From NCBI GenBank assembly GCA_947628085.1, contig CANQYM010000009.1:3698-67697 (forward strand): a DNA stretch of 64,000 nucleotides, written 5' to 3'. Positions 1 through 64,000 of the stretch are shown here, in pieces. Position 1 is the first letter of the stretch; every line of letters starts with the position of its first letter. Position numbers and translations under genes: made by a program. The notes beneath the pieces are model-generated. The model was not told the origin of the DNA and made no database searches. It worked only from the letters and a program-made list of their open reading frames with translations. Origin of the DNA: an uncultured Clostridia bacterium. Its GTDB lineage: Bacteria > Bacillota > Clostridia > TANB77 > CAG-508.

Positions 1-1
1 A

Positions 2-307
2 ACAATAGATAAAGCACAAGAGGAATTGAATAAAATACCTTTAATACCATGTACTACTTGCAATTATTGTGCAAAAGTTTGTCCTAAAAACATTGGAATT
101 TCAGGATCATTTACAGCAATGAATATATTAACACTTTATAATGATATGGCTTTTGCTAAACATCAAGAGGAATGGTTAGTAAGTGGGCATGGAAAAGCAA
201 AAGCGTCAGAATGTATTAAATGTGGCGCTTGTGAAGGGGTTTGCCCACAACACATAAAAATTAGAGAAGAACTTGAAAAAGTTACAAATAATTGTATTAG
301 GAATTAA
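2..307 (+). CDS. C-terminal part of an aldo/keto-reductase-type oxidoreductase with a 4Fe-4S ferredoxin domain (5' end outside window)
   Basis: The frame is open from the window edge. Two Cys clusters are present (CTTCNYCAKVCP, CIKCGACEGVCP). The C-terminus parallels that of the full-length paralog at 1937..3091. Confidence 0.7.
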   Translation, partial: TIDKAQEELNKIPLIPCTTCNYCAKVCPKNIGISGSFTAMNILTLYNDMAFAKHQEEWLVSGHGKAKASECIKCGACEGVCPQHIKIREELEKVTNNCIRN

Positions 308-397
308 GAATTTTATAATTTACCTATCTTATGTTATAGCTTTTGCTTGTGTTTCATCTTTTTTTTATTAACTTGAATTATTTAAAAAATTATAAAT

Positions 398-439
398 AAA
401 GTGCAATTTCTAACATTTAAAGTGTAAAAATTGCACTTT
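398..439. repeat. Perfect 12-bp inverted repeat AAAGTGCAATTT / AAATTGCACTTT with an 18-nt spacer; candidate operator or start-codon-occluding hairpin
   Basis: Read directly from the sequence. The right arm overlaps the TTG start (438) of the HTH gene. Confidence 0.6.
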
Positions 440-629
440 GGAAGAACAAGCAATTATAAATATATTAAAGATTAATCCAACGGAAACCCAAGAAAATATA
501 GCAAATCAAATAAATAAATCTTTAAGAACTGTGAAAACTTATATGTCAGAGATGCAAAAGAAAGGACTAATAGAAAGAAAAAATAGTAAAAAAAGTGGAA
601 AATGGATTGTAAATAAGATAAACTATTAA
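438..629 (+). CDS. Small winged-helix/HTH DNA-binding protein (63 aa)
   Basis: The segment TQENIANQINKSLRTVKTYMSEMQKKGLIERK resembles a MarR/ArsR-type HTH plus wing. It has a TTG start and no clear SD, so the start is uncertain. Confidence 0.5.
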   Translation: MEEQAIINILKINPTETQENIANQINKSLRTVKTYMSEMQKKGLIERKNSKKSGKWIVNKINY

Positions 630-732
630 ATATGAACAGATTAGTTTGATATAATCAGTTCGCGAAATTACAATTTGTGTTAATATTGACTGGAAATCAA
701 ACAAATATAATAAAATATTGGAGTATAGTAAA

Positions 733-1412
733 ATGAATGAAAATATTACAACCTATGAAAAATATTTTTTAAAATTTTTCAAATTAACTCAAATAGATTT
801 TACATCTATTAATGATTTTTTTAATATGGTAAAAGGAATGGTAGAGCAACAAAACAAAGCAATAGAAAATAATGAAACTATTGGAAAAGCTACTATTGTT
901 GTAGGATACTCTGGAAACGGAAAAACAACATATATAAATAACCATAAGAATGAAAATAGTTGTGTAATTTCGATGGATCAAGTTACAAGAGAACTCTATA
1001 AAGAAAAAGGTGGAAAAAAAGTACTCCTGTAGAAATAATTAAAAGATTTGGAGAAAAATTAGAGGAAGCATCTATTGCTAAAAAGAAAGATATATATATA
1101 GATGGATTATGGTTAAATTTATTAACAAGAATGTCTTTAGTTCAATCTTTGAAACATTTAGGATATGATGTAACTCTTGTTTCATTACTTGATAGAGATT
1201 TAGTAAGCAGTTGTTTAAAGAATAGAATAATAGATGAAACAAAAAATTTGAGTAAAGATTCTGATGAATATCAGCGTAAAAAAGATTTTATAATAAATTT
1301 TCATAATGATGAAGAAAAAAGAAATGCTGTAAATGAACAACTACGAAATAATATGTTTAAATTAGGAGTAAATCATTATATTGATTTTGGAAGAAACAAT
1401 GAGAGAATATGA
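733..1412 (+). pseudogene. P-loop NTPase/kinase (AAA_33 / zeta-toxin-like fold) interrupted by a 1-nt frameshift at an A7 run
   Basis: Walker A motif GYSGNGKTTY is present. The first frame stops at 1030-1032. The continuation (TPVEIIKRFGEKLEE...IYIDGLWLN...) is open in the next frame from 1002. The A7 run lies at 1014-1020. An SD (GGAG, 720-723) precedes the ATG at 733. Confidence 0.6.
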
Positions 1413-1911
1413 AAACTATTTAGAATATAAGAAAAATAAAAGCAAAATTAAGGTATTATTTGTATGTTTAGGTAATATATGTCGTTCTCCAATGGCTGAA
1501 TTTATATTTAAAGATATGATAAATAAGGAAGGATTAACTGACAAATTTATAGTAAAATCAGCAGCGACAAGTTACGAAGAAATTGGAAACGATATTCACT
1601 ATGGTGCAAAGGATAAACTAATTCAAAAAAATATTCCTTTTACTAAAAGAAAAGCAACTAGAATAACTGCTGAAGATTATAATAATTATAATTTTATAAT
1701 TGGAATGGAAGAATCTAATATAAAAGCTATAAAACGAATTGTAGGAGAAGATTTAGATAATAAAATTAGTAAATTATTAGATTATTCAGATAATTCAAGA
1801 GATATCGCAGATCCTTGGTATACTGGTAATTTTGAAATCACTTATAACGACATAGTAGAAGGATGTAGTGGCTTTTTAAATTATTTAAAAAATACTAATA
1901 TTATAAATTAA
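1399..1911 (+). CDS. Low-molecular-weight protein-tyrosine phosphatase (LMW-PTP / arsenate-reductase fold)
   Basis: CX5R(S/T) P-loop VCLGNICRSPMAE near the N-terminus and a DPWY motif (Asp general acid). Its start overlaps the end of the kinase ORF. Confidence 0.85.
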   Translation: MREYENYLEYKKNKSKIKVLFVCLGNICRSPMAEFIFKDMINKEGLTDKFIVKSAATSYEEIGNDIHYGAKDKLIQKNIPFTKRKATRITAEDYNNYNFIIGMEESNIKAIKRIVGEDLDNKISKLLDYSDNSRDIADPWYTGNFEITYNDIVEGCSGFLNYLKNTNIIN

Positions 1912-1936
1912 AACTATAATAAAAGGAGAATCAATT

Positions 1937-3091
1937 ATGAATTATAGAAAGTTAGGGAGAACTAATATAAAAGTTAGTGAAATTGCTTTTGGATGTGAAG
2001 GCTTTAATGGAAAAAATTTAGAAGAAACAAAAAATATGTTAGAATATGGCTTTAAAAAAGGTATTAATTTTATAGATTTATATAGCTCAAATCCAGAGTT
2101 GAGAAGCAATTTAGGTCAAGCAATTAAAGAACTAGATATAAGAAAAGATTTTGTAATAGAAGCACATATAGGTTCAACTTGGAAAAATGGACAATATGAA
2201 AGAACAAGAAATTTAGAAGCAAATAAAATTGCTTTTGAAGATTTACTAGAAAGATTGCAAACAGATTATATTGATGTTGGAATGATTCATTATATGGATG
2301 CAGAAGACGATTACCAAAAAGTTTTTAATGGCGAAATAATAGAATATGTAAAAGGATTAAAGTTAGAAGGAAAGATAAAATCAATAGGATTAAGTACACA
2401 CAATCCTATTGTAGCAAAAAAAGCAGTTCAAACAGGTTTAATTGATGTTGTTTTATTTTCTATTAATCCATGTTATGATGTTCAACCAGCAACAGAAGAT
2501 TGCAATGATCTATGGAATGAGAGTAATTATAAAAACATAGAATTTAAAATTGATAAAGATAGAGAAGAATTTTATGAATTATGTGAAAAAGATAATATCG
2601 GAATTACAGTAATGAAATGTTATGGAGGAGGAGATTTACTAGATAAGGATTTATCTCCATTTAAAGTAGCATTAACACCAGTACAATGTATTCATTATTG
2701 TTTGACAAGACCTGGGGTATCAGCTGTAATGCTAGGCGTAAAAACAAACGAAGAAATAGATGAAGCTCTAAAATATGAAACTGCAAATATAGAAGAAAGA
2801 GATTACGGAGAGATATTATCAAAGTTACCTAAAAATAATATGGATGGAAAATGTGTTTATTGTGGGCATTGTGCTCCATGCACAGTAGGTATAGATATTG
2901 CAAGTGTTAATAAATATACAAGTTTAGTAAAAGCACAAAAAGAAATACCAGAAACAGTAAGAGAGCATTATAAAGAACTAAAACATCATGCAGGAGAATG
3001 TATTAAATGTGGTAGATGTGAAAAAAATTGTCCATTCCATGTAAATATTATTATGAAAATGGAAGAAGCAGTAGAAATATTTGGTTATTAA
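1937..3091 (+). CDS. Aldo/keto reductase fused to a C-terminal 4Fe-4S dicluster domain
   Basis: AKR-like N-terminus (RKLGRTNIKVSEIAFG..., IDLYSS) and C-terminal CVYCGHCAPC and CIKCGRCEKNCP motifs. SD is AAGGAG. Confidence 0.8.
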   Translation: MNYRKLGRTNIKVSEIAFGCEGFNGKNLEETKNMLEYGFKKGINFIDLYSSNPELRSNLGQAIKELDIRKDFVIEAHIGSTWKNGQYERTRNLEANKIAFEDLLERLQTDYIDVGMIHYMDAEDDYQKVFNGEIIEYVKGLKLEGKIKSIGLSTHNPIVAKKAVQTGLIDVVLFSINPCYDVQPATEDCNDLWNESNYKNIEFKIDKDREEFYELCEKDNIGITVMKCYGGGDLLDKDLSPFKVALTPVQCIHYCLTRPGVSAVMLGVKTNEEIDEALKYETANIEERDYGEILSKLPKNNMDGKCVYCGHCAPCTVGIDIASVNKYTSLVKAQKEIPETVREHYKELKHHAGECIKCGRCEKNCPFHVNIIMKMEEAVEIFGY

Positions 3092-3166
3092 TTAAGTAAA
3101 ACTCGATATCTATTAGGAGAGCGCCTTTTTCATCTTTTATTTTTTATAAGGAAAATTAATTTTAAA

Positions 3167-3892
3167 ATGAATGTAAAAGAATATTTAAATAAAAAAGTTA
3201 AAGTAAATATTGATAGAAAAATGGGAAGTAAACATCCAAAACATGGATTTGTTTATCCTGTTAATTATGGCTTTATACCCAACACAATAAGTGGAGATGG
3301 AGAAGAATTAGATTGTTATATTTTAGGAGTATATGAACCATTAGAAGAATTTGAGGGAGAATGTATAGCTATAATTCACAGATTAAACGATAATGATGAT
3401 AAGCTAATTATTGTTCCAAATGGTATGAATTTTAGTAATAATGAAATAGACGCGTTAGTTGAATTTCAGGAGAGATTTTTTAAGCATGAAATTATAAGAG
3501 ACAATATCGAATTTAATAGTTTAATACCAGAACTAAGTGTATCTAATATAGAAATAAGTAAAAATTTTTATTTACAACTAGGATTTACTGTAAAATATGA
3601 AAGAAAAGAAAATAAATTTTGCTTTTTACAATTAGAAGAAAATCAAATAATGATAGAAGAAACAAATGATAATTGGAACACTGCAAAATTAGAACATCCA
3701 TATGGACGTGGAATTAACTTAAGTATGACTTTAAAAAATGTTGAAGAAAAATATAATGAATTAAAAAGTAAAAAAATTAAATTCTTTTTAGATTTAGAAA
3801 CTCACGAATATAAAGCTAATAATAAAACTTTTTTAGACAAAGAATTTCTAATTCAAGATCCAGATGGGTATCTATTAAGATTTAATAGTTAA
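3167..3892 (+). CDS. Fusion protein: family-I inorganic pyrophosphatase-like N-domain plus glyoxalase/bleomycin-resistance (VOC) C-domain
   Basis: N-terminal VNYGFIPNTISGDGEELDCYILG and DDKLIIVP resemble a PPase. C-terminal FYLQLGFTV...IQDPDGYLLRF resembles a VOC domain. Confidence 0.55.
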   Translation: MNVKEYLNKKVKVNIDRKMGSKHPKHGFVYPVNYGFIPNTISGDGEELDCYILGVYEPLEEFEGECIAIIHRLNDNDDKLIIVPNGMNFSNNEIDALVEFQERFFKHEIIRDNIEFNSLIPELSVSNIEISKNFYLQLGFTVKYERKENKFCFLQLEENQIMIEETNDNWNTAKLEHPYGRGINLSMTLKNVEEKYNELKSKKIKFFLDLETHEYKANNKTFLDKEFLIQDPDGYLLRFNS

Positions 3893-3916
3893 AATATGAT
3901 GTAAAATGGAGGAAAA

Positions 3917-5737
3917 ATGGAAAAATTAAAAGAAATAAATATAAGCTTTTTTCTATTACTTGTGCTTTTTATGCAAGTAATTATTTCAGATACTATTATT
4001 TATTTTTTTAATGCAAGATATATAGTTGCTCAAATTATTGGATTAATAATTAACATTATAATTAATATATTACTAATTAAAAAAGTTTATAAAATAAAAC
4101 ATGATTTTTCAAAATGGGATAGTATATTTTTTATTATAATATTCCTAATGTTTATTGCAACAATTGCTTTTCCAAATAGATTAAGTGATACTTATACATA
4201 TCACTTATACTTACAAAAATATACATTTACAGATAAAATAAATGAAGACTTTTTTCCTGGAAGAACTGTAACATCTTTTATTTTTCCAATTATTGATAGA
4301 TTATTTTATTTATTTAGATCAAAACTAGGATTTAGATTAGGAACACTACCATCATATTTCATATTCATAGTAATTTTCTATCAAATAAAAAAAATAATAA
4401 AAAAATTTGTAGGTGAAAACTTAAAACCTTATCAGTTATCAATATTATCTATATTACCAATAGGCACCTTTATTTTATTACAACAAGTAGGATCATACTA
4501 TATAGATAATTTTTCGGTGAGCCTACTACTAGAGTTTTCATATATTATATTATTTGAAAATGAAAACTTATTTAAAAACAAGAAAAGACTATACTTTTTA
4601 GCATTTTTGGTTGGATTAATAGTTTGTACAAAACTTACAAATGCAGTTTATTTAATATTGCCAATCATATATATTTTAATACATAATATTAAAGATATAA
4701 AAAATATAAAGTGGTATGATTATATTTTCCTAATTATAACCGCTTTACTACCTTTGTTACCTTATTTACTTGATACAATATTGCAAACAGGAAGTCCAGT
4801 ATTTCCATATTATAACACAATTTTTAAATCTAAATATTTTGCAAATGAAAACTGGGTGGACAATAGATTTGGAACCAAAAATTTATTTGAAGTAATAGTT
4901 TGGCCAATATATATTATAATATTTCCTAGAAGAGCATATGAAACATCTAGAACAGACTTAAACTTTGGAATAGGGTATATAATTTCAATAATATATTTAT
5001 TATATATTTTATGTAAAAGAATATTTAAGAAAGAAAAAATAAAACTATCTACAAATATTTTATATTGCATATATATCATATATTTATGCTTAATATGGGC
5101 TAAATTTTCAATAGGATATACAAGATATGCTGGAATTATACCAGTTTTATCAAGCATACTTGTAATAAAATTACTAATTAGTCTAATAGATAAAAAAGCA
5201 ATTTTGTCTACAATAGTAGTTGCTTTTATATTAGCAGTTGCAAGCATTAGTGGATTTTATGAATGGATTACACATAACGTGCTTATTTATTATGAAAATA
5301 ATTTAGAAAACTTAAAAACAAATGTTATATGTTTATTAAAAGACCAAGACTATTTAAAATATGATATAGATGGAATATGGGGAGTAATAACTGATGATAG
5401 TGGTATTCCTTCAATGCTAAATGTTGATGACAGAATAGTTCAATTATCTACTGGATTTAAAATTGGAGAAACAGAAGCATCAGAAAAAATATATTGGGAT
5501 AATGTGTTAAACAATGATATATATGTTCCAATATATGGTCGAGATTCTGAGTTAAAATTAAAAGAATTAGATGATTTCCATTTTGAAATTACAGAAATAG
5601 CTAGTATATTGCCAAATGTATTATATCTTGAAAATGCTACTCCAATATATATAATTAAAGTTAAATATAATGAAAACAAAACTACACCTAATTTTATATT
5701 ATTTAATCAAATATTAGAAAATAAAAGTGATTTTTAA
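3917..5737 (+). CDS. Large polytopic membrane protein, possibly a GT-C type (ArnT/PMT-like) glycosyltransferase, with a soluble C-terminal domain
   Basis: 606 aa. The first ~430 aa hold more than 10 hydrophobic segments, and the C-terminal ~170 aa are hydrophilic. Function is inferred from architecture only. Confidence 0.35.
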   Translation: MEKLKEINISFFLLLVLFMQVIISDTIIYFFNARYIVAQIIGLIINIIINILLIKKVYKIKHDFSKWDSIFFIIIFLMFIATIAFPNRLSDTYTYHLYLQKYTFTDKINEDFFPGRTVTSFIFPIIDRLFYLFRSKLGFRLGTLPSYFIFIVIFYQIKKIIKKFVGENLKPYQLSILSILPIGTFILLQQVGSYYIDNFSVSLLLEFSYIILFENENLFKNKKRLYFLAFLVGLIVCTKLTNAVYLILPIIYILIHNIKDIKNIKWYDYIFLIITALLPLLPYLLDTILQTGSPVFPYYNTIFKSKYFANENWVDNRFGTKNLFEVIVWPIYIIIFPRRAYETSRTDLNFGIGYIISIIYLLYILCKRIFKKEKIKLSTNILYCIYIIYLCLIWAKFSIGYTRYAGIIPVLSSILVIKLLISLIDKKAILSTIVVAFILAVASISGFYEWITHNVLIYYENNLENLKTNVICLLKDQDYLKYDIDGIWGVITDDSGIPSMLNVDDRIVQLSTGFKIGETEASEKIYWDNVLNNDIYVPIYGRDSELKLKELDDFHFEITEIASILPNVLYLENATPIYIIKVKYNENKTTPNFILFNQILENKSDF

Positions 5738-5753
5738 AAGAGAGGGAAAATTT

Positions 5754-6377
5754 ATGAAAATTTTATATGGCACAGGAAATAAAGCAAAAGTAGAAGCAAT
5801 GAGAAAAATAATCAGTTCACATGGCTTTGATGCTGAGTTATTTACAATTAAAGACATTGGTTTTAATAAAGAAATAGTTGAAGATGGAACTACTTTTGAA
5901 GAAAATTCTGAAATAAAAGCAAATGCAATTAGAGAATTCTGCTTAGAAAATAATATAACAGATAAAATAATAATAACAGATGATGCAGGATTATGTGTAG
6001 ATAAATTAAATGGAGAACCAGGAGTTTACACAGGTAGATATGCAGGAGAACATCCTACACAAGAAGAAAACTTAAACAAATTATTAAACAATATGAAACA
6101 ATATACAAATCTTGAAGATAGAAAATGCAAATTTGTATGTGTGCTAACTGCGATTCTTCCAAGTGGAGAAAAAATTGTAGCTAGAGGAGAATGTAAAGGA
6201 ACAATAGCACTAAAACCTGGAAAATTGGGTGGCTTAACTTATGGACCAGTATTTATACCAAATGGTTTTGATAAACCAATGGGAGATATGGAAGAGGAAG
6301 AATATGCTTCTGTACATAATCATAGAGATTTAGCTATGAACGAATTAGTTACGAAATTTAAAGAGTTAGGATATTAA
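5754..6377 (+). CDS. rdgB: Non-canonical purine NTP pyrophosphatase (RdgB/HAM1 family)
   Basis: MKILYGTGNKAKVEA..., TDDAGLCVDKLNGEPGVYTGRY, and F.P.G...GDM. The ATG at 5754 is preceded by GAGGGAAAA. Confidence 0.85.
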   Translation: MKILYGTGNKAKVEAMRKIISSHGFDAELFTIKDIGFNKEIVEDGTTFEENSEIKANAIREFCLENNITDKIIITDDAGLCVDKLNGEPGVYTGRYAGEHPTQEENLNKLLNNMKQYTNLEDRKCKFVCVLTAILPSGEKIVARGECKGTIALKPGKLGGLTYGPVFIPNGFDKPMGDMEEEEYASVHNHRDLAMNELVTKFKELGY

Positions 6378-6385
6378 AATTTAAA

Positions 6386-6424
6386 GGGGCTTTTATAAAA
6401 AATAAAAGCTTCTTTTATTTTTTG
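6386..6424 (+). terminator. Rho-independent terminator after rdgB
   Basis: Stem GCTTTTAT / ATAAAAGC followed by a T-run. Confidence 0.6.
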
Positions 6425-6431
6425 TAAAAAG

Positions 6432-6445
6432 CGAACAAATGTATT
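6432..6445. promoter_or_regulatory. LexA (SOS) box candidate overlapping the -35 of recN
   Basis: CGAACAAATGTATT compared with the Firmicute consensus CGAAC-N4-GTTC/T. Confidence 0.55.
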
Positions 6446-6471
6446 GACAAAATTTAAAATAGAGTTATAAT
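6444..6471 (+). promoter_or_regulatory. Sigma-A type promoter of recN
   Basis: TTGACA, 16 nt spacer, TATAAT. Confidence 0.6.
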
Positions 6472-6480
6472 AATTATACC

Positions 6481-6494
6481 AAACATACATTCGC
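6481..6494. promoter_or_regulatory. Second LexA box candidate just downstream of the recN -10
   Basis: AAACATACATTCGC. Its reverse complement GCGAATGTATGTTT reads GAAT-N4-GTTT. Confidence 0.5.
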
Positions 6495-6550
6495 AAAAAG
6501 TTTAGAGGTAGCTTTAAAAACCTAAATATTTTAGTTAAGAGGTAAGTTTT

Positions 6551-8191
6551 ATGATAAATACATTACACATTAAAAATATTGGAATTATAGATGATGTTAC
6601 AATTAATTTTAACGAAGGCTTTAATGTTTTAACAGGTGAAACAGGAGCTGGAAAAACTCTTATAATTGGATCTTTTCAAATTTTATCTGGTGGCAGATTT
6701 TCAAAAGAAATGATAAGAACAGGAGAAAAAAACTCTTTTGTAGAAGCTAGTTTTTACTTACCAAATTTTAATTTTGAAGATGATATGGTAGTTGTTTCAA
6801 GAGAAATAAATATTAATGGAAAAAATATATGTAAAATAAATGGAAGACTAGTTACAGTTTCAGAACTTAAAAATTTTATGAGTAATATAATAGATATTCA
6901 TGGACAAAATGAAAATCAATCTATTCTTGATGTATCAACACATATAAGTTTAATAGATGATTATGCTGGTAGCAATATGAAAGAAATAAAGGAAAAATAT
7001 AAAGATTTATATGAAGAATATCAAAAAGTAAGAGCTGAGTTAAACAGCAACTATGGAGATGAAAGAGAAAAACAAAGAAAACTAGATTTACTAAATTATC
7101 AAGTAAAAGAAATTGAAGAAGCAAATTTAAAAGAAGGGGAGGAAGAAGATTTAGAAACTAAAAGAAAAATGATGATGGCTTCTGAAAAAATAAACAGCAG
7201 CATACAAGAAGCAGAAACTCAAATAAATAATAACATTATAGATAGCATGAATATTGTAATAAAAGCTTTAGGAAAAATAGAGGAATTTAATGAAGAATAT
7301 TTGAAAGCAGGACAAAGACTAAAAGATGCATATTATGAAATTCAAGAAGTTGGAAGAGATATAGAAAACTTTTCAGAAGATGTATATTATGATGAAAAAG
7401 AGCAATATGAAATTGAAGAAAGGTTAGACCTAATAAATTCTTTAAAAAGAAAATATGGAAACAATATATTAGAAATACTAAAATACAAAGAAGAAACGCA
7501 AAAAGAAATTTTTGAAATAGAGAATTTAGATAGTTATATTCTAGATTTAAAAAATCAATTAAATAAAATAGAAAAAGAAATGTTAGATTTATCTAAACAA
7601 ATGCACGAAATTAGAATAAAATGTTCAGAAATTTTAAGTTCAAAAATAAATAGAGAATTAAAAGATTTAGAAATGAAAAATGCTAAATTTAGTGTAAAAA
7701 TAATTTTTTCAGAAGATATGAACTTTACTATTAATGGCTTAGATAAAGTTGAATTTGAAATATCAACAAACATTGGAGAAGAAGCTAAATCTCTTATAAA
7801 AATTGCATCAGGTGGTGAAATGTCAAGAATAATGTTAGCAATAAAAAATGTTTTAGCTGAAGTAGATAAAATACCTGTAATCATTTTTGATGAAATAGAT
7901 ACAGGAATAAGTGGTGTGGCAGCAAATTGCACTGGAGAAAAAATGAAACAAATTTCTAAAAACCATCAAGTTCTTTGCGTAACCCATTTAGCTAGTATAG
8001 CTGCAAAGGGAGACTATAATTATTATGTTAGCAAAGAAGTTATTGAAGAAAAAACAAAAACAAAAATAAAACTATTAAATGAAGAAGAAGTTTTAAAAGA
8101 AATTGCTAGAATTTCAAGTGGTACAATAACAGATATTTCTATAAATCATGCAAAAGAATTAAGAAAAATGGGATTAAAAGAAATAGCTTAA
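6551..8191 (+). CDS. recN: DNA repair protein RecN
   Basis: N-terminal L.I.N...I.......F..G.NVLTGETGAGKTLII, long coiled-coil middle, and C-terminal ASGGEMSRIMLAIK and IFDEIDTGISG. Confidence 0.95.
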   Translation: MINTLHIKNIGIIDDVTINFNEGFNVLTGETGAGKTLIIGSFQILSGGRFSKEMIRTGEKNSFVEASFYLPNFNFEDDMVVVSREININGKNICKINGRLVTVSELKNFMSNIIDIHGQNENQSILDVSTHISLIDDYAGSNMKEIKEKYKDLYEEYQKVRAELNSNYGDEREKQRKLDLLNYQVKEIEEANLKEGEEEDLETKRKMMMASEKINSSIQEAETQINNNIIDSMNIVIKALGKIEEFNEEYLKAGQRLKDAYYEIQEVGRDIENFSEDVYYDEKEQYEIEERLDLINSLKRKYGNNILEILKYKEETQKEIFEIENLDSYILDLKNQLNKIEKEMLDLSKQMHEIRIKCSEILSSKINRELKDLEMKNAKFSVKIIFSEDMNFTINGLDKVEFEISTNIGEEAKSLIKIASGGEMSRIMLAIKNVLAEVDKIPVIIFDEIDTGISGVAANCTGEKMKQISKNHQVLCVTHLASIAAKGDYNYYVSKEVIEEKTKTKIKLLNEEEVLKEIARISSGTITDISINHAKELRKMGLKEIA

Positions 8192-8208
8192 ATTTTTTTA
8201 AGCCAGGC

Positions 8209-8235
8209 ACTATTAGAAAAAAGCAACATATACTA
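8209..8235 (+). promoter_or_regulatory. Candidate mother-cell (sigma-E/K type) promoter of the sigK-like gene
   Basis: AC, 16 nt spacer, CATATACTA, compared with consensus AC-N16/17-CATAnnnTA. Weak evidence in AT-rich DNA. Confidence 0.3.
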
Positions 8236-8266
8236 ATTTATAAGTGTGCTTAGGAGGTATTCTTAA

Positions 8267-8956
8267 ATGTTTGCTTTTTTCAATATTTTAACTTTAGCCA
8301 AAGTAGTATTTGGTGTTGGATACATACAAAACAATAATTTATTTCCAGAGCCTCTTTCTCCAGAAGAGGAGAAAATGTATTTAGAAAAAATGAAAAATGG
8401 AGATGAGGGAGCAAGAAATATATTAATAGAAAGAAATTTAAGATTAGTAGCTCATGTTTCTAAAAAATATTCTTCAACAAATGTAGATCAAGATGACCTA
8501 ATTTCAATAGGAAGCATTGGCTTAATTAAAGGCATAAATAGTTTCAATCCAGAAAAAAACTTTAAACTTGCAACGTATGTCGCAAAGTGTATAGAAAATG
8601 AAATACTTATGTATTTGCGAACTAATAAAAAAAGAGCTTATGACATATATCTAAATGAACCTATAGGAAAAGACAAAGACGACAATGAAGTAACTCTTCA
8701 AGAAGTATTAGAAAATAATGAAAGAAATGTTGAAGAGGAAGTTGATTTAAAATGCAAAATAAAAACATTATATGAAAAAATGAAAAAGATTCTTAAAGAA
8801 AGAGAAAAAGTTATTATTGAATTAAGATTTGGGCTTAATGGAAAGAAACCTAAAACTCAAAAAGAGATTGCTAAAATGATGAATATAAGTCGTTCATATG
8901 TTTCAAGAATAGAAACAAAAGCAATTGGAAAATTAGCTAAAGAAATTAAAGAATAA
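8267..8956 (+). CDS. sigK: Sporulation sigma factor, pro-sigma-K-like (uninterrupted)
   Basis: Hydrophobic pro-sequence followed by YIQNNNLFPEPLSPEEE. RNLRLVAHV (sigma-K-like) rather than LPPPL/RLVVYI (sigma-E-like). Region 2 reads DLISIGSIGLIKG...CIENEILMYLR. Region 4 HTH reads TQKEIAKMMNISRSYVSRIE. Confidence 0.7.
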   Translation: MFAFFNILTLAKVVFGVGYIQNNNLFPEPLSPEEEKMYLEKMKNGDEGARNILIERNLRLVAHVSKKYSSTNVDQDDLISIGSIGLIKGINSFNPEKNFKLATYVAKCIENEILMYLRTNKKRAYDIYLNEPIGKDKDDNEVTLQEVLENNERNVEEEVDLKCKIKTLYEKMKKILKEREKVIIELRFGLNGKKPKTQKEIAKMMNISRSYVSRIETKAIGKLAKEIKE

Positions 8957-9092
8957 AATAATATAAGTTAAAATAGAGTCCATAAGCTAAGTATAGACTT
9001 AAAATAGATAGACAAAAGTAAATTGAAAACAAAATATTGAAAACCTTATTTTTATGATGTTATAATATTAAAAAAATTATAAAAGGAAAAAT

Positions 9093-9986
9093 ATGAAGTA
9101 TAAAAAACTACTAGAAGAATGTAAATTATGTCCTCATAATTGCAAAGTAAATAGATTAAATGGAGAAGTTGGAAGATGCAAAGCAGGTAGCAACGTAAAA
9201 GTTGCACTTGTAAATCTACATCATTTTGAAGAGCCATGCATTAGTAAAGAAAATGGTTCTGGAACAGTTTTCTTTTCTGGATGTAATATGAGCTGTAAAT
9301 ATTGTCAAAACTATAAAATAAGTCAAGAAATGCATGGAGAAGAAATTTCCATTCAAGAACTAGCAAATAATTTTCTAAAATTGCAAAATATGAATGCAAA
9401 TAATATTAATTTAGTTACTGGTGTGATGTATGTTCCACAAATAATTGAAGCAATTGAAATAGCAAGAAAAAATGGATTAAAAATTCCTATTATATATAAT
9501 TCAAGTGGCTATGAAAACGCTGAAACAATAAAACTTTTAAATGGATATATAGATGTATATTTGCCAGATATGAAATATTATTATGATGAACTTGGAAAAA
9601 AATTATCTGGTGTTTCAAATTATTTTGAAACAGCAAAACTTGCTATATTAGAAATGTATAAACAAGTAGGAGCTCCTAAATTTAATGAAAAAGGAATTAT
9701 AGAAAAAGGCCTAATAATACGCCATTTAATTTTGCCAAATCATTTGCAAAACACAAAAATGATTTTAAAGTGGATAAGTAAAAACATTAATAAAAATGTT
9801 TTTATAAGTATTATGTCACAATATTTTCCAACAAATAAAGCTTATGAAATAGAAGAAATAAATAGAAAATTAACAATAGAAGAAAATAATGAAATAAAAG
9901 ATTTTATAGAAAAATTAAACTTACAAAATGGATACATACAAGATGTGGAAGAAAATGAAGAGCAATATGTTCCAAAATTTAAATAG
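9093..9986 (+). CDS. Radical SAM protein (pyruvate formate-lyase-activase-like family)
   Basis: Radical SAM CxxxCxxC motif CNMSCKYCQN, plus an N-terminal Cys cluster CKLCPHNC. Confidence 0.75.
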   Translation: MKYKKLLEECKLCPHNCKVNRLNGEVGRCKAGSNVKVALVNLHHFEEPCISKENGSGTVFFSGCNMSCKYCQNYKISQEMHGEEISIQELANNFLKLQNMNANNINLVTGVMYVPQIIEAIEIARKNGLKIPIIYNSSGYENAETIKLLNGYIDVYLPDMKYYYDELGKKLSGVSNYFETAKLAILEMYKQVGAPKFNEKGIIEKGLIIRHLILPNHLQNTKMILKWISKNINKNVFISIMSQYFPTNKAYEIEEINRKLTIEENNEIKDFIEKLNLQNGYIQDVEENEEQYVPKFK

Positions 9987-10196
9987 ATTAAAATTTAATA
10001 GTATAAGTTTAATAAAATTTAGCAATAATAAAAACAAAAAAGAGGATTTCTTAAAAACCCTCAACAAATTAATTATAACATAAAAATTTAAATATATCAA
10101 GTTATAGTTTAATATGAAAAAGATATGAAAACAGAAGATAAAATTAGATAAACATATATTGCATTTATTAATCATATAAATTGATGAATTTTAAAT

Positions 10197-10225
10197 TTGA
10201 AATACAGATAGTTATGTGTTAATAT
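10197..10225 (+). promoter_or_regulatory. Candidate sigma-A promoter (extended -10) for the structured RNA
   Basis: TTGAAA, 17 nt spacer, TAATAT, with TG one nt upstream of the -10. Confidence 0.4.
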
Positions 10226-10232
10226 TAATCTA

Positions 10233-10451
10233 CAATATAAATTAAATATCAATTTTCCCTGCGTAGTGCGTATAGGCAGAATTTTTAGAACCTACAAAGT
10301 TTTGGATAAGGGAGCCTCATCTCTGAGTATGGCGTGTATGCTTACATTATATAGTAAGAAACCCAGGAATATTTAGGACGGCACCCACCTGTGTGAGTAC
10401 AGGTCCATAAAAATTCTTTTCACTTACGGCTTGAACGTGGGGTTTTTTTTG
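10233..10451 (+). ncRNA. Unclassified structured small RNA. Possibly 6S RNA (SsrS) or a cis-regulatory leader. The structured core is 10257..10442.
   Basis: About 43% GC by hand count in a ~27% GC genome, with no ORF. Long-range helices: 10257-10264/10435-10442, 10279-10287/10408-10416 (9 bp perfect) and 10310-10316/10380-10386. Local hairpins: 10341-10358 and 10387-10404. It ends in a hairpin plus U8 (10423-10450). Confidence 0.6.
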
Positions 10452-10493
10452 TTTAAATATAATTTTATAGAACAACATATTAATGGTTAACAA

Positions 10494-10522
10494 TTGAAAA
10501 ATTATGTAAATTATGATATAAT
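10494..10522 (+). promoter_or_regulatory. Candidate sigma-A promoter (extended -10) upstream of the GC-rich ORF
   Basis: TTGAAA, 17 nt spacer, TATAAT, with a TGn extension. Confidence 0.4.
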
Positions 10523-10618
10523 AAAAATAGCGTAATCATAAAACAAGGAGCAAAAAGCTCGCTCGTCCATACTATACAAAATAGGCGATGAGAAGTAAAA
10601 ATTGATTGGAGGTGCTTT

Positions 10619-11434
10619 ATGATTACTAGGCAACACGCCGCTCTGTTTGCAATGCAATTAGCTAGCAGATACGGCAACGACAGCGAAGGATTTAAGAAAC
10701 AATTTATGGACCGGATACCCTTTGTCCTTCTTCCAGATGCCATCAGGGCATACATTGCCCCGCGTCAGATGAGCCATTTCGAGAGAACACCTAACGCCAT
10801 AAACGTTTCCTGGATGGAATTTCCTTCCGAAAGAGTTTTGAAGGAACTGTCGAAAGAAACGGCTGGAGAAAGGGTTCGCCACAACCTCGCATGGGGATAT
10901 CTGAAGTGCGTTATCGGAGAAGACACAGCTCTCAGCATATTCGACCAACACAACTATGGGCATCGGCATTACCATGATCTTCGCATCCATATGCTCCAGG
11001 ATATCTGTTTGGATCGAATTTTGCGCGAGAATATGGTAGAAACCAGCCATCGATTTGACGACCACTTTGTGGTACGTCACAACCACAGCATTAGCATGAG
11101 AGGCGATCAGCTTCGTGCACAAATTGCTCTGTTTGAGGAGCTGGGTTTTATCTATCTCTGCGGAAAGGTATATGAGAGTACGGGTTTGGTGCTTGATGGC
11201 AATTGGTTTGACCGGTATGTTCTAGAGGCTTTGAAAAGGGCCTATCCAGAGGATCTGGCAGAAAAAACCTACAAGTACATCAAATTCTCTCCGGAACTGA
11301 GCCAGCGAATTAAGTCTTTGGATTTCCAAATCACAAGAAAAGAGCAAGAAAAGGTTGTTATCACGGAAGACCTTATCAATATTTTTGATATGCTCTATTC
11401 AAAGGCTGGCTGGTACACTTACCACGAGTTGTAA
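10619..11434 (+). CDS. Compositionally foreign ORF (271 aa): putative metal-dependent hydrolase resembling the Zn-dependent phospholipase-C-like family
   Basis: About 47-48% GC. It uses CGG/CGC/CCG/GCC/CTG codons that are nearly absent from neighbouring genes. SD GGAGG lies 7 nt before the ATG. The motif series H6...LLPDAI...SHFE...HDLRIHMLQD resembles the H / PD / SHF / HxxxD pattern of that family. This is recalled from memory and was not searched. Confidence 0.55.
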   Translation: MITRQHAALFAMQLASRYGNDSEGFKKQFMDRIPFVLLPDAIRAYIAPRQMSHFERTPNAINVSWMEFPSERVLKELSKETAGERVRHNLAWGYLKCVIGEDTALSIFDQHNYGHRHYHDLRIHMLQDICLDRILRENMVETSHRFDDHFVVRHNHSISMRGDQLRAQIALFEELGFIYLCGKVYESTGLVLDGNWFDRYVLEALKRAYPEDLAEKTYKYIKFSPELSQRIKSLDFQITRKEQEKVVITEDLINIFDMLYSKAGWYTYHEL

Positions 11435-11451
11435 TCCAATCAACCCAAACT

Positions 11452-11490
11452 ATCGGAACTGGCTTTTTGGCCGGTTCCGATACATTTTTG
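11452..11490 (+). terminator. GC-rich rho-independent terminator of the foreign ORF
   Basis: ATCGGAACTGGC / GCCGGTTCCGAT, a 12-bp stem with a TTTTT loop, followed by a T-rich tail. Confidence 0.75.
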
Positions 11491-11567
11491 TTAAATTTTA
11501 CTATTGATATATTGATTTTTTTTAAAACTTAGTTTATAATGTTTCAAGTAGCAAGAAAGGAAATATT

Positions 11568-12398
11568 ATGAACGAATCAAACGGAAGAAAAACACTAATA
11601 TCAGTAAAGGTATCAACTTTATTACTTATATTATTAGTGATAATTGTTTTAATTGTAATAGGAATAGTTATTGCAAATCAAACAAAAAAGAATAATGATG
11701 AAATAAATAATACAAAAGTTACAAATACACCTAGCGAAGAGCCTACGGAAAATAACATTGTAAGAGATAACTGGGAAGATGTTCAAATAGAAAATGATAG
11801 TTCTTATAATAGAGATTCATCTGTTAGTTCAAGATCTTCTGCACCAAGAGAGAAAATACAAGTTGTTTTATCAGATAAAGAAAATGTTGAAATAATACAT
11901 GAAAAAGAACCAGAGCCTGAGCCAGAAGTTGTTACAACACCAATTGAAGAAGTAACAATTTCAAAAGATATGGACTTAACAGTAAGAACAGGATTATCTA
12001 GAGATGATTTCATACTATTAATTTCTGGTGTGGAACAAGATACTTCAAATTTCTTTGAAGAAAATGCAGGATTAATATATGACTTATGTGAAAAATATGG
12101 ATTAAATGAAATTTTCTTTTGTGGATTAATTTCAGCTGAATCTGGTTGGACGATAGCTTCAAATCATAGAAGCACACATAATTATATAAGTTTAATGTCT
12201 GGAAGCGGATTAATTAGATTTGACTCAGTAGAAAGCGGATTAGAAAAAGCTGCTGAAACACTACATAACAATTACTTATATCCAGGCGGAAAATTTTATT
12301 ATGGACCAACACTTGCAGGAATGAAAACAAGATTTTGTCCAGCATCATCTACATGGGTAAATTTAGTTTATCAAAGAATGGCTCAAATTTTAAATTAG
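11568..12398 (+). CDS. Membrane-anchored cell-wall hydrolase with a C-terminal glucosaminidase-like domain
   Basis: N-terminal TM segment, a low-complexity linker (EPEPEPE), and C-terminal LISAESGWT...NYISL resembling N-acetylglucosaminidase (LytD/FlgJ-type) domains. Confidence 0.5.
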   Translation: MNESNGRKTLISVKVSTLLLILLVIIVLIVIGIVIANQTKKNNDEINNTKVTNTPSEEPTENNIVRDNWEDVQIENDSSYNRDSSVSSRSSAPREKIQVVLSDKENVEIIHEKEPEPEPEVVTTPIEEVTISKDMDLTVRTGLSRDDFILLISGVEQDTSNFFEENAGLIYDLCEKYGLNEIFFCGLISAESGWTIASNHRSTHNYISLMSGSGLIRFDSVESGLEKAAETLHNNYLYPGGKFYYGPTLAGMKTRFCPASSTWVNLVYQRMAQILN

Positions 12399-12410
12399 TT
12401 TTGATAAATA

Positions 12411-12447
12411 AAGAAGTATGTTTCCTAAAAAGCATACTTCTTTTTGT
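12411..12447 (+). terminator. Rho-independent terminator
   Basis: Stem AAGAAGTATG / CATACTTCTT followed by a T-run. Confidence 0.7.
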
Positions 12448-12543
12448 ATTTCATAAGAAAGGATCAATCAATTAAATTAATAATTTAAATTTATTAAATA
12501 ATTTATTTATTAATATTTTGTACAATTGATTATATTTAAAAAA

Positions 12544-13437
12544 ATGAATATAAAAAATATATTAAAAAAAGCAACAGATATTTTAAAAGAAAATAATATT
12601 GAAGATTACAATTTAAAAATAAAGTTATTATTATCAAACATTTTAAATAAACCAAAAGAATATATAATGATTCATGAAGACGAAGAAATAGAAACTAGTT
12701 TAGAAAAAGAATTTTTTTCAAAATTAGATAGAATAAAAAATAATGAACCTGTGCAATATGTTATAAATTCTCAAGAATTCATGGGACTTAACTTTTTTGT
12801 AAATAATAATGTTTTAATACCACAACCAGATACAGAAATATTAGTACAAGAAATTATAGATGTTTCTAAGAAAATTACAAATAAAAAAATGAATATTTTA
12901 GATTTATGCACAGGAAGTGGAGCAATTATTATTTCATTAGCAAAAAAAATAGAAAATTGCAATTTCTTTGCATCAGATATAAGTAAAAAGGCTTTAGATG
13001 TTGCAAAAGAAAATGCTAAAAAACATAATGTAGATATTTCTTTTATAGAATCAAATATATTTGAAAACTTTTCAAATGACCAAAAGTTTGATATAATAGC
13101 AAGCAACCCACCATATATAAAGAGAGAAACTATAAAAACTTTGCCTAAAGAAGTTCAAAATGAACCTTTAATTGCTTTAGATGGTGGAATGGATGGACTA
13201 GATTTTTATAGAAAAATTATAAAAGAATCAAAAAATTATCTTAATAGTGATGGCTTATTAATACTTGAAATAGGATATGACCAAAAACAAGAAGTTGAAA
13301 ATTTATTTAAACAAAATGGATATGTAGAAGTATATTCAAAAAAAGATTTTGCACAAAACGATAGAATTGTGATAGGAAAATATAATAATAAAAGGAATAA
13401 AAAATGTCTTTTTCATCAGAAATTAAAGAGGAATTAA
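12544..13437 (+). CDS. prmC: Peptide chain release factor N5-glutamine methyltransferase
   Basis: SAM motif ILDLCTGSGAI and catalytic NPPYI. The ATG at 12544 is preferred over the TTG at 12526. The 3' end overlaps whiA by 34 nt. Confidence 0.85.
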   Translation: MNIKNILKKATDILKENNIEDYNLKIKLLLSNILNKPKEYIMIHEDEEIETSLEKEFFSKLDRIKNNEPVQYVINSQEFMGLNFFVNNNVLIPQPDTEILVQEIIDVSKKITNKKMNILDLCTGSGAIIISLAKKIENCNFFASDISKKALDVAKENAKKHNVDISFIESNIFENFSNDQKFDIIASNPPYIKRETIKTLPKEVQNEPLIALDGGMDGLDFYRKIIKESKNYLNSDGLLILEIGYDQKQEVENLFKQNGYVEVYSKKDFAQNDRIVIGKYNNKRNKKCLFHQKLKRN

Positions 13438-14264
13438 GTAAAGTAAATAATCTTAAAAATAAAGAAATTCTAGAAGCAGAATTTTTAGGATATATTCTAA
13501 CAGGAAACACTTTAAATAATAATGAAAATATAGAATTCATTACAGAAAACGAGTTCAACATAGAAAGATTTTATAAAATATTATTTAATCTTGGAATAGA
13601 TTATGAGCCAGATACAAAAGGAAAAGTGTTTGTTGCTAGAATAAAGAAAAATGAAAATTTAGAAAAATATATGCAAATAAAACTTAGCTCTAATGTTGAA
13701 ATACAAAAAGCAATTGTAAAAGGAGCTTTTTTAGGAGCAGGTTCTGTTACAGACCCTAATAAACAATATCATTTGGAAATTATTTTTCAAGAAAAAAATA
13801 ATGCAGAATATATTTTAAATATCTGCAATAGTTTTGATGTTCATTTAAAACTTTTAGAAAATAAGGGAAAAGTTTATTTATATATAAAAGATGCAGAAGA
13901 AATTTCAAAGTTTATGGCTTTACTTGGAGCAAATAGAGCAGTTCTATCTTTTGAAGATGTTAGAGTTACTAAAGAAATAAAAAATAATGTAAATAGATTA
14001 GTAAATTGTGAAACAGCGAATTTAAATAAAATAGTAAATGCTTCTGTGGATCAAATTAATGATATAAAACTTATACAAAAATTAAGAAAATTTGATGAAT
14101 TGCCGGATTATTTAAAAGAAATAGCAATACTTAGACTTGAAAATCCAGATGCAAGTTTAAAAACTCTTGGAGAAATGCTTGAAAATCCAATTGGAAAATC
14201 GGGAGTAAATCATAGATTACAAAAAATTCATGAAATAGCTGAAGAATTGAAAGAAAGGAAATAG
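13404..14264 (+). CDS. whiA: DNA-binding protein WhiA (sporulation/cell-division regulator)
   Basis: MSFSSEIKEEL start, LAGLIDADG-like degenerate domain, and C-terminal HTH ...SGVNHRLQKI. Confidence 0.9.
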   Translation: MSFSSEIKEELSKVNNLKNKEILEAEFLGYILTGNTLNNNENIEFITENEFNIERFYKILFNLGIDYEPDTKGKVFVARIKKNENLEKYMQIKLSSNVEIQKAIVKGAFLGAGSVTDPNKQYHLEIIFQEKNNAEYILNICNSFDVHLKLLENKGKVYLYIKDAEEISKFMALLGANRAVLSFEDVRVTKEIKNNVNRLVNCETANLNKIVNASVDQINDIKLIQKLRKFDELPDYLKEIAILRLENPDASLKTLGEMLENPIGKSGVNHRLQKIHEIAEELKERK

Positions 14265-14266
14265 TA

Positions 14267-15388
14267 ATGAATAGATTTGGAATTTATGTTCATATACCTT
14301 TTTGTAAAAAGAAATGTAAATATTGTGATTTCGTTTCTTTTTTTTGTGATGAGGAAAATCAAGAAAAATATATTTTAAAATTAATTGAAGAAATAAAATC
14401 AAAAAAAATAGAAAAAGTGGTAAATACAATATATATAGGAGGTGGTACGCCATCTTTTATAAACTCAAAATATATTGTTCAAATTTTAAATACAATTAAA
14501 GAAAATTTTAATATTTCAGAAAAAGCAGAAATTACAATTGAAGTAAATCCTGGAACAATCGCAAAAGAAAAACTATTAGACTACAAAGATGCAGGAATTA
14601 ATAGAATAAGTATAGGACTTCAAAGTACAGAAAATAGACTATTAGAATTAATAGGAAGAATACATACTTTTGGAGAATTTTTAAATACATATAATCTAGT
14701 AAAAGAAGTGGGATTTACAAATATAAATGTGGACTTAATGCTTGCACTTCCTACTCAAACAAATGAAGAACTATTAAATAGTGTAAATAAAGTAATAGAC
14801 TTAAAGCCAACTCATATTTCACTATATTCATTAATATTAGAAGAAGGAACACCACTTTATGAAAAAGTGCAAAATAAAGAATTAGAATTAATTGATGAAG
14901 AAACCGAAAGGAAAATGTATTGGAAAACTAAGAAAATATTAGAAAAAAATGGATATATTCACTATGAAATATCAAATTTTGCAAAAAAAGGTTTCGAGTC
15001 TAAGCACAACTTAGATTGCTGGAATCAAGAAGAATATGCTGGCTTTGGGCTTTCAGCACATTCTTACATAAATAATAAAAGATTTTCAAATACTACTAAT
15101 TTTGAAGAATATATTAATTCAGAAAAATTTGATGATATAGTAGAGCTTCACGAAGTACAAACAAAAGAAGGAAAAGCAAAAGAATATATGATGCTTGGCT
15201 TAAGAAAAATAAATGGAATAAGCATATCAGAATTTGAGAAAAAATTTAGAATAAATCCATTATTTTATTTTAGATTTGAAATAAGTAAACTTACAGAAGA
15301 AGGATTAATTGAAGTAGATTTAGATAATATTAAATTAACTAAAAAAGGTTTAGATTTAGCCAACAAGGCTTTTGAAGAATTTATATAA
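14267..15388 (+). CDS. hemW: Radical SAM heme chaperone HemW (HemN-like, oxygen-independent coproporphyrinogen oxidase family)
   Basis: YVHIPFCKKKCKYCDF, IYIGGGTPS and GINRISIGLQS. Confidence 0.9.
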   Translation: MNRFGIYVHIPFCKKKCKYCDFVSFFCDEENQEKYILKLIEEIKSKKIEKVVNTIYIGGGTPSFINSKYIVQILNTIKENFNISEKAEITIEVNPGTIAKEKLLDYKDAGINRISIGLQSTENRLLELIGRIHTFGEFLNTYNLVKEVGFTNINVDLMLALPTQTNEELLNSVNKVIDLKPTHISLYSLILEEGTPLYEKVQNKELELIDEETERKMYWKTKKILEKNGYIHYEISNFAKKGFESKHNLDCWNQEEYAGFGLSAHSYINNKRFSNTTNFEEYINSEKFDDIVELHEVQTKEGKAKEYMMLGLRKINGISISEFEKKFRINPLFYFRFEISKLTEEGLIEVDLDNIKLTKKGLDLANKAFEEFI

Positions 15389-15406
15389 AAAATGTAAAAA
15401 TTAGTA

Positions 15407-15435
15407 TTGACAAATCACAAATAACAGTATATTAT
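15407..15435 (+). promoter_or_regulatory. Sigma-A promoter of the hrcA operon
   Basis: TTGACA, 17 nt spacer, TATTAT, immediately followed by CIRCE. Confidence 0.6.
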
Positions 15436-15436
15436 A

Positions 15437-15463
15437 TTAGCAGTCAAACATCAGGTTTGCTAA
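15437..15463. promoter_or_regulatory. CIRCE operator (HrcA binding site), imperfect
   Basis: TTAGCAGTC-N9-GTTTGCTAA compared with consensus TTAGCACTC-N9-GAGTGCTAA. Confidence 0.75.
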
Positions 15464-15476
15464 AAGAGGTGATAGT

Positions 15477-16502
15477 GTGTCAGAGGATTTAGATAAAAGA
15501 AAAAAGAAAGTCCTACAAGCTATAATTGAAGAATATATTGAAACTGCCGAACCCGTAAGTTCTAATAATTTAGTAAAAGAATTAGAATGTAGTAGTGCAA
15601 CAATAAGAAATGAAATGGCAGAATTAGAAAAAATTGGTTTTATAGAAAAAACTCATACATCAAGTGGACGTGTACCTTCTCAAAAAGGCTACAGATATTA
15701 TGTTGATGAATTAATTAGAGATGATAAGTTAAGCAAAAAGGAAATGGAAATAATTCGAGATAGATTGTCAACAAAAGTAAACGACCTAGAAGACTTAACT
15801 AAAATTGCAACAACAACATTATCTGAAATAACTCATTATACAACAATAACAATTGGACCTGATGTAAATAATCACACAATAGTAGATATAAAATTTGTTT
15901 TACTTGGCAGTAGAGTTTTAATGGCAGTAATTCTTACAGATTCTGGAATTATTAGAGAATCAATAATAAAATTTGATGAAGACATTAATCAAGATCAAGT
16001 AGAAGATTTAACATATCTTTTTAGAAACAAATTAGTTGGAAAACCATTAGAACAGCTTAATGCACCTTTAGAAGATTTCATTATGACAGAAATAAAAACT
16101 GGTATAAATATCATAAAAAAAGTAATTGCGGAAATAAATAAAATAATTAGAGAATCACAGCAAATATACCTAGATGGAGCAAATAAAGTTTTTGATATGC
16201 CAGAATTTAAAAAAGTGGATGTAGCAAAAGACTTTTTAAATGTGTTAGATGCTAAAGACTTAGTTGCAGATGTTTTAAATACTGGTGTTGCAGAAGACAT
16301 AAAAATTTATATTGGCGAAGAAACAGAAAAAGAAGAACTTAAGAACTTCAGCATAGTAACATTTAATCACTTATTAGCAGGCAAAGACATAGGAACAATT
16401 GGAATTATAGGTCCAACTAGAATGGACTACTCAAAAGTTATTTCAGTAATGAAATATATAAGCAAAAAAATTAATGACGATTTCAAAAATGGAAAAATAT
16501 AG
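15477..16502 (+). CDS. hrcA: Heat-inducible transcription repressor HrcA
   Basis: RKKKVLQAIIEEYIETAEPVSS..L and SSATIRNEMAELEK.GFI.KTHTSSGRVPS..GYR.YVD. GTG start with SD. Confidence 0.95.
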   Translation: MSEDLDKRKKKVLQAIIEEYIETAEPVSSNNLVKELECSSATIRNEMAELEKIGFIEKTHTSSGRVPSQKGYRYYVDELIRDDKLSKKEMEIIRDRLSTKVNDLEDLTKIATTTLSEITHYTTITIGPDVNNHTIVDIKFVLLGSRVLMAVILTDSGIIRESIIKFDEDINQDQVEDLTYLFRNKLVGKPLEQLNAPLEDFIMTEIKTGINIIKKVIAEINKIIRESQQIYLDGANKVFDMPEFKKVDVAKDFLNVLDAKDLVADVLNTGVAEDIKIYIGEETEKEELKNFSIVTFNHLLAGKDIGTIGIIGPTRMDYSKVISVMKYISKKINDDFKNGKI

Positions 16503-16513
16503 GAAAGTGAGGA

Positions 16514-17086
16514 ATGATTTTGGAAACAGAAGAAAATAAAAATAATGAAGAAAAAAATAATTTAAATGAAACAGAAAATGTAGTAGAAAATGCGGTAGAG
16601 GAAAACAAAGAGGTAGAGGCTCAAGAAGGAAATCAAAATATTGCAGAAGCTGAATTAAGTAAATTAAAAGAAGAATATGATGAATTAGATGATAGATATA
16701 AAAGAATATTAGCAGAATTTGAAAACTACAAAAAAAGAAGTCAAAAAGAAAAAGAAAGTATTTATGGAATGATTACAGCAGATGTTGTAGCAGTAATGCT
16801 TCCAATAATGGATAATTTGGAAAAGGCTGGAAACACAAAAACTGATGACGAAAAATATCAAGAAGGAATAAAATTAGTTGCAAGACAATTTAGAGAAGCA
16901 TTAAAGTCATTAGGATTAGAAGAAATTGAAACAGTAGGTCAAAGATTTAATCCAGAATTTCATGAGGCTGTAAGTCATATAGAAGATGAAAGCAAAGGAG
17001 AACAAGAAATTGTTCAAGAATACAGAAAAGGATATAAAATAGGAAATAAAGTAGTTAGACATTCTATGGTTATTGTAGCAAATTGA
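16514..17086 (+). CDS. grpE: Nucleotide exchange factor GrpE
   Basis: R..AEFENYKKR and FNP..HEA motifs; position in the hrcA-grpE-dnaK-dnaJ operon. Confidence 0.95.
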   Translation: MILETEENKNNEEKNNLNETENVVENAVEENKEVEAQEGNQNIAEAELSKLKEEYDELDDRYKRILAEFENYKKRSQKEKESIYGMITADVVAVMLPIMDNLEKAGNTKTDDEKYQEGIKLVARQFREALKSLGLEEIETVGQRFNPEFHEAVSHIEDESKGEQEIVQEYRKGYKIGNKVVRHSMVIVAN

Positions 17087-17202
17087 TATTTACATTAGTC
17101 TTTAAATTTTTTATATAAATCAACTAAAGAAAAAAATAAGTTTAAAATTAACTTAAAAATATGAAAATAATAATAAAGAAAATAAAGGGAGGAATTTTCA
17201 AA

Positions 17203-19068
17203 ATGGGAAAAATTATTGGTATCGACTTAGGAACAACAAACTCTTGCGTTTCTGTTATGGAAGGTGGAGAAGCTGTTGTAATACCTAACGCTGAAGGAAA
17301 CAGAACAACACCTTCAGTAGTTGCTTTTTCTAAAACAGGAGAAAGATTAGTAGGACAGATTGCAAAACGTCAAGCTGTTTCAAACCCAGACAAAACAGTT
17401 ATTTCTATTAAAAGAAAAATGGGAACAAATGAAAAAATAAAAATAGAAGGAGATGAATTTTCTCCACAAGAAATTTCAGCAATGATATTACAAAAATTAA
17501 AAGCAGATGCTGAAAATTATTTAGGAACAACAGTTACACAAGCTGTTATTACAGTTCCTGCATATTTTAGCGATAGCCAAAGACAAGCTACAAAAGATGC
17601 TGGTAAAATAGCTGGACTAGAAGTTTTAAGAATCATAAACGAACCAACAGCAGCAGCTTTAGCTTATGGAATGGATAAAGAAGACCAAGATCAAAAAATT
17701 ATGATATATGACTTAGGTGGTGGAACTTTTGATGTTTCTATACTAGATATAGGAGATGGAGTTTTCGAAGTTTTATCTACAAATGGTAACACACATTTAG
17801 GTGGAGATGATTTTGATGAAGCTATTATTAATTATTTAGTTAGCGAATTCAAAAAATCAGAAGGTATAGATTTAAAATCAGATAATTCAGCAATGCAAAG
17901 ACTAAAAGAAGCTGCAGAAAAAGCTAAAATAGAGCTTTCTGGAATACAACAAACTCAAGTTAACTTACCATTCATCACAGCAGATAGTAATGGACCAAAA
18001 CACTTAGACATTACATTAACAAGAGCTAAATTTGAAGAATTAATTGGAAAATTAGTAGAAGATACAAAAGTTCCAGTTGAACAAGCAATGAAAGATGCTG
18101 GTGTTACACCTGCAGATATTCATAAAGTATTATTAGTTGGTGGTTCTACAAGAGTTCCATTAGTTCAAGAAATGGTTAAGAAAATAACAGGAAAAGAACC
18201 AGATAAAGGAATTAACCCAGATGAATGTGTTGCAATTGGTGCAGCTATTCAAGGTGGTGTTTTATCAGGAGATGTTAAAGATCTAGTATTACTAGATGTA
18301 ACACCATTATCATTAGGAATTGAAACATATGGTGGTGTATTTACAAAATTAATTGAAAGAAACACTACAATTCCAACAAAGAAATCTCAAGTTTTCTCTA
18401 CAGCAGGAGATGGTCAAACATCTGTTGAAGTTCACGTTCTACAAGGTGAAAGAGAAATGGCAGCATATAACAAAACATTAGGAAGATTCCAATTAACAGG
18501 AATCCCACCAGCACCTAGAGGAGTTCCTCAAATTGAAGTAACATTCGATATAGATGCTAACGGTATAGTTCACGTTTCTGCAAAAGATCAAGCTACAGGA
18601 AATGAACAAAAAGTTTCAATAACTGCTAGCACAAATCTTTCTGAAGATGATATTAATCAAGCTATTAAAGATGCAGAAGCACATGCTGCTGAAGACAAGA
18701 AGAGAAAAGAAGAAATTGAAGTTAGAAATAATGCTGAAAGCTTAGTTTATAATAGCCAAAAAACATTAGATGAATTAGGAGATAAAATTAGTGGCGAAGA
18801 AAAATCTAAAGTTGAAGCTGAAATGGAAAATGTAAGAAAAGCTTTAGAGGGAACAAGTGTTGATGCAATTAAAGATTCTACCGAAAAACTAACAAAAGTA
18901 TTCTATGAATTATCAGAAAAATTATATTCAGCACAAGCTGCTGCAAATCAAGCTGGAACAGAAACAGCTGGAACAGCTACAGATAGTGGAGAAGCAAAAG
19001 AAGGAACAGTTTATGATGCTGACTATAAAGTAGAAGATGATAATAATAATGATGATAATAATAACTAG
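17203..19068 (+). CDS. dnaK: Molecular chaperone DnaK (Hsp70)
   Basis: [16 protein letters not shown] and [12 protein letters not shown]. The ATG at 17203 is preceded by AAGGGAGG. Confidence 0.98.
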
Positions 19069-19225
19069 TTTTAACATATAATGGTTATAAGAGAGGTCAG
19101 AAATAAAAGCTGGCCTCTATATAGCTATTATAGAATGTAATACATAATTTTTAAATAATAGTATTTCAAAACAATCTCTATATAGATAATAAAAAACATA
19201 AAATCTTAGGAGGATTATTTTTAAA

Positions 19226-20383
19226 ATGGCACAAAAACGAGATTATTATGAGGTTTTAGGGGTAAGTAAATCTGCAACAGATGATGAATTAAAAAGAGCT
19301 TATAGAAAATTAGCAAAAAAATATCATCCAGACGCAAATCCAGATAACAAAGAAGAAGCAGAGAAAAAATTCAAAGAAGTTAATGAAGCATATGAAATTC
19401 TTTCAGATAAACAAAAAAGACAAATGTATGACCAATTTGGATTTGATGGTCCACAAAACTTTGGAGGAGGCCAAGGAGGAGGATACTACTCTTATGGCTC
19501 TGGCTTTAGTGGCTTCGGTGGATTTTCAGACTTTGGAGACTTTGGCGATTTAGGAGATATATTCTCATCTTTTTTCGGAGGAGGTTCATCTAGAAGTAGA
19601 AGTTCAAATGGAGTTAGAAAAGGTGCAGATTTAAAAATAAATCTTGAAATAACATTTGAAGAATCATATCTTGGAGTAGAAAAAGAAATAAGTTTAAATA
19701 GAAATGAAACATGTTCTTCTTGTAACGGAACAGGAGCTAGAAGAGGGACATCACCAGAAAAATGTTCAATGTGTGGTGGAGTTGGAAAAATAAAACAAGT
19801 AGTTACTACTCCTTTTGGTCAAATGGCAACTCAAAAAGTTTGTACACAATGTGGTGGCCAAGGAAAAATTATTAAAGAGCCATGTCCTGAATGTAGAGGA
19901 AAAGGAACAATAAAACGTGGAATGAAACTAAAAGTTAAAATTCCTGAAGGAATAGATAATGGCCAAACAGTAGTATTAAAAGGTGAGGGCGAGCCAGGAA
20001 TTAATGGTGGTCCTAAAGGAGATTTATATATAGTAGTTCATGTTAAAAGACACAATATTTATACAAGAAAATCTGAACACGTATTATGTGATATACCAAT
20101 AACTATAACAGGAGCAACTTTAGGAGCAGATATTGAAGTACCTATGGTTGATGGAACTAAAGAAATATATAGAATACCAGAAGGAACACAAACAGGAACA
20201 AAATTTACAATTAAAAACAAAGGATTTAAGAGTGTAAATGGAAATTGGAGAGGCGACTTTGTTTTCACTGTAATAGTTCAAACACCTAAGAGATTAACAA
20301 ACGAGCAAAGAGTATTATTACAACAACTTGCAAAAACAATGAATGAACAACCACCAATAAGAAAAAAAGGAATATTTGGATAA
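19226..20383 (+). CDS. dnaJ: Molecular chaperone DnaJ (type I)
   Basis: J-domain HPD (KKYHPDANP), a G/F-rich region, and four CxxCxGxG zinc-finger repeats. Confidence 0.97.
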
Positions 20384-22607
20384 ATTGGAATTAAAAGGTC
20401 AAATTGAAGAATTTATATATCAAAATGAATCAAATAGTTATAGCATAGCTGTATTTAATACAGAAAATCAAGAGGTAGTAACAGTAGTAGGTTATCTACC
20501 TTTTATTGCTGTTGGGGACACTTTAAAACTTCAAGGAAAAATGGTAGTTCATCAAGAATATGGAGAACAATTTAAAATTGAAACATTTGAAAAATTAATG
20601 CCAGAAAGTGCAGCTGCATTAGAAAAATATTTAGCGAGTGGAACTATTAAAGGAATAGGACCTGCAACAGCTAGAAAAATAATAGATAGATTTGGAGAAG
20701 AAACTTTAGCTGTTTTTAAATTTGAACCTTTAAGACTTGCAGAAATAAAAGGAATAACAAAAGATAGAGCTTATGAAATAAGTGAAGAATTTAACGAAAA
20801 GTGGGAAGTATGGCAAATTGTAAGTTTTTTAGAGCAATTTGGAATAGGTGCAAATAATAGTAAAAAAGTTTATGATGCTTTGGGAGTAAATGCAGTAGAA
20901 AAAATTCAAGAAAATCCATACATATTAGTAGACGTCGTTTATGGGGTTAATTTTTATAACATAGATAGAATTGCTATGCAAATTGGTGTACCAATGGATA
21001 GCGATTATAGAATTAAAAGTGGAATAAAATATGCTTTATTAGTAGCAAGCTATAATGGACATACTTGTGTAGAAAAAGAAAATTTAATTAATTACGTAAA
21101 AGATATTTTAGATGTTAGTGAGGAGCTAGTAAAAAATAATATTATAAATTTAAATGTAGCATCAGAAATTCATTTAGTTGAAGATGATGACAAAGAATAT
21201 GTGTTTTTAGAGCCATTTTATAAAGCTGAGAAAAATATAGCAGAAAGACTATGCATATTAAGAGACTGTAAAAATACAAAACATATGAAAGACTTTAAAA
21301 AAGAAATAAAAAAACACGAAGATAAATTAGATATAGAATTATCTGAAAAACAGTTTGAAGCAATTTCACAAATAAATGATAATAATGTTTGCATAATCAC
21401 GGGTGGCCCAGGAACTGGAAAAACAACTATCATAAAATTTGTAATAGATATTTATAAAGAGCAAAAAAAGAAAGTAGTTTTGTGTGCACCAACTGGAAGA
21501 GCTGCAAAACGTATGAGTGAAACAACAGGGGAAGAAGCAAAAACAATACATAGATTATTAGAAATTGGCAAATTTGAAGAAGATAAATTAGGAAGTATAG
21601 ATACAGATGTTACACCAGTAGACGCAGATGTTTTAGTTATTGATGAAATGTCTATGGTGGATGTTTTTCTTATGAATTACTTGGTTAAAGCAGTTTTTTT
21701 AGGAACTAAAATTATTTTTGTTGGTGATCCAAATCAATTACCATCTGTTGGACCTGGAAGTATTTTAAAAGATTTAATTGATTCAAAAGAATTTGCAACT
21801 GTTCATTTAGATAAAATTTTTAGACAAGCAGCTAAAAGTAAAATTATTGTAAATGCACATAATGTAAACAATGGAATAAATTTTATTGGCAAAAAAGATT
21901 ATGGAGAAGATTCAGAAAATGATTTCTTTTATATAAATGAATCTAATCAAGATAAAATGCTTTATCAAGTATTATCTTTAAGTAAAGAACGTTTAAAAAA
22001 CTATGGAGATTTTGAATTTTTCACTAACATACAAGTTTTAACTCCTACTAAAAAAGGAAAACTTGGAACAAAAGAATTAAATAAATATTTGCAAAATGAA
22101 CTTAACCCTAAAACAGATGAAATTCTAGAAAAGAGCTATGGAGATATCACTTTTAGAGAAGGTGATAGAGTTATGCAAATTAAAAACAATTATGATATTT
22201 ACTGGGAAAAAGGTAGCACAAAAAATTTAAAAACTTTTGAAGCAGGAACAGGTGTATTTAACGGAGAAATAGGAAGAATTGCTAAAATAGATTATGAAAA
22301 TAAACAAATTGAAATAGATTTTGATGATGGAAAAACAGCATGGTATGCTTTTTCAGAATTAGACCAATTAGAGCATGCTTATGCAATTACAATTCATAAG
22401 GCACAAGGAAGTGAGTTTGATGTTGTAATTTTAGTAGTTCCGCCATCATCAAATATGCTACTTACAAGAAATTTATTATACACAGGAATAACAAGAGCAA
22501 AAAAACTTCTAATTGTAATTGGTAATAAAGATTTAATTAGTTTTATGATTAACAATTCAGAAGTTAAAAAAAGAAATACCGGTTTAAAATTAAAATTTAA
22601 AAATTAA
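20376..22607 (+). CDS. recD2: ATP-dependent RecD-like DNA helicase (RecD2 / SF1B)
   Basis: HhH region [11 protein letters not shown], Walker [21 protein letters not shown], and C-terminal [13 protein letters not shown]. The TTG start overlaps the dnaJ stop. Confidence 0.85.
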
Positions 22608-22641
22608 AAACCAAAAAATTAATTTAAAATAAAAAAGAAAG

Positions 22642-22674
22642 AAGATTTCAGGCTAAAGCTTGAAGTCTTTTTTG
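22642..22674 (+). terminator. Rho-independent terminator after recD2
   Basis: An 11-bp stem (two G-U pairs), AAGATTTCAGG / CTTGAAGTCTT, followed by a T-run. Confidence 0.6.
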
Positions 22675-22686
22675 TTTTAAAAATAT

Positions 22687-22712
22687 TGTCGAAAACCTAT
22701 TAAAATACGACA
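22687..22712. promoter_or_regulatory. Pair of inverted Spo0A boxes upstream of spoIIA
   Basis: TGTCGAA (22687-22693, exact 0A-box consensus TGNCGAA) and TACGACA (22706-22712), which is TGTCGTA on the other strand. Confidence 0.5.
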
Positions 22713-22731
22713 AAACTAGTCCTTTTTCTAT

Positions 22732-22761
22732 GAAGGGCTTTTTTTATTATTTTAGAATATT
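22732..22761 (+). promoter_or_regulatory. Candidate sigma-H promoter of the spoIIA operon
   Basis: GAAGGGCTT, 12 nt spacer, TAGAATATT, compared with RNAGGAWWW-N11/12-RNNGAATWW. Confidence 0.4.
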
Positions 22762-22797
22762 TAATATATAAATTTTTTAAAAGGAGGACATAAAAAA

Positions 22798-23130
22798 TTG
22801 AATGTAAAACATTTTATTGAGGACAAGTTATTAATTTTTGAAGTAAATGAGGAAATAGACCATCACACTTCTGAAAGAATTAGAAAAAGAGCAGATTATG
22901 AAATTGAACGCTTTATGCCAAAGAAAGTTATTTTTGACTTTAAAAAAGTAAATTTTATGGATAGTGCTGGGATAGGATTAATAATTGGAAGATATAAGCT
23001 TACAAATAGTTTTGGAGGAGAACTAGAGCTTGTAAATGTAAGCAATAAATTAAGAAGAGTTTTTGAAATGTCTGGAATATTAAAAATAATACCTATTACT
23101 CAAAACTTTTCTAATGAGAAAACAGGATAA
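22798..23130 (+). CDS. spoIIAA: Anti-sigma-F factor antagonist SpoIIAA (STAS domain)
   Basis: DHHTSE and FMDSAGIGLIIGRYK (the phosphorylatable Ser after Asp is retained). TTG start after AGGAGG. Confidence 0.9.
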   Translation: MNVKHFIEDKLLIFEVNEEIDHHTSERIRKRADYEIERFMPKKVIFDFKKVNFMDSAGIGLIIGRYKLTNSFGGELELVNVSNKLRRVFEMSGILKIIPITQNFSNEKTG

Positions 23131-23238
23131 AGCTTAAAAAAATTAATAAAGAAAACTAATAAAAAAGATTAGAAAAAATTTTTTATTAAATGAGAAAGGA
23201 GAAATAATCTAATTATTAAATTGGGTTATGTAAAAAAT

Positions 23239-23688
23239 ATGAAAAATATAAAAAATGAAATGAAAATGGAATTTGCAAGCAAATCTGCTAATGAGGCTTT
23301 TGCAAGAGTTTCAGTAGCTGCATTTGTTTCACAACTAGACCCAACTATAGAAGAAATTGCAGATATAAAAACTTCAGTTTCAGAGGCTGTAACAAATGCT
23401 ATTATACATGCTTATCCAAATAAAGATGGAGTAGTAAAAGTGAGAGCACTTTTATATGAAGATGAAATAGAAGTTGAAGTTTCAGATACAGGTGAAGGAA
23501 TTGAAAATATAGAAGAGGCAAGAGAACCTTTATATACCACAAAAGGAAATTTAGAGCGTTCTGGAATGGGATTTACTATTATGGAAAATTTTATGGACGA
23601 GCTTAAAGTGGAATCTATTGTTGGATTAGGAACAAAAGTTACTATGAGTAAAAAAATAAATAAAGCATTACAAAAAAATACATATTAG
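23239..23688 (+). CDS. spoIIAB: Anti-sigma-F factor SpoIIAB (serine protein kinase)
   Basis: NE.FARV.VAAF..QLDPT.EE..DIKT.VSEAVTNAIIH and GMGFT. The ATG at 23239 gives ~150 aa. Confidence 0.9.
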   Translation: MKNIKNEMKMEFASKSANEAFARVSVAAFVSQLDPTIEEIADIKTSVSEAVTNAIIHAYPNKDGVVKVRALLYEDEIEVEVSDTGEGIENIEEAREPLYTTKGNLERSGMGFTIMENFMDELKVESIVGLGTKVTMSKKINKALQKNTY

Positions 23689-23697
23689 GAGGATTTG

Positions 23698-24301
23698 ATG
23701 CACGAGAGAGAAAAGGCTCTTATTGTACAAGCACAGCAAGGAGATAAAGAAAAATTATCACAAATTATAGAAAATAATAAACGGACTAATATGGAGTATT
23801 GTAAAAAGATTTTTAGGAAGAGGATATGAAGCAGATGATTTGTATCAAATTGCATGTATAGGCTTTATAGAAGCAATACAGAGATTTAATTTTAAATTTG
23901 ATGTGGAGCTTTCCACATATTCAGTACAATATATGATTGGCGAAATAAAGAAGTTTTTAAGAGATGATGGAATTATAAGAATAAGTAGAAACCTTAAGAA
24001 AATAGGAATAAAAGCATCACAAATTGTAGAATCAATAAATGAAAAAATAGATGATGGAGGAAAAGAACTTGTAGAAGTTTTAGCAAAAGATGAAGATGAG
24101 CAAATGAAAATTATAGATAAAATAACAGTATTAGAACTTTTAGAAGAATTAAATTATAGAGATAGAGAATTAATAAGTTTAAGATATTTTAAAGATAAAA
24201 CACAAGCTCAAGTTGCAAATATTCTAGGAATTTCTCAAGTTCATGTTTCAAGAATAGAAAAAAGAATTTTAAAAGATTTTAAAAGTAAATTGTTAGCTTA
24301 A
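23698..24301 (+). pseudogene. sigF: Sporulation sigma factor SigF, with a 1-nt frameshift near 23779-23783 and a shortened region 3
   Basis: The N-terminal 27 codons (MHEREKALIVQAQQGDKEKLSQIIENN) are in one frame, preceded by SD AGGAGG. The conserved GLIWSIVKRFLGRGYEADDLYQIACIG... continues in the next frame (open from 23771), while the first frame stops at 23827. Region 4 reads TQAQVANILGISQVHVSRIEK. Confidence 0.75.
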
Positions 24302-24377
24302 ATATTAGTTTAAAATAATTTTTTAATTAGCAGTAACTAATTTTAAAAATTATTATTTTTAGGAGAGAGGTTATAAT

Positions 24378-25349
24378 TTGAAAAAAATAATATTTTATTT
24401 ATTTTTTATTATTATTCTAATTATCACAATGCCAATTATTTTTACTGATGTATTTAAAACAGAAGAAACATCATCTAATGAAGGAATAGATGAAATGTTT
24501 GATTATGGAGAATTTAGTAATATTAAATTATTGCATACAGAAACAGGAGAAATTGAAGAATTAAACTTAGATGAATATTTATATGGTGTAGTTGCAAGTG
24601 AAATGCCAGCAAGTTTTGAAATGGAAGCATTAAAAGCGCAAGCAGTGTCAGCTAGAACATACACAATATATCAAATAAAAAACGGAAGTAAACATGATAA
24701 TTGTGATTTATGTGATAGCTCTCTTCATTGCCAAGCATGGATTTCTAAAGAAAATAGATTTGCTAGATGGGAAGAAAATTTAAGAGAAGAATATTGGAAT
24801 AAAATAGTAAAATCTGTTAATGATACAAAAGGAAAGTTAGTTTTATATAATGGAGAGCCAATAAATGCATTATTTCATAGCAATAGTGGCGGAAAAACAG
24901 AACTTGCACTAAATGTTTGGGGTGGAGATTTTCCATATTTTCAAGTAGTTGAAACTTCAGGAGAAGATGCATACACATCTTATAATTCAGAAGTTCAAAT
25001 TTCAAAAGATGAATTAGTTTCCAAAATGATTGAAAAATATGCAAATTTTGAAATAGATTTTGGAAAAGAAGATTGTATAAAGATTATTGAATATACAGAT
25101 AGTGGGAGAGTTAAAAAAATAAAAATTGGAAATATTGAACTTTCTGGGGTAGAAGTTAGAAATTTATTCAATTTAAAATCAACTAAATTTAGTTTTGAAA
25201 TAAGTAAAGATACTATAAAATTTGCAGTTATCGGATATGGACATGGTGTTGGATTAAGTCAATGTGGAAGTGATGCTTTAGCAAAGCAAGGAAAAAATTA
25301 TGAAGAAATTTTAAAATATTATTATAAAGATGTGGAAATAAGTGAATAA
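24378..25349 (+). CDS. spoIID: Stage II sporulation protein D (lytic transglycosylase)
   Basis: YL.GVVASEMPASFE.EALKAQAV.ARTY, ALFHSNSGG.TE and GHGVG.SQ.G. Confidence 0.9.
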   Translation: MKKIIFYLFFIIILIITMPIIFTDVFKTEETSSNEGIDEMFDYGEFSNIKLLHTETGEIEELNLDEYLYGVVASEMPASFEMEALKAQAVSARTYTIYQIKNGSKHDNCDLCDSSLHCQAWISKENRFARWEENLREEYWNKIVKSVNDTKGKLVLYNGEPINALFHSNSGGKTELALNVWGGDFPYFQVVETSGEDAYTSYNSEVQISKDELVSKMIEKYANFEIDFGKEDCIKIIEYTDSGRVKKIKIGNIELSGVEVRNLFNLKSTKFSFEISKDTIKFAVIGYGHGVGLSQCGSDALAKQGKNYEEILKYYYKDVEISE

Positions 25350-25391
25350 ACCTCTAAAAAATGTAAATACTAGAAATAGTTAATTACTAAT

Positions 25392-26189
25392 ATGGAGGTT
25401 TTTATGGGAAAGAGAGAATATTATGAAGAAGAAAGATTGAAAAAAATAGCTGGTATTTTTAGCATAGTTTTAATTTTGTCTATAGTAATTTTTTTAACTA
25501 TATTTGTTATGTATAATAAAAAATTAAGAGAAGAGGCAAATAACAATATTGAAAGTTTAGGCAAATTGAATGAAATTGTATCTAATGAAGACTTAGAAGA
25601 AACTAGTTTTTCATCAGATTTAACAGTAACAAATTCTGCTACAAACAGTACCTCAAAAAATGAAAGTACAAACGAGATTGAAAACACAAGTAAAAAAACA
25701 GTTAATACTACTCCAGTAAAAGCAACTGTAGAAAATACAACTCAAAACACAAATGAAGTAGCTAAAACTGAGGAAAAGAAAGAATTAAAATTTGAGGCAC
25801 CAGTTTCAGGAGAAATAATAAAAGATTTTGCAATGGATACATTAATTTATTCAAACACTTTAGAGGAGTGGACAACTCATTCTGGAATTGATATAAAAGC
25901 GGATAAAACTTCAATTGTGGTTTCTGCAGAAGAAGGTGTTGTAGAAAGCATAAAAAATGATCCTAGATATGGTCTAACAATAGTATTAAAACATGATGAT
26001 GGATTTAAAACAATTTATTCAAATTTGTTAACAACTGAATTTGTTTCAGAAGGAGAAAAGGTAGATAAAGGACAAACTATAGCAACAGTTGGAGAAACTG
26101 CAAGCTTTGAGGTTTCAGATGAAAGCCATTTACATTTTGAAATGTATAAAGATGGAGAAGTTGTTAATCCTACAATATATTTAAAATAA
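25392..26189 (+). CDS. Membrane-anchored M23/LytM peptidase, SpoIIQ-like (adjacent to spoIID)
   Basis: N-terminal TM segment, low-complexity linker, and a C-terminal LytM domain with HSGIDI and HLHFEM (metal ligands intact). The SpoIIQ assignment rests on context only. Confidence 0.6.
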   Translation: MEVFMGKREYYEEERLKKIAGIFSIVLILSIVIFLTIFVMYNKKLREEANNNIESLGKLNEIVSNEDLEETSFSSDLTVTNSATNSTSKNESTNEIENTSKKTVNTTPVKATVENTTQNTNEVAKTEEKKELKFEAPVSGEIIKDFAMDTLIYSNTLEEWTTHSGIDIKADKTSIVVSAEEGVVESIKNDPRYGLTIVLKHDDGFKTIYSNLLTTEFVSEGEKVDKGQTIATVGETASFEVSDESHLHFEMYKDGEVVNPTIYLK

Positions 26190-26194
26190 AAAAT

Positions 26195-26259
26195 GCTGAT
26201 ATATTATTATAAAAGTGACAATATAGAAAGTTACTTTATAATAATATATCAGCTTTTTT
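26195..26259 (+). terminator. Long-stem rho-independent terminator
   Basis: 19-bp perfect arms GCTGATATATTATTATAAA / TTTATAATAATATATCAGC followed by T6. Confidence 0.75.
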
Positions 26260-26346
26260 AGAATAACCAGTATTTTGTATTGAAAAAATTTTTTTGTTAT
26301 GTTATAAATATATATAGATTTAAAAACAGAAAAGAGGAATAAAAAA

Positions 26347-26451
26347 ATGGATAAAAGAAAAATATTTACAAAAATTATAGCAATATTAGCATTGCTTTTA
26401 ATGGTATTTTCAGTATGTGGAACATTATTATTTTATTTGTTAAATAGATAA
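26347..26451 (+). CDS. Unlisted 34-aa hydrophobic micro-protein upstream of cdaA
   Basis: ATG preceded by AGAGGAATAAAAAA. Translation is MDKRKIFTKIIAILALLLMVFSVCGTLLFYLLNR (basic N-terminus plus one TM segment). It falls below the ORF-track length cutoff. Confidence 0.4.
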   Translation: MDKRKIFTKIIAILALLLMVFSVCGTLLFYLLNR

Positions 26452-26476
26452 AAAATATAGATTGGAGTTGTAATTA

Positions 26477-27361
26477 ATGATAGGTCAAACTTTTGAAACC
26501 TTTTATGAAACGCAAATTCTTGATAAAATCAATAATTTACATACAAGTCCTTTAGCCATAATTACTACAGTATTAGATTTAGTAATTGTTATATTTTTAA
26601 TTTATAAAGCTTTTAAAATGTTAAAAGAAACAAGAGCATGGCAATTATTAAAAGGTATAGCAGTATTAATTGTAATAACTCTTTTAAGTGGTTATTTGAA
26701 TTTAACAATACTAAATTATGTATTAACTTCAGTAATGTCTTATGGAGTAATAATGCTTATTATAGTATTCCAACCAGAACTTAGAAGAGCATTAGAGCAA
26801 TTAGGAACAACTAATAAATTTAGTAGATTTTTAGGAATAGATCAAGATTTAAATGCAAAAAAGAAGGAAAATATTTATAAAATAGCTATTGCAGCAGTAG
26901 AATTATCAAATCAAAAAAAGGGTGCTTTAATTGTTATTGAGCGAGATATAAAAATTCAAGATATTACTGCAACAGGAATATTAATGAATTCAGAAATTTC
27001 ACCACAGTTACTAGTTAATATTTTTGAACCTAAAACACCACTTCATGATGGAGCTGTTATTATTAGCGATAATAAAATTGCTGCAGCATCTTGTATGCTT
27101 CCTTTAGCAGATGATAAAGATATTGCAAGAGAGCTAGGAACTAGACATAGAGCTGCAATTGGAATTTCTAAAGAATCTGATGCAATTGTAGTTGTTGTTT
27201 CAGAAGAAACAGGAAAAATTTCTATTGCAAAAGATGGTACATTAATTGCAGATGTAAGAGAAGATGTGCTTAAAAAGATATTAATAAAAAATCTAATTAC
27301 AGAACCAATACACACATCTAAATCTAAAAAGTCAAATGAGAAAAAAGAAAAAAATTCATAA
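26477..27361 (+). CDS. cdaA: Diadenylate cyclase CdaA (DisA_N/DAC domain, 3 N-terminal TM segments)
   Basis: GALIVIERD, PLHDGAVII, GTRHRAAIGISKESDAIVVVVSEETGKIS. Confidence 0.92.
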   Translation: MIGQTFETFYETQILDKINNLHTSPLAIITTVLDLVIVIFLIYKAFKMLKETRAWQLLKGIAVLIVITLLSGYLNLTILNYVLTSVMSYGVIMLIIVFQPELRRALEQLGTTNKFSRFLGIDQDLNAKKKENIYKIAIAAVELSNQKKGALIVIERDIKIQDITATGILMNSEISPQLLVNIFEPKTPLHDGAVIISDNKIAAASCMLPLADDKDIARELGTRHRAAIGISKESDAIVVVVSEETGKISIAKDGTLIADVREDVLKKILIKNLITEPIHTSKSKKSNEKKEKNS

Positions 27362-27371
27362 AAATAAGTTT

Positions 27372-27424
27372 AAAAAAACCTCCAAATGAGTATATTATTT
27401 ATAAGACTTTTAGGAGGTTTTTTT
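27372..27424 (+). terminator. Hairpin after cdaA whose 3' arm contains the clpC Shine-Dalgarno
   Basis: AAAAAAACCTCC (27372-27383) pairs with GGAGGTTTTTTT (27413-24) across a 29-nt loop. The ATG of clpC is at 27425. Confidence 0.5.
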
Positions 27425-29890
27425 ATGGTTTATAAATTTACTAAAAGTGGTGAAAGAGTTCTAGAAATTGCTAATGAATTAGCCACAGACTTAGGACATA
27501 GTTATATAGGAACAGAACATATTTTATATGGTTTAGCTTGTGAAGAAAACGGTGTTGCTGGAAAGGTTTTAGAAAATCAAGATGTTGTTCCAGAAGATAT
27601 TTTAGATAAAATTGAAGAGATGATAGGTGGGCAAATAAAGGAAAACTTTTCTGTTTTAGGATTTACTCCTAGAACAAAAAAGATACTTGAAAATGCCTAT
27701 ATAGAAGCAAAAAAACTAGGATCTAACTATATAGGAACAGAACACATATTAGTGGGAATAATAAAAGAAGCAGATAGCTTAGCAAATAAGATTTTACTTA
27801 GTTTAAATGTAACATCTAATAGCATATATTCTGACATTGCTAAAACATTAAATGAATTTGAGGATACAGCAAATATTGGTGAGCAAGCTAAAGAAGAAGC
27901 AAGTAATTATACTTTATCACAAAATTTAAGCCAATTTGGAAATGACTTAACAAAGCAAGCAATGGAGGGAAAACTAGATCCAGTAATTGGAAGAAATGAA
28001 GAAACAGATAGAGTAATAGAAATTTTATCAAGAAGAACAAAAAATAATCCATGTTTAATTGGAGAACCAGGCGTTGGAAAAACAGCAGTTATTGAAGGAT
28101 TAGCACAAAAAATTGTGAACGGAAACATTCCAGAAAATTTAAAAGATAAAAAGGTAGTAACATTAGATATAACTTCTATGGTAGCTGGTGCAAAATATAG
28201 AGGAGATTTTGAAGACAGAGTAAAAAAATGTTTAGCAGAAGTAAAAAAATCAAAAGATATTATTTTATTTATTGATGAAATTCATACAATAGTTGGTGCA
28301 GGAGCAGCAGAAGGAGCAATAGATGCTGCAAATATTTTGAAACCTCTTTTGGCAAGAGGAGAAATACAAGTAGTTGGTGCAACTACTTTAAAAGAATACA
28401 GAAAATATATTGAAAAAGATACTGCTTTAGAAAGAAGATTTCAGCCAGTAAACATTTCAGAGCCAAACATAGAAGATTCAATAAAAATATTAAAAGGTTT
28501 AAGAGATAAATATGAAGCTCATCATAATGTTAAAATTACTGATGAGGCAATTAATTCGGCAGTTGAACTTTCTAATAGATACATTAATGACAGATTTTTA
28601 CCAGACAAGGCGATAGATTTAATAGATGAGGCATCTGCAAAAGTAAAATTAAAAGCTTTTATAGAACCAGAACATCTAAAAAATTTAGAAAAAGAACTAG
28701 AAAAAATTGTTAATGAAAAAGAAGAAGCAATTAACATTCAAAATTATGAAAGAGCTGCAAAATTAAGAGATAAAGAAAATGAATTATTAGAAGAATTAGA
28801 AAAAGAAAATGATAGGTGGAAAAATAAAACAAATAAAAAAGTAATAAATATAGAAAAAGAAGATGTTGAAACAATAATATCTAGGTGGACTGGAATTCCA
28901 ATTTATAAAATTAATGAAAGTGAAAATGAAAAACTTAAAAATTTAGAAAATTCTTTACACAAAAGAGTTGTAGGACAAGAAGAAGCAGTAAAGTCTGTTT
29001 CAAAAGCAATAAGAAGAAGTAGAGTGGGGTTAAAAGATCCAAATAGACCAATAGGTTCATTTTTATTTTTAGGACCAACCGGTGTTGGCAAAACAGAGCT
29101 TACAAAAGCATTAGCAGAGAGTTTATTTGGAGATGAAAATTCTATGATAAGAATAGATATGTCTGAATATATGGAAAGTCATTCTGTTTCTAAATTAATA
29201 GGCTCACCACCAGGATATGTGGGCTATGATGAAAATAATGGACTTACAGAAAAAATAAGGAGAAAACCTTATTCTGTGATATTATTTGATGAAGTAGAAA
29301 AAGCACATAGTGATGTGATGAATCTTTTACTACAAATTTTAGAAGATGGAATTTTAACAGATAGTCAAGGAAAAACAGTTAGTTTTAAAAATTCAGTAAT
29401 AATAATGACTTCAAATATTGGTGCAAGAGAAATTACAGAAAGAAAAAAATTAGGTTTTTCAGGAAACGATTTTTCAGCAGAAAATGAATATAACGATATT
29501 AAAAAAATGGTAAATGCAGAATTAAAAAAAGAGTTAAAACCAGAATTTATAAATAGAATAGATGAAATAGTAATTTTTCATAAATTAACAGATGATGAAA
29601 TAAAAGAAATAATAAATTTAATGCTAAATAAAGTTAGAAATAGACTCAAAAACCAAGGATATTATTTAGAATTTGATAAATCAATAAAAGATTTAATTAA
29701 GAAAAAAGGCACAGATATAAATTATGGTGCAAGACCTATAAGAAGAGCTATGCAGAATTATATAGAAGATAAATTAGCAGAAGCAATTCTAAATGGAGAA
29801 ATAAATAAAAATGAAAATAAAGTAATTTTTGCAGATGGAGAAAATATTTATTTTAAAAATTTAACTGATGTTTTAATTTCAAATAAATAA
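27425..29890 (+). CDS. clpC: ATP-dependent Clp protease ATP-binding subunit ClpC
   Basis: Two Clp_N repeats ([10 protein letters not shown] / [10 protein letters not shown]), two AAA+ modules ([18 protein letters not shown]) and a UVR-like motif ([11 protein letters not shown]). Confidence 0.92.
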
Positions 29891-29895
29891 AAAAG

Positions 29896-29938
29896 AGCTC
29901 AAATTGCTAAATGATTTTAACAACAATTTGAGCTTTTT
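29896..29938. terminator. Bidirectional terminator between clpC (+) and the CDF transporter gene (-)
   Basis: AGCTCAAATTG / CAATTTGAGCT stem, with an A-run upstream and a T-run downstream. Confidence 0.75.
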
Positions 29939-29942
29939 AATT

Positions 29943-30809
29943 TTATAAATTTTCTGGATGAACATGAACAACTGCTTTTTCAATTTTATTCAAAGCTTCA
30001 ACATCTTTTTCCAAGTGATTAGCAAGTTTATGGCTTTCATATGTGCTCATATTTCCATCAACAGTTATAGTAAAAATTACAAAATAGTTATATCCAATTG
30101 GAATAGAATAAAGATTATAGCAATTTTTAATGTCCTCGTGTGATTTAACTAAATTCATAATAACATCTTTAGTTTTATCATCTAAAGAAACATCCATAAG
30201 TACATTATAGCTTTCAAAAAATATTTCAAATCCTGTAGTTAAAATCCATATAGAAATTCCAATACCAACTATTCCATCAACCCAATAAATATTTAAAAGT
30301 CCAAACAAAATAGAAATAAGAGTGAAAGTGGTAACTATGCAATCGTTTTTGTGGTCTTTATAGTTAGACTTTAAAAGTATGCTATCATATTTTTTGTACA
30401 TTTTTTTTGTATATAAATATAATATGAATTTAGTAATTATAGTAATAATACATACAATTACTAGAATCCAAGAAAATTCAAAATAAGATTTTTTAACTAA
30501 TCTAACAATTGAATCTATTAAAACTTTAAAAGAAACCAAAATCATAGTTATACTAATAAAAAGTGAAAAAATATATTCGGCTTTTCCATGTCCAAAGTTA
30601 TGGTCATTATCTTTAGGCTCACTAGAAATTTTATTTCCAATAAAAGTCATAAGAGATGCAATAATGTCTGATGCACTATTTACGCTATCTGCAATCATTG
30701 CTTGGCTTCTGGTAATAAAACCTATTGAAGCTTTTATAATTACTAAAAATATATTTCCTAAAATTCCAACAATTCCAGCTGTTTTTATGGTTTTAAATTT
30801 ATCCTGCAT
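29943..30809 (-). CDS. Cation diffusion facilitator (CDF) family metal efflux transporter
   Basis: Six TM segments, ADS.NS.SD and HGKAE-type motifs (IADSVNSASD, HNFGHGKAEY), and a C-terminal cytoplasmic domain. Confidence 0.85.
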   Translation of the reverse strand: MQDKFKTIKTAGIVGILGNIFLVIIKASIGFITRSQAMIADSVNSASDIIASLMTFIGNKISSEPKDNDHNFGHGKAEYIFSLFISITMILVSFKVLIDSIVRLVKKSYFEFSWILVIVCIITIITKFILYLYTKKMYKKYDSILLKSNYKDHKNDCIVTTFTLISILFGLLNIYWVDGIVGIGISIWILTTGFEIFFESYNVLMDVSLDDKTKDVIMNLVKSHEDIKNCYNLYSIPIGYNYFVIFTITVDGNMSTYESHKLANHLEKDVEALNKIEKAVVHVHPENL

Positions 30810-30961
30810 AAAATATCCTCCATATATAAATAATATGATACCATAGAATAAAAAATTTACAAGATTTAATTTAAAATTTCCTTAATTTAAGCTGTTTACT
30901 TTAAAATTGTTTTATGATATAATATCAAACAAATTTTGAGAAGAATATGGGGGAATGAAAA

Positions 30962-33424
30962 ATGAATTATTCTAAACAAGTTGATTTAAAATGGCAAAAA
31001 AAGTGGAAAGAGGATGGATTATATAAATTTGATGCTAATAGTAAAAAACCAAAATTTTACGCATTAGAAATGTTTTCATATCCTTCAGGTGCAAAATTAC
31101 ATTTAGGACACTGGTTTAATTTTGCTCCAGCAGATTCTTTTGCTAGATTTAAAAAGATGCAAGGCTATAATGTTTTTCATCCAATGGGATTTGATGCATT
31201 TGGTCTTCCAGCAGAAAACTATGCAATTAAAACTGGTATACATCCAGAAGATTCAACAAGAAAAAATATAGAAACAATGAAAAGACAATTAGAAGAAATG
31301 GGTGGTTCTTATGACTGGGATTACTCAGTTGAAACATGTATGCCAAATTATTATAAATGGACGCAATGGATTTTTACAAAATTATATGAAGCAGGTTTAG
31401 CTTATAAAAAAGAAGCACCTGTTAACTGGTGTGATAGCTGTAAAACAGTTTTAGCAAATGAACAAGTTATAGATTGCAAATGTGAGAGATGTGGAACTGT
31501 TATTGAAAGAAGAAAACTTGCACAATGGTTTTTCAAAATTACAGATTATGCAGAAGAACTATTAGATTGTTTAAAAGACTTAGATTGGCCAGAATCTACT
31601 AAAAAAGTTCAAACAAACTGGATTGGTAAATCTTATGGTAGTGAAGCTAAATTTAAAATTGAAAATACAGATTTAGAACTTAATATTTTCTCTACAAGAA
31701 TAGATACAATTTATGGTGTAACATATATGGTAGTTGCTCCAGAAAGTGATATTGTTAAGAAAATAACAACACCAGAACAAAAAGAAAAAGTAGAAAAATA
31801 TATTCAAAATACATTAAAATTAAATGAAATTGATAGATTATCAACAGAAAGAGAAAAAACAGGAGAATTCACAGGAGCTTATGCAATAAATCCTCTTACA
31901 GGAGATAGAGTTCCTATTTGGATTGCAGATTATGTTTTAGAAGACTACGGAACAGGTCAAATCATGGCTGTACCAGCACATGATGAAAGAGACTATGAAT
32001 TTGCTTTAAAATATAATTTACCAATTAAACAAGTAATAACAAGTAAAGATGGAAAAGAAGTAAAATTACCATACACAGAATATGGCGTATTAATAAACAG
32101 TGGTAAATATGATGGTTTAACACCAGAAGAAGCAAAAGACAAAATTACAGAAGAATTAGAAAAACAAAATGTAGGAAAGAAAACAATTAATTATAGATTG
32201 AAAGACTGGTTAATATCTAGACAAAGATATTGGGGAGCACCTATTCCAATTATAAATTGTGAAAAATGTGGAGCAGTTGCAGTTCCAGAAAAAGATTTAC
32301 CAGTATTACTTCCTTATGATGTTGAATTTAGACCAGATGGAGAATCTCCACTTAAAAAATCAAAGGAATTTATGCAATGTAAATGTCCAAAATGTGGAGC
32401 TCCAGCTACTAGAGAAGCAGATACATTAGACACTTTTGTATGTTCTTCTTGGTATCAATTAAGATATCCAGATGCAAAAAATGATAAAAAAGCATTTGAT
32501 AGAGATGTTGTAAACAAGATGGCTCCAGCAGATGTTTATGTTGGTGGAAAAGAACATGCTGCAATGCACTTAATTTATGCAAGATTCATGACAAAAGCAT
32601 TGCGTGATTTAGGATATTTAGACTTTAATGAACCATTTAAAAGATTAGTTCATCAAGGTATGATACTAGGACCAGATGGAAACAAAATGAGCAAAAGCAA
32701 AGGAAATACTGTATCACCAGATGAATACATAGACAAATATGGTGCAGATATATTTAGAATGTATTTAATGTTTGGATTTGACTATAAAAATGGCGGACCT
32801 TGGGATGATAAAGGAATAGAAGCAATGACTAGATACTTTACAAGAATAGAAAAATTAATTGATTCTATTGCTAATAATGAAATATCTTATGGTGAAGAAA
32901 AAGAACCATCAATGGAAGAAAAAGAGCTTTTAAGAGTAAAAGCAAGAACAATAAAAGCAATGTCACAAGATATTGAAGAATTCCAATTTAACACTGCAAT
33001 TGCAAGACATATGGAATTATTAAATCAAATAAATGAATACTTAAGATCTAAAAATATAAATGAAAAAATATTTAAACAAGTAGTTACAGAATATTTAATT
33101 TTATTAGCACCACTTGCTCCACATTTTGCTGAAGAATTGTGGAAAAACTTTGGAAAAGAAACTTCAATTCATAAAGAAGAATGGCCAAAATTAAATGAAG
33201 ACGAATTAAATGGTGGAACAAAGCAAGTGCCAATTCAAATAAATGGTAAATTAAAAGATTGCATTTCTGTTGATGCAGAAGCAAGTAATGAAGAAATTTT
33301 AGAATTAATTAAGAAAAGTCCAAAAATTGTAGAAGCATATAATAATTTTGAAATTAAAAAAGAAATTTATGTTCCAGGAAAAATTTATAATTTAGTAACT
33401 GGAAATAAAAAATTTAACAAATAA
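30962..33424 (+). CDS. leuS: Leucine--tRNA ligase
   Basis: HLGH (HIGH variant), the KMSKSKGN signature, and a CP1 editing domain. 820 aa. Confidence 0.97.
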   Translation: MNYSKQVDLKWQKKWKEDGLYKFDANSKKPKFYALEMFSYPSGAKLHLGHWFNFAPADSFARFKKMQGYNVFHPMGFDAFGLPAENYAIKTGIHPEDSTRKNIETMKRQLEEMGGSYDWDYSVETCMPNYYKWTQWIFTKLYEAGLAYKKEAPVNWCDSCKTVLANEQVIDCKCERCGTVIERRKLAQWFFKITDYAEELLDCLKDLDWPESTKKVQTNWIGKSYGSEAKFKIENTDLELNIFSTRIDTIYGVTYMVVAPESDIVKKITTPEQKEKVEKYIQNTLKLNEIDRLSTEREKTGEFTGAYAINPLTGDRVPIWIADYVLEDYGTGQIMAVPAHDERDYEFALKYNLPIKQVITSKDGKEVKLPYTEYGVLINSGKYDGLTPEEAKDKITEELEKQNVGKKTINYRLKDWLISRQRYWGAPIPIINCEKCGAVAVPEKDLPVLLPYDVEFRPDGESPLKKSKEFMQCKCPKCGAPATREADTLDTFVCSSWYQLRYPDAKNDKKAFDRDVVNKMAPADVYVGGKEHAAMHLIYARFMTKALRDLGYLDFNEPFKRLVHQGMILGPDGNKMSKSKGNTVSPDEYIDKYGADIFRMYLMFGFDYKNGGPWDDKGIEAMTRYFTRIEKLIDSIANNEISYGEEKEPSMEEKELLRVKARTIKAMSQDIEEFQFNTAIARHMELLNQINEYLRSKNINEKIFKQVVTEYLILLAPLAPHFAEELWKNFGKETSIHKEEWPKLNEDELNGGTKQVPIQINGKLKDCISVDAEASNEEILELIKKSPKIVEAYNNFEIKKEIYVPGKIYNLVTGNKKFNK

Positions 33425-33497
33425 TATTTGAATTTAAAATATTGATTTAAAAAATTCTATATGTTATAATCATCTTGATTTAACAAAAGAAAGATAG

Positions 33498-33839
33498 GTG
33501 TTATTTTTGATATTTGTAGCAATAATAATTTTGCTATTAATGATGATTATTTTACTTACCTTGCTGGCTGTTGTTCAAATAAAAATGGCTGGTATTGAAG
33601 TAAAAGACTTTTGGTCTTTCATCAAAGCAAATGATACTTTAAATAAATTATACGCATTCTCTGTAAAGTACGAAAAACTTAGCCCTCAACAACAGGTTAT
33701 GTTTTTGCACGAAGCAGATACAATATTCGATGCTTTTGCAAAAGTTCCGGACATGCTTTGGGAAGAAGAATATCCAAAATATATGAAGATTTTAGATAAA
33801 TATAAAGATATAAAAATAAAAAGATGGGAATCTCAGTAA
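33498..33839 (+). CDS. Hypothetical small membrane-anchored protein (113 aa)
   Basis: N-terminal TM segment then a soluble domain. No recognisable family. The start (GTG 33498 or TTG 33507) is uncertain. A terminator hairpin follows. Confidence 0.45.
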   Translation: MLFLIFVAIIILLLMMIILLTLLAVVQIKMAGIEVKDFWSFIKANDTLNKLYAFSVKYEKLSPQQQVMFLHEADTIFDAFAKVPDMLWEEEYPKYMKILDKYKDIKIKRWESQ

Positions 33840-33920
33840 TCTTGCCGAGATTCTTTTTTTTCACATTTTTAAACTTTTCTCATAATATATAAATATATTA
33901 AAAAGAGGGAAGGTATAAAA

Positions 33921-35060
33921 ATGGATATAAAATATTTTGATCATTCGGCAACCACACCAGTTGACAAAAGAGTATTAAATGAAATGATGCCATATTTTTC
34001 AGAAAACTATGGAAATCCTTCTTCTTTATATAGTTTAGGAAAAGCAAATAAAGAAATAATAAATATATATAGAATGAAAATTGCTAATATTTTAGGAGCA
34101 AAAGTAAATGAAATTTATTTTACAAGCTGTGGAAGTGAAAGTGATAATATGATTATCAAAGGAATTGCTTTTGCGAATAGACATTTAGGAAACCACATTA
34201 TTACTACACAAATAGAACATCCAGCTGTATTAGACACTTGTAAATTTTTGGAAAAATTTGGCTTTAGAATTACCTATTTAAAACCAAAAGAAAATGGAAT
34301 AATTGATGTAAACGAATTAGAAAAAAGCATAACAAGGAATACAATTTTAATTAGTGTTATGTTTGCAAATAATGAAATTGGCACAATTCAGCCTATAAAA
34401 GAAATAGGTGAAATTGCTAGAAAATATAAAATATATTTTCACACAGATGCAGTTCAGGCAATTGGAAATATAGATATAAATGTTAAAGAATATAATATAG
34501 ATGCTTTATCTATGTCTGCTCATAAATTTTATGGACCAAAGGGCATGGGGGTAGCATATATTAATGAAAATGTATCTTTTATTAGAATGCAAGATGGCGG
34601 ACATCAAGAAAAAAATAAAAGAGCAGGTACAGAAAATGTAGCAGGAATTGTTGGAACAGGAAAAGCATTGGAAATTGCTAAACATGAATTAATTCAAAAT
34701 AATAATCACATAAAAAAATTGAGAGATTTTTATGTTTCAGAAATTATGAGAAAAATTAAATATGTAAAATTAAATGGAGATATGGAAAAAAGATTGCCAG
34801 GAAATGCAAATATTTCATTTAGTGGAATAGAAGGAAGTTTACTACTAAGCAAATTAGATGAAAGGGGAATATGTGCATCAAGTGGTTCTGCTTGCAGTGC
34901 TGGACTTTTAAATCCATCACATGTGCTTCTTTCGATAGGAGTTCCTAAAAATTTGGCAAAAAGTAGTTTGAGAATAACTTTTGGAAGAGAAAACACTTTA
35001 GAAGATACAAAATATTTAATAGATAGTATAGAAGAAATTGTAAAAGAATTAAGAAATTGA
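33921..35060 (+). CDS. nifS: Cysteine desulfurase (NifS/IscS, class V aminotransferase)
   Basis: PLP-lysine motif SAHKFYGPKG and active-site SSGSACS. Confidence 0.9.
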   Translation: MDIKYFDHSATTPVDKRVLNEMMPYFSENYGNPSSLYSLGKANKEIINIYRMKIANILGAKVNEIYFTSCGSESDNMIIKGIAFANRHLGNHIITTQIEHPAVLDTCKFLEKFGFRITYLKPKENGIIDVNELEKSITRNTILISVMFANNEIGTIQPIKEIGEIARKYKIYFHTDAVQAIGNIDINVKEYNIDALSMSAHKFYGPKGMGVAYINENVSFIRMQDGGHQEKNKRAGTENVAGIVGTGKALEIAKHELIQNNNHIKKLRDFYVSEIMRKIKYVKLNGDMEKRLPGNANISFSGIEGSLLLSKLDERGICASSGSACSAGLLNPSHVLLSIGVPKNLAKSSLRITFGRENTLEDTKYLIDSIEEIVKELRN

Positions 35061-35100
35061 TAATCTTGCAAGTATTAAGAACTTAAAAGAATATAATGAA

Positions 35101-35167
35101 AAAGAGATTTGAGTAAAAAAATGAATCCTCTTTATTTATGAGGATTCATCTAAAATTTCAAATCTCT
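35101..35167. terminator. Nested bidirectional terminator between nifS (+) and the SPFH gene (-)
   Basis: Inner stem ATGAATCCTC / GAGGATTCAT and outer stem AAGAGATTTGA / TCAAATCTCTT. Confidence 0.7.
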
Positions 35168-35173
35168 TCTTAA

Positions 35174-36091
35174 TTATTCAGCATCTTTTTTACGGTTATC
35201 TTTAACAGCTTCAGACATTGCACCTAAACTGCTAAGTGCTTTTGTTGCTTCAAAAGGAATAAATATTTTATTTGCTTCACCTTTTGCAACTTCTTGTAGA
35301 GCTTCTAAAGATTTTAATTGAACTAATTTATCGTTTGGATCAGATTTTTTAATTGCATCATAAACCATATGAATTTCTTGAGCTTTTGCATCAGCAACTT
35401 GTTTTATAGCTTCAGCTTCACCGGAAGCTCTTCTAATTCTAGCTTCTTTATCAGCTTCAGCATCTAATATAGCAGCTTCTTTTCTACCTTCAGCAAGTGT
35501 AATTGCAGATTGTCTTTCACCTTCTGCTTCAAGAATTAAAGCTCTTTTATTTCTTTCTGCGTTCATTTGTTTTTCCATTGCATCTCTAATGTCAGCAGGT
35601 GGTGTAATATCTTTAATTTCAACTCTATCGATTTTACATCCCCAAGCATCTGTTGCTTCATCTAGTATTGCTCTTAATTTATCATTAATGATATCTCTTG
35701 AACTAAATGTTTCATCTAATTCCATTTTACCAACGATATCACGAATTGTTGTTATAGATAAATATTCAATACCTTTTTTCAAACTTTGAATTTCATAAAC
35801 TGCTTTTGCAGGATCTGTAATTTTGTAGAACACAACTGTATCTATAGTAATTGTAACGTTATCTGATGTGATAACAGCTTGTGGTGGAACGTCCATTGTT
35901 TGTTGTTTTAAACTTACAACTGAACGAACTTGATCAAGAAATGGTACAATTATTGTAAGACCAGCTTCTGCAACTTTATGAAATCTACCTAATCTTTCAA
36001 TAATATAAACTTCTGATTGCTTAACAATTTTAATTGTTTTATAAGCTACAATACAAATGATGATAAATAGTACTAATACGAATCCTCCCAT
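35174..36091 (-). CDS. SPFH/band-7 (stomatin/prohibitin-like) membrane protein
   Basis: N-terminal TM segment, an SPFH core (IIERLGRFHK...TRDNV-like), and an Ala/Glu-rich coiled-coil C-terminus. Confidence 0.88.
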   Translation of the reverse strand: MGGFVLVLFIIICIVAYKTIKIVKQSEVYIIERLGRFHKVAEAGLTIIVPFLDQVRSVVSLKQQTMDVPPQAVITSDNVTITIDTVVFYKITDPAKAVYEIQSLKKGIEYLSITTIRDIVGKMELDETFSSRDIINDKLRAILDEATDAWGCKIDRVEIKDITPPADIRDAMEKQMNAERNKRALILEAEGERQSAITLAEGRKEAAILDAEADKEARIRRASGEAEAIKQVADAKAQEIHMVYDAIKKSDPNDKLVQLKSLEALQEVAKGEANKIFIPFEATKALSSLGAMSEAVKDNRKKDAE

Positions 36092-36112
36092 TATAATAAA
36101 TCCTCCTAAATT

Positions 36113-36541
36113 TTATACTAAGGGTTTAACTATTGCTTTTACACCCTCAATTTTTTCAACAACTATTTCTGTATCTTTAGAAATATATGTGTTGTCAATA
36201 GATTTCGCAGACCAAGTCTCACCATCTATTTTTATTTGACCTTTTGAATTAATAGGGTCAATGTCTGTAGTAACTTTTCCAACCTTTCCTTCGATTGAAG
36301 CGGAATTTGTTTTAATAAATGAATCATTAGATGTGAATTTACTAACAAAAGGTTTTGTTGCAAATAATAAAATTGTAGATGAAATTAAAAAAATTGCAGC
36401 TTGAATAGCAATATTATCTATAAAGAAACTTGCAATCATTGCTATGAAAGCTCCAACTGCGAACCAAAAAACTAGAAACCCTAAATTAATAATTTCTATT
36501 ACTAAAAAAATTCCTGAAAGGATAAGCCAAATTTTCCACAT
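36113..36541 (-). CDS. NfeD family membrane protein (operon partner of the SPFH protein)
   Basis: Three or four TM segments followed by a C-terminal OB-fold-like segment (G.V......G.I.I.GE.W.A). Lies immediately upstream of the SPFH gene on the same strand. Confidence 0.8.
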   Translation of the reverse strand: MWKIWLILSGIFLVIEIINLGFLVFWFAVGAFIAMIASFFIDNIAIQAAIFLISSTILLFATKPFVSKFTSNDSFIKTNSASIEGKVGKVTTDIDPINSKGQIKIDGETWSAKSIDNTYISKDTEIVVEKIEGVKAIVKPLV

Positions 36542-36743
36542 ATATTACCTCCAATTCATTCTAAAAAACAGAATAATAGAATTTTTTACATTAACATTAT
36601 ACTATATAATAATAAAAAAATAAACATTTTTTTGAAAAATACAAAAAAATATGTCAAAAAAAAGTAGATTTTTTAAAAGTCTTATTATATAATTTCAAAC
36701 ATAGATTAAAAATCTAAATAAATTTATGTGAGGAAAAAAGAGT

Positions 36744-37835
36744 ATGAAGTCAAAATTAGTTACAATATTAGGAATAATACTAGGAATTGTAATTATATTA
36801 TTTGTAGGTTTATTTATTTGGTATAGTAGTAGTTTAAAACCTGTAAAAAAGGCTTCTACTCAAGAAAATATTCCAATTAGAGTAGAAATTAAAGAAGGAA
36901 TGGGACTTTCTGGTATAGCAAATTTATTAGAAGAAAATAATGTAATAAAAAGTGCTTTTGCCACAAAATTATATGCTAAAGTAAACAATATTAGTAATTT
37001 AAAAGCAGGTAAATATGATTTAGATAATACTGAAAATACGCAAACTATATTAGAACATATTGTAAATGGCGAAATTGCTAACGATGAAGTTAAAATTACT
37101 TTTATTGAAGGCAAGAATATGAGATGGATAGCAAAAACAATTGCAAATTCAACAGAAAATACAGAAGAAGATGTTTTTAAACTTTTAGAAGATGAAGAAT
37201 ATATTGATTCACTAATAGAAAAATACTGGTTTATTACAGATGATATAAAAAATGAAGATATATATTATCCTTTAGAAGGATATTTATTACCAGATACATA
37301 TACTTTTGAAAATGAAGAAGTTTCAGTAGAAAATATTTTTAGTGTAATTTTAGATTACACAGAAAAGTTTTTAAATAATTATAAAAAAGATATTGAAAAT
37401 AGTGATTTTACAATACATGAAATTTTAACTCTTGCATCTCTTGCAGAGCTAGAAGGAGAATCTACAGAAGATAGAGCAGAAATAGTTGGAGTTTTCCTAA
37501 ATAGATTATCTAGAACAATTCCTTTAGGAAGTGATGTAAGCACTTATTATGCTTTTAAAATTGATATGGGAGAAAGAAACTTAACAAAAAAAGAACTAAA
37601 TACAGAAAATCCATATAATACTAGAGGACCAAATATGGCAGGAAAAATACCAGTAGGACCTATTTGCAATCCTAGCAAATCAGCAATAGAAGCAACTTTA
37701 CACTATAAAGAAACAGATGCATTTTATTTTGTAGCAGATAAGAATAAAAAAGTTTATTTTACAAAAACAGAAAATGAACATAATAAGAAAATTAAGGAAT
37801 TAAAAGATGAAGGTTTATGGTATGTTTATGAATAA
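36744..37835 (+). CDS. mltG: Endolytic murein transglycosylase MltG (YceG-like)
   Basis: N-terminal TM segment, LASLAELEG (catalytic Glu region), and NPYNTR...GPI.NP. Confidence 0.88.
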   Translation: MKSKLVTILGIILGIVIILFVGLFIWYSSSLKPVKKASTQENIPIRVEIKEGMGLSGIANLLEENNVIKSAFATKLYAKVNNISNLKAGKYDLDNTENTQTILEHIVNGEIANDEVKITFIEGKNMRWIAKTIANSTENTEEDVFKLLEDEEYIDSLIEKYWFITDDIKNEDIYYPLEGYLLPDTYTFENEEVSVENIFSVILDYTEKFLNNYKKDIENSDFTIHEILTLASLAELEGESTEDRAEIVGVFLNRLSRTIPLGSDVSTYYAFKIDMGERNLTKKELNTENPYNTRGPNMAGKIPVGPICNPSKSAIEATLHYKETDAFYFVADKNKKVYFTKTENEHNKKIKELKDEGLWYVYE

Positions 37836-37838
37836 AAC

Positions 37839-37868
37839 TTGACAACATAGCCAAAACTACGTTATAAT
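37839..37868 (+). promoter_or_regulatory. Sigma-A promoter of the aspS T-box leader
   Basis: TTGACA, 18 nt spacer, TATAAT. Confidence 0.55.
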
Positions 37869-37874
37869 AAATAT

Positions 37875-38112
37875 ATTATAGACATTGCTGTGAAGATGAA
37901 AGCATTTTGAAAAACATTTTACAGAGAAAAAATGCCACCGGCTGAGAGCATTTTAAATAAAGTTCAATTTGTGAAACACATTGGAGCAATTTACAGTTGT
38001 AATTTATGCAACAAATAAAAGTGGAAAACAAAGTAAGTTTTCAAATAGGGTGGCACCGCGGAAGTTTAGCTTTCGTCCCTGTAACTTAGGTTACAGAGAT
38101 GAAAGCTTTTTT
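37875..38112 (+). promoter_or_regulatory. T-box riboswitch leader controlling aspS (specifier position reads AAC)
   Basis: Stem I base pairs ATTGCT (37884-89) with AGCAAT (37985-90), with AGAGA and GA-type elements. The conserved T-box sequence AATAGGGTGGCACCGCG lies at 38043-38060. The terminator is 38068-38107 plus T6. Confidence 0.9.
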
Positions 38113-38166
38113 GTTTGAATAAAAATTTCCGTCCCTATGTAAAAATAAAAAAAGGAGTGAATTTTT

Positions 38167-39930
38167 ATGAAGGAGAATGTTTATAGAACATATAATTGTT
38201 CTGAATTACGAGAGAAAAATGTAGGAGAAGAAATAAGGCTAGCAGGTTGGGTAGACACAATAAGAGATTTAGGAGGAGTTTTATTTATTGATTTAAGAGA
38301 TCAGTATGGAATTACACAAATTGTAGTTTCAGGTGATGAAGAAAAGGTTAATTTTGCATCAAGAATACCAGTAGAATCTACAATATCAGTTTCTGGCAAA
38401 GTTAGATTAAGAGATGAAGAAACAATAAATAAAGCAATTGAAACAGGAACGGTAGAATTATTTGCAGACAAAATTGAAATTTTAGGAAAAAGAACAAAAG
38501 GCTTGCCTTTTGATATTTCAAATAATAGAAGCGTTAGAGAAGATTTAAGGCTAGAATATAGATTTTTAGATTTAAGATCTAGAAAGAGTTTAGAAAATTT
38601 AAAATTAAGAGCAGAACTTATTCAATTTTTAAGAACTCAAATGATAGAGCAAGGCTTTCTAGAAGTGCAAACACCAATACTTACTAGCTCATCACCAGAG
38701 GGAGCTAGAGATTATTTAGTTCCAAGTAGAATATATCCAGGAAAATTTTATGCACTTCCACAAGCACCTCAACAATTTAAACAACTACTTATGGTATCTG
38801 GAATAGATAAATATTTTCAAATAGCACCTTGCTTTAGAGATGAAGATGCTAGAGCAGACCGCTCTCCAGGAGAATTTTATCAGCTAGATATGGAGATGGC
38901 ATTTGCAACACAAGAAGATGTTTTTGATGTTATGGAAAAAGTAATTTATAATACATTTTCAAAGTTTTCTAACAAGAAAATAGTTAAATATCCATTTCCA
39001 AGAATTCCTTATAAAGAAGCAATGCTTAAATATGGAACAGATAAGCCAGATTTAAGAAATCCACTAGAAATTAAAGATGTAACAAACATTTTTGAAAAAT
39101 TAGATATAAAAGTATTTAATGGAAAAATTGTAAGAACAATTACACTTCCAAATGGAGCAAATGCTACAAGAACTTTTTATGATGAAATGGAAAACTTTGC
39201 AATTACAGAATGTAAAGCAAAAGGTTTAGCATGGCTTAAGGTAAATGAAGATAGAACTCTTCAAGGACCTATTGCAAAGCTTATTCCAGACAGTGCAAGA
39301 GAAGAATTATTAACTCAAACAGATACAAAAGAAGGAGATAGTATTTTCTTTATTGCAGAACATAAAGGAATTGTTGAAAAGTTAGCAGGAGAAATTAGAA
39401 AAGAAATAGGAATAAGACAAAATTTAATAGATAACTCAGTATATAGCTTTTGTTGGATTGTTGATTTTCCAATGTTTGAAATAGGAGATAGCGGAAAATT
39501 AGAATTTTCACATAACCCATTTTCAATGCCACAAGGAGGTATGAAAGCACTAGAAACTAAAGACCCATTAGAAATTTATGCATATCAATATGATATAGTA
39601 TGTAATGGAATAGAGCTTTCTTCAGGTGCTGTTAGAAACCATGATCCAGAAATAATGGTTAAAGCATTTGAAATGGCAGGATATACTGAAGAAGAAATAT
39701 TAAGAAAATTTTCTGCTTTATATAAAGCTTTTCATTATGGTGCTCCACCACATGCTGGTATTGCACCAGGAATAGACAGAATTCTTATGTTACTTGCAGA
39801 AGAAGAAAGCATAAGAGAAGTAATTGCATTCCCAATGAATTCAAAAGCACAAGATGTGTTAATGGGAGCACCTGGAATTGTAAATGATAGGCAGTTAAAA
39901 GATGTGCATATAAAACTAGATTTAAAATAA
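38167..39930 (+). CDS. aspS: Aspartate--tRNA ligase (bacterial type, possibly non-discriminating)
   Basis: Class IIb motifs (FRDEDARADR, GIELSSGAVR, GAPPHAGIAPGIDR) and a GAD insertion domain. 587 aa. Confidence 0.95.
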   Translation: MKENVYRTYNCSELREKNVGEEIRLAGWVDTIRDLGGVLFIDLRDQYGITQIVVSGDEEKVNFASRIPVESTISVSGKVRLRDEETINKAIETGTVELFADKIEILGKRTKGLPFDISNNRSVREDLRLEYRFLDLRSRKSLENLKLRAELIQFLRTQMIEQGFLEVQTPILTSSSPEGARDYLVPSRIYPGKFYALPQAPQQFKQLLMVSGIDKYFQIAPCFRDEDARADRSPGEFYQLDMEMAFATQEDVFDVMEKVIYNTFSKFSNKKIVKYPFPRIPYKEAMLKYGTDKPDLRNPLEIKDVTNIFEKLDIKVFNGKIVRTITLPNGANATRTFYDEMENFAITECKAKGLAWLKVNEDRTLQGPIAKLIPDSAREELLTQTDTKEGDSIFFIAEHKGIVEKLAGEIRKEIGIRQNLIDNSVYSFCWIVDFPMFEIGDSGKLEFSHNPFSMPQGGMKALETKDPLEIYAYQYDIVCNGIELSSGAVRNHDPEIMVKAFEMAGYTEEEILRKFSALYKAFHYGAPPHAGIAPGIDRILMLLAEEESIREVIAFPMNSKAQDVLMGAPGIVNDRQLKDVHIKLDLK

Positions 39931-39987
39931 GTCACTTCTCACAATTTTAATAATTTAAGTAAATCTAATAATTTTAATATTTCAGTA

Positions 39988-40153
39988 AAAATCTATTGTA
40001 GTGCTTATATATAATTTTATAAGTGACGCGTAAGCGACCAACCGAAGCGAAGCGGAGGGCGATTGGAGCAATCTTCATATTTTTATTTTTAAAAAAGAAG
40101 ATTGCGACACCAAGTCACAAATAAAATTATATATAAGCACTATAATAGATTTA
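39988..40153. repeat. 166-bp nested palindromic element: 40-bp imperfect inverted arms around a GC-rich core that contains a second 9-bp hairpin
   Basis: Arms 39988-40027 and 40114-40153 match at 37/40 positions by hand alignment. Core is GCGTAAGCGACCAACCGAAGCGAAGCGGAGGGCGATTGGA. Inner inverted repeat is GCAATCTTC / GAAGATTGC (40068-40076 / 40097-40105). Confidence 0.8.
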
Positions 40154-40219
40154 TTTTGAAAAAATAGATTTATTTTATAAAAATAAATTTATTTTGTAAA
40201 AATAGATTTGTTTTGGAAA
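40144..40219. repeat. Four tandem 19-bp direct repeats (consensus AATAGATTTATTTTGWAAA) ending 8 nt upstream of the lysS -35
   Basis: Units at 40144, 40163, 40182 and 40201 with exact 19-bp period. Inverted copies of the AATAGATTT core lie at 39989-39997 and (ATTAGATTT) at 39961-39969. Confidence 0.8.
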
Positions 40220-40227
40220 AAAACTAG

Positions 40228-40256
40228 TTTACAATAAACGGAAAATATTATATAAT
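40228..40256 (+). promoter_or_regulatory. Sigma-A promoter of lysS
   Basis: TTTACA, 17 nt spacer, TATAAT. Confidence 0.6.
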
Positions 40257-40298
40257 ACTGAAATCAATAAACAAATAAATAAAAGGGGCGTTTTTTAA

Positions 40299-42452
40299 AT
40301 GAGTGAAAATGAAAATAATGAAGTAATTCAAACTGAAGAAGATGTTAATAAGTTAATGCAAGTAAGGATTGATAAGTTAAAGGAACTTCAAGAAGCTGGC
40401 AAAGATCCTTATGAAGTTACAGAATATGATAGAACAAATACTGCTGGAGAAATTAAATCAAACTATGATAGCTTTGAAAATAAAGATGTTTCAATAGCAG
40501 GAAGAATTATTGCAAAAAGAATTATGGGAAAAGCTTCATTTTGCACAATTCAAGATAGTGATGAAAAAATTCAAAGTTATGTTAGCATAAATGATTTAGG
40601 GGAAGAAGCATATAAAGCTTTTAAAACATGGGATATTGGAGATATTATTGGAATAAAAGGTTTTGTTTTTAAAACAAAAACTGAAGAAATTTCTGTTCAT
40701 GCAAAAGAAGTAAAACTACTTTCAAAATCCTTAAGACCACTTCCAGAAAAATTTCATGGCTTAAAAGATGTTGATTTAAGATATAGACAAAGATATCTAG
40801 ATTTAATAATGAATCCAGAAGTTAAAGATAGCTTTAAAGTTAGAACAGCAATTATTAAAGAAATTAGAGCAATATTAGATGAGAAGGGGTATTTAGAAGT
40901 TGAAACTCCAATTTTAAATACAATTTCAGGAGGAGCAACAGCAAGACCATTTATAACTCATCATAATACTTTAGATTTAGATATGTATTTAAGAATTGCA
41001 ACAGAGCTTAACTTAAAAAGACTTATTGTAGGTGGTTTTGATAAAGTTTATGAAATAGGTAGAATATTTAGAAATGAAGGAATGGACATTCGTCATAATC
41101 CTGAATTTACTTCAATTGAATTTTATAGTGCTTATGAAAACTATCATGATATGATGAACTTAACTGAAGAAATGTTTTCAAGAATTGCTATGAAAGTTAA
41201 AGGTTCATATAAATTTTCATATCAAGGACAAGAATTAGATTTAACTCCAGGTGGATGGAAAAAAATTACAATGATAGATAGTGTTAAAGAAGCATGTGGT
41301 GTTGACTTTAATGAAATTCAAACAGATGCAGAAGCTATTGAAATTGCAAAGAAACACAATATTGAAATTCCATTCGGTAAAGAAACAAGAGGAAATATTA
41401 TAGCATTATTCTTTGATGAATATGTTGAAAAAACTTTAATTCAACCAACATTTATATATGATTATCCAATTGAAGTTTCTCCTCTTGCTAAGAAAACAAA
41501 ACAAGATCCAAGATTAACTCAAAGATTTGAATTCTTCATATGTGGACGTGAATATGGAAATGCTTTCTCAGAATTAAATGACCCAATAGACCAATATGAA
41601 AGATTCAAAAAAGAAGTTGAAGCAAAAGCAAATGGTGATGATGAAGCAGGAATGATGGATGATGACTTTATTAATGCACTTCAATACGGAATGCCTCCAA
41701 CTGGTGGAGAAGGAATTGGTATTGATAGAATGGTAATGCTATTTACAGATGCACCTTCAATAAGAGATGTTTTATTCTTCCCAACAATGAAACCAATTTC
41801 AGGAACAACTAGTGAAAATAAATCTAAAAAAACCGAAAGTCAAGAAAAAGAAGAAACTAAAAATAGCAAAGTTGAGCTAAACATAAATAGAGATGATGCA
41901 ATTAATTTACTAAAAAAATATAATAAAGAGGAATTTCATATAAGACATGCTCTTACAGTTGAACAAATAATGAGATATTTTGCTAGAAAGTATAATGAAG
42001 ATGAAGAATTCTGGGGATTAACAGGATTATTACATGACATAGATTATGAAATGTACCCAAATGAACATTGCCAAAAATCACCAGAAATATTAAAAGAAAT
42101 TAATGCAAATGATGAAATAGTACATGCTGTTTGTAGTCATGGATATGGAATTTGCTCAGATGTTGTACCAGAAAGTAAAATGGAAAAAATATTATTTGCA
42201 GTTGATGAATTATCTGGATTAATTTGGGCTGCAGCTAAAATGAGACCATCACAAAGCACTAAAGATATGGAATTAAAAAGCTTAAAAAAGAAATATAAGG
42301 ATTTAAAATTTGCAGCAGGTTGCTCAAGAGACATTATTTCTCGTGGAGCTGAGCAATTAGGCTGGGAATTAGATGAATTGTTGCAAAGTACACTTGATGC
42401 AATGAAAGAAGTAGAAGATGAAATACAAAAAAACTTTGAACAATATGCATAA
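40299..42452 (+). CDS. lysS: Lysine--tRNA ligase (class II) fused to a C-terminal HD-domain phosphohydrolase
   Basis: LysRS core covers aa 1-~505 ([35 protein letters not shown]). A Ser/Lys/Glu linker follows, then a ~190-aa HD domain (HIRHAL...LLHDIDYE...SHGYG...AVDEL). 717 aa in total. Confidence 0.9.
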
Positions 42453-42517
42453 AGCATTATATAAAATATGCATAATATATTATTTCATAAAAAAGTAAAA
42501 TTATTTTAAAAAACAAG

Positions 42518-42606
42518 AAGACTTAAACTTAAGGTGAAATGAACAAGAAATGTTAAACAAAACTTTAACAAAAAAAGTTCATCACAAAAGTTTAAGTCTT
42601 TTTTTA
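42518..42606 (+). terminator. Long nested hairpin plus T-run downstream of lysS
   Basis: Outer 13-bp arms AAGACTTAAACTT / AAGTTTAAGTCTT. Inner pairs GTGAAATGAAC / GTTCATCAC and GTTAAA / TTTAAC. Followed by T-run. Confidence 0.55.
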
Positions 42607-42723
42607 AAATAAATAAAGATTAAATATAAAAATATCACTTGACATAATTAGTTAACTTGTAGTAAAATGTTTATGTTAACTTTGTAAAATGAGTAATATT
42701 AAGAAAAAATAAGGAGACTCAAA

Positions 42724-43512
42724 ATGAAAAGGTATTTGTTTTTGATTCTTCTGGTCTTTTTTATTACCATTATAGTTTTAGGAAATTATGTTATGTCTGC
42801 AAGAATCACTTTAAAAGGCCAGAATTTAAATTCAAAAACAAAAGAAAGTTTCGAGATATACACAAGTAATACCATTTTAAATACAGAAGAAAAGTTAACA
42901 GAAAGTAGTAGTACATTAATTATAGAAAATTCAACTCAAAATACAACAAATACAGAAATAATAAATGAAGACATCAGCAGTAATATAAATATAAATAATG
43001 AACAAAGCCAAATTATAAAATCAAATTATGGCTTTTTAATATTGCCAGAACAAGTATCTTTAAATTTAATGCAAACGGCAGAAAGTGAAATTATTAAACT
43101 ACCAACAAATGTAGTAAATGCTTTTAGCAGTGATGGTTGGACAATTAATTTAACAAATGATAATATAGCCACAAAATACTTTGGAGGAACGTATTCAAAT
43201 GTATTAGGCGCAACTAAAATAGATTCTAAACAAATTATTATACAAAATAGAAAAAGCTGTATTAGAAAATCTGTAGCTCACGAGATGGGACACTATTTAG
43301 ATTGGCATTTTAGTTTTCCAAGTTTAAGAGATGAATTTAGAAAAATTTATAATCAAGAAATAGATACTTTTAAATCAAAAATTTCAAATTCATCAGCAGT
43401 TAGAGATGAAAAAGAATTTTTTGCACATACTTTTTACTATTTAATTAAAGATCCAAGTAAATGTACACCTATGGCAGCTCAATATGTACAAAATTATGTT
43501 AATAACATATAA
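42724..43512 (+). CDS. Secreted/membrane-anchored putative zinc metalloprotease (HExxH; possibly anthrax-lethal-factor-like fold)
   Basis: N-terminal signal/anchor, an Asn/Thr/Ser-rich linker, and the VAHEMGHYLD motif. Confidence 0.5.
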   Translation: MKRYLFLILLVFFITIIVLGNYVMSARITLKGQNLNSKTKESFEIYTSNTILNTEEKLTESSSTLIIENSTQNTTNTEIINEDISSNININNEQSQIIKSNYGFLILPEQVSLNLMQTAESEIIKLPTNVVNAFSSDGWTINLTNDNIATKYFGGTYSNVLGATKIDSKQIIIQNRKSCIRKSVAHEMGHYLDWHFSFPSLRDEFRKIYNQEIDTFKSKISNSSAVRDEKEFFAHTFYYLIKDPSKCTPMAAQYVQNYVNNI

Positions 43513-43745
43513 AAAAGAAAATACTTTTTATTTTTAAAAAGCATTTTTTTCTTCAAAAAGTATAATTCAAAAAAATAAATATTAAAATTAAAAATCTTAG
43601 AAATTATTAGATTATAAACATAAAAATTTCATAAAGTATAAGTATAAGAAATTCCTAAATTGCTAGACTTTTTTTACTTTATATGATATATTATTTAAAG
43701 CTAATTTGGAAAAAATAAATTACAAAAGAATTAAGGAGGAACTTA

Positions 43746-44486
43746 ATGTTTGGATATGGTATAAATAAAAAAGCTATATATGCTGTACTTATAATTATTG
43801 TGCTTATTGAATTATTTAGTATGTCAAGAAGTGAATGGCTAAATATATTAATAACTCTTCCAGCAGTTATAGTAGCAATAACATTTCATGAGTTTGCTCA
43901 CGCAAATGCTGCAGATAAATTAGGAGATACAACACCTAGAAGTCAAGGAAGATTAACATTAAATCCGTTATCACACTTAGATCCGTTTGGATTTATACTT
44001 TTAATGTTTGCACACATTGGATTTGGAAAGCCTGTTCAAATTAATCCAAATAATTTTACAAGTAATAAATCAAAAGGATTTTGTAGTGCTATGGTTGCAC
44101 TTGCAGGTCCACTTATGAACTTTTTTATAGCAATTGTTTCATGTGTTGCAATTGTACTTTTAGATAAATTAGCACCAATAACTTTTATGAATACATTTAC
44201 AGGAGAAATACTAATATTATTTTTATATATGCTTGTAACAATTAACATTGGTTTAGGAGTTTTTAATTTAATTCCATTACCACCACTAGATGGAGAAAAA
44301 ATATTTAGACATGTTTTACCTTATAATGTTCAAGAGTGGCTAGATAACAACTATCAAACACTATACACAATTTTCTTAATTTTATGGATTTTTGGATTCT
44401 TAGGCATTATAGTTTCACCAGTTATAAGTGCAGTTAGTAATGGTCTATTCTTTGTAGTAACAAAATTAGTTGGAATATTTATTTAG
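43746..44486 (+). CDS. Site-2 protease family (peptidase M50-like) membrane metalloprotease
   Basis: HEFAHANAA (HExxH in a TM segment), multiple TM segments, and NLIPLPPLDG. Confidence 0.8.
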   Translation: MFGYGINKKAIYAVLIIIVLIELFSMSRSEWLNILITLPAVIVAITFHEFAHANAADKLGDTTPRSQGRLTLNPLSHLDPFGFILLMFAHIGFGKPVQINPNNFTSNKSKGFCSAMVALAGPLMNFFIAIVSCVAIVLLDKLAPITFMNTFTGEILILFLYMLVTINIGLGVFNLIPLPPLDGEKIFRHVLPYNVQEWLDNNYQTLYTIFLILWIFGFLGIIVSPVISAVSNGLFFVVTKLVGIFI

Positions 44487-44526
44487 AAATAGAGGCTGTA
44501 AAATAAGTTTTACAGCCTTTACATAA

Positions 44527-45540
44527 ATGTTAGGAGATTTAAAATTGAAAGATATACTTATAATGGGAATTGAATCTAGCTGTGATGAAACATCTATTGC
44601 TATTGTAAAAAATGGTAGAGAAGTTCTATCAAATGTTATTAATTCTCAAATAAAAATACATGAAGAATATGGTGGAGTCGTTCCAGAAATTGCTTCAAGA
44701 TGCCACACAGAAGTAATTAATTTAATAATGAAACAAGCATTAAAAGAAGCAAATGTTTCTTTAAATGATATTGATGCTATTGCAGTTACACAAGGACCAG
44801 GATTAGTGGGAGCTTTATTAGTAGGAGTTTCTTATGCAAAAGGTTTAAGCTATGTAACAAATAAGCCATTAGTTGCAGTAAATCATATTGAAGGACATAT
44901 TGCTGGAAATTATTTAACACATAAAAACTTAGAGCCACCTTTTATATGCTTAATTATATCTGGTGGGCACACTCACTTAGTTAATGTAAAATCATATAAC
45001 AATTTTGAAATATTAGGCAAAACTAAAGATGATGCAATAGGAGAAGCTTTCGATAAAGTAGCAAGAGTTGTAGGACTTGGATATCCAGGTGGACCTAAGG
45101 TAGATAATTTAGCAAAAGAGGGAGAAGCAAATATAAATTTACCAATAACACATTTTGATAATTTAGATTTTAGTTTTAGTGGAATAAAAACAGCAGTAAT
45201 TAATTTAAATCATAAAAATCCTAATATAAATAAAGCAGATTTATGTGCAAGTTTTCAAACAGCTGTTACAGAAATGCTTACAAACAATGTAAGAAAAGCA
45301 GTGAAAATATATAATTCAAATAAAATTGTAATAGCAGGTGGAGTTTCTAGAAATTCTTTTATAAGAAAATCTTTTGATGATTTAGCAGAAGAATTAAAAA
45401 TAAAAGTATATTATCCAGAACCTATTCTTTGCACAGATAATGCTGCAATGATTGCAGGTGCAGGATATTATAATTTTATAAATGGGGAAAGAGCAGACTT
45501 AAAATTAAATGCTATTCCAAATTTAAAAATAGGAGAGTAA
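44527..45540 (+). CDS. tsaD: tRNA N6-adenosine threonylcarbamoyltransferase TsaD
   Basis: GIESSCDETS, H.EGH and GG(V)S.N motifs. The TTG at 44545 (8 nt after AGGAG) is a plausible alternative start. Confidence 0.93.
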   Translation: MLGDLKLKDILIMGIESSCDETSIAIVKNGREVLSNVINSQIKIHEEYGGVVPEIASRCHTEVINLIMKQALKEANVSLNDIDAIAVTQGPGLVGALLVGVSYAKGLSYVTNKPLVAVNHIEGHIAGNYLTHKNLEPPFICLIISGGHTHLVNVKSYNNFEILGKTKDDAIGEAFDKVARVVGLGYPGGPKVDNLAKEGEANINLPITHFDNLDFSFSGIKTAVINLNHKNPNINKADLCASFQTAVTEMLTNNVRKAVKIYNSNKIVIAGGVSRNSFIRKSFDDLAEELKIKVYYPEPILCTDNAAMIAGAGYYNFINGERADLKLNAIPNLKIGE

Positions 45541-45570
45541 ATAATAATTAAGAAATAAAGGAGTAAATAG

Positions 45571-46275
45571 ATGTCTATATATGTAATAGGCGACCTACAT
45601 TTATCTTATTCAGTAGATAAACCAATGGATGTTTTTGGAATGAATTGGGAAAATCATGCTGAAAAAATAAGAAAAAATTGGATAAAAAAAGTAAAAGAAG
45701 AAGACACAGTTATACTTCCAGGAGATTTTTCTTGGGCAACATATTTAGAAGATACATATAAAGATTTTGTTTTTTTAAATTCTTTACCAGGAAAAAAAAT
45801 AATGTCTAAAGGAAATCACGATTATTGGTGGACAACTGTTACTAGTATGAAAAAATATTTGAAGGAAAATAATTTTTCTAATATAGATTTTTTATATAAT
45901 AATGCTTTTTTAATAGAAAACAAAATTATAACAGGAACTAGAGGATGGGTAAACACTTGGAAGTCTGATGAAAATTATAAAATATTAAAAAGAGAAAATG
46001 AAAGACTTAAGTTATCAATTGAAAAAGGAATAAATGAATTTGGAACTGATAAAGAAATTATAAGTTTTATTCATTATCCTCCATTTTTTAAAGAAAGCAT
46101 AGTCCCAGAAGAAATAGATTTTATTAAAACTTTGAAAAAGTATAATGTAAAAAAATGCTATTATGCTCACTTACACTCAGATTCACATAAAGAAGCAATA
46201 GAGGGAAATATAGACGGAATAGAATTTAAGTTAATAAGTTCAGATTATTTAAATTTTGATTTATTAAAAATTTAA
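45571..46275 (+). CDS. Metallophosphoesterase (calcineurin-like)
   Basis: GDLHL, PGDFS, GNHDYW and H.P motifs. Confidence 0.8.
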   Translation: MSIYVIGDLHLSYSVDKPMDVFGMNWENHAEKIRKNWIKKVKEEDTVILPGDFSWATYLEDTYKDFVFLNSLPGKKIMSKGNHDYWWTTVTSMKKYLKENNFSNIDFLYNNAFLIENKIITGTRGWVNTWKSDENYKILKRENERLKLSIEKGINEFGTDKEIISFIHYPPFFKESIVPEEIDFIKTLKKYNVKKCYYAHLHSDSHKEAIEGNIDGIEFKLISSDYLNFDLLKI

Positions 46276-46303
46276 ATTATCATTTTAAGTAAGGGGAGAG
46301 AAA

Positions 46304-48118
46304 ATGCAAGATAAACAAAAAAATATTAGAAATTTTAGTATAATTGCACATATAGACCATGGGAAATCAACTCTAGCAGATAGAATTATAGAGATGACAG
46401 GAGTTCTTTCTGAAAGAGAAATGGAATCACAAGTTTTAGATAATATGGATATAGAGCGTGAAAGAGGAATTACAATTAAATCTCAAGCTGTGAAAATGAA
46501 TTATACTGCTAAAAATGGACAAACTTATGAATTTAATTTAATAGATACCCCAGGGCATGTTGATTTTAACTATGAAGTATCAAGAAGTTTAGCAGCTTGC
46601 GAAGGAGCTATTTTAGTTGTAGATAGTACCCAAGGTGTTGAAGCACAAACTCTTGCTAATGTATATTTAGCTTTAGATGATAATTTGGAAATAGTTCCAG
46701 TAATAAATAAAGTCGACCTTCCAAATGCAAGACCAGATGAAGTGAAAAAAGAAATAGAAGATATTATAGGAATTCCAGCAATGGATGCACCATGCATCTC
46801 TGCAAAAACAGGATTAAATGTTGAAGAAGTTTTAGAAAGAATTGTAACAGACATTCCGGCACCTTCTGGAAATGTAGAAGGTGAGCTTCAAGCCCTTATA
46901 TTTGATTCATATTATGATAATTATAAAGGTGCATTAAGCTATGTAAGAATAAAAAACGGTGTTGTAAAGCCAAATGATGAAATTCTTTTTATGGCAACAG
47001 GAAAATCTTTTACTGTAACAGAAGTTGGATATTTTGGAGCTGGAAGCTATATACCAACAGATAAACTAGAAGCAGGAGAAGTTGGATATATTGCAGCTAG
47101 CGTAAAAACAGTTTCTGACCTACATGTAGGAGATACAATTACTCATAAAAGTAAACCGGCAAAAGAACCACTTCCAGGTTATAAAAAAGCAAATTCAATG
47201 GTTTATTGTGGAATGTATCCATTAGATGGTAGTGAATATGAAGCATTGAAAGATGCTTTGGAAAAATTAAAATTAAATGATGCAGCATTAAATTATGAAC
47301 CAGAAACTTCTGCAGCATTAGGATTTGGTTTTAGATGCGGATTCTTAGGACTATTACACTTGGAAATTATAATTGAAAGATTAGAAAGAGAATTTGATTT
47401 AGGATTAATTACAACAGCACCATCTGTTATTTATCAAGTTCATAAAACTTCAGGAGAAATAATAGAACTTTATAATCCTACAGAACTTCCACCTCAAACT
47501 GAAATAAGCTTTATAGAAGAACCAATTATGAAAGCAGAAATAATGATTCCAAAAGAATTCGTAGGAAATGTTATGAAAGTGTGCCAAGATAGAAGAGGTG
47601 TTTATTTAGATATGAAATATCTAGACACAAACAGAGTAACTTTAGAATATGAATTACCTTTAAATGAAATTATTTATGACTTTTTTGATACTATAAAATC
47701 TAAAACAAAAGGATATGCTTCTGTAGATTATGAGTTTAAAGAATATAGAAGAGCAGATCTTGTAAAATTAGACTTACACATAAATAATGAAGCGGTAGAT
47801 GCTTTATCTTTTATAGTTCACAAAGATTCAGCTTATGATAGAGGAAGAAAAATGGCTGAAAAACTTAAAAAAGTTATACCAAGGCAACTTTTTGAAATTC
47901 CAATCCAAGCTGTTGTTGGTGGGAAAATAATAGCAAGAGAAACTCTATCTGCAATGAGAAAAGATGTTTTAGCTAAATGTTATGGTGGAGACATTACTAG
48001 AAAGAAAAAACTACTAGAAAAGCAGAAAAAAGGTAAGAAGAAAATGAGACAAATTGGTAATGTTGAAGTGCCACAAGAGGCATTTTTAGCAGTTCTTAAA
48101 TTAGATGATGAGGAATAA
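46304..48118 (+). CDS. lepA: Translation elongation factor 4 (LepA)
   Basis: [32 protein letters not shown], and the LepA-specific C-terminal domain. Confidence 0.97.
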
Positions 48119-48166
48119 GTTTATAGGTATCTTAAAACCTAAATTTAAAATATAAGGGATGAGAAA

Positions 48167-49138
48167 ATGGAAAACGAAAGTAGAAGAAAAATGCAAAGAA
48201 GAAAAGGAGAAAGAAGAGGAGAAGATAGAAGAAAAAATTTCGATAGAAGAAAAGTTCAGGTTCCTCTTGAAAATGGAAAAAAAGACAGACGTGTGAAAGA
48301 AAGACGTTCAAACGAAGATAGAAGAACTGGAGAAAGACGTTTAAATGGAGACAGAAGATCTACAGAAAAAGGCTCAAGTGATAGAGCAAAAAAAGACGAT
48401 GATGAAAACTCCTATGAAGATGTGGTTTCTGGAAGAAATGCTGTTTTAGAACTTCTAAAATCAGATAAAGATATTAACAAAATATTTATAGAATCAGGAG
48501 AAAAACATGGTTCTATAAAAGAAATAATTGCAAGAGCAAAAGAAAATAAAGTAGTTTTGGTAGAAGTTGATAAGCAAAAACTAGATTCAATGGCAGAAAA
48601 TCATCAAGGTGTTGTAGCAGTAGTTCCGCCATTTAATTACTGTGAAGTAGAAGATATTTTAGAATATGCAAAAGAAAAAAATGAAGACCCATTTGTTTTA
48701 ATATTAGATGGAATAGAAGATCCTCATAATTTAGGCTCAATAATTAGAACTGCTGAAACAGCTGGAATACATGGAATAATAATTCCAAAAAGAAGATGTG
48801 TTTCTGTAAATAGTACAGTTGCAAAAGTATCTACTGGTGCGGTTTCTTATGTTAAAATAGCTAGAGTTAATAACTTAAATGAAACAATAAAAAAATTAAA
48901 AGATTTTGGACTTTGGATAATTGGAACAGATGGTGAAGCAAATACCTTATACTATAATCAAGATTTAAAAGGGCCTTTAGGAATAATAATTGGAAGTGAA
49001 GGTTTTGGAATGAGTAAACTTGTTAAAGAAAATTCTGATATATTAATAAAAATTCCAATGAAGGGAAAAATAACTTCTTTAAATGCATCTGTTTCTGCAG
49101 GAATTATAATTTATGAAGCAGTAAAACAAAGAATGTAA
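48167..49138 (+). CDS. rlmB: 23S rRNA (guanosine-2'-O)-methyltransferase RlmB (SpoU/TrmH family) with an ~85-aa Arg-rich repeat N-terminal extension
   Basis: The SpoU core has G.N.V.E.L, D...DP.N.G.I.RTA and IPM.G...SLN.S.A. The N-terminus carries ~10 (D/E)RR repeats. Confidence 0.85.
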   Translation: MENESRRKMQRRKGERRGEDRRKNFDRRKVQVPLENGKKDRRVKERRSNEDRRTGERRLNGDRRSTEKGSSDRAKKDDDENSYEDVVSGRNAVLELLKSDKDINKIFIESGEKHGSIKEIIARAKENKVVLVEVDKQKLDSMAENHQGVVAVVPPFNYCEVEDILEYAKEKNEDPFVLILDGIEDPHNLGSIIRTAETAGIHGIIIPKRRCVSVNSTVAKVSTGAVSYVKIARVNNLNETIKKLKDFGLWIIGTDGEANTLYYNQDLKGPLGIIIGSEGFGMSKLVKENSDILIKIPMKGKITSLNASVSAGIIIYEAVKQRM

Positions 49139-49144
49139 AAATAA

Positions 49145-49177
49145 AAAACTTTGCATATTTTTGCAAAGTTTTTTTAT
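49145..49177. terminator. Bidirectional terminator between rlmB (+) and the convergent gene (-)
   Basis: AAAACTTTGCA / TGCAAAGTTTT flanked by A- and T-runs. Confidence 0.75.
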
Positions 49178-49197
49178 ATATAAAGATTTATAAATTT

Positions 49198-50199
49198 TTA
49201 TGTATATATAATATTAAAACAATTGAAATCATTTAAACAGTTATTTTCTAAACAACTTAAATATATGTCTAATTCATTAAGGTTTTTGCAAGCTTTTATA
49301 ACAATTGGATTTAAATTTGTATTGAAAAATAGTTCATTTGCTAAATTAAGTGCTTGTAAAAAAGGCAAATTAGATTTTTTAGCTAATGCGAAAGCCTCTT
49401 TAAATCTAGAAAAAGCAGGGCTTTTATATTCATTTAAAGAAACAGTGTATTTTTCATCAATAATTTCTTGCATAGAAGAATATTTTTCCTTATTATTTAA
49501 GAAGAATGTTTCTAAGTCTGATATAGAGTATGGCAAAATAGCGGTTTGAGTTTTACTAGATACTAATAATGTTTTATCAAGAAGGTCTTGCTCATCTTCT
49601 ATATTGTAATTATCATTATTATAGTTATCATTTTCAGATAAATTACTTTCGAAATTTTTATTAAATAAAGTTTCTTCAAAATCATGTGTTTCATCATCTT
49701 CTAAAAGTGATTCATCAAAGTGATTAATTTCTTTATTTTCAAATAAAGCATCTTCATCTTTATCAAAAATTGGAATAGGTGGTAAATTTTCAGGGAAAAT
49801 AACTTCCATATATTTTAGCAAAGATTCCATAAATGAATAGTAAAAAATATTATCTTCTGAAATTTTTTCAAATAATAAAACATATTTACTATTATAATCA
49901 CTATAAGAAATTTGGTCATCTTCAGAAGATCTAGTAATATTTTCTAAATACTGTTTTAGTTCAATTAAATTATTAATATTTTCTTTAATATTATCAAAGC
50001 TTTTTTGAATACCATTTAAACATGAAATTAATGAATTACTATCTTTAGGATCATTTGCATTAGAAATACCTTCAGAAATTTTTTCAAGATATAAAAGCAA
50101 AGTCTTTTTTAATTGCCTTTGCTCATTTAAAGTGTTATTTAAATTTCTTAATTCACTATTTATAATATTTTCATCCATTGTAAATTTTGAACCAATCAT
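49198..50199 (-). CDS. Hypothetical protein (333 aa): coiled-coil N-terminus, acidic Asn/Asp/Glu-rich middle, Cys-containing C-terminal domain
   Basis: Long ORF on the minus strand with SD (GGAGGA) 8 nt upstream. No family recognised. Confidence 0.6.
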   Translation of the reverse strand: MIGSKFTMDENIINSELRNLNNTLNEQRQLKKTLLLYLEKISEGISNANDPKDSNSLISCLNGIQKSFDNIKENINNLIELKQYLENITRSSEDDQISYSDYNSKYVLLFEKISEDNIFYYSFMESLLKYMEVIFPENLPPIPIFDKDEDALFENKEINHFDESLLEDDETHDFEETLFNKNFESNLSENDNYNNDNYNIEDEQDLLDKTLLVSSKTQTAILPYSISDLETFFLNNKEKYSSMQEIIDEKYTVSLNEYKSPAFSRFKEAFALAKKSNLPFLQALNLANELFFNTNLNPIVIKACKNLNELDIYLSCLENNCLNDFNCFNIIYT

Positions 50200-50281
50200 T
50201 TTATCCTCCGTTTATATAAAAAATTATATTATAAAGAAAAATAAAATACAATTATATTTTTAGAAAAAATATTAAATTTAC

Positions 50282-50310
50282 TTGCAATGATTCATACAAA
50301 ATGTTAAAAT
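50282..50310 (+). promoter_or_regulatory. Sigma-A promoter (extended -10) of the pyrG leader
   Basis: TTGCAA, 17 nt spacer, TAAAAT, with a TGn extension. Confidence 0.5.
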
Positions 50311-50334
50311 GTTTATGTTAAAAGAAGTAAATCG

Positions 50335-50386
50335 AAACAGATTTAAAAAAAAAACCCATTTTTTAAATCTGTTTTTTATTTTTTTA
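50335..50386 (+). terminator. Intrinsic terminator inside the pyrG 5' leader (attenuator candidate)
   Basis: A stem of about 16 bp, AAACAGATTTAAAAAA / TTTTTTAAATCTGTTT, with loop AAAACCCA, then a T-run. It lies between the promoter and the pyrG SD. Confidence 0.6.
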
Positions 50387-50428
50387 TAGCTTGTACAGTC
50401 AAAAAAGTAAAATTTGAAAGGAGCTAAA

Positions 50429-52039
50429 ATGAGTACAAAGTATATTTTTATAACAGGAGGCGTTGTATCTGGACTAGGAAAAGGAATAACAGCATCTTCT
50501 TTAGGAAGACTACTTAAAAACAGAGGTTACAGTGTTGTAAATCAAAAATTTGATCCTTACATTAATGTAGACCCTGGAACAATGAGCCCTTATGAACATG
50601 GAGAGGTTTTTGTTACAGATGATGGAGCTGAAACAGATTTAGACTTAGGACATTATGAGAGATTTACAGATGTAAACTTAACTACAAATTGTAGTGTAAG
50701 TTCTGGAAAAATATATCAAAGCGTTATAAATAAAGAAAGAAGAGGAGATTACTTAGGAAAAACTGTTCAAGTTATTCCTCATGTAACTAACGAAATAAAA
50801 GAAAATATTTATAGTTTTGAAGGAAAAACAGATATAGTTATAACAGAATTAGGTGGCACAATAGGAGATATAGAGGGACTAGCTTTTGTTGAAGCAATTA
50901 GACAAGTTGGTTTAGAAAAAAATCCTGAAGATGTTATATACATACATGTAACTCTTTTACCATATATATCTGGCTCAAATGAATTAAAATCAAAGCCTAC
51001 TCAGCACTCAGTTAAAGAATTACAATCTTTTGGAATAAAACCAGATATTTTAGTTTGTAGAACAGAAACAGAAATGCCAAATGAAATTAGACAGAAATTA
51101 GCTCTTTTCTGTAATGTTAGACCAGAATGTGTTATACCAAATCTTACTGCAGAAAACCTTTATGCAGTTCCTCTTATGTTAGAAAAATATGGGCTAGCAA
51201 AAGCTGTTTGTGAAAAATTAAAACTAGAAAATAAAGAGCCTAATAATGCAGAATGGGAAAAACTAATTGAAACAATTAAAAATTTAAAAGGAGAAGTAAA
51301 CATTGCTTTAGTTGGAAAATATATGCAACTTCAAGATTCATATTTATCAGTTGCTGAAAGTTTAAGACATGGTGGATTTGCAAATGGAGTAAAAGTAAAT
51401 GTTGGCTTTATAGATTCAGAAACAATTAATGAAGAAACCGTTTCAAATGTATTAAAAGACTATGATGGAATATTAGTTCCAGGAGGCTTTGGAAATAGAG
51501 GAATCGAAGGAAAAATAACTGCTATAAAATATGCAAGAGAAAATAAAATACCATTTTTAGGAATTTGTTTAGGAATGCAGATGGCTGTTGTAGAATTTGC
51601 TAGAAATGTTTTAGGACTAAAAGATGCTAACTCAGCAGAATTTAGTAAAACTACTCAAAATCCTGTTATACATATAATGGAAACACAAAAAAATGTTACT
51701 AAAAAAGGTGGAACAATGAGACTTGGAAGCTATCCTTGTACTATAAAAAAAGGAACCTTAGCATATAAAATTTATGAACAAGAAAATATTAATGAAAGAC
51801 ATAGACATAGATTTGAATATAATAATGACTATAAGGAAAAACTAGAAAAAGCAGGACTTGTTTGCTCAGGAACTTCACCAGATGGAACTTTAGTTGAAAT
51901 AGTAGAAAATGTAAATCATCCATTCTTCATTGGTGGACAATTCCATCCAGAATTTAAATCTAGACCAGATAGACCAGCTCCACTATTTAAAGCTTTCATA
52001 AAAGCTGCAATAGATAATAAACAGGGGGAAAATAAATAA
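50429..52039 (+). CDS. pyrG: CTP synthase
   Basis: [17 protein letters not shown] and the glutamine amidotransferase motif GICLGMQ. The ATG at 50429 follows GAAAGGAG. Confidence 0.97.
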
Positions 52040-52040
52040 A

Positions 52041-52703
52041 ATGAACTTCAAGTTAATAGACTTTAATGATGAAATAGCAGATGATGAAATATTAAAATGT
52101 CAAGAATTAAATAATGATATTATATTTTTAAAGTATGATGTTTCAGAAAATGATATACTAATGCTAAAAGAAAATGAAATTGTTGTTTTAATAAATAATG
52201 GACATATTTGTGACTATAAAGAAAATGCGCAGACTTATATGATAAAGAAAACAAATGAAGAAATAGAAACCGATGATATATGCATTAGAAATGCTGATAA
52301 TAATGAGCTTTGCTTAGTATTTTTTAATAAAAATATTATAAAAAATAATAAATTATTAATTAATAAGTTAAACATAAATAAAAAAATAAATATTAGCATA
52401 GAATATGATTTTAAAATAGAAAATTTTAAAAATTTTTTGAATAAAATAATAGGTTTAAGAAAATTATATACTAAGGAAGAAATAATAGAAAAAGTTAGAG
52501 AACATGTAACAAATTCTATTAAAACAAGAATAATTAACGAATTAGAAGAATATAATTTAGATATAGAAAAATTATTACAAGTTAATAAGAATATAAAAGG
52601 TGAAAATGAATATGATACTAAATTATTAGAATATGGAGTAAGATTAATTAGTTATAAAATAACTGATTATGAAACAATTGATAAAAAATTTAAGTTTTTT
52701 TAG
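52041..52703 (+). CDS. Hypothetical protein, possibly a divergent SPFH/YdjI-like domain protein; translationally coupled to pyrG
   Basis: The ATG lies 1 nt after the pyrG stop. Resemblance to YdjI-type SPFH proteins is weak and from memory only. Confidence 0.4.
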   Translation: MNFKLIDFNDEIADDEILKCQELNNDIIFLKYDVSENDILMLKENEIVVLINNGHICDYKENAQTYMIKKTNEEIETDDICIRNADNNELCLVFFNKNIIKNNKLLINKLNINKKINISIEYDFKIENFKNFLNKIIGLRKLYTKEEIIEKVREHVTNSIKTRIINELEEYNLDIEKLLQVNKNIKGENEYDTKLLEYGVRLISYKITDYETIDKKFKFF

Positions 52704-52741
52704 AATATATATTGACATTTTGTTAAATAGGGTATAAATTA

Positions 52742-52768
52742 TTAGCAGTCACAAAACAAGACTGCTAA
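52742..52768. promoter_or_regulatory. CIRCE operator upstream of groES-groEL (perfect inverted repeat)
   Basis: TTAGCAGTC-N9-GACTGCTAA, preceded by TTGACA at 52712. Confidence 0.85.
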
Positions 52769-52800
52769 TTTTAATTATATTAAAAAATAAATTAGCATAA

Positions 52801-53106
<306 letters not shown>

Positions 53107-53128
53107 AATTTAAATAAATTTAAAATAA

Positions 53129-54778
<1,650 letters not shown>

Positions 54779-54895
54779 TCTAAATAAGTGAATTAATAAA
54801 ATAAGAAATATTATAAAAAAATATATGTAACAAAAAATATATACAAAATTTTTTAAAAAATGTATACAAAAAAATTTTTTATATATATAATATAG

Positions 54896-54938
54896 AAGAA
54901 TATATTAAAAATAATTATATTTTTAATATATTCTTTTT
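54896..54938 (+). terminator. Terminator after groEL
   Basis: 18-bp perfect arms AAGAATATATTAAAAATA / TATTTTTAATATATTCTT followed by a T-run. Confidence 0.7.
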
Positions 54939-54966
54939 ATTTTTAAAATAATTGGGGGAAATTCTA

Positions 54967-56683
54967 ATGAAAAATAGACTAAAGACCACAATAATCTTTA
55001 CAATATTTTTAATGTCAGCAATATTTTCTTTTTATGCTGTACAAGCATATTCTGGAGAAACTGATCCAAATGATTATATTAAATTACCAGATACTATATA
55101 TATAGAAAAACGGTGTTGGAACTGGAACAGTAACTTTATCTTCAGAAGCAGTTGGATACAAAATGTATTATCAAAAAGTTGATGTTACTGCACAAAAAAG
55201 AGATGAAATTATTGCAAAATATGATGAAGCTAATTCACATTTAGAAAAAAGCAATGAAGAAATAAGAAAAAAAGAAGAAAACCTTACATCGCTACAAGAA
55301 GAATATAATAATGCATTAAAAGAAAACAAACCAGAATCAGAAATTTCAAGATTAGAAACAGAAATTCAAAATGCTAGAAAAGATTATGATGAATATTATA
55401 AAGAAGCACAAGAAAAGTTTGAGGAATTGAAAAAAATATATTTTGATGCAATACCAGATTATACAGATGATTGGACAGAAACTACTATTAAAGAAAATAA
55501 TATAGTTCTTGATTTTTCTTCATACGAAGGAAATGTAAATTTCTATTTATGGGTAAAAATTGATAATGGAACAAATACATATTATGATTTTGCTGGATTT
55601 TCTACAGAAATAATAAATCATTCAAGTGGACAAAATGATCCAGAGAAAGAACCTGAAAAAGAGCCTGAAAAGGAACCAGACAAAAATCCAGATGATAGTT
55701 CTGACTCAACTGAAGAATGGACAAATTTTTCAAATGCTAATTTTAAATTAGTAAAAGATGGAATTTCAAAAGCAATTATAGAAGTTTCTGGAGTATCAGC
55801 TCCATCTTCAAATGCAAATAGCTATTATATATATATAAGAAATAATTCTAATGAGCCAAGTATAACAAACAACATAGCTGATGACAGAATAAGTTTAACA
55901 TATGATACCAAAACTAAAACATATAAAACAACCGATACAGAAAAAGTAGCAGAAAAAGTAGAATTGAATCAAGACTTATATGTAAGTGTACTAGAGAGAA
56001 AAGGATTAAATGAAAGCATAAGAACATATGGCAAAAAGGTTGAAAGATTTGCAGAAGCAAAATATAGTGATGCATTTCATGCTACATTTATGACTTATAA
56101 AGAAGATCAAATTATAACAAACTTTACTCATGCACAGCAAAATAATAGAAAAATGCAAATAAAGATTGGAAAAATTACAAATCAAAGCATATTACAAAAA
56201 ATTAAAAATCAAGACAATTCAGGATTTTCAGATTTATTAAATTATGCTAAATCAAATTCTGGTATGTATGATGAAACTTTAGATGCAGATAAAGATGATA
56301 ACTTTGCAATAGAATATAATGCTGGTGATTCTGGAAAAGTAGGAAATAAAGTTATAGAATTAAAAAATTTAGAAGATAATCAATATTATTACTTATATGT
56401 AAAAACTATTGATGAAAGTGGAAAATATGTATCTAATGAAGCAGTTACTTTAGCACAATCAGATGTGTTTAGTGATGGAAACTGGTATATGTTCTTCTAT
56501 GGTTCATCAGATTTCAAATGGGCTGATTTTGGCTCAGGCAATGTAACACCAGTAGATGATACAACAGCAAACAAATCTATACCAAATACAGGATCAGATA
56601 TACTAGTTTTTGGAATTACAATGCTTTTTGTTGTTGGTGGCGGAATATTTCTTTACAAAAAATATAATAATTATAACTATTAA
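54967..56683 (+). pseudogene. Sortase-anchored-type surface protein (signal peptide ... IPNTG-TM-KK tail) split by a 1-nt frameshift at an A5 run
   Basis: The signal peptide MKNRLKTTIIFTIFLMSAIFSFYAVQA lies in the first frame, which stops at 55180. The continuation NGVGTGTVTLSSEAVGYKMYYQKVD... is open in the next frame from 55106. The A5 run is at 55106-55110. The C-terminus reads IPNTGSDILVFGITMLFVVGGGIFLYKKY. A PEKEPEKEPEKEP linker is present. Confidence 0.65.
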
Positions 56684-56711
56684 AAGTTAAAAGTTAAATT
56701 TTATAAATGAA

Positions 56712-56747
56712 ATAGCTCTATTGAAAAACAATAGAGCTATTTTTTTA
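56712..56747. terminator. Bidirectional terminator between the surface-protein gene (+) and the Cys-rich micro-ORF (-)
   Basis: 12-bp stem ATAGCTCTATTG / CAATAGAGCTAT, loop AAAAA, followed by T7. Confidence 0.75.
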
Positions 56748-56755
56748 TGGATAAA

Positions 56756-56878
56756 TTAGCAACATCCTCTGTTACCATTATTTCCACAACAACAGAAAAG
56801 AATGATTAAAAGAATTATTAATAATAAACAATCATTATCTCCTCCAAAAATTCCACAACAACCTCTGTTTTCTGGCAT
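56756..56878 (-). CDS. Unlisted 40-aa Cys/Gly-rich micro-protein with a central hydrophobic segment
   Basis: On the minus strand, AAGGAGG precedes the ATG by 8 nt. Translation is MPENRGCCGIFGGDNDCLLLIILLIILFCCCGNNGNRGCC, with 8 Cys in 40 residues. A terminator lies directly downstream. Confidence 0.5.
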   Translation of the reverse strand: MPENRGCCGIFGGDNDCLLLIILLIILFCCCGNNGNRGCC

Positions 56879-56914
56879 TTTAAAATCCTCCTTAAATAAA
56901 AACTTTGTATGGTA

Positions 56915-56941
56915 TATAGTATGAATTTTAAAAATAAGTGT
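56915..56941 (-). promoter_or_regulatory. Candidate sigma-K-type promoter for the Cys-rich micro-ORF
   Basis: On the minus strand: AC, 16 nt spacer, CATACTATA, compared with AC-N16/17-CATAnnnTA. Confidence 0.3.
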
Positions 56942-57077
56942 TACTAATTAGTTTAAAAATAAAATCTTAAAAAAGTATACAAAAAATAATTTTAATGATA
57001 TAATTTGATAAATTGTATAAGTATGTAAAATTAAAGCTATAAAACAGGCTACAAGCCGAAAAGAAAAGGAGATAGAA

Positions 57078-59642
57078 ATGGGAAATATAGTTTTATTAGA
57101 TGATTTAACCATAAACAAAATTGCTGCTGGTGAAGTTATAGAAAGACCAGCTTCTGTTGTAAAGGAAATGTTAGAAAACTCTATAGATGCTGGTGCTAAA
57201 AATATAACTGTTGAAATAAAAAATGGTGGAATTTCACTAATACAAGTAACAGACGATGGCTGTGGAATAGCAGAGGATGATATGGAAATAGCTTTTGAAA
57301 GGCATGCAACAAGCAAAATAAGAAATGCAGAAGATTTATCTATTATAAAAACAATGGGTTTTAGAGGTGAGGCTTTAGCTAGTATTGCTTCTATTGCAAA
57401 AGTTGAAATGATTTCTAAGAGAAAAGAAGATGATGTTGCACATAAAATAATTGTAGAAGGTGGAAAAACGGTTGAATTTACTGAAGCAGCAAGATCAGTT
57501 GGAACAACAATTACAGTACATAATTTATTTTATAATACACCTGTAAGATATAAATTTTTGAAAAAAGATTATACTGAAACAGGATATATTGAAGATACTG
57601 TTACAAGAATAGCTTTAGTAAATACAAATGTAGCAATTAAACTTATAAGTAATGGAAAAACTATAGTTCAAACAAACGGACATGGAGATTTAAAAACAGC
57701 CATTTATAGTATATATGGAAAAGATACTGCTACAGAAGTTATAGATGTAGATTATGATTTTGAAGGAATAAAAGTAACTGGAATAATAGGAAAACCAGTA
57801 ATAGCAAGAGGAAATAGGGCAAATCAATTATTTTTCTTAAATGGACGATATATTAAAGATAAAAACCTATCTGCAGCTGCAGACCAAGCATATAAAGGAA
57901 TGATACCTGTTGGTAGATATGGATTTATAGTGTTAAATCTAGAAATGGATCCAAAGCTTGTAGATGTTAATGTTCATCCAGCAAAATTGGAAGTAAGATT
58001 TGAAGATGAGTCTACAGTTTTTAAAGCTGTATATCATGCTATAAAATCAAATTTAGCAAAATCTGAGCTTGTTGCAAATGTTGAAAAAACATTTGAAAGC
58101 AGTGATTTAATTAATTCAGTAAATACAAAAAATAATAATGATAATAGAACAAAATTAGAAGAGCCAGAAGAACCAGATGTTTTAAGTGAAAATGTTGGAA
58201 AGCTAGTTAATGACAGATTTATGGAAAAATATGAAAAGAAAAATGGTTTAACTGACTTTTTCAAAAAAATAATGAAAGGACCAGAAGAAACTCAAGAAGA
58301 ATTAAACAATAACACATTAGAAGAAATATTCAAATATAGAAATGGATTAAAAAAAGAAGAAAAAAATGAAGAGAAAGTTGAAAACAAAGACGAGGAAAAC
58401 TCATTTAATCCTACCTCCGTTTCAAGTGAAACAAAAAAGATAGATGTAGAAAATGTAAATAAATTAATTAAAGATAGCACAAAAGATATAGAAACTACAA
58501 AAAAGTTAGAAACAGAGAATACTCAAGAAATAGAAATAAAAGAAATTAAAGATGAAAAAATAGAAGAAACACAAATTATGGATGTTTCAGCAATAAAGCA
58601 ACAACCTACTCAAGATACAATTATTGCAGAAAAAGAGGAAATAAATAATTTACCTCAAAACACAATAAATTTAGAAACAAAAGTAAATGAAGAAATAAAA
58701 AATGAAAATGTAGAACAAGAAAAACCAGGTGCTAAAGAGCCTTCTGATGATTCTAGTAATGATGAATTCTCTAAAATAGCTCAAAAACTATTTGAAGAAA
58801 AAATTAATATAGATAGTACTCAATCAATAGATACATCAAAAGTTAGAGAAGCTATAAAAGAATCTGAAGGAACAGTAAATCCTGAATTTAATCAAATGTA
58901 TAAAAAAACATTTGGAGTAGATTCAGCAGATGCTAGAAGAGAAAAAGAATTAGAAGAAGAATTACAAGAAGAAGAAAATAAAAAAATAGATGCTTCAACG
59001 GAATTTTCATATGCTACCGCTGAGAATATGAATGTTTTTGAAGAAGAAAAAGAAGAAATTAACAAAATACCTTATAAATTCATTGGAATAGTATTTTCTA
59101 CTTATATAATAATTGAAATAAAAAATGAAATGTATGTAATAGATCAACATGCTGCACATGAAAGAATAATGTATGAAAAAATAAAGCATAATTATTATAG
59201 TGAAGATGAAAAAGATGAACAGCTTTTACTATTACCAGATGTAATTTCACTAACACATAAAGAATGGTCAATAGCTAAAGAAAATGTTGAAATGTTTGCA
59301 AAAGCTGGATTCACATTTGAAGAATTTGGAGAAAACACTATAAAGCTAGTATCTGTTCCTAGTATGTGTGAAGAATTAAATACAAAACAATTATTTTTAG
59401 ATATACTTGATGAATTAGATACTGTTGCAGTTACTGCAAGACAAGAAAAGGAAGATAAATTTATAGCAACAGTTGCTTGCAAGTCAGCAGTAAAAGCAAA
59501 AATGAAATTAGATGAACAAGAAGTAACAACCTTAATAGACAGATTATTAGAATTACCAAATCCATTTACTTGTCCACATGGTAGACCAACGGCAATTAAA
59601 ATGACAAAATATGATTTGGAGAAAAAATTTAGTAGGAGATAA
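57078..59642 (+). CDS. mutL: DNA mismatch repair endonuclease MutL with an unusually long (~320 aa) low-complexity linker
   Basis: The N-terminal GHKL ATPase has IAAGEVIERPASVVKEL.ENS.DAG. The C-terminal part has DQHAAHERIMYE, ACKSAVKA and FTCPHGRPT endonuclease motifs. Confidence 0.95.
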   Translation: MGNIVLLDDLTINKIAAGEVIERPASVVKEMLENSIDAGAKNITVEIKNGGISLIQVTDDGCGIAEDDMEIAFERHATSKIRNAEDLSIIKTMGFRGEALASIASIAKVEMISKRKEDDVAHKIIVEGGKTVEFTEAARSVGTTITVHNLFYNTPVRYKFLKKDYTETGYIEDTVTRIALVNTNVAIKLISNGKTIVQTNGHGDLKTAIYSIYGKDTATEVIDVDYDFEGIKVTGIIGKPVIARGNRANQLFFLNGRYIKDKNLSAAADQAYKGMIPVGRYGFIVLNLEMDPKLVDVNVHPAKLEVRFEDESTVFKAVYHAIKSNLAKSELVANVEKTFESSDLINSVNTKNNNDNRTKLEEPEEPDVLSENVGKLVNDRFMEKYEKKNGLTDFFKKIMKGPEETQEELNNNTLEEIFKYRNGLKKEEKNEEKVENKDEENSFNPTSVSSETKKIDVENVNKLIKDSTKDIETTKKLETENTQEIEIKEIKDEKIEETQIMDVSAIKQQPTQDTIIAEKEEINNLPQNTINLETKVNEEIKNENVEQEKPGAKEPSDDSSNDEFSKIAQKLFEEKINIDSTQSIDTSKVREAIKESEGTVNPEFNQMYKKTFGVDSADARREKELEEELQEEENKKIDASTEFSYATAENMNVFEEEKEEINKIPYKFIGIVFSTYIIIEIKNEMYVIDQHAAHERIMYEKIKHNYYSEDEKDEQLLLLPDVISLTHKEWSIAKENVEMFAKAGFTFEEFGENTIKLVSVPSMCEELNTKQLFLDILDELDTVAVTARQEKEDKFIATVACKSAVKAKMKLDEQEVTTLIDRLLELPNPFTCPHGRPTAIKMTKYDLEKKFSRR

Positions 59643-59645
59643 TAG

Positions 59646-60527
59646 ATGAAACCTAAAGTTGTAGTTATTGTTGGGCCAACAGCATCTGGAAAAACAGCAT
59701 TATCAGTTGAACTTGCAAAAAAAATTGATGGGGAAATTATTTCTTCTGATTCAATGCAAATTTATAAAGATATGAATATTGGCACAGCAAAAGTTACAAA
59801 AGAAGAAATGCAAAATATTAAACATTATTTAGTTGATTTTGTATCTCCAGAAGAAAGATATACTGTTTCAGATTTCAAAAAAGACAGTGAAAAAGCTATA
59901 AAAGAAATTTTATCAAAAGGCAAAACACCAATTGTTGTTGGTGGAACTGGACTATATGTTAATTCTTTAATATATGGTATAGATTATCAAGATATGGAAT
60001 TTGATGAAAATTATAGAAATGAACTTATTAAAAAAGCAGAAACACCAGAAGGACTAGAACAGCTATATAATGAAGCTAAAAAAATTGACCCACAAGCTAT
60101 GGAAAAAATTAGCTTTAACGATAAAAAAAGAATAATGCGAGTTTTAGAAATTTATAAAGCTACTGGTAAAACAAAAACTGAACAAGAAATATTATCTAAA
60201 CAAAGAGAAGTAGAGTATGACTTTAAGGTATTTGGAATAACTTTAGATAGAGAAAAACTTTATGATAAAATAAATCGTAGAGTAGACATAATGATTGAGC
60301 AAGGCCTAGAAAATGAAGTTAAAAATTTAATTACTAAATATTCTAAATTTCCTACAGCTATGCAAGGCCTTGGATATAAAGAAGTTGTGCAGTTTTTTGA
60401 AGGAAGACTAACCCGTGAAGAAATGATAGAAAAAATAAAGCAAGAATCAAGAAGATATGCCAAAAGACAATTAACATGGTTTAGAAGAAATAAAGAAATT
60501 ATATGGTTAGAGCGGTGGAGAAAATAA
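59646..60527 (+). CDS. miaA: tRNA dimethylallyltransferase
   Basis: IVGPTASGKTALS and DSMQIYK.M.IGTAK motifs. Confidence 0.95.
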   Translation: MKPKVVVIVGPTASGKTALSVELAKKIDGEIISSDSMQIYKDMNIGTAKVTKEEMQNIKHYLVDFVSPEERYTVSDFKKDSEKAIKEILSKGKTPIVVGGTGLYVNSLIYGIDYQDMEFDENYRNELIKKAETPEGLEQLYNEAKKIDPQAMEKISFNDKKRIMRVLEIYKATGKTKTEQEILSKQREVEYDFKVFGITLDREKLYDKINRRVDIMIEQGLENEVKNLITKYSKFPTAMQGLGYKEVVQFFEGRLTREEMIEKIKQESRRYAKRQLTWFRRNKEIIWLERWRK

Positions 60528-60566
60528 TTTACAAAGCAATGTAAACAAAATTATAAAGGAGTTATA

Positions 60567-61790
60567 GTGAAAGAAACACAGGATGAAAATAGTAAATTTA
60601 AAATAATTACAACAATAATTTGTATGGCTTTTATAATTTTTTTAGTAACTAATAGCACAAATATATTTAAAAAGCCTACAGATTTATATGTTGTTGCAAA
60701 TGGCTCTTTGTCTGAAGAAGAAACGGCAGAAGGATATATTATTAGAGATGAAATCGTTCTGCAAGGTGAAAACTATAAAAATGGAATGGTACAAGTTGTT
60801 GCAGATGGAGAAAGAGTAGCAAAATCAGAACCTGTTTTTAGATATTATTCAAATAGTGAAAATACAATTTTAGGTCAAATATCAAAATTAGATGAAGAAA
60901 TAAATGATATTATAGAAAATAGTGGAATGGATTTGCCTTCTAGTGACATAACTAGCCTAGAAAAACAAATAGAAACAACAGTTGATTCTATGTATAATGT
61001 TAATTATTTACAAAAAATTCAGGAGAATAAAAATAAAATTGAAGCATATATATCTAAAAAGGCAAAAATGACTGGAACGTTAAGTCCATCTGATTCATAT
61101 GTAAAACAATTAACAGATCAAAGAAATGCACTAGAAAAAGAACTAGAAAATAGTTCAGAAATAATGTATGCACCAATTTCAGGAATGGCATCATATAGAG
61201 TAGATGGATTAGAAACAATATTACTAGCTAATAATTTTGATTATTTAAGTACAGAACTATTAGATAGTTTTAACTTAAAAATAGGAGCAGTTGTGCCTTT
61301 AAGTAGCGAAAAAGGAAAAATTTTTAATAATTTCGAATGTTATATAGCTACAAGCATAGACTCAGAAAAAGCAACGCTAGCAAAAGTTGGAGATAAAATA
61401 ACTTTAAGACTTTCAAATTCAGATGAAATAGAAGCTGAAATTGTTTATGTGAAAGAAGAAAATAAAAATAGAATTCTAGTATTTAAAATAGAAGAAGATA
61501 TTGCAGATTTAATAGAATATAGAAAAATATCTTTTGATATAATTTGGTGGAAATATTCTGGTTGGAAAATAAGCAATTCATGTATAATAGAAGAAAGTGA
61601 TAAAACATATGTTGAGAAAAACAGGACAGGTTTTGTGGAAAGAATACCTGTAAAAGTTTTAAGACAGAACGACACCTACTCAATTGTGGAAAACTATACA
61701 GACGAGGAATTACAAGGACTTGGATATAGTGAAACTGAAATAGAAGATCTAAATAAAATTAAATTATATGATGAAATAATATTACACTAA
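60567..61790 (+). CDS. HlyD-like membrane-fusion/adaptor family protein (N-terminal TM, lipoyl-like and coiled-coil segments)
   Basis: Architecture only: a TM anchor, a barrel-sandwich-like segment (V.ADGERVAKSEPVF), a coiled coil, and a beta-barrel-like segment (GDKITLRL). GTG start. Confidence 0.45.
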   Translation: MKETQDENSKFKIITTIICMAFIIFLVTNSTNIFKKPTDLYVVANGSLSEEETAEGYIIRDEIVLQGENYKNGMVQVVADGERVAKSEPVFRYYSNSENTILGQISKLDEEINDIIENSGMDLPSSDITSLEKQIETTVDSMYNVNYLQKIQENKNKIEAYISKKAKMTGTLSPSDSYVKQLTDQRNALEKELENSSEIMYAPISGMASYRVDGLETILLANNFDYLSTELLDSFNLKIGAVVPLSSEKGKIFNNFECYIATSIDSEKATLAKVGDKITLRLSNSDEIEAEIVYVKEENKNRILVFKIEEDIADLIEYRKISFDIIWWKYSGWKISNSCIIEESDKTYVEKNRTGFVERIPVKVLRQNDTYSIVENYTDEELQGLGYSETEIEDLNKIKLYDEIILH

Positions 61791-61957
61791 GCACACAAAA
61801 GTTACAAAAAAAATACAGAAAAATTACAGAAAAATTATTTTTTCATAACAAATGACAAAATTGGGAAAAAATGCTTGACTTTATGAAAAAAAAGATAGAT
61901 ACTATATACAGATTAAGCTACAAATGAAGAGAAAAAATTAGGAGGTTTTTTTAGAAA

Positions 61958-62440
61958 ATGGCAGGAACATCATCAATAAAGAAATTAGTTGATTTTATAT
62001 GGGGAGAACAAGAAGATTCTCAAGAAGACTATGAAGAAAATGCATATAACACAGATTATGCAGATGATTATGAAGCTGAAGAAGAAAATAATGATCAAGG
62101 GGAAAATGTTGGCTTTTTTAAGAAAAGAAAAAATATAGTACAAATGCCACAACCTCAACAAATAAAAATGAAAATAGCAAAACCTACTAATTTTGACCAA
62201 GCTAGTGAAGTAATTATGCAATTAAAAGCTAAAAATGCAGTTGTTTTAAACCTAGAATATGTAAGCAAAGATGTAGCAAGAAGAATAGTAGATGCTGTTA
62301 GTGGTGCAGCTCAAGCTTTAGATGGAAATATGGAAAAAGTTTCTAATTCTATATTTGTTGTTGCTCCATATAATTATGATATAGTTAATGAAATAACAAA
62401 AGAAAAAATAGAAAGCAAATTTTCTAATCCTTGGAGATAA
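61958..62440 (+). CDS. sepF: Cell division protein SepF
   Basis: The C-terminal domain has P..F.....I......AVVLNLE.......RRIVD..SG...AL.G....V....F...P. Confidence 0.88.
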   Translation: MAGTSSIKKLVDFIWGEQEDSQEDYEENAYNTDYADDYEAEEENNDQGENVGFFKKRKNIVQMPQPQQIKMKIAKPTNFDQASEVIMQLKAKNAVVLNLEYVSKDVARRIVDAVSGAAQALDGNMEKVSNSIFVVAPYNYDIVNEITKEKIESKFSNPWR

Positions 62441-62463
62441 AATAACAGGTAGGAGGAAAAACC

Positions 62464-62913
62464 ATGTTAACACCTTTAGATATAGAAAATAAAAGATTTT
62501 CGAAAACATTAAAAGGATATAATGTAGATGAAGTAGACGATTTTTTAGATCAGCTTACTATAGACTATGAAAAACTATATAAAGAAAATTCCGAATTAAA
62601 AGAACAAATAGATGAAAATAAAAAAGAACTAGAACACTATAAAAGTGTGGAAAAAACACTTCAAAATACTTTATTAATGGCACAAACAGCGTCAGAAGAT
62701 ATAAAAACAAATGCACAAGAAAGAGCAAATCAAATTATAAGAGATGCAGAAAATGAAGCAAAAAGAGCTACAGAAACAATATCAAAAGAAGAATTTGAAA
62801 TAAGAAAAAGAACAGAAGAATTAAAAAGACAATTTGATGTTTATAAAGCAAAAATGGAAGCATTATTAATATCACAATTAGAACTATTACAAGATAAAAA
62901 TAATGAAGAATAA
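62464..62913 (+). CDS. divIVA: DivIVA domain protein
   Basis: MLTPLDIENKRFSK.LKGYN..EVD.FLD, followed by a coiled coil. Confidence 0.9.
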   Translation: MLTPLDIENKRFSKTLKGYNVDEVDDFLDQLTIDYEKLYKENSELKEQIDENKKELEHYKSVEKTLQNTLLMAQTASEDIKTNAQERANQIIRDAENEAKRATETISKEEFEIRKRTEELKRQFDVYKAKMEALLISQLELLQDKNNEE

Positions 62914-63131
62914 TATATAATAAAAAATGGGGTGCAAAAAAGCACTCTTTTTTTATTTTAATATAGATATACATAAAATATTAAAAATAAAAATGTTACA
63001 TTCTTAAAAGTCTTGTTAAATCGAGATTACAGAAGAATTAAGTATGTATTACAATTGTGTTAATCTTATTGACTAATCCTTTTTTTGGAATAAAATATTA
63101 TATATAGTATAATTGTGTATATAGGAGTTAT

Positions 63132-63698
63132 ATGAGGATAATAAGTGGAACATTAAGAGGAAGTAAACTATTTACATTAGAAGGAGAAAGCACAAGACCT
63201 ACACTAGATAGAGTAAAAGAAGCTCTATTTAGCAAAATTAATTATGATATACCAGATTCAAATGTATTAGACTTATTTTCTGGAAGTGGCGCTTTAGCTT
63301 TAGAATCTATAAGCAGAGGTGCAAAAAAAGCTTACTTATGTGACTCTTCACGAGAGGCTATTAAAATAATAAAGCAAAATATTGAAAAAACAAGAACAGA
63401 AAATAAAACTGTAGTTTTTAATTGTGACTATAAGCTTGCTTTAGAAAAATTTAAAGAAAGCAATTTAGAATTTGATATTATTTTTTTAGATCCACCATAT
63501 AAAACAGATTTTGCAGAAGATGCATCTGAAAAAATAATAAAGAAAAATTTATTAAAAGATACAGGTATTATTATTTTAGAAACAGATAACAAGGAAAAAG
63601 TAATAAACAAGTTGGATTTAAACTTACTAAAGATAAAAGATATAAAAAAGTACGGTAGAATATATCTTCTATTTTTGGAGAAGAATATACAAAATTAA
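63132..63698 (+). CDS. rsmD: 16S rRNA (guanine966-N2)-methyltransferase RsmD
   Basis: MRIISG..RG..L......TRPT.DRVKEALF, LDLF.GSGALALE and DPPY. Confidence 0.9.
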   Translation: MRIISGTLRGSKLFTLEGESTRPTLDRVKEALFSKINYDIPDSNVLDLFSGSGALALESISRGAKKAYLCDSSREAIKIIKQNIEKTRTENKTVVFNCDYKLALEKFKESNLEFDIIFLDPPYKTDFAEDASEKIIKKNLLKDTGIIILETDNKEKVINKLDLNLLKIKDIKKYGRIYLLFLEKNIQN

Positions 63699-63734
63699 TA
63701 TAATTTTGTATATGTTGGAAAGGAAAGAAAAAGA

Positions 63735-64000
63735 ATGGAAATCTACGATTTACTAGATACATTGGAAGATATTTTAGAAAAAAGCAGAGGAATGCCTCTT
63801 ACTAAAAAAAGTGTAGTCGATAAAGATGAAATGTTAGATATCATTAAAGAAATACGACTTAGACTACCAGAAGAAATGAAACAAGCAAAATGGATAAAAG
63901 AAGAAAGAGAAAGAATTATTAGTGAGGCTCAAAAGGATGCAAATGATATAGTAAAAGAGGCTGAAAATAGAATTATTTCAATGATAGATGAACATGAAAT
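63735..64000 (+). CDS. Hypothetical coiled-coil protein (ATP-synthase-b/H-like helical protein), 3' end outside window
   Basis: ATG after GGAAAGG. Translation is MEIYDLLDTLEDILEKSRGMPLTKK...AQKDANDIVKEAENRI. The frame is open to the window end. Confidence 0.5.
   Translation, partial: MEIYDLLDTLEDILEKSRGMPLTKKSVVDKDEMLDIIKEIRLRLPEEMKQAKWIKEERERIISEAQKDANDIVKEAENRIISMIDEHE

Follow-up and report, generated by a model that had tools for sequence, protein, structure and literature searches.

Identification and genomic context of a GC-rich intergenic RNA in a clostridial genome raises a simple question: whether the segment encodes a known regulatory RNA, a new class of RNA or no RNA at all. In the 64-kb stretch of DNA that was analysed here (the window), positions 10257-10442 have a GC content of 43.5% compared with 27.0% for the whole window, and 0.9% of 186-nt windows are as high. 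A sequence-only reading of this DNA had given ~43% and ~27%, and proposed a structured RNA with a 6S-like central bubble, its own promoter and a U8 terminator. The intergenic gap that it had put at ~630 bp measures 632 bp (9987-10618) and lies between a radical-SAM gene (9093-9986) and an open reading frame at 10619-11434, which we refer to as the orphan gene. The segment was described as free of open reading frames, and this holds with the exception of a trivial 48-codon frame with a TTG start on the minus strand (10347-10493), the sole one within the segment. Stops are present in all six frames of the 6S segment. The window neighbours include RecN, SigK, PrmC, WhiA and HemW, which together with the 27% GC content point to a spore-forming, low-GC representative of the Clostridia.

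To answer this question, we combined an Rfam scan, structure prediction and comparison with related loci. The segment is almost certainly the ssrS gene of this uncultured organism, encoding a canonical 6S RNA of the Bacillus 6S-1 type. The 6S gene is real and already known, and it is not a new RNA class. 6S RNA is a widespread small RNA that imitates an open promoter and keeps the housekeeping RNA polymerase idle in resting cells.

Family assignment and secondary structure

The scan against all 4227 Rfam families produced one gathering-level match in the 64 kb, to RF00013 (6S/SsrS) at 10253-10447 on the plus strand. This match is 195 nt long, scores 80.3 bits (E 3.2e-14; gathering score 46.4 bits) and covers model positions 1-187 of 187 without truncation. 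Such a scan had been called for in the sequence-only reading, and the single match confirms the RNA. The match also removes the novelty of a possibly undescribed RNA class, an outcome that the reading itself had foreseen. The parts of the gene are as follows.

10197-10202, plus strand: predicted -35 box TTGAAA, from a consensus scan; TTG at 10197-10199 is invariant in six close homologues
10217-10225, plus strand: predicted extended -10 element TGtTAATAT, with a 17-nt spacer; TG (10217-18), TA (10220-21) and AT (10224-25) are invariant in the same six
10220-10225, plus strand: predicted -10 box TAATAT, from the promoter consensus scan
10226-10252, plus strand: weakly conserved segment between the -10 box and the RNA body, 57% identity in relatives compared with 89% for the RNA body
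10253-10447, plus strand: 6S RNA (ssrS), full RF00013 match, identical in contigs L121-L124
10257-10276, plus strand: closing stem, 5' strand, in the minimum free energy (MFE) fold; pair probabilities 0.95-1.0; helices 1-2 are paired at 80-86% in 42 Bacillota, with compensatory changes
10278-10287, plus strand: helix P2 (downstream helix), 5' strand; partner 10408-10417, 9 of 9 pairs, probabilities 0.74-0.98
10288-10309, plus strand: central bubble, 5' strand, 22 nt; contains ACA at 10294-10296 with predicted template C10295
10310-10316, plus strand: helix above the bubble, 5' strand GGGAGCC; partner GGCACCC at 10380-10386, 6 of 7 pairs
10317-10379, plus strand: apical arm, a rod with internal loops in the MFE fold and Rfam consensus; hairpin CUUAC/GUAAG at 10341-10358
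10380-10386, plus strand: helix above the bubble, 3' strand GGCACCC, from pairing, alignment and close relatives
10387-10407, plus strand: central bubble, 3' strand, 21 nt; hairpin 10387-10393/10398-10404
10408-10417, plus strand: helix P2, 3' strand, from the MFE fold, pairing check and pair probabilities
10421-10442, plus strand: closing stem, 3' strand; the local hairpin 10423-10441 offers another terminator stem
10443-10450, plus strand: U8 tract, intrinsic terminator; the terminator scan gave 3 sites compared with 0.1 expected, and the tract is kept in relatives

The closing stem, helix P2, an apical rod and a bubble with strands of 22 and 21 nt appear in both the MFE and the centroid fold, with pair probabilities of 0.74-1.0 in the main helices; the bubble strands had been put at ~22 and ~21 nt before. 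In the window, 42 of the 51 RF00013 consensus pairs are canonical, and a few non-canonical ones fall in the apical arm of the Rfam alignment. A script placed all six RNA strings quoted in the sequence-only reading exactly at their coordinates. It found pairing at every position of CCCUGCGU/ACGUGGGG (8/8, including two G.U), GAAUUUUUA/UAAAAAUUC (9/9), ACCUGU/ACAGGU (6/6) and CUUAC/GUAAG (5/5), and at 6/7 positions of GGGAGCC/GGCACCC, where an A.A mismatch lies at the centre.

The MFE of -52.8 kcal/mol corresponds to a z score of -1.64 on the plus strand, with 11 of 200 shuffles folding equally well, and the minus strand has a z score of -2.72. As the fold energy is not beyond chance, homology and covariation were used as proof of the feature instead. 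The plus strand was assigned because six G.U pairs of the fold become A.C mismatches if read from the opposite strand (three of these are invariant among relatives), and because the predicted promoter and terminator have this orientation as well. The P2/bubble region has low posterior probability in the Rfam alignment, which pairs GAACCU (10288-93) with AGGUCC (10401-06), whereas the thermodynamic fold favours the hairpin in the 3' bubble strand; the bubble boundaries are therefore model-dependent.

Comparison with known 6S-type RNAs

The window RNA resembles Bacillus subtilis 6S-1 (BsrA) in length (~190 nt) and in its succession of closing stem, P2, central bubble and apical rod. Both RNAs carry the GGGAGCC...GGCACCCACCUG flanks, and the conserved sequence around the bubble is present in the window as GGGAGCC at 10310-16, the GGCACCCACCUG region at 10380-91 and ACA at 10294-96, the last nearly invariant among 42 sequences. 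Further properties of 6S-1 are predicted for the window RNA: a 3'-strand hairpin formed in the free RNA, a product RNA that begins with G and is templated by the C of the conserved ACA, and a sigma-A promoter followed by a 5' leader. In B. subtilis, the leader of pre-6S-1 is trimmed by RNase J1 (PMC10578484). The 3'-central-bubble hairpin is found in free B. subtilis 6S-1 and is predicted in the consensus of 14 Firmicutes 6S-1-type RNAs (PMC8876501), and the hairpin that the sequence-only reading had drawn in the 3' bubble strand corresponds to this known element. In the window RNA its pair probabilities are 0.76-0.98, and it is 88% paired in the 42 sequences. Both marks of the 6S-1 subtype (PMC8876501) were thus found, the 3'-strand hairpin being predicted in the free RNA and the templating base being C. 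The two RNAs differ in helix P2, which is all A-U in the window RNA, with the strands GAAUUUUUA and UAAAAAUUC, and aligns with GUUUUGA/UCAAAAC of Bacillus 6S-1, and in the product RNA, predicted as 5'-GUAGGUUCUAAAAA in the window compared with 5'-GUUCGGUCAAAACU for B. subtilis 6S-1. The genomic context is also unlike that of B. subtilis 6S-1, with the window RNA placed between the radical-SAM gene and the orphan gene.

Escherichia coli 6S (SsrS), the founding member of RF00013, shares with the window RNA the family model, the overall architecture and a presumed function, namely mimicry of an open promoter, sequestration of the housekeeping holoenzyme and release through product-RNA synthesis. 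In Proteobacteria ssrS usually lies beside ygfA, and no ygfA-like gene is adjacent to the window 6S RNA. The 3' bubble strand of E. coli 6S is unstructured when free and forms a 9-bp extended hairpin after P2 unwinds (PMC8876501), whereas in the window RNA a hairpin of 6-7 bp is predicted already in the free state. Ms1 of Actinobacteria is, like 6S, a rod that binds RNA polymerase (PMC9130861); however, it is a longer RNA that binds the core polymerase and is confined to Actinobacteria, whereas the match of the window RNA is to the 6S model proper.

B. subtilis 6S-2 (BsrB) belongs to the same Rfam family and has the same rod-with-bubble shape, and the window RNA could be a 6S-2-like paralogue with a different physiological role in a genome whose principal 6S gene lies elsewhere. 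Some Firmicutes, including Clostridium acetobutylicum, have two copies (PMC8414754), and our view of this genome is 64 kb. We consider this reading unlikely, because the bubble of 6S-2 is less structured (PMC8876501) and the window RNA has the hallmarks of 6S-1, a stable hairpin in the 3' bubble strand and an ACA whose C is predicted to template a G-initiated product; the single Rfam match within the window argues in the same direction.

Transcription unit and related loci

The sequence-only reading had proposed a promoter without giving its location, and a sigma-A-type site was found at 10197-10225; the proposed U8 terminator corresponds to T8 at 10443-10450. As 27 nt separate the end of the -10 box from the Rfam start, a 5' leader of ~20 nt is likely, and promoter geometry would place the transcription start near 10232-10234. 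The 6S gene thus appears, from its predicted promoter and terminator, to be an independent transcription unit.

Related loci were collected through the neighbouring proteins. An identical SigK neighbour protein was found in only four ENA metagenome contigs (L121-L124), which have the same gene order, 99.8-99.99% identity to the window and an identical 6S gene, and represent one strain-level population. The 6S family was found in ten further related metagenome loci from seven other lineages. Complete RF00013 matches of 78-86 bits were obtained for L205, L206, L211, L212, L213, L215, L216, L218 and L219, and a match of 75.5 bits, cut by the contig end, for L125; L208, in which the RNA is cut by the contig start, scored 41.9 bits. 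A search with the upstream radical-SAM protein provided 80 loci, and among the 20 scanned with Rfam the closest, L125, was the only one with a 6S gene. The remaining radical-SAM homologues lie in unrelated contexts, with a truA-like gene downstream in L126, and an nhmmer search with the single 6S sequence found nothing beyond L125. The search with the downstream orphan protein added six more lineages (L205-L208, L211/L212, L213-L215, L216/L217, L218 and L219/L220). All orphan loci that are long enough repeat the order radical-SAM, gap, orphan, PrmC, WhiA, HemW and HrcA, and every Rfam-scanned locus of these six lineages has a 6S match in the gap.

The orphan gene lies directly downstream of the 6S gene in seven other, deeply diverged lineages whose DNA was examined. 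This conserved adjacency and the shared orientation would fit a cis-acting leader of the orphan gene, such as a riboswitch or attenuator, in place of a free-standing RNA. We regard this as very improbable, however, since the RNA belongs to a trans-acting family and ends in a stem with a U8 terminator, and since the orphan gene has a predicted promoter and conserved 5'UTR hairpins of its own. The promoter is near-consensus (TTGAAA-17-TATAAT with a TG extension, 10494-10522), and the 5'UTR hairpin CUCAUC/GAUGAG shows compensatory changes. In two loci (L209 and L210) the orphan gene occurs in a different context in which no 6S gene was found, and it retains both the promoter and the 5'UTR hairpin. 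The orphan gene moves as a unit together with its predicted promoter and 5'UTR hairpin.

Conservation and covariation

Two alignments were used to evaluate whether substitutions in the RNA preserve its fold, a covariation analysis that had also been asked for in the sequence-only reading; the long-range helices do show compensatory changes in relatives. The first contains six close homologues, the window and five loci from five lineages, in which the RNA body has 89% identity and the flanks 57%. The window fold has 96.9% paired cells in these sequences compared with 34-50% for slid controls, and four pairs are changed on both sides, including C10315-G10381, which is U-A in L125.

The second alignment is broader. 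A pattern scan of GTDB genomes, with GGGAGCC/GGCACCC as the search pattern, gave at least 120 loci in many phyla, and 40 Bacillota from the matches listed were aligned with the window and L125 (42 sequences; MAFFT, not fitted to structure). The window MFE fold has 76.6% paired cells on these 42 Bacillota 6S RNAs compared with 42-51% for slid controls, a covariation score of 0.269 compared with 0.09-0.13, and double changes in 40 of 59 pairs compared with 25-34; the observed pairing and covariation values were reached by 0 of 500 shuffles. Helix 6 of the apical arm has double changes at 13 of 13 pairs. Applied to the same alignment, RNAalifold arrives independently at the closing stem, the GGGAGCC/GGCACCC helix, an internal stem and the 3'-bubble hairpin, with 15 of 28 pairs compensatory. 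The 100% pairing of the GGGAGCC/GGCACCC helix in the 42 sequences is fixed there by the search pattern, and its sole base-pair swap is seen in L125, a locus reached independently by way of the neighbouring protein. The full-length family match, now joined by conservation and covariation, bears out the earlier likening of the RNA to an open-promoter mimic of the 6S kind.

These data also bear on the suggestion that the RNA is an undescribed class with a 6S-like lower half and a branched or pseudoknotted apex, formed by pairing of GUGUAUGC (10334-41) with GCACCCAC (10381-88). The two octamers are complementary at 6 of 8 positions and some apical-arm consensus pairs are non-canonical in the Rfam alignment, but the two mismatches lie side by side and the pairing has a probability of 0.00. 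The pseudoknot would break the GGGAGCC/GGCACCC helix, in which L125 has the C-G to U-A swap, whereas the apical region is a rod in the MFE fold and Rfam consensus, and its helix 6 covaries at all 13 pairs. With a full-length match 34 bits above the gathering score, a new class is scarcely credible, and the branched apex is rejected. That the segment is a GC-rich palindrome that arose by chance, or codes for a small protein, as its modest MFE z score of -1.64 and the overlapping 48-codon TTG frame on the minus strand might suggest, has a negligible probability in view of the Rfam E value of 3e-14, the 89% identity of the body compared with 57% in the flanks, substitutions that keep pairing and not a reading frame, and stops in six frames.

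Proposed mode of action

Sequence, homology and covariation together establish the predicted mature RNA of ~190 nt as a long interrupted rod. Its proposed function is carried over from E. coli and B. subtilis, in which open-promoter mimicry, holoenzyme binding and release by product-RNA synthesis that unwinds P2 have been described (PMC8876501, PMC12005410, PMC9670815). Transcription would begin at the sigma-A promoter with its extended -10 element (10197-10225) and stop at the closing stem and U8 tract, and the 5' leader of ~20 nt would probably be trimmed later. The central bubble (10288-10309 and 10387-10407) would imitate the melted region of an open promoter. In stationary phase, by analogy, the 6S RNA would occupy the active-site cleft of the sigma-A holoenzyme and thereby sequester RNA polymerase.

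On the return of nutrients and NTPs, the 5' bubble strand may be used as a template. The B. subtilis 6S-1 product RNA is 5'-GUUCGGUCAAAACUA, with its first G templated by the C of ACA (PMC12005410), and its start site is nt 40 (PMC8876501). As C10295 aligns with this templating C, product-RNA synthesis is predicted to start opposite C10295 and to give the product 5'-GUAGGUUCUAAAAA, with a predicted 5' beginning of 5'-GUAGGUUC. The product RNA would invade helix P2 (10278-10287/10408-10417), the 6S RNA would refold around the pre-formed 3'-bubble hairpin, and the hybrid of 6S and product RNA would leave, freeing the polymerase. When the template was blocked in silico, P2 was lost and the 3'-bubble hairpin was kept, which fits the 6S-1 model of PMC8876501. 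A central bubble collapse helix is described for B. subtilis 6S-1 after P2 unwinding (PMC8876501), but this helix was not predicted for the window RNA in the template-blocked constrained folding; a short GUUUU/AAAAU pairing can be drawn by hand. Both holoenzyme binding and product-RNA release in this organism are thus presumed from the family to which the RNA belongs.

The downstream orphan gene

The orphan gene (10619-11434) encodes 271 amino acids and has a GC content of 45% in a genome of 27%. Its GC3 in the window is 0.51 compared with 0.10-0.15 for its neighbours, and orthologues show the same elevation (0.81 in L205, 0.61 in L216, 0.53 in L213, 0.46 in L219 and 0.43 in both L211 and L218) relative to neighbours at 0.06-0.24. 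The GC content of codon positions 1 and 2 is raised too. The elevation ends at the borders of the coding sequence, outside which the orphan gene has an AT-rich promoter and 5'UTR. Orthologues from the seven lineages are ~86% identical to one another for SigK, ~78% for WhiA and ~46% for the orphan protein. Synonymous sites are saturated in every gene, with the fraction of identical codons at conserved residues ~0.03 above the codon-usage expectation. This saturation between lineages implies that the high GC content of the orphan gene is maintained and is not the leftover of an old transfer; such a relic was rejected, as the synonymous sites are saturated and yet the GC content is high. We also rejected the 3' end of the 6S gene as an integration site for the GC-rich gene, as no direct repeat of this end flanks the gene. 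Neither the GC-rich region nor its leader matched an Rfam family at E values up to 10. Candidate causes of the enrichment are rare-codon selection, selection on the stability or structure of the mRNA, and a GC-biased process that acts locally.

The orphan family comprises 66 clusters at 90% identity, and when 1.84 billion clusters were searched with a profile, 231 representatives had E values up to 0.001. None of the members is named or has a Pfam domain, and searches of Pfam, NCBIfam, PHROGs and PDB sequences, together with a profile search of the PDB, gave no match to the orphan protein. Among the longer proteins of the family, no domain fusion is informative; a GrpE domain in one of them may stem from read-through during gene calling. 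The AlphaFold2 model is highly confident, with a pLDDT of 95.5 and a pTM of 0.92, and Foldseek comparison of this model with the PDB and BFVD gave no match, the best E values being 3.1 and 3.8, respectively. H6, D40, H53, E55, C97, E101, H124 and D128 are among the invariant residues, and these invariant His, Asp, Glu and Cys residues suggest a metal-dependent enzyme. A zinc site like that of P1 nuclease or phospholipase C, considered from the H..D..H..HxxxD spacing, was not supported (Foldseek best E 3.1, TM <0.2).

The 6S and orphan genes could conceivably form a functional module, in which the protein would act on the 6S RNA, the product RNA or RNA polymerase, for example in 6S processing or decay, or in the control of release. 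We consider such a module quite improbable. If it were true, the GC-rich coding sequence would reflect a selected property of the mRNA or its translation, and the 6S RNA itself would be ordinary.

Significance

This analysis adds one more 6S gene, in an uncultured gut clostridial lineage, which any Rfam-based pipeline would call. The practical gain is a clean annotation of the promoter, predicted product-RNA start and terminator, together with correction of the reading as a possibly new RNA class. The orphan family merits a separate look, as a rare family with no known fold that is encoded adjacent to 6S and whose GC content is kept far above that of the genome.

A GC-rich orphan gene downstream of 6S

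The gene next to the 6S gene and its leader were located at the following positions, together with orthologues from metagenome loci of other lineages (L-numbers).

10619-11434, + strand: orphan gene, 271 aa, directly 3' of the 6S gene
L205:4001-4822, L211:4001-4822, L213:4001-4804, L216:4001-4828, L218:4001-4804 and L219:4001-4834: orphan gene orthologues in lineages that share the 6S-orphan gene order
10494-10618, + strand: orphan-gene promoter and 5'UTR, found also, for example, at L205:3860-4000, L209:3850-4000 and L210:190-339
11568-12398, + strand: ORF, 276 aa, between the orphan gene and prmC

Across seven deeply diverged syntenic lineages, the third-position GC content (GC3) of the orphan gene is 0.43-0.81, compared with 0.06-0.24 in every neighbouring gene. 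Synonymous sites are saturated between these lineages, which rules out a relic of transfer and shows that the enrichment is a maintained state.

The gene is preceded by a near-consensus promoter of its own (TG-extended, TTGAAA-17-TATAAT) and has a 5'UTR of ~95 nt containing two small hairpins, GAGC-AAAA-GCUC followed by CUCRUC...GAUGAG. Compensatory changes in the second hairpin were found in nine lineages, as in CUUACU/AGUAAG in L209 and CUCACC/GGUGAG in L211. This element, which matched no Rfam family, accompanies the gene even in a different genomic context.

The encoded protein belongs to a rare family (231 representatives among 1.84 billion clusters) and had no match in Pfam, NCBIfam or PHROGs. 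AlphaFold2 gave a confident model of it (pLDDT 95.5), for which Foldseek searches of PDB and BFVD returned no match. The invariant residues of the family include His, Asp, Glu and Cys, suggesting that the protein is an enzyme.

Variation in the surrounding region

Among the relatives, L126 has the radical-SAM protein of highest similarity (70% identity). The RecN-SigK-radical-SAM order is preserved there and the next gene, in reads that contain frameshifts, encodes a truA-like pseudouridine synthase (L126:3877-4605). Both the 6S gene and the orphan gene are missing at this locus, so the lineage lacks the pair at that position.

The 276-aa ORF is missing from its position in all syntenic relatives examined, where prmC lies directly 3' of the orphan gene, and is probably a lineage-specific insertion. 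Its similarity to surface or peptidoglycan-hydrolase families and to endolysins is weak (NCBIfam E 1e-6 to 4e-6; PHROGs endolysin E 1e-4).

Further upstream is a gene for a predicted membrane protein.

3917-5737, + strand: predicted membrane protein gene, 606 aa, with weak LIC_10190 family and DUF8201 matches

Among contigs of the window's own population, it is intact in the window and L121. The L122 copy has lost 22 bp (window 4308-4329), and the L123 copy is interrupted by a nonsense substitution (position 4574). The contigs are otherwise 99.8-99.99% identical; these are two independent inactivations inside one strain-level population.

An alternative pairing in the 6S central bubble

The Rfam consensus pairs 10288-10293 with 10401-10406 (GAACCU/AGGUCC, 5/6 canonical). 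This pairing and the hairpin in the 3' strand of the bubble (10387-10393/10398-10404) are mutually exclusive because ACAGGU (10399-10404) can pair either way. The consensus pairing has an RNAfold probability of <=0.14 in the free RNA. It may represent a second conformation that matters when polymerase binds or is released.
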